Assembly: GCA_003971905.1 (NCBI GenBank) | Contig: RSEE01000143.1 | Coordinates: forward strand, 112,912 to 132,911 | Direction of reading: 5' to 3' | Origin: Moniliella sp. 'wahieum' | Lineage: Eukaryota | DNA length: 20,000 nucleotides | Part shown: positions 1 to 20,000 of the stretch, piece by piece | Layout: each line of letters opens with the position of its first letter | Position numbering within the stretch: position 1 is the first letter of the stretch | Position numbers and translations under genes: made by a program | The notes under the pieces: model-generated | What the model was told of the DNA's origin: nothing | The model's database searches: none | The model's input: the letters and a program-made list of their open reading frames with translations, nothing else

Positions 1-254
1 TGGCGGCTCCGGGGGTGGCCCCAGGGGGGGCACCACGGGGGCGCCATGGCGGGAACGGATGCGGACGCCGACGGGGGGGCACCGGGGCAGGTGAGAGCGC
101 AGGAGTGGTGCGTGGCGGGCGGGCGCGGGTGCGGGTGCAGGGGGGGAGCGAGTGCTGGGGCGGGGGCGGGGGCCGGCAGGAGCGCGTCGGGCGGGAAGGA
201 GGGGGCCATGACAGGAGCCGACATGGGCAGGGAGCTGGCCATGGCGGCGGCCAT
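1..254 (-). CDS. possible 5' end of a Pro/Ala-rich protein running off the left edge
   Basis: ATG at 254 (-) opens MAAAMASSLPMSAPVMAPSFPPDALLPAPAPAP... with no stop before the window edge and many C/G-ending codons. No family recognised; GC-rich DNA produces such ORFs by chance. Confidence 0.2.
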   Translation of the reverse strand, partial: MAAAMASSLPMSAPVMAPSFPPDALLPAPAPAPALAPPLHPHPRPPATHHSCALTCPGAPPSASASVPAMAPPWCPPWGHPRSR

Positions 255-1090
255 TGCGAGCTGAGCGCTGAGAGAGGCGGTGTGGTGGTGGTGGTGCGAT
301 GCGGGAGGACGAGTGTGTGCTGCTGCGTTCGTTTCGCAGCGCAGCGCCTCTGGCGCCAACCCCTCGCATGCTCCTGCATCAGCATCCGCGCCCCAGCCCA
401 GCACGCCGCCGCCCTGGCACCCACCTCCCCGATGGGCATGTGTGACAGCATGCAGCTCACATTCAGCACGCGTCACACATCACACATCACCATGCACTCT
501 TCCGCGTCCGCCCTCGAGTGCTGCGTTACGCAGGCCAGCTCACACGTCACGCGGGCCCGCAGCACGCGGCTGTGCGTGTTGCGGGGCTGCCGCAGCAGCC
601 GCCGTGTGAGCGCACCGCACACAATGGCCGTGGGATCTGGGACGCCGTGCGCCCGCGTGGGGCTGGGCAGCCCAGCGCCCGGCCGCAGCTGCCGCCACCC
701 ACCGCCCCCCCCCCGCGCGGGGGCAGTGTGGGTGGGCACGCATCCCACACCGCCATGGCACTCCAGAACTCGGTTCAGATTGCCTTGGCACGCCCCTGCC
801 CTCGCCCATGCACCCCGTGCATGCCGTCCCATGCCGTCCCATGCCTCCGGTCCCCCCGCGCTCGCCCAGCCAGGGTCCCCGTCTCTCTTCGCGGCCCTGC
901 AGGCACCAGGGCGCACCTGCTGCTCTGGCAACGCTTACCTACCCCTGGGTGCAAGCGCCAACCGGGTAATCCTTCTCAGGCCCCGCGCGTCCTCTCGGTG
1001 ACACACCACAGCATGTCCCAGTCTCATGCAAGGCATGCGTGACGCGTGACACTGCACTCCGTGATGGCATCAATGAAAGAATGACTGACG

Positions 1091-1151
1091 CATGATACAT
1101 GATGCATGATGCACATACATCACATGTCACATGTCACATGTCACATGTCAC
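1091..1151. repeat. 7-bp tandem repeats: (CATGATR)x3, then (CACATGT)x4
   Basis: Read directly: catgatacatgatgcatgatgca at 1091-1113 and cacatgt x4 at 1121-1148. Confidence 0.9.
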
Positions 1152-1640
1152 ACCCACTGCCCTCTTCGCTACCACTTCGTTCTGCTGCCTTCTTTACCTT
1201 GTGTGTGTTGTGTAAACAAGTGGACGCGTGTCGGCAACGTCCCACGTCCCGTGTCCCGACATGTGTCCAAAGTACCCTGTTGCCACCCTCCTTCACCGGG
1301 TCCATCGCTCCCTCCTTACGCACTTAAGCCTTAGGCCAGGCCTTATCACCACTTACACTCGCTACCTCAGGCCTCGGCCTCACCCCCTGTCCAGCAGCAA
1401 GCACCCTCGCTTGTCCGCCCGCCCGTATATCCCCCCTGCAGCTTCGCTTTCACCAGCAGATGACCTTGTGATTAATTTGTTTCTTTCGCTGCACCGCCCA
1501 CACCGCAAACCACGTGTCCCGAACGCCTGCTCACGCCTTGCTTACTCTCGTTGCCGCCACCCTGCATCCTCATAATGCACTCAGTCTCTACCTTATATGC
1601 ATGCGTTCATGTTCCCAGGTTCACATCATGTTCTTCTCAC

Positions 1641-1672
1641 ATCTCACCATCTCACCATCCCACCATCTCACC
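1641..1672. repeat. 8-bp tandem repeat (ATCYCACC)x4
   Basis: atctcacc atctcacc atcccacc atctcacc, read directly. Confidence 0.85.
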
Positions 1673-2463
1673 TTTCAAGACGTGACAGGACGTGACTGCC
1701 GTGATGATCGATGGTCGATGGTCGATGAGCGCGCTCAGGCTGAGCATTGAGCGAGTGGCAACGCCTCAACCTTCAACAGTTGTTGTGTGATGCATGATGA
1801 GACGTGGAGTCCTGATGGTCTTCGAGGGTGATGCAATCGCACAGGTGGTGGTGGTGGTGGTGGCAACCAGCAATGCCTGCAGAGGAACATCAAGCAGCGA
1901 GTCGCCGTCAGGGGCTAAGCTGCGGAACAAGGGAAAACAGGAGAGAGAAAACAACAGAATTCCTAGGCCTGAAGAGGAACTGAAGGGACATTGGCCAAAG
2001 CACGAGCCACCCAGTTCAACATTATGGTAACCCAATAATGCTAGAGTGCGACTTAGGAGCACTCGCGATCCTATGGATCAGCTGCAAAGCAGCCTTCAGA
2101 CAACAGGCGTGAAGGCAACGCGGTGAGCCACAAGTCTTCAAGCAACGTCTGAAGGGAAGGAGACAGGAGAGAGAGAAGGGAGATGAAGCGAGCAGGGCGT
2201 GCGCAGCCTGCGAGCGGAACTCTTCCGCCCGGCTAAGCGAGCGTCACCGATCTCTTAGATCGTGGGTTTTCGTACATGATGCAGATGGTGCAGGATGGAA
2301 TGGTCTTAATGGGCTCTTCCAATCTCATTGAATATTGATCGACGATCAGGGAGTTGATCGAGTCGATGCTCCCTGTTTGACTCATGACTCATCATTGTGC
2401 CCATGTTCTTCTGAGTACTCAACTGAGTACTCAGTGCGTACACAGGGATTCGCTCCATGGGTA

Positions 2464-3349
2464 TTAGGAAGGAGCCTGCCAAGCCATTCCTCGAAACTCT
2501 TGGTGGCACCTACCCAGGTCAATGAGGTTGAAAGGGAGCAGACCCTGCTTCTGATAAAATCCCACTGCTGGTAGAACCGCATGCAGGCGAGGGGAATGCC
2601 AGGGTGTCCCGGTTGTGTTATCCCCGATGGCACGTCCTCCAGTTGGGGCGACGTTTTGGCTGCCATCTCCTTGGCCTTGCCCAGTAGCGCCGCTCCCACC
2701 CCGTGCCACGCATCTGCTTATCAACGGCAAATAGGAGCACGACTGGACAAGGAGTACGTGTGGTGAGAGAAGCGACCTTGGCCAGGCCACACGAAACAGG
2801 AGGGGAGACGTACTAAGCACGCTGTTGGTGGGGAACTGTGTCGCGGTCCATGCGTCCGTAGCGGCAAAAACATCGCTCAGAGCCGTTTCGTTGAAGCCCT
2901 TAGGCGGCGTGCCCCGGGGCGGGAGGAGCGAATCAGCGTGAGCCAGTTGCTTGTGAGCCGCCTTGTCCTCGGCGCGGGGAACAATGCTAAACACCATCAT
3001 GCCCACCACGTGAACCGAGCCATCGGGCGCGATCTGCCTGGCACACCATAAGTGGGTGGGGAAAGGGTCGCGGAGCGCGCGCTGTGCCGAATCAGTGCTC
3101 GCCACATAAAAGCGGCGGATCATGCTGGTCCACCATGCACACCGTTCCTCCACCGTGTTCTCCGACGTTGACATCATCGCCGGCGTCATGGGCGTTAGGT
3201 CTGTTCGAATCGCGACAGTCAGATCACATACTCACGTACTTCTTGTCGTATGGGAGCAGGGGGTACCCACCCTCTGACCAGATCCGGCCCAGACCAGGGA
3301 TATCCTGTTCGGTGGCTGGGCCGTATTCAGTACGAACAGTGGCGGACAT
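2464..3349 (-). CDS. GNAT-family N-acetyltransferase (spliced, with frameshift errors; 3' end 2464 or 2382)
   Basis: ATG 3349 gives MSATVRTEYGPATEQDIPGLGRIW. Removing intron 2813-2743 (GTACGT..CAG) yields LFAVDKQMRGTG(V)GAALLGKAKEMA, the acetyl-CoA-binding motif A, followed by AVGFYQKQG (motif B-like). Another intron is probable near 3180-3240. Confidence 0.8.
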
Positions 3350-3603
3350 GATGGTGGCAAGAGACACCGCACGCTCTATGTGGGTCGCAGTCTTGGCATG
3401 AGAGGGCCGCCCCGTCGTTCCGCCTGCCATTCATTGTTTGTGGCCTGGCTTAATAGTAGTACTAGAGCAGGCTACGTGAGTGTGCCGATCCGGGCCCCCA
3501 AGTGCCCCCCTTCGAAACTGGACGCTTGGCTCGTTGAAGCTTGAGCTTGAGCCTCGGATCCAGCGATCAGATCGATCAGCCAGCGGCGGTAGACTCTCCC
3601 TCA

Positions 3604-3642
3604 CCATTGGCTGGCGGTCTGGTGACACGTGACGCGTGACGC
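3604..3642. promoter_or_regulatory. candidate elements in the divergent GNAT/RNR-like promoter: reverse CCAAT, CACGTG and MCB-like ACGCGT
   Basis: ccattgg at 3604-3610; gacacgt-gacgcgt-gacgc at 3624-3642 with ACGCGT at 3632-3637, about 240 bp upstream of the RNR-like ATG. Function is inferred only. Confidence 0.35.
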
Positions 3643-3873
3643 AAGGCCTGTTCAACTTTCAATGTTCGCCTCTCAAGTTTCAAAACGCCTGTCCAACTCA
3701 TTAAACCCTCCCATTCGGCTCAAACGTCAAACCTTAATGGGCGTGCTTAATGACGGGCGGAATTCGGGAGGCGGAGACAGCGCCCAGCTGGCCGCCTTGC
3801 TTTTTTCTCCAAGCTCGAGAACAGCCATTTACTTGGGGAAGCACTCCTGCTGCCCTCTCTCGAGTGGCCAACC

Positions 3874-6161
3874 ATGCCGCTGCTTCGGAAACGAGGTGCG
3901 TCTCCCCTCCCTTTCCTACCTTGCATCTTTCGGCCGGGAGCACTGACCCCCCACTCATCCGCCAGACGGACGACGAGAACGCTTCTCCCCTCGCAAGCTG
4001 GAGCGGCGCCTCGAGCAGTTGGGCGCCACCCAACTGCCGCCGGCCCCAGTGGTGGCCACGCTGCAAGCAGCCGTGTACGAAGGCATGTCCACGAAGGAAC
4101 TGGACAATGTGCTGTGCCGTGCCTTGGCCAGCCACGCGCTTGTGCACCCCGAGTACGAGCGGATCGCAGGCCAGGTGGCCCTGGCTGCGCTCTATCGCGA
4201 TACGGAGGTGGCGTTCAGCCGGGTGGCTCGGCAGGCCCGCCCTGAGCTGGTACGATGGGTGGACATGTACGGGCCGGAGCTCGATGCAATTGTGCAGCAC
4301 ACCAGGGATACTCGGCTGGGGTATGTGGCGGTGCAAACGCTCTGGCCGCACCTGTTGCAGGTTCAGGGACAGGTGGTGAGCGGCCCCAACATTTTTTTCT
4401 CCGTTGTGCTTTGGCCGTTCCGCATACCAGTCTCAATGAGGTACAAGAGAGGTACGATCTCCTTTCTCTTGGCATCCTCCTCCCCCCCGGCTTGACTGTG
4501 TGGTCCAGGGACAACAACACGCTCGCAATGGAAGATGACTCGCTGGAGGGTATCTTCAACACAGTCAAGGCCGCCGCGCTCACAGTCAATGAGGGGGCAG
4601 GCTGAGTGTCTCCAACATCCGTTCCGAGGGCACATCGATCGCTGGTACCGGGGGGCGATCCAGTGGGGTGGTGCCTATGCTGCGTGTGTAATGAGGCCGT
4701 GCGGAGCAACAATGGAACGATGCGGGTATATCTCGAGCCTTGGCATGCCGACCTGCTCTCCTTTCTCGATTTAGCTAAAGCGAACGGGAAAGAGGAGCGG
4801 CGGGCGCGATGGTTGGAATATGGACTGTGGGTGCCAGACCTGTTTATGAAACGGGTCGAACAAGACTTGCCGTGGTCCTTGATGAGTGCCGACGAGTGTC
4901 CCGGGTTGCAGACGGCGGTGGGCGCTGCGTTCGAGCAACTTTACGTCCAATACGAACAGGCCGGACGGCACGACGCACCTCCCCGCACGGGACTTGTGGA
5001 ATGCCATTCTCACTGCCCAACTGGAGACGGGAGGACCGGCTCTACTCTACAAGGACGCGGCCAACAGCAAGTCCAATGAACGCAATCTGGGCACTGTTCT
5101 CGGTAGCACCTTCCATACGGACGGGACACAGGTCGCCTCTCCCTCGGCAGCGCAGGTGAGGGGGAGCATTCTCTCTCTTACTTTATTGAGGGGGCCGAGA
5201 TCAACCACACAAGCTGCACCAACGAACAAAGGAGGTGGTATCATTCCTTGCTGCCATGGGCGGGCGTGCTCTCGGCATCTCCCTCTGCGGGTTGCTGGAC
5301 ACTTTCCATCTTCTTGGCGTGGCCTACGATTCGGTTGAGGCGCGTCGTATCAACCGTGAAGTGTTTGAGACGGCGTACATGCCGCGATGGAGCGGTCCAT
5401 GGAGCTGGCCCGGCAGCATGGACCCTATAGCGGATGGGAAGGCAGTCCCATCTCCCACGGCCAGTTCCAGTTCGACCTGTGGCCGCACGCTATGCTATCG
5501 GGACGGTACGACTGGGAGCAACTGCGCACCCAGGTCATGCAGACAGGGGTGCGGCACGCTCTTCTCCTAGCTCAAGGGGGTAGCGCCGCGATAGATCCTG
5601 CCGAGTCCAATGTGCTGTGCCACACTCTCAGCAATGGGCAACAAGTGGAGTATGTGCGACCGAGTCTGGTGCGTGCGTTGATCGCTCTCGATCTGTGGAA
5701 CGAGGGGATACGAGAACGGATTCTCCTCCGGCGGGAGCATTGCCTCTCTCACCGAAGTCCCAGCCTGGATCAAAGCGGTGTACAGGACGGGGTGGGAGAT
5801 GAGGCAGCGTGCAGTCTTGGACCAGGCGATTGAGCGGGCTCCCTTTTTGTGCCAATCCCAAACTATGGCGCTCCGCTTGGCGCACCCGACGCGCGGGCAA
5901 GTGACGAGCATGCACTTTTACGGCTGGAAGCACGGTTTGAAAACAGGGTGTACCCAACTGCTTACTTCCCCGCCCTGGCGCGGACGCAGCCGGGGCCACC
6001 CATTTACTACCCTGTCGACCCGCTCGCCCTCGGTTCGCTCCCGCTCCTCCTCTTGCTCCTCATCGCGTGCATCGGCTTCAACGTATAATACCACCGCTCT
6101 GCCCGAAACAGACGCAGCTCAGTGCTCGTTTGACGAGGGTTGCCTCATGTGTGGGGGCTAA
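3874..6161 (+). CDS. RNR1: class Ia ribonucleotide reductase large (alpha) subunit paralogue, predicted catalytically inactive (~740 aa after repairing about 8 indels)
   Basis: Exon 1 is 3874-3895 and exon 2 starts at 3966. Together they give MPLLRKRDGRRER (ATP cone), ERPQHFFLR, MEDDSLEGIFNT, VSNIRSEGTSIAGTGGRSSGVVPMLRV, YLEPWHAD, GKEERRAR, LWVPDLFMKRVE, ETGGPALLYKD, TSMHFYGWKHGLKTG and C-terminal GCLMCGG-stop. All are collinear with eukaryotic RRM1/RNR1. Frame breaks near 4378, 4601, 4689, 4970, 5170, 5210, 5378 and 5727. Confidence 0.93.
3896..3965 (+). other. spliceosomal intron (70 nt) in the RNR-like gene
   Basis: GTGCGT donor, pyrimidine tract, CTGAC branch point at 3943-3947 and CAG acceptor. 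Splicing restores KRDG in frame with ORF 4019..4495. Confidence 0.88.
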
Positions 6162-7363
6162 CTGCCTCTTCCGATACCTGAGCATGGACTCATCCACCTC
6201 ACTACTTTTTGTTCTCATTCGCGTTCGCTCCTCGTGCTTGTACAGATACCATTGCATGTATCTGTGTCTCCATCGATGGAGCTAGGCGGCCGAGAGTGAA
6301 ATGGGCGACATAACGTAGGTGTATTACGAGGGGGGGGGCTCAGTTTCCTGCCCCGGGCAAAGGCGGACGACTCGCATTCGTCAGGTTCTGCGAAAGTACT
6401 AGTATGCATCATGATTACATCCTGCTTTTCCCCCTCGTTTGGCTGAAAGATTTGGCTGATGGCTCGCGTAGCCCGTCTTCAGCGGTAAGTACTCCTCTCG
6501 TCAACCTGAAAGTCATGACTGTCTCGCAAGAGGAACCCCTTGTTCGTCTCTGCCTTATTGATATTTCCCCCAATGAAGACTCGCCTCTTTCCCCTGAGGC
6601 TCACCTCCACCATGGCCAGTATTACGCTCGGCGCTGCTGGGCTCGAAGGGGATTGGTGGGTCCCTCGCTCGCTCCGGATGTTATCTCCTCGCCGTGGCTG
6701 GAACACTTCTTTTGCCTATGCCCCCTTTCGGCTGCAACGAGGATGAATACGGCCCTGTCGCCAAAGAGAGCAGAATCCAGCTCTTACCTACCTAACGACC
6801 ACCTACTCGCTCCCCTGGCCTTTCGCCCTTGGACCCTGCCTGAGCGAGACCCTCCCACCCACACCCGGTGGATCCGTGGGCACCGCCCGAGCTATTTCTT
6901 GCTCCCCCAACACATCCGACGACAAGGCATGCAGTATTTTGAAAATGAGCTTGGCAAGACAAAAGGGCAAAGTGAAAGGGAAGACAAGGAAGCTTAAAGG
7001 TTAAACAGTTGTGATAAGGCCAAGGAGGCGTTAGTAGAAGAGCAATGGGCAGTGCTTGGCGCGATTGAGACAGAGGCGTGGAAGCTCAAGTTCATGAAGC
7101 AAGTTCCATGCATCCCAAATCCCGAGCGGGCACCGATCACAGCTGATGGGCTGGAAGCAGGGGGAATCAAGTAGAAAGGAATGGGAACAGCAATGCACAC
7201 ACTTGCTCCCACGCAACCTGCTTGAGGCACCTCTTTGGTTATCTTGGCACAGTTCCGCCAGGCTAGGGCACAGCACCGCATGTTGGTGACCGTGGTGGCG
7301 GGGGTGGGGGGGAACAGGGAGAGGGGGAGAGCGCGCAAGGGAGGGGGTAGCCAAATAAGGCAA

Positions 7364-8918
7364 TCATCTCCTCAGCAGAAGGGCGGGGAATACAATGGGT
7401 ATGAAAGAGATCGACCACGATAGTGGGGTGAAAAGAAGACTTTTGCTGGCGCTTTCAGAGGCCAGGCGTTCATAGTGCGCCCGTTGGCGAGGAAATTTGT
7501 TCTTGCTCCAGTTGAAAACGTAGATGGAAGACTTTTCAAAGCCATTCAGGGCGTACTTGGCAAACAGGGCCTCGTGTACGCGCTCTGTGGGACGCAGGAT
7601 GAAGTCCAACATGATGTTGGCCGTGGAGAGCAGTTCGGATTCAGAGTAGCCCGAGTAATGCACCATGTTGGGGTCCCAGGTCGGAGTGGTTTCAATCACC
7701 TCTCTTGCCAACCAGAACGCGGCAGCGGCAAGGAGTGAAGGCGGATGGCCGAGAAGGCGCATGTCCATGATGCTGATCTCCACCCTACATTGTGTCAGCG
7801 GCAACGAATGGCCGGGCAAAAAAATTATTAGGAGGGCACGACAGATACTTGGCAATGTTGCGAGTCTGGAGATCATACTCGTCTGCTTTGGAAATGCGAC
7901 GGAGAAAATTCAAGGGGTTGGGGTAGGACAGATCAAAGTTAAGGGTGCGGAGAATGTAGCGCTCAGCGCCCAGAATGTCTTGCTCAGATACAGCGGCCAT
8001 GTAGGCATAGTTTTCTACCGAAGGGCAAACTACCTCCTCGTACTTGGCCGCGAGGAAGGGGCTGCGGCGGCAAGCAGCTGGAGGCGATCAAGGGATACAA
8101 AGCGGACGCTGAGCATGCGATCCATCACGTTAACCGCTAAGAAAGCGTTTCGGACATGAGACGGAATTTGTGTTGTACACGGATCAGCCAGTTGATGGTC
8201 TTACACCGGTGTGCCCATGTCATATCCTCTTGCAGGTCAATGTAGTGCGGGTTGGGCAGTGTCTGGAGCTGGACACCCATCGGTCAGTCTGCCGTCTGCG
8301 TGCACGACGTGCCACAGCAAGTCCAACAAAGGACGAAGCGCGTACCTCGATCCTGCGCATGTAGGCGAAAATGTCCTGGACATACTCATACGCCATCGTC
8401 GGGTCCCTTCATCTTCCAGGTCCAGATCGGTCCAGCCGGCGTCCTTGGGGGGCAAGTCAGGGCGGCTGGGCGACTGAGGGACGTATGGGGGCAGGGGGGG
8501 CGAGGACAGGGCGGGGGCAAGAGCAGGCGCAGGAACAGGAGAAGGGGCAGGGTCAGGGTCAGGGTCAGGGTAACGAGCGCGCTTCGTCGGGCGGCTGGGG
8601 GCAGTGGTGCAAGAACGCTTTTTTCCGGCGACCTGTGGCTGCGGCGGGGTCGGGGCGTCGGGGTCGGCATTAGCCGAGCCGGGGTGGAGCGGCAGCCGTT
8701 CGCGTGCGACGGCAGCCGACGCGTTTCCAACGCTGGCGGTGGGCCCATGGGGGTCGGGGAGCCGCCGGGGGGCAGGGCCAGAGGGGCGAGCAACGTCATG
8801 GCACCCCCAGCTCCCGGTGGTGGCAGCGCGCCAGCTGGGGTGGGCGCCAGGCAGGCAGAACTTATGGCCTGGCTGCCGAGCGGCGGCCACACACGCCCTG
8901 TGCTGAGTGGGCTGTCAT
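7364..8918 (-). CDS. B-type (G2/M) cyclin, divergent; start uncertain (8918 is one candidate ATG)
   Basis: DLDLEDEG(D)PTMAYEYVQDIFAYM, intron 8345-8269, then WAHRCKTINWLIRVQHKFRLMSETL, LAVNVMDR, AAKYEEVVCPSV, AERYILRTLNFDLSYPNPLNFLRRISKADEYD, intron 7842-7785, then PPSLLAAAAFWLAR and HYSGYSESEL. These are the N- and C-terminal cyclin boxes. The N-terminus is Pro-rich with basic KKR/KRAR stretches. Confidence 0.92.
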
Positions 8919-10195
8919 CGCACCGTGCACTGGCCTTGTGCCTGTGCGGCCCCACCACCACCAGCCTGGCCGGAGACTGCTCCTGGGCCTGTGTCCCGCC
9001 GGCAGGCACCACAGCGCACTTGCACTGCGACGCAGCCGGCCCCGGATCCCGGGTTTTTTGGATGGCGTTTGCGCTTCTTTGGCCAGCACCCTCCACCGAG
9101 GAAGTCTGACGAAAACACTCTCAACTTTGGGGACGGGAAGCAAAGTGGCTGTCCTAGTCCCGGCCACTCGTTACCCTGCTCCTTAGCTTTTCTTCAGCGT
9201 GCTGAAGCTCTGCTCTCTCCCACAGCTCTCACATCTCACAGCTCAGCTTGAGCGCTCACAGCTCTGACAGCTCTCAGCGCGCGCACCTGTGGCGGACCCA
9301 TGCCTTTTCCCCATTACGCACCACAGACGGCCACATGATGCATCTTGGAGATTCGCCAACCCGCACACGGAAGAGGTGTTCAAGATTAGACAGGCGTCTT
9401 TCCCCTGTACCGCTGTGCCGCTAAGAATGTTTCTTCGGATGTGATGATGTACAGCAGTAAAAGAAGTCATCGACAGCAGACATTATTTTCGCTCATGCGC
9501 TCATGTACATGGTACCAATTGAAAGTCATGAGAATGTCACACGTTCAAACGTGTTTTTGCCTCTCAAGGTCGAATGATGCATCAACATCAGTAGCCGTCT
9601 TGCTACATGGCTAATCGAAATTTCTGGTGCACAATCTTGTGGGCCTTGCCCACCTTGAATTTCGTACATAGTCCTCACATATCTATCCGGAACCTTGTTA
9701 CCGGCAATTTCGATTAGCTATGTAGCGACACCAATTGAACACAACAGGAGCCTATAGGTTTTGCTATAGTCTCTCTCGCCATTTCTGGATACAATTATCA
9801 CGGTTTTACAAGAGGCCTGTTGAGGCCACACCTGGAAGGGTCAGCAGTGCGTACAACAAAACTGATGCATACACAGGTAGACTTCGAAGATCCAAGAGGG
9901 GATCGAGGGAAAATATGATAAACGGCGCCATTTTTTTTGGGATGTATATGGAGGGACCGCCGTACTATTATAGGTCCCAACACAACTGCTGATGGATATC
10001 TGAGGTGGTGGTGCTAGTAAAATGATTCCCACGCCAAACAGGCCAGGGCTGTTGAGAGCAAGGATCGCGGGTGAAAAAGTGAATCACGTGGTGCCATGCG
10101 ACAATGTGAGAGGCGTGCGAAGAAGGATAGATGATGGTACCACACTAAAATCCACACTAATATACGCTTTTGAAGCTGGAAGGCTGATGGCAACT

Positions 10196-10234
10196 TGATA
10201 CATGATGCATGATGCATGATGCATGATGATCGAT
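10196..10234. repeat. 7-bp tandem repeat (CATGATG)x4
   Basis: tgata-catgatg x4-atcgat. The 21-mer at 10196-10216 is identical to 1093-1113. Confidence 0.9.
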
Positions 10235-10635
10235 ATTGAATTGCAGTTGCCAGCCGCGCGGAAAGATAGACAATCGGTGCACGGGCCAGCGGTGCGCGGG
10301 CGCAAGAGGATGTAGGGTTGAGAGTTAAAGTAGGCGTCAGATGGCTGGCCTGTGCGGCGCTCCGAAGGGTGTTTTTGTATCTTATAAGGAAACAGTGGTA
10401 TATCGGCAGGCCGCGTCCCCCCACATGTGTGTTCTGCGGCCCACCAGCCGGTAGAGCCCCTCTTCAGATTGCGCCCGCCTCACTAATCATAGCAGGGGGG
10501 ATGGGCGGGGGGGTGGAGCGATACCAGCTACTGGGAGGCCCACCGAAAGAGGGCGCCCCCGTCCTTGGAAAAGCAGCAGAGGCAACAAGCTTCTGCGCAG
10601 GGACTGTATAGTACTAGTGAAGCTAATGATAGCAG

Positions 10636-13354
10636 ATGAAAAAAGTCTGGCGCCATCTCGATTCCAGGGGCAGTGTTGGCCACCACGCCTCAAACCCTCA
10701 TCCGTCTTCTCTCTCCCTTGGCAGAGTCTGCCGTAACGAATCTTTCCTTCCCTCCATCCGCCGTTATTGCTGGGCCCGATGGAAGCCTCCCTGCCATCCG
10801 ACCCGCCTCCCGCCTGCAGCGGGGCCGAGGCGCCTCCTCCTTTGCCCGTGCCTCCCTCCATGCACCCACAATATCTCTCACCCGCAGCGCGCGCAACAGC
10901 TTCCGCCACTCCTTTCTTCCTCATCAAGAGGACCGCACCGACGAAAGCCACACCTTTGTTCCGCCTCTCATTGCCGAGGTTAGGCCCGATCCAGGCGTGC
11001 CTCCCATTCTGCTGTCCCCTTTGCTGTGGTGAACTGCGTTGTCTTTGGCGAATTTCTGCTGGCTGGTGTAGCAGGTCCTTTCTCTTCAGTTTAATCCACG
11101 ATTTAGAACCGCACATGGACGACGGAACGACAGCCACATGGGCCGGCATCTTGGCTGCCGGCTTTTTCTTCTCCCAATTTCTCACCTCCCTGCTCTGGTC
11201 TGCCGCGGCTGACAAGTACGGGCGCCGCATTGTCCTTTTTACTTCGGCTGCCGGTTCGACGATTAGTGTCGTTCTGTACGGCTTTTCGCCTAGCCTTCGT
11301 TTTGCACTGGCTATGCGTCTTGTCCAGGGCTTTTTTAATGGTGCGTGGGCGTGGCCAAAGGCTCCGTCCGGTAGGTGCTTTCCCGTTCACAATATGCTGA
11401 TGTGTGCTAACATTGTGTCTGCCACAGTGACCTGACAGTCCCTGCAAATGAGGGCCAAGCCTTCGCTGTGCTCGGCTTCTGGTGGGCATGGGCGGTATGT
11501 TGGGTACGTCATTCTCCACTCCTTCATTTTCAACCACACTCACAAAACCATTGTGCATATACATCTAATATTCCAGACCCATATTGGGTGGAGTCCTAGA
11601 ACATCCGGGAGACAAGTATCCCTTCCTCGCTATTCCTCTCTTTATCACGTACCCGTACCTTCTCCCCTGCCTAGCGGCGGGGGCTTGCACACTGATGGGT
11701 GCGGTCCTGGCACCCTTTACAGGTCCCAATGGAGGCTCGAGACAGGAAGGGCTCCCCTCGGTCGAAGAATTTCACGAAGAAGATTCTGGCCACCCTATGA
11801 CGCCTAGGACCACCAGTTTGGTCCTAAGTCAGGCCCCACCACACTTTAGAAAAGCTTCAACTACCAGTCCCCTTCCACATGGGGTCCGAACTAGTTTGCA
11901 CCAGCAAGCTTTGCTGAACACAGCCGCAACTCCATGCGGCCGGAATCACAGATATTTGATGAGGACATGGAGAGTATGTGTCTTCAGCTCAAGTTCCCCC
12001 TCCCCTCCTCCTGTCCCTCGCCGGTTGGACGCTTGTCGTTTGCCCATCGCTTTGTTCTTGCAAACGATGACTTTCCCGTACACCTGTCCGATTTTTGGAT
12101 CGCATCGGCTATCAATGGAGAAGAGTCGGAACCCATTGTCTTTTTTGACGACACAACTCCATCGGCAGTGTCGTCACGAAACACATCCTTTTCTGAGGAG
12201 GAGACGGGCGCTACTGAGATACTTCAAGACTCATTTTCCCATGAGGAGGAGGAGCAGGAGGAGGATGAGGAGCAGGAGGAGGAGGAGGAGCAGGAGGAGG
12301 AGCAGGAGGAGGAGGAGCAGGAACAATAGCAGGAAGAGAGGGAGCAAGAGCAGGGCCAACAGCCTGGTGAAGAGGCGCCACTACTCCCTGCCTGGCCGCG
12401 CAACGGAACCAGAGGTGAGGCCCCACGGCTTTCGGTATTTTCCCCATTTGAGGAAAGTTCAACCACCGGTCTCCGTCCGCTTTCTTCCTGGGCCGGAGCA
12501 GGGTTAGTACGGGGCCGCGCTTGCCAAGTCTGTATCGCTACTCGGGCCTCGGCATGGAGCTTCCATGGCACAGCCGAGTCTCTTTGTCCCCAGCATACGA
12601 CATCAGGCCATGGTGGGGGAGGGAGTCGGCACAAGCGCAGGGGGGCGAGATCGTTGCCCTCCCTGAGCGACAGGTCAAGTACGGAACAATCCCTGAAGCA
12701 TCTCCACTGCCTCCTCCGCAAACTGGAACGTTTAATCGACTTCCGCTGGTAATAATCGGACATTACGCTTTGCTTGGCTTGCACGCCTCCACGTTTGATC
12801 AGGTCTTCCTTTCCTTCCTCGTGGCTCCGTGGGAGAATGGCGGACTGGGCTTGACAGCAGCTCACTTTGCTGCGCTAATAGCCTTCATGGTCATCTGTCA
12901 GTTGGGATTCCAATTTTATGTGTATCCGTACTTGGTCCGCCTTATGGTCCATTGACGCACCTTGGGATGCTGCGAGTTGGCCTGTTACTTTATCTACCGA
13001 TCTACACCCTTTTCCCGCTCCTACGTTCCCTTCCCCTTCCCGAATCAGGGTGATGGCAGTCATGGTACTTCTTTCGGCAGTGCGCTGGCTTGCAAACATC
13101 TGCGCGTTCACTGCCGTGTCGATTTTGATGAACGTACTCTGTCCGCCGGAGCTGGTGGCACTGGCTAATGGTCTAGCCCAGACCGTTTCTTCCGCCGCAC
13201 GATTTATTGGTCCTCTCTTGGGCGGAGTAGTGTGGGGACTGTCGATCGACGGCGGACCCAATGCTCACCCGTGGCCTTTCAATTTCCATCTGGGTTTTGG
13301 GTTGTGGGCCTCTTGGGCTTCGCCGGGCTGATCCAGTCATGCTGGATCCGCTGA
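10636..13354 (+). CDS. major facilitator superfamily transporter (YCR023C/ZIFL-like) with a long acidic central loop; start uncertain
   Basis: VVNCVVFGEF, WAGILAAGFFFSQFLTSLLWSAAADKYGRRIVL (MFS motif A), introns 11371-11427 and 11504-11576, GPILGGVL, YPYLLPC, HASTFDQVFLSFL, GGLGL, ALANGLAQTVSSAARFIGPLLGG, and a repaired end LIQSCWIR-TGA at 13352-13354. Contains several indels and one in-frame TAG at 12327. Confidence 0.9.
12243..12326 (+). repeat. GAG/CAG trinucleotide tract encoding poly-Glu/Gln in the MFS loop
   Basis: EEEEQEEDEEQEEEEEQEEEQEEEEQEQ in ORF 11934..12329. Confidence 0.9.
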
Positions 13355-13729
13355 ATCTTCCCTCTTTCGCGTTTACCTTTCCTGGATCACCTCCTGCTTC
13401 CCTCTATATCCTTCACAATACACGCCAGTTTCTACTTGTCTCGTCCCATCCCCACAATCTTCTATGATGCCTTGCTGGGCTTTCACTTGTATCCTCTTCT
13501 CTCTACTGTCAAAGACTGCAGAGATAATGTGCTTCGTCTGTGTGGTCATCTTCTTTCATTCCCTGTTTCTCTCTTCATGCGGCATACACGGATTGGAAAA
13601 CGAAAAAAGTCTTTTAACATAGATGTCACTTTCCCCTCCGTTGTATCTCGCAATGCGATCATTTTTCTCATGGAATATGTGCGATCGCAACTGGCAAGCC
13701 GGTTAATCCTGTCCGAGGCAACCCAATGC

Positions 13730-13978
13730 TTGGCGGGGATGCCATAGATCCATCGTCCCAAAGAAAGGATATGGGGGGCATAACAGTGGGGCGCGTTGGC
13801 GTTGGCGAGTGTGCCACAGCGCACCCTGGTGCTGAAAGCGTTGGTGACATCGAGCATGAAGATGTGGTTGAAATTTCCTTGCTCCTCCCCAGTTAACCGT
13901 TGTAATAAGCTCGACGATTCACACGATGGGCGCAACCCCATTAATACGCAATGCTATGTCCAGCTGAGTGGAGAGGAG
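13730..13978 (-). mobile_element. degenerate reverse-transcriptase fragment of a CRE-clade-like non-LTR retrotransposon
   Basis: LLSTQLDIALRINGVAPIV, a frameshift, then NFNHIFMLDVTNAFST..YAPHILSLGRWIYGIP. This parallels the recalled CRE/Cnl1/MoTeR pattern LLPxQxGVGxxGGVEPxV..HLxSLDFSNAFN..YAPxL..WAYGxP. No QGDP or YxDD motif seen downstream. Confidence 0.55.
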
Positions 13979-14372
13979 CCTAATGGCGCGGGGACGGAGA
14001 GCGGTGGGGGTAGGGGTAGGGGGGCACTGGCGGGGGCGGCAGGCTCTCTACATCAGTAACTGCCAACGCTCACTTTAAACCACGCGCTAAGAGGTGTAGG
14101 GAGGTGTATTAGGCTATCTACACACAGCACAGGGCCCACGTTGACCCTACCCGGATCCCATTGATAGGACAATCGCTACACGGCCTGTCTTCCATGTCTA
14201 CTGTCCCCCATCACTCAGCACCGTTTGTTCGCTATGGCTCCCTACTATGGCTTCCTATGGCACTTGTCAAAGATGGAGGAAACCAATCTCAATTCATCAA
14301 ACCAGGCAAAACAAGGACCAAACCAACCTCACAACAAAATAATCTCAAGCAAAAGGAACAGGAGTCTACCTT

Positions 14373-14946
14373 TTAAAAATCATCCGCAGTCCAAGATTGA
14401 CAAAGAGAAGTTGGCCCAGGCGAGACGTCGACGCCAGCGCACTGGCGTGCCAGCCGGGCATGGTACCTGGGGCGCCCCGTCTTCCGCCTGGCGTTGTAAT
14501 AGGCGGCCCAATGCTGAGTGTCGGACAACAGGTGGAGCTCAAACATGTGGACCAAGTTGGGGTGGGTCGTGAAGAAGGAGTGATCGCCGCAGTGGGACAC
14601 GTGGTGGGAGCCGTGGTGCAATGAGTTGTGGCCGCGTGACTTGACTGAGTCAGTAGAAGGAGAAAAGGAGAAGAAGGAGAAGAAGAACGAGGCGGCGGAG
14701 AAGGAGGAACGTAGAAGAGCAGGAGGGCAAGGGGCGCAGAGCGGCATTTGACGAGCCTTGCTAACGATGCTGGCGATGGAGAAAGGAGATGGTATCCCAG
14801 AGCAAGGAGAGCTACACCCATGGACCGTGATAAGCTCCGGGCTCGAAGCCAAGTGGAAGCTCTTTTGGAACGTCCTGGACGCACTGCGCCGATGTCTCTC
14901 AAGGCCGATGGGCTCTGGATCACCGGTGGTTAACACTGGCTTCCAT
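14373..14946 (-). CDS. possible small His-rich hypothetical protein
   Basis: ATG at 14946; a pyrimidine tract with CTGAC..TCAG near 14647 resembles an intron end; then HHGSHHVSHCGDHSFFTTHPNLVHMFELHLLSDTQHWAAYYNARRK with mostly C/G-ending codons. No family recognised. Confidence 0.3.
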
Positions 14947-15175
14947 GCTGCTCCCTACCGCTAACGCCCATCTCTTGCCCGCAATTGGTCGCCTACGCTA
15001 CCATATACTGTTCCATGTACGTACGCTTCAGCATCAATTTTGCGTTGCCCATCGCCGCTGTAGATCCATCGCCGATATCATCAGGACATCACTAGCACCA
15101 TGCATCACTATAGGGCCGTGGCCGCATGCATCACAGGTGCTCAGGTGCTTCGGCCTGCGGCCTCAACAAATACGT

Positions 15176-15907
15176 CTCAACGTACGCCTCAACGTCCTCA
15201 ACGTTTAACGGATTTGACGTTTAACGTGTTTAACTTCAACGTTTCAGGGCCACCGGCACCGTCCACCAGACATTGGTGACGCGGTGACGGCCATCGGCAT
15301 GCCCAATCCGTACGAGCGCATAGCAAGCGCAATTGAGCTGCACGCGCAGCCATGAAACCAACCTCTTGGGATAAATGTACTTCGACCACAGGTCGGGGGC
15401 AGTGTGTTGAACGAATCACCGGCCGATCACCGCTCAGGATCACCGTTCTACGTTCAACATTCACCGGTCACCACTGTCGGATCATCGATCCATCAATCAT
15501 CAATCACATGTCACACAGGAACAAGGGTGTGTAGATATCTAGTTGAACGTATGGTCTGGGCTCCGCGCCGTACAGGCAAGTGTAGCGACCAGTGTAGCCG
15601 AACGTAGCTTGTGGAGTCCTCGACATTAACGTTTAACTTTAACGTTTAACCGTTACATTAAGCTCCAGCCGCAACCGTAACCTTATACCACTGTGCGGAT
15701 TTAGTGCCTGGTATACTCTGCCGAGAGGCGGCAACCACGGCGACGGTCAGCCGGTCAGGCTCACACACATCTCCTTCCTAGTCAAGCCAGGCACTAGTCC
15801 TAGTCACTAGTCACTAGCAACGTCAACGCGTCAACTCGGTCGTAGGCAACGCTCAACGTTCAACCTCAGCGCTCGCGCTCAACTTTACGTTCATCAACAT
15901 TCAACGT
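15176..15907. repeat. clusters of YAACGT(T) and CACTAGT short repeats in the intergenic region
   Basis: AACG(T)-rich runs at 15176-15244, 15627-15653 and 15818-15907; (CACTAGT) about x3.5 at 15792-15817. Confidence 0.8.
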
Positions 15908-16286
15908 ACTCACCTCGGTGTATTCGCCAAGAAGTCACCTAGTGACTAGGGAACACAGGAACACGGCAGCACGGGGGGCACTCAGCCTCAGCTGCCAGCG
16001 GTAAAGCCAAGGCTTGTTTAAGCGCAAGCTTGCCGCGTCAAGCGCGCACAAAGAGGTTGAATTGGCCCTGAAGATCTATAGAGGCGGGACGCGTGACGCG
16101 TACCGCACGACACGACTCAGCGCCAGCTGCTTTTGCATCAACGATCGATGATCGATGATCCGCGTAACTTAGTCTACCGTCCTCGCCACATTCAACATAG
16201 CTGTCCTATCGACCATCCCCAATCCCGTCTCACCTGCATCTCGTCGAGACCAACGCTCGACCGGATGGCCTAATCAGGCAAGCGTC

Positions 16287-18510
16287 ATGCCCGACACGCC
16301 TACAGGCCTCATTCCTCTGGCATACAAAACCATTCCTCCCCTTCATCCACATCCCACCTCACCCCCACCACCTTTCTCCCCTACCTCTCCCTCCCCTACA
16401 ACCTTCACTACAAGCAGGCTGGTCCTTGCTACACCCGTCTCTGGAAGACATCTCGCGCTGGACGCTCTACTCTCTGGTCGATCATTATGCATATTCTCTC
16501 CCGTTCCGAGCAGGCTGGCCCGCTCCAAGGGCTGCTGGGCGCCCTTTCCCTCGCCCTCGCCACCTACAAACCCACCCCCATTCTCCCCACCAACCTGAGC
16601 ATGACCGATGTGCCCCTTCCGAACGGAAACCAGGGTGGAAGTAGCTTCCAAGTCGCCGGCCCTTCGAATGGAACCTACAAGGAAATCAAGCTCCCTCACC
16701 AGAACCTGAACGAGAGTGAGTGGGGTTCCCCGTCGACCCTATACGTTCCGACAGACTGGGCTACCTCCTCCTCGGGCAACAACTTTGCCTCCACCGTGGG
16801 GCCGGGCGGGTGCAGGGTCCTGGATGCCTACACACCCACCTCTTCCCTTCCCCAAGCCGACGAATTTGCCCCCTTTGACCGGACCAGCGCAAATATTATG
16901 CGTTACCGCAAGCAAATTGCTGTCAACCTGGGCAGTTGGTACGTTCTTCGCGTCTTCACTACCCCTCCTGCCCACAGAAAACTGACTTTGACCATGCAGG
17001 TTTGTTCTCGAGAACTGGATGGTGCCTTCAATGTTTACCTGTGCCAATCATGCGGCGTCGGCAGAGCACGATGTGTTGTCCGGGTACGGTGTTTCGCAAC
17101 AGGGCTTGTCCAGCGCCAAGGCGCGTTTGGAGCAGCACTGGGACACCTGGATTAACAAGGCGGATTTTGCCAGGATGGCCTCGCTGGGCATCAACACGGT
17201 GCGCATCCCGATTGGCTATTGGAGTATGGGCACCACCAAGTGGCTCGACAATTCTCCGTTCCAGGCGTGGGTGTCCGTATATGTCAATGAGTTGCGCTAC
17301 CTCGCACGGGCGATCAACTGGGCTGCTGAATACGACATTGGTGTGCTGATTGATCTGCACGGTGCATATGGCAACCAGAATGGCCAAGCACACTCGGGCG
17401 TATCGGATGGCAATATTGGCTTCTTTACCCCGACCAACATGGATCGCACGACGCAGCTGTTGGTGCATCTGACCGAGAAGTATGCCAACGTTACCAACGT
17501 GATTGGGATTGAGACGCTTAACGAGCCCAATGGGTGGTACCGCAACCAGCTCTATCCCTGGCTGACAACAACAATGAACGCGATGCGCCAAGCCAACAAC
17601 CCACAAGCCAAGTCCTTCCCCATCTTTTTCCACGATGGTTTCAGCTTGTCTCAGGGCTCCGCCTTTGTTCAGGGTCGCAGCGACTTTGTCGTGCAGGATA
17701 ACCACATGTACTATGTGTACTCCCAGTCGGACAAGAGCACCTCTGCCAGCGGCCACACGGCTCAGGTCCAAGGCTCAGTTGCTCAAACCTTGTCCAGTAA
17801 CAGCCGTATCGCCCGTAACAATCTCATTGTGGGCGAATGGAGTTGCGCGCTGGCACCCAGCAGTCTTTCGGGCGCACGGGATGCGCACGTCTCCCAGCAG
17901 AACTTTTGCAATGCCCATCAAGCGTGTACCGGCAGAACGCTGGGGGCTGGTCCTTCTGGTCGTGGCGGTTGGAGTCGTGCGAGCAAAATGCGGGTTGGTG
18001 CTTTCAGGCGACTGTTCACACGAAGCTTATGACGAGCCCCCTTAGGGCATGACCAACACTGGCTCCAACTCAGGATCCAGTTCGTCAGGTGCGCGGAATC
18101 TGCTGCAGTCAGCGGGGAAGAACATGACGCAGGTATTGGCTGAAGTCACCAATGGTGTCAAGGCGCTTCCTGACCCTACCTTGCCCTTCTCGTCTTCTAA
18201 GAGGGGCGGGAGTGGGGCGGCCCGGGCGGCCGCGTTGGTCCGAGGCCTTTCTTCCCAGCAGGAGGCAGGAAATACGGGGTACAGCGACGGGTTCATGAGC
18301 GCCAAGATCTTTGCCTCGCAGCCTTCTGTAGCGCGGATGGGCTTCGCGGGCAATACATGGCAGACTCGTTTGCCGCACACGTGGCCCAAGGGACACTTGG
18401 GCCAGACGAGTGGGATGACTACAGCGAGCACTTTGCCAATGGCCTTTCCGATGCTGAGAACAAGATCTCCGCATTGGTAAAGCATACAGCGAATGAGGCG
18501 CGCTGTGTAA
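16287..18510 (+). CDS. glycoside hydrolase family 5, exo-beta-1,3-glucanase-like (both ends approximate)
   Basis: Intron 16939-16999 removal gives VNLGSWFVLENWMVPSMF. Also GINTVRIPIGYW, IDLHGAYG, acid/base NEP (Glu 17523-17525), nucleophile VGEWS (Glu 17835-17837), GWSFWSW, CEQNAGWCF and a C-terminal GYSDGF region. Both catalytic Glu residues are intact. Confidence 0.93.
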
Positions 18511-20000
18511 CTTCCTTGCCGGTGTCGTATCGTTCAATCGATCTCGTCCGTGATTCTTCTTCCGGTCGTATCTCCACTCCTCATTGCCCTAACCCATCTC
18601 TGTCTGTACCCGTGCTCGTCACTCACTTCATATTCGAACTCCTGTATCAGTGGTGTTACCTATTAGTAAGTATGTGGCACCCATGTGCACATTTTGGCTT
18701 TGATTGCCTCCCTCCCAGATTCAACATTCAGCAGAGGGGATCAAGCACTTCGCGCTCTCTTTGCGTCGGGATCATTTCGGAGCACATGGTGCATCTTCTC
18801 TACTTTCGCGCGCTATCTCGCGCGCCAACGTATTATCATCTTCAAAAATTCAAAGTGTCTGTCAGTACATAGCCCTCTATGTCCCTACTTCTTCATCCGT
18901 CACATAGATAAAGGATTTGTATTCCGTATCTGGCCTGGTTGGGAGATTCAAGGGAATGACTCCGAGGAAGGCACAACCATCGAGACTCCCATGTAAAGAG
19001 AGAGGCAGACTATACTGAGTGAGTATTGATTCAAGTATATCAACTGGAACGAAAAAGAGGAAAGGGGGAAATGTGGTAGCGACGAGAAAATTGGAGACGA
19101 CAGATGAGAGAACGAGACATGCGTTTTGCACATCCGCCGCGCGCGTGCAAGTGGCCCCACAAGGTGAGGTAGCAGTAGTAGTGTCATACTCCAGCCAGCC
19201 CCGTCTAACCTCTCATCGACATATTTTCATGCATCTCTCGAGCTCTCATGTCCTCTTTTACGATGTGCAGTCCTGAATCCATATTAGAGGACTAATCCGA
19301 CTGTAGCATTGAGCGCGAACGATGATGTTACGAATCGAGCGAAGATCGCGTGTGGCGGTGGCAGTGAGGAGACAAGCAAATCGAGAACAGGGAAGCGTCT
19401 GTAAGGTGTCTCATTCCTCCGTATGGGTTGGCAAATACCGATAGTTTAGGGGAAAAGCCACCGTGCCATTATGAAGAGACACGCGGCCTATAAAAGGGAG
19501 GGAAACAACACAGAATATGGAGGAGAGGAGAGGGGGGAATTCACAAGTTTGTGAGGAGTGACCACAGAGCAATGAAACACAGGTGCAAAAGGGGGCAGAT
19601 GTGTAGCAATCTATACGCATGATCCATACCACAGAAAAGGGTAGGGAGAAAACCAAAAAAGCAACCAAGGAGAGTGCGACTATTACATAATCATTGCGAC
19701 AGAGTGAGGTACCCGGGGGAAGATGGTGGCCACCTCGGCCATCAGGGGTACTATCAGTTCAATATCGTGACTGTTGTGCTGAGATTGAAGCAATATCACC
19801 TGTTGTATTGGACGGAGTAGCTGAGTCTTCAGCAGATCCATCAGCATGGCCCTATGTCACAGTCGGGGGGCTAAGGCGAGGGAGATCATAGTCCTGACTA
19901 TCCAATGAATGTAGCAATAGTTCGTGGGGAAGAAGCAACAGCAGATGACATGGTGCGAGGCGGAAGAACAGAGAAGACGTGAGAGACGCTGGGGACGAAG

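Follow-up and report, generated by a model that had tools for sequence, protein, structure and literature searches.

Background

How many DNA precursors a cell has, and in what proportions, is determined by ribonucleotide reductase (RNR), an enzyme whose large subunit is targeted by drugs. Catalytically dead versions have been described of the small subunit, as in yeast Rnr4, and of viral large subunits. Rnr4 is the non-catalytic partner of Rnr2 in a beta-beta-prime heterodimer, and the viral proteins M45 and UL45 have been repurposed for the control of host cell death and immunity through added N-terminal motifs. According to the title of Lembo et al. 2004, as cited in PMC12282084, these betaherpesvirus R1 homologs (M45 of murine cytomegalovirus and UL45 of human cytomegalovirus) are full-length and non-functional as enzyme subunits. 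A second, non-catalytic function of a fungal RNR large subunit has been described for UN-24 incompatibility, where it is carried by the flexible C-terminal arm and entails complex formation with a second large subunit (PMC3618301). We found no report of a cellular dead large subunit (alpha), that is, a large-subunit pseudoenzyme, in the open-access literature.

In the window, meaning the whole stretch of DNA analyzed here (20,000 nucleotides), positions 3874-6161 of the plus strand hold a one-intron, eukaryote-type homolog of the class Ia RNR alpha subunit. On balance, we read this locus as the gene, or the very recently disabled gene, for a catalytically dead paralog of alpha, hereafter referred to as alpha-prime, which looks like a non-catalytic helper or regulator and not like an enzyme or plain junk. 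We compared it with canonical alphas and with an uninterrupted relative, P0003, which consists of five near-identical Logan sequences from another organism; four are uninterrupted ORFs of 787 aa, and the fifth, with 728 aa, begins at a later Met.

The canonical alphas (human RRM1, yeast Rnr1/Rnr3 and N. crassa UN-24) resemble the dead alpha in length, domain order and fold, including the barrel and all-alpha domains, and in loop 1, four specificity contacts, the CxxC tail and the N-terminal intron after the K-R-D-G motif. However, they are only 37-41% identical to it, and the dead alpha differs in its replaced Cys, Asn and Tyr-dyad residues, its shorter loop 2, its eroded phosphate loop, its sub-threshold ATP cone and its long stem branch. 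Rnr4 is likewise a retained RNR-subunit paralog without its own chemistry that acts via its active paralog, as in the model proposed here for alpha-prime, but it is a small (beta) subunit whose pairing is established, whereas alpha-prime is a large subunit whose pairing is putative. Unlike M45/UL45, the window protein is cellular; it has gained no domain and still has the redox tail. In N. crassa, UN-24 is the only active enzyme and has an allelically hypervariable tail, whereas alpha-prime has lost the enzyme function and has a tail that is conserved between the two copies. The NCBIfam family NF005401 ('ribonucleotide reductase-like protein') is likewise an RNR-like family set apart from the enzymes, but it is bacterial, and P0003 is not a member (79 bits against a cut-off of 906).

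Structure of the gene

The gene model comprises two exons and a single intron, with the following features at its two ends.

3874..3895, plus strand: exon 1, consisting of the ATG, seven codons and the first base of an Asp codon (M-P-L-L-R-K-R, then D once spliced)
3896..3965, plus strand: the sole intron of the model, 70 nt, GTGCGT...CAG, with a CTGAC branch-like site
3966..6161, plus strand: exon 2, the remainder of the RNR-alpha-like protein, with a TAA stop at 6159-6161, seven apparent frameshifts and no in-frame stops
3965..4156, plus strand: degenerate ATP-cone-like N-terminal region (PF03477, 21.2 bits, below the 25.8 cut-off), in which the FDKIT motif is replaced
6141..6152, plus strand: C-terminal C-L-M-C (CxxC), which ends a Ser-rich tail and aligns with the canonical CxxC ends

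Once spliced, exon 1 runs into D-G-R-R-E-R-F, which fits the canonical N-terminal K-R-D-G-R motif in the alignment with canonical alphas, and frame-aware alignments pick up in frame immediately 3' of the intron. The window gene totals approximately 735 codons (read-through of 735 residues with seven X and no stops), and its codon-position periodicity is intact (GC of 0.65/0.49/0.69 at the three positions). Pieces of the barrel domain PF02867 were detected with E-values from 1e-23 to 3e-4, so a chance match is no concern. The ATP cone falls below the PF03477 cut-off in P0003 as well (16 bits). P0003 also ends in C-L-M-C; the CxxC tail is thus kept in both copies, and residues 725-787 of P0003 have pLDDT values below 50 (AlphaFold2) and are predicted to be disordered.

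Loss of the catalytic residues

Residue columns were scored against 16 canonical alphas in a MAFFT alignment, and five sites of known function in the canonical enzymes are altered in the window.

5105..5122, plus strand: finger-loop motif S-T-F-H-T-D in place of the canonical S-N-L-C-T-E (alignment to 16 canonical alphas)
4510..4518, plus strand: site of the first redox Cys (canonical SSCF), now D-N-N, in a stretch eight residues shorter than the canonical one
5952..5957, plus strand: Thr-Gln replacing the Tyr-Tyr radical-transfer dyad (both columns Y in 16/16 canonical alphas; Thr-Thr in P0003)
4690..4731, plus strand: shortened loop 2, with seven residues fewer than canonical and the Gln288 and Arg293 columns gone
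5579..5600 (bounds approximate), plus strand: remnant of the substrate-phosphate loop (canonical PMPTASTSQ), mostly deleted

The preliminary description of this DNA had placed S-T-F-H-T-D at 5105-5122 and had read it as Asn to Thr, thiyl-radical Cys to His and Glu to Asp; the position proved exact, and the three columns are N, C and E, respectively, in all 16 canonical alphas. The segment in question, KSNERNLGTVLGSTFHTD, corresponds to the codons at 5069-5122. At the Asn column, Thr is encoded at codon 5108 in the window and is also found in P0003; the thiyl-Cys column is occupied by His (5114-5116) in the window and by Asn in P0003; at the Glu column, the window has Asp (5120) and P0003 keeps Glu. 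The same description had reported that no TGY codon occurs in any forward frame of the motif and that no Cys codon is available for the second redox Cys. Both statements hold, since TGY is absent from every forward frame in 5105-5122 and in 5126-5195 and the closest one, a TGT at 5095, is out of frame. For the second redox Cys (C in 16/16 canonical alphas), the window offers no counterpart, and P0003 has Met. For the first redox Cys (C in 15 of the 16 canonical alphas, with one gap; Ala in P0003), the claimed replacement by Asn at about 4513 was borne out as far as the loss of the Cys goes; its assignment to Asn 4513-4515 follows from alignment by hand, and MAFFT places a gap there.

Further losses, beyond those first described, are the Tyr-Tyr dyad, the seven loop 2 residues with Gln288/Arg293 and most of the PMPTASTSQ loop. 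Loop 2 of P0003 has the same seven-residue shortening and also lacks the Gln and Arg columns. In the phosphate-loop region, gaps span 10 columns in the window and three in P0003, and residues 589-594 of P0003 are skipped in the frameshift-aware alignment. These catalytic residues, including the Glu acid/base and its Asn partner, count among those that are central to class I and II reductases (PMC3483043, section 7), and the Tyr dyad serves radical transfer from beta (PMC9531940). Judged by alignment, none of the residues on which radical transfer and nucleotide reduction depend survives in the window protein.

A relative with an intact reading frame

P0003 matches PF02867 with 421 bits and PF00317 (the all-alpha N-domain) with 37 bits, and its AlphaFold2 model has a mean pLDDT of 77.6. 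A Foldseek search with this model returned human RRM1 as the top match (3hnf_B; TM 0.92 by target length, rmsd 2.2 A, E = 1.7e-68), and human RRM1 and yeast Rnr1 (TM 0.91-0.92 by target length) ranked ahead of the E. coli enzyme. Alpha-prime thus has the whole fold and length of an alpha subunit.

In both the window copy and P0003, Thr stands at the Asn site, the three catalytic columns are devoid of Cys and the Tyr dyad is gone; these shared derived losses indicate that catalysis was lost before the two lineages separated. They also carry the same derived residue at 40 of the 254 columns that are invariant in canonical alphas, and they pair in the tree with 100/100 support on a very long stem. 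This stem branch is too long for placing the family phylogenetically. The preliminary description had called the gene fungal, a label that draws on the intron style, the neighboring genes and an AU test; the label is compatible with that test, in which a clade with three fungal alphas was not rejected (p = 0.60), a result that does not thereby prove it.

We found no further members of the dead-alpha family in the large protein, representative and metagenome collections searched, so that the family is carried by two lineages. Among near-length proteins (5.8 billion searched), nothing besides P0003 exceeded 43% identity. The shorter proteins gave 38 matches, of which those of highest identity, P0405 (57%) and P0420 (56%), carry the canonical motifs. 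The next-best match among 1.84 billion representatives was 41% identical; in JGI metagenomes, 35 stretches matched and yielded 10 relatives, all 33-43% identical and canonical; and the ESM Atlas returned ordinary RNR clusters only.

Conservation and rates of change in the two copies

The window copy and P0003 are 59% identical over 716 columns, and this identity is unevenly spread. Blocks of 30 columns hold between 9 and 27 identities, a variance reached by none of 10,000 permutations, and identity amounts to 70% at canonically invariant columns versus 45-47% at variable columns. Relative-rate counts for the window versus the P0003 copy were 20 vs 16, 41 vs 27 and 50 vs 40 (p = 0.62, 0.11 and 0.34, respectively), and thus no significant rate excess of the window lineage over the uninterrupted copy was found at canonically conserved sites. 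The tip branch of the window is 1.62 versus 0.96 for P0003, and further in-frame deletions, of 14 residues (P0003 467-480) and of most of the phosphate loop, set the window copy apart from P0003.

Uneven conservation together with equal rates argues for purifying selection after the catalytic loss, and both copies have evidently been under such selection since then, as judged at the protein level. With two lineages available, this argument rests on a single pairwise comparison. The earlier proposal that a selected non-catalytic alpha fits better than random decay therefore gains support from the intact P0003, the uneven conservation and the equal rates; regulator, scaffold and dNTP sensor, the functions it named, would be candidate roles.

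The strongest conservation between the two copies falls in one segment.

4602..4688, plus strand: loop 1 and specificity-site segment, the best conserved part of the protein, holding the equivalents of Arg256, Ala263 and Gly264

In this segment, 27 of 29 residues are identical to P0003. Of the five specificity-site contacts, both copies keep four (Asp226, Arg256, Ala263 and Gly264), the exception being the Lys243 column, which is lost. The C-terminal tail is also among the better conserved parts, with 17/26, 11/16 and 9/16 identities between the window and P0003 in its last segments.

Frame interruptions in the window

The frameshift-aware alignment of the window to P0003 defines seven breaks and a stop-free path through the gene. 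The Pfam barrel pieces adjoin one another in different frames and leave no space for introns.

4376..4377, plus strand: frameshift 1, frame 2 to frame 1
4597..4601, plus strand: frameshift 2, frame 1 to frame 0, beside a G5 run (frame 1 otherwise stops at TGA 4603-4605)
4689..4689, plus strand: frameshift 3, frame 0 to frame 1, a single base where P0003 has a Phe codon
4969..4969, plus strand: frameshift 4, frame 1 to frame 2
5189..5189, plus strand: frameshift 5, frame 2 to frame 0, beside a G5 run (placement uncertain within approximately 5159-5192)
5373..5374, plus strand: frameshift 6, frame 0 to frame 2
5726..5726, plus strand: frameshift 7, frame 2 to frame 0

The stop-free path agrees with the initial reading that the gene contains no nonsense substitutions. 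An in-frame TGA at 5184-5186 was considered as a sign of decay and rejected, as a stop-free path in which the frame changes a few bases later scores at least equally.

Neighboring genes are interrupted in a similar manner. The adjacent cyclin gene (7360-8300) has at least two frame changes, two of which abut inside the cyclin box, and a nearby MFS gene (11100-11800) has at least two frame breaks. Because these neighbors are broken likewise, the seven breaks in the window gene are probably indel errors of the assembly and not mutations. Such indel noise would not be uniform, since a GH5 neighbor runs for approximately 870 nt without a break. The best ESM Atlas clusters for this GH5 protein are plant, ascomycete and bacterial, and they point to no one taxon decisively.

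A rather unlikely alternative that deserves weighing is a true pseudogene at this locus, in which the dead-alpha family is under selection in the organism of P0003 and the window copy was recently disabled by real indels of 1-2 nt and is decaying. The deposited sequence does contain seven frameshifts in 2.2 kb, and both the additional in-frame deletions relative to P0003 and the longer tip branch of the window point the same way, as does the intact GH5 neighbor. Moreover, the 11 break sites show no homopolymer enrichment (runs of at least four near 3 of the 11, with approximately three expected), so the usual signature of homopolymer sequencing error is missing. Against this, there is not one in-frame stop in approximately 735 codons, the window copy and the uninterrupted one have changed at equal rates at canonically conserved sites and the codon-position GC periodicity has persisted, while the cyclin box (two breaks) and the MFS gene (at least two) are broken alike, yet those genes are unlikely to be pseudogenes. 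The hallmarks of an ordinary decaying pseudogene are thus absent from the window copy, which has no in-frame stops, no rate excess and non-uniform conservation.

Possible role as a partner subunit

If alpha-prime is a maintained protein, the pattern of what is kept and what is lost suggests a tentative mechanism. In PMC5819950, the effector touches loop 2 in one subunit and loop 1 in its neighbor, and the specificity site is located at the dimer interface; the same paper describes the roles of Arg256, Ala263 and Gly264 and of Gln288/Arg293 in loop 2, which link the effector site to the substrate. Alpha-prime could possibly, though with considerable doubt, form the non-catalytic half of a dimer with a catalytic alpha. 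In such a pair, its loop 1 and the equivalents of Asp226, Arg256, Ala263 and Gly264 would hold the dNTP effector at the dimer interface, and its flexible C-terminal CxxC tail would re-reduce the active site of the partner. What alpha-prime has lost are the elements that act within the same subunit: loop 2 and the substrate-phosphate loop, together with the Asn, the Tyr dyad and all three catalytic Cys. By analogy, an alpha/alpha-prime pair might be the alpha-side counterpart of the yeast Rnr2-Rnr4 pair. Nucleotide binding by alpha-prime is not assured, given that the Lys243 equivalent is gone and the ATP cone is sub-threshold.

A broader and still more doubtful proposal is that some eukaryotes, probably filamentous fungi, run RNR as an alpha/alpha-prime heterodimer in which the dead subunit would contribute only the parts that act across the interface and no active site of its own. 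If true, this heterodimer would represent a new layer of dNTP-pool control. If alpha-prime pairs with a catalytic alpha, it would also provide a natural experiment that parts the trans-acting functions of alpha (its half of the effector site and the redox tail) from catalysis.

Alternatively, the locus may encode a selected non-catalytic protein with no link to a catalytic alpha, serving as a dNTP-binding sensor or, through a variable C-terminal tail, as a UN-24-like factor in non-self recognition and cell death; we consider this improbable. The retained specificity-site contacts and the long, Ser-rich, disordered tail with its terminal CxxC are what such a protein might show. As a recognition factor, however, it would be expected to vary in its tail, which is among the better conserved parts of the two copies and not hypervariable as reported for un-24, and UN-24 itself is an active enzyme and no dead paralog. 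As a sensor, it would still require dimerization, because the specificity site sits at the dimer interface (PMC5819950).

The wider region and annotation

On a larger scale, the entire 20-kb region might be a degenerating duplicate or accessory segment made up of pseudogenes throughout, and every break in the RNR-like, cyclin and MFS genes would then be genuine, a reading prompted by frame breaks in three of the four neighboring genes examined. We regard this as very unlikely. The approximately 4.4 kb of coding sequence examined contains at least 11 indels but no in-frame stops, whereas neutral decay should give far more substitutions than indels, some of them creating stops. In addition, the window lineage has no rate excess, and the region has a normal GC content with no AT-rich mutation signature.

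That the locus encodes a working reductase with unconventional chemistry or other residues is scarcely credible, since neither copy retains loop 2, the phosphate loop, the Tyr dyad, the Asn or any of the three Cys, among them key class I/II residues (PMC3483043, section 7), even though P0003 still scores above the enzyme-family cut-off of TIGR02506 (403.7 vs 341 bits). Because family models place the dead alpha above this cut-off, annotation pipelines would label it an active reductase, and RNR genes could be miscounted.

A large-subunit homologue that has lost its catalytic residues

Positions 3874-6161 of the forward strand hold a full homologue of the class Ia RNR large subunit (alpha) of eukaryotes, and the gene model that we derived by sequence reading agrees in coordinates with the preliminary description:

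3874-3895, forward strand: exon 1
3896-3965, forward strand: sole intron of the model (70 nt, GT..AG, with a CTGAC branch-like site)
3966-6161, forward strand: exon 2, with TAA at its end

Seven of the eight translated pieces submitted to Pfam matched an RNR domain, and these pieces are spread over all three forward frames and abut, leaving no space for introns between them. Matches to the barrel domain (PF02867; E = 1e-23 to 3e-4) covered profile positions 75-159, 164-210, 281-319, 320-445, and 447-521 of 523, and two further domains gave weaker matches under their cut-offs: the all-alpha domain, with 21.1 bits against 28, and the ATP cone, with 21.2 bits against 25.8. Codon-position GC periodicity is kept in the locus, at 0.65/0.49/0.69, compared with 0.47-0.57 in flanking non-coding DNA.

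Sequence search with a 95-residue piece of the locus detected P0003, a 787-aa protein from another organism, at 75% identity; all other matches listed for this piece were at most 67% identical. P0003 represents five near-identical sequences on separate Logan contigs, all uninterrupted, four of which have 787 aa and one 728 aa with a later Met start. The locus was further aligned with 16 canonical alphas (3 fungi, 6 animals, 2 red algae, and 5 bacteria) and numbered on fish RRM1, which carries the human catalytic residues (218, 427, 429, 431, 444, 737, and 738) at these same numbers. Positions 226, 243, 256, 263, 264, 288, and 293 of this ruler agree with the human cryo-EM paper.

Table. Catalytic positions in the canonical alphas, the window copy, and P0003
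Asn427: canonical N 16/16; window Thr; P0003 Thr
Thiyl Cys429: canonical C 16/16; window His; P0003 Asn
Glu431: canonical E 16/16; window Asp; P0003 Glu
Redox Cys218: canonical C 15/16, one gap; window shortened DNN stretch (4510-4518); P0003 Ala
Redox Cys444: canonical C 16/16; window without counterpart; P0003 Met
Tyr737-Tyr738: canonical Y 16/16 each; window Thr-Gln; P0003 Thr-Thr

The preliminary description had placed STFHTD at 5105-5122, where we found its codons, and had claimed loss of the Asn, the thiyl Cys, the Glu, and both redox Cys, all of which the alignment bore out. Cys codons are absent from all forward frames at 5105-5122 and 5126-5195. Beyond that list, the alignment revealed loss of the Tyr dyad, a loop 2 shorter by 7 residues, with the Gln288 and Arg293 columns gone, and a PMPTASTSQ phosphate loop that is mostly deleted. 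The lost residues are those described as central to both class I and class II reductases (PMC3483043, section 7), and the Tyr dyad is described as needed for radical transfer from beta (PMC9531940).

P0003 shares with the window copy the derived states listed in the Table and the 7-residue shortening of loop 2, and of the 254 columns that never vary among canonical alphas, 40 have the same non-canonical residue in both. The tree paired them with 100/100 support at the tip of a very long stem. These shared derived losses show that catalysis had gone before the two lineages split. No further members were found in large sequence searches, and the family comprises two lineages so far.

Frame breaks in the locus and neighbouring genes

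Frameshift-aware alignment of P0003, the closest relative, to the locus DNA gave a best path that is free of in-frame stops and has 7 frame changes (near 4376, 4597-4601, 4689, 4969, 5189, 5373, and 5726). An alternative alignment has a TGA in frame at 5184-5186, which disappears, at no cost, once the fifth break is set slightly further downstream; thus, the earlier statement that the locus has no nonsense substitutions holds. Three neighbouring genes were compared:

7367-8283, reverse strand: B-type cyclin gene (Cyclin_N and Cyclin_C), from Pfam pieces and translation
11100-11800, forward strand: MFS transporter gene with at least two 1-nt breaks (~11347 and ~11488)
16992-18029, forward strand: GH5 exo-beta-1,3-glucanase, an unbroken 346-codon ORF, from its match to a structural relative

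In the cyclin gene, which has one ordinary intron (~7785-7847), Cyclin_N profile pieces 10-52, 52-80, and 82-127 adjoin in three different frames, no more than 3 nt apart, and translation showed the cyclin box crossing frames via two abutting 1-nt breaks (~8143 and ~8059). These breaks are of the same kind as those in the RNR-like gene and point to assembly indel noise. The MFS gene has two GT..AG introns (~11372-11427 and ~11507-11576), and its downstream part holds an acidic GAGGAG tandem repeat (12243-12354). Among solved structures, Candida Xog1 comes closest to the GH5 protein (E = 1.5e-32), which covers residues 23-298 of the 399 in the Xog1 chain; the remaining N- and C-terminal parts were not found. 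About 870 nt of this ORF were read without a frame break. Together, ~11 small indels and zero in-frame stops were found in the ~4.4 kb of coding sequence examined, and neutral decay would be expected to give far more substitutions than indels, some of them stops. Given this balance and the broken neighbours, we therefore read the frame breaks of the locus as assembly indel noise, which we consider likely, although break sites are not enriched in homopolymer runs, which speaks against it.

Conservation after the loss of catalysis

Selection was assessed at the protein level for one pair of lineages, the window copy and P0003, which are 59% identical over 716 columns. Identities per 30-column block ranged from 9 to 27, a variance reached in 0 of 10,000 permutations, and identity was 70% at canonically invariant columns compared with 45-47% at variable ones. 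Had the window lineage drifted freely since the split, a uniform neutral rate would have limited identity along the whole protein, and the stretch at 4602-4688, where 27 of 29 residues match P0003, is incompatible with such a limit. Relative to the canonical consensus, 20 changes at invariant columns are unique to the window copy and 16 to P0003 (41 versus 27 and 50 versus 40 at looser thresholds; none significant). The shared losses in an uninterrupted relative, the uneven conservation, and the equal rates support the earlier proposal of selection rather than decay, and the locus is probably a selected, non-catalytic RNR alpha paralogue.

P0003 scored 421 bits on PF02867 and 403.7 bits on the NCBIfam enzyme model TIGR02506 (cut-off 341; a real fungal alpha, 705.8), and automatic annotation would therefore label this dead protein as the alpha subunit of an active ribonucleoside-diphosphate reductase. 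In structure comparison, the AlphaFold2 model of P0003 (mean pLDDT 77.6, pTM 0.82) came closest to RRM1 of human and Rnr1 of yeast (TM by target length 0.91-0.92, ~37% identity), with the E. coli enzyme ranking below (21% identity). The family is a eukaryote-type alpha. Disorder is predicted for the final 63 residues, which resemble in this the flexible tail described for the human enzyme (PMC5819950). Grouping the family with the three fungal alphas was not rejected (AU p = 0.60), and the long stem prevents firmer placement. Short introns whose branch sites resemble CTRAC, together with the B-type cyclin and Xog1-like glucanase genes nearby, would fit a filamentous fungus.

A possible alpha/alpha-prime heterodimer

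In human RNR, the specificity-site effector is described as lying at the dimer interface, where it touches one subunit at loop 2 and the neighbouring one at loop 1, with contacts to Ala263 and Gly264, Arg256, Lys243, and Asp226 (PMC5819950). Loop 1 is nearly unchanged in the dead protein, which keeps the equivalents of Asp226, Arg256, Ala263, and Gly264 but not Lys243. The CxxC tail is also kept (C-L-M-C in P0003), whereas loop 2, the phosphate loop, the catalytic residues, and the Tyr dyad are lost. In short, the dead protein retains the parts that act on a partner and has lost those that act inside its own subunit. On this basis we propose that the dead paralogue (alpha-prime) may pair with a catalytic alpha, by analogy with the Rnr2-Rnr4 heterodimer of the yeast small subunit (beta), a mechanism that we regard as possible but less likely than not.

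Dead RNR subunits are already known: Rnr4 is a dead beta subunit, and the betaherpesvirus R1 homologues are reportedly others (Lembo and colleagues, 2004). Full-text searches of an open library turned up no cellular counterpart among the alphas. UN-24 is described as a fungal alpha carrying a second function (PMC3618301). A bacterial "RNR-like protein" family also exists, but P0003 falls far under its cut-off.

Other features of the window

CACGTG followed directly by ACGCGT, a hexamer like the MluI cell-cycle box, lies at 3626-3637 (forward strand), 237 nt upstream of the ATG of the locus. Since ACGCGT occurs 8 times in the window against 3.6 expected (8 reached in 5 of 200 shuffles), this single site weakly suggests G1/S control. 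Long ORFs at 1-1000 had no Pfam match; this segment has 73% GC and carries G-rich tandem repeats at 117-173.

Follow-up and report, generated by a model that had tools for sequence, protein, structure and literature searches.

The window, a stretch of 20,000 nt from Moniliella sp. 'wahieum' (contig RSEE01000143.1, forward strand), carries a gene for a paralogue of the large (alpha) subunit of ribonucleotide reductase (RNR). The gene occupies 3874-6161 on the plus strand, from an ATG at 3874 to a TAA stop at 6159-6161, and is the sixth alpha locus of this genome, which also has five ordinary alpha loci and six loci for the small (beta) subunit. Elsewhere in the window we found a cyclin gene (Pfam Cyclin_N/C) at 7197-9054 on the minus strand, a GH5 glycosidase gene at 16403-18478 on the plus strand and, by eye, an MFS-like transporter at about 10487-13331. 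Repeats of ~215-230 nt at 1793-2252 and 19850-20000, of which the genome holds dozens of copies at 91-95% identity, are probably LTR- or MITE-like. The parts of the alpha paralogue are listed below, with their state in its orthologue P0001 where this was informative.

3874..3895, plus strand: exon 1, encoding MPLLRKR and the first base of Asp7; it holds Lys5 and Arg6 of the cone signature
3896..3965, plus strand: phase 1 intron of 70 nt, GTGCGT...CTGAC...CCGCCAG, with GT..AG borders and CTGAC as a branch-point-like word
3966..6161, plus strand: exon 2 to the stop, the remainder of a predicted catalytically dead RNR alpha of ~740 aa
3966..4205, plus strand: ATP cone of four helices, with pocket residues D7, G8, E11, K17, L18, R21, T53, L56, D57 and R88 kept
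3989..3994, plus strand: Pro15-Arg16 (CCT CGC) replacing Phe15-Asp16 of the hexamer face; Ala-Gly in the orthologue
4064..4066, plus strand: Gln at the position of Ile44, whose role is taken from the available part of PMC5819950; Gln in the orthologue as well
4103..4105, plus strand: Asp57 (GAC), present in both proteins
4528..4557, plus strand: MEDDSLEGIF with Asp226 (4537-4539), effector anchor where dimer helix A starts; 10/10 identical to the orthologue
4617..4667, plus strand: loop 1, with Arg256 (4620-4622), Ile262, Ala263, Gly264 and Thr265
4699..4716, plus strand: site of loop 2, with a 7-residue deletion that removes Gln288 and Arg293 and is common to the orthologue
5102..5122, plus strand: finger loop, GSTFHTD against SSNLCTE (Asn427 to Thr, Cys429 to His, Glu431 to Asp)
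5952..5957, plus strand: Thr-Gln at the radical-transfer pair Tyr737-Tyr738; Thr-Thr in the orthologue
6141..6152, plus strand: C-terminal CLMC (CxxC redox shuttle), kept in both proteins

The intron of the paralogue lies at the same codon position as in 5/5 canonical RNR1 copies of the genome, whose introns measure 87-92 nt. Exon 2 contained no in-frame stop and nine apparent frameshifts, each of which we read as a deletion of 1-2 nt. Frameshifts of like kind were present in the five canonical copies (12, 4, 12, 7 and 6, the count of 4 being a lower bound, as a good part of the reference came from that copy), and the cyclin exons adjoining the paralogue had single-base gaps relative to their counterparts on contigs C8 and C23, so the breaks in the paralogue were attributed to assembly errors. 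The stretch 3874-4205 is free of frameshifts, the earliest one being near 4376, and because the errors are mostly deletions of 1-2 nt, they do not explain a change from Asp to Arg within the frame. The window's gene was 42% identical to its own canonical alpha (283/669), and its identity to a canonical copy at the three codon positions was 0.53/0.64/0.37. We also noted a 16-residue deletion near 5264 (about 5260-5270, in the region of canonical IIDGNYYPVEEARRSN) that is absent from P0001. Upstream of the paralogue, by 242 nt, a single ACGCGT at 3632..3637 overlaps a CACGTG, a weak signal given the eight ACGCGT in the 20-kb window. The canonical RNR1 promoters (600 nt upstream of the L014-L018 starts) hold three to four of these boxes each, which we take to be MCB-like motifs.

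Since Lys5 and Arg6 are encoded by exon 1, the cone gives a gapless match only after splicing of the 70-nt intron, when it reads KR and then DGRRERFSPRKLERR (spliced frame of the whole cone, MPLLRKRDGRRERFSPRKLERR). An earlier sequence-only reading of this DNA had aligned the cone without gaps to that of the human enzyme, with K5, R6, E11, K17, R21 and D57 kept and Arg at position 16, and these observations were borne out. Residues 7-24 of human 3HNC and yeast 1ZYZ were matched without gaps (the yeast structure directly, and both through the genome's own canonical copy), the five signature residues are present in the spliced frame, Asp57 is the GAC at 4103-4105, and the codon at human position 16 is the CGC at 3992-3994. 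Further cone residues present are D7, G8, T53 and L56; the signature itself reads LRKRDG against VxKRDG, and helices 1 and 2 have four residues fewer between them (four to five across the paralogue and its orthologue). Without exon 1, the Pfam ATP-cone model matched the paralogue with E=3.4e-4 and 21.5 bits, under the cut-off of 25.8. AlphaFold modelled the exon-2 piece as a four-helix cone (pLDDT 90) with Arg16 at the start of helix 1, and the top Foldseek matches of this model were human RRM1. An A-site is predicted from this four-helix cone, in which K5, R6, E11, K17, R21 and D57 are all present.

Pieces of Pfam PF02867 and PF00317 were matched, and the ten-stranded barrel with its N-terminal helical domain was recognized. 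The catalytic residues, by contrast with the active enzymes, are gone: there is no Cys codon in any plus-strand frame at the sites of C218, C429 and C444, and the Cys218 segment preceding MEDDSLEGIF is degenerate, with no TGT or TGC in any frame at 4500-4545. Both the window's gene and P0001 lack the thiyl Cys429 with Asn427/Glu431 and the redox pair Cys218/Cys444, and Lys243 is not kept in the paralogue. Conservation was highest outside the cone: the Asp226 segment, loop 1 and dimer helix B were 38/40 identical between the two proteins, against 399/689 elsewhere (p=4e-7), and region 253-272 with loop 1 was 19/20 identical and kept 8/8 family-conserved positions. Defining family-conserved as ≥90% conserved in 149 active enzymes, we found such positions kept in both proteins at 12/13 in the anchor, against 8/50 in the catalytic site with loop 2 (p=5e-7) and 127/216 elsewhere (p=0.018), these regions having been drawn after seeing the alignment, so that all three p-values describe rather than test. 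Before the CxxC, both proteins also have a Ser/Arg-rich linker, RGHP.TTLS.R..SVRSRSSS (window 6000-6100; P0001 735-770), which is absent from the canonical copies and unusually well conserved for a disordered tail; it is a possible phosphorylation or docking site. The gene product is predicted to be a catalytically dead RNR alpha without a catalytic site, radical path, loop 2 or cone hexamer face of its own, and by its missing catalytic features it falls outside the active class Ia enzymes.

When 1.84 billion representatives were searched with the cone piece, a single clear orthologue emerged, P0001 (E 2e-22); the RNR match ranking after it was at 1e-9. The intact, 787-aa P0001 comes from Logan assemblies, in a cluster of five members. 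Its identity to the window's gene is 60% (437/729), with the same catalytic losses and the same loop-2 deletion, and AlphaFold modelled it as a full alpha (pLDDT 87) with a Foldseek TM of 0.86 to human RRM1. In 500 simulations of neutral drift to 60% identity, the mean number of stops was 15.8 and the minimum 7, against 0 observed; this deficit and the intact 787-aa orthologue argue for purifying selection. The paralogue thus appears to be a selected pseudoenzyme, its own frame resting on indels read as assembly errors. Further orthologues were sought in several ways. The window's cone piece, run in a word-index search against longer proteins, gave 0/2702 scored candidates, and a search with P0001 near its own length gave, among the best 120 of 1271 matches, only itself above 43% identity. 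Residues 155-300 of P0001 had 42 matches among shorter proteins, the best 19 of which spanned almost all of the region at no more than 45% identity, while the few that exceeded 50% covered only 41-68% of it. Matches in viral contigs (five loci) and metagenomes (ten) were all 33-43% identical, all with an intact NLC-E motif and none an orthologue, and the ESM Atlas returned ordinary RNR clusters only. The dead alpha is accordingly known from two lineages only.

With regard to position 16, Arg is indeed uncommon in active enzymes. Among 141 catalytically complete, cone-covering homologues taken from our own match lists (mostly bacterial, viral or unnamed, with only three named fungal), the residue was Asp in 125, Glu in 7, Asn in 4, Ser in 2, and His, Gly and Gln in one each, with Arg in none, and it was Asp in 5/5 canonical copies of the genome. 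A wider set of 236 cone-covering rows had Arg in a single one, P0096, whose N-terminus is visibly misaligned. That engineered D16R blocks dATP-induced hexamers, as stated in the sequence-only reading, agrees with the available parts of three papers (PMC3267527, PMC6326808, PMC5819950). Yeast F15S is proposed to behave as D16R does (PMC6326808), and in the human ring contact F15 and I44 are described as a hydrophobic core at the two-fold axis, next to D16 (PMC5819950). What was not supported was a natural Asp16-to-Arg equivalent, as the Arg proved not to be conserved in the orthologue, an outcome that the sequence-only reading had itself named as a refutation. The cone of P0001, DGRRERFAAGKLARR, has Gly at 16, as do P0130, P0132 and P0133, all of one orthologous lineage; P0131 begins downstream of this position and is uninformative there. 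Residues 15/16/44 of the hexamer face are P/R/Q in the window's gene and A/G/Q in P0001, and the conserved feature is loss of this face (F15 to P/A, D16 to R/G, I44 to Q in both) rather than a mimic of D16R. Positions 14, 15, 16 and 19 all differ between the two proteins and the pocket positions do not: identity was 9/10 in the pocket, on a residue list based partly on general background, versus 29/69 in the remainder of the cone (p=0.006), position 53 being Thr or Ser. Only 9/30 family-conserved cone positions were kept in both proteins, a cone far less conserved than in active enzymes, and K5/R6 of P0001 were unreadable, its called N-terminus appearing to run through the intron. These comparisons suggest that the cone retained its nucleotide pocket while its oligomer face drifted, and that Arg16 is probably just what a single lineage carries at a decayed interface position rather than a D16R switch favoured by selection. 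As it is not conserved, the Arg16 detail alone is of little import.

The canonical RNR1 of the genome groups with named basidiomycete records among the matches (Clavulina 73%, Mycena 70%), which marks the window as fungal DNA. In trees built with FastTree and IQ-TREE, the window's gene and P0001 formed a clade (support 1.0) on a stem of 0.79 substitutions per site. The unconstrained tree joined this pair to other long branches, not to fungi, and a position as sister to host RNR1 was not rejected (AU p=0.083, 2000 replicates). The tree leaves room for a viral or bacterial origin, yet this is disfavoured by the intron common to host RNR1. Because the intron position is shared with all five canonical copies, the dead alpha is most likely a duplicate of host RNR1. 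It is single-copy in the assembly, and tblastn detected no dead-alpha remnant at the corresponding locus of C8 and C23 (best E 0.11), indicating that it is not needed in every genome set and speaking against a core role. Between the same flanking genes, C8 and C23 have about 7.3 kb with other long ORFs (L036:2554-8900, L038) in place of window positions 3357-7197, and the only match left between the two intervals is 90 nt long, at 6811-6900; these ORFs presumably encode a COG-complex subunit-like and an Nst1-like protein. The canonical RNR1 loci (C101, C31, two on C12, and C118) comprise two near-identical pairs (96% and 98%) and one single, with 82-85% between groups, and the beta loci (C171, C82, C42, C41, C86, C87) comprise three pairs with 88-93% DNA identity within and 84-86% between pairs, a copy pattern resembling that of a hybrid or of several genomes mixed in one assembly. 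A co-degenerate beta partner was considered and rejected, as none of the six paired beta loci is divergent by DNA identity.

The paralogue resembles human RRM1 and yeast Rnr1 in fold (by the P0001 model), in its cone pocket (K5/R6/E11/K17/R21/D57), in D226, R256 and loop 1, and in the CxxC. Unlike class Ia alphas, it is without C218, N427, C429, C444, Y737 and Y738, its E431 is Asp or ambiguous, its loop 2 and MPTAST substrate loop are deleted or decayed, and its F15/D16/I44 face is replaced. With the engineered D16R and the yeast F15S it shares a non-Asp at 16, a non-Phe at 15 and a predicted failure to form the dATP alpha6 ring, but those are active enzymes with one change, whereas the paralogue is dead, several of its face residues are changed and its Arg is not conserved. 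Another second alpha, which the paralogue may resemble in its mode of action, is yeast Rnr3, found in Rnr1/Rnr3 complexes and reported to cross-talk with Rnr1. Unlike the paralogue, which lacks the catalytic residues and is only 42% identical to the host alpha, Rnr3 retains them along with some activity. Also lacking catalysis are HCMV UL45 and MCMV M45, which, in the accessible part of PMC5469499, have an RNR alpha fold without catalytic residues; however, these are viral and act on RIP1/NF-kB signalling, whereas the paralogue is cellular, bears an intron and keeps the cone, anchor and CxxC. Yeast Rnr4, the beta-prime of Rnr2/Rnr4, offers the precedent of a dead paralogue kept as a structural partner (PMC5673236, as excerpted) and a model of how the present gene may work. 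It is a small subunit, while the alpha paralogue would be a putative large-subunit counterpart.

The half of the protein that the paralogue has kept appears to be the one serving a partner, and the deleted half the one serving itself. Its CLMC is kept though it has no active-site disulfide to reduce. The CxxC tail of the yeast enzyme is said to act on the neighbouring monomer. In solved structures, loops 1 and 2 that touch the specificity effector belong to neighbouring subunits (PMC5819950), the anchors for its ribose and phosphate are supplied by one chain (PMC4728125), and the communicating S- and C-sites sit in adjacent monomers (PMC9221315). An effector bound by D226, R256 and loop 1 of one chain is thus read by loop 2 of its neighbour, which governs the active site of that neighbour. 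A homodimer of the paralogue could use none of the retained anchor and CxxC, and a heterodimer with canonical alpha could use all of them. We propose, giving this an even chance, that selection may have retained a dead alpha-prime to partner active alpha without catalysing anything itself, in heterodimers unable to close the inhibited ring. Alpha-prime would pair with canonical alpha through the four-helix bundle; effector anchored by its D226, R256 and loop 1 would be read by the partner's loop 2 and so set the partner's substrate choice, and its CxxC tail would help to re-reduce the partner's active site. Because the two cones of each dimer in the alpha6 ring link it to the dimers on either side, a heterodimer with only one hexamer-competent cone could not close the dATP-inhibited ring, and the dATP shut-off would be weakened. 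Since RNR alpha2 is described as half-site reactive in the part of the preprint at hand (bioRxiv 10.64898/2025.12.21.695763), a dead half need not cost activity. A broader version, which we hold tentatively and lean slightly against, would have a cellular alpha/alpha-prime RNR as the large-subunit counterpart of Rnr2/Rnr4, with half-site asymmetry fixed in two genes, alpha-prime giving the anchor and redox tail in trans and capping heterodimers against the alpha6 ring. The sequence-only reading had already supposed that mixing with active alpha could relieve dATP feedback. With the dimer interface retained, mixing is more likely than that reading was able to show, and any relief in mixed oligomers would depend on the whole decayed face rather than on Arg16. 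For alpha-prime, then, we infer expression, nucleotide binding, heterodimer formation, control in trans and feedback relief.

The kept interface would suit a decoy equally well. As a dominant negative, the protein would titrate away active alpha or beta through these surfaces (or sequester dNTPs or a protein inhibitor) and lower RNR output, for example outside S phase. Its dimer helices and anchor are kept, residues 297-420 hold 41/47 conserved positions, and every heterodimer would have one dead active site out of two. A decoy has no need, however, for the C-terminal CxxC or for a near-invariant effector anchor, both of which are kept in both lineages, and with alpha2 half-site in any case, the dead half need not lower output; we consider this explanation unlikely. 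A quite improbable one is that the protein acts apart from RNR as a scaffold or nucleotide sensor, either as a homodimer or as the partner of another protein, in the manner of the betaherpesvirus dead R1. UL45 and M45, without catalytic residues, bind RIP1 according to the accessible text of PMC5469499, the long stem of 0.79 substitutions per site precedes the split of the two lineages, and the new Ser-rich segment before the C-terminus is common to both. Yet a homodimer lacking loop 2 and Lys243 on both sides would have the anchor half of an S-site without a reader, and a CxxC tail without an active site to serve.

The remaining explanations concern the window's gene itself. That it is a recent pseudogene in this genome, once functional and with real frameshifts, would fit the nine breaks, the single copy missing on C8/C23 and the 16-residue deletion that P0001 does not have. 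Five canonical copies of an essential gene hold 4-12 breaks each, however, and the cyclin exons are gapped likewise; moreover, the absence of stops, the codon-position identities, and the intact splice sites, start and CxxC make decay highly unlikely. Also to be weighed is the narrow claim of the earlier reading, that Arg16 is a selected natural D16R switch. The absence of Arg from all 141 catalytically complete homologues and the loss of dATP hexamers in engineered D16R (PMC3267527 and PMC6326808, in the parts available) speak for it. Against it stand the Gly of the orthologue and of the cluster mates covering the region (P0130, P0132, P0133), the drift of positions 14, 15, 16 and 19 beside constant pocket positions, and the likelihood that F15P and I44Q are probably enough by themselves, yeast F15S being proposed as D16R-like in the accessible text of PMC6326808. 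We regard such a switch as most unlikely of all.

Dead RNR subunits are already known, as a small subunit in yeast (Rnr4) and as the R1 of herpesviruses, and in the open-access literature, most subscription journals lying outside it, we found no published account of a cellular eukaryote with a conserved dead large subunit. What is new here is a dead alpha that appears to be under selection and to retain the parts that act in trans. If its pairing with active alpha is true, it would provide a natural experiment on whether one alpha half can be purely regulatory. The same pairing would test whether the CxxC tail of one half of a dimer can serve the other half, and whether a cell can tune dATP feedback by adding a subunit that is barred from the inhibited ring.
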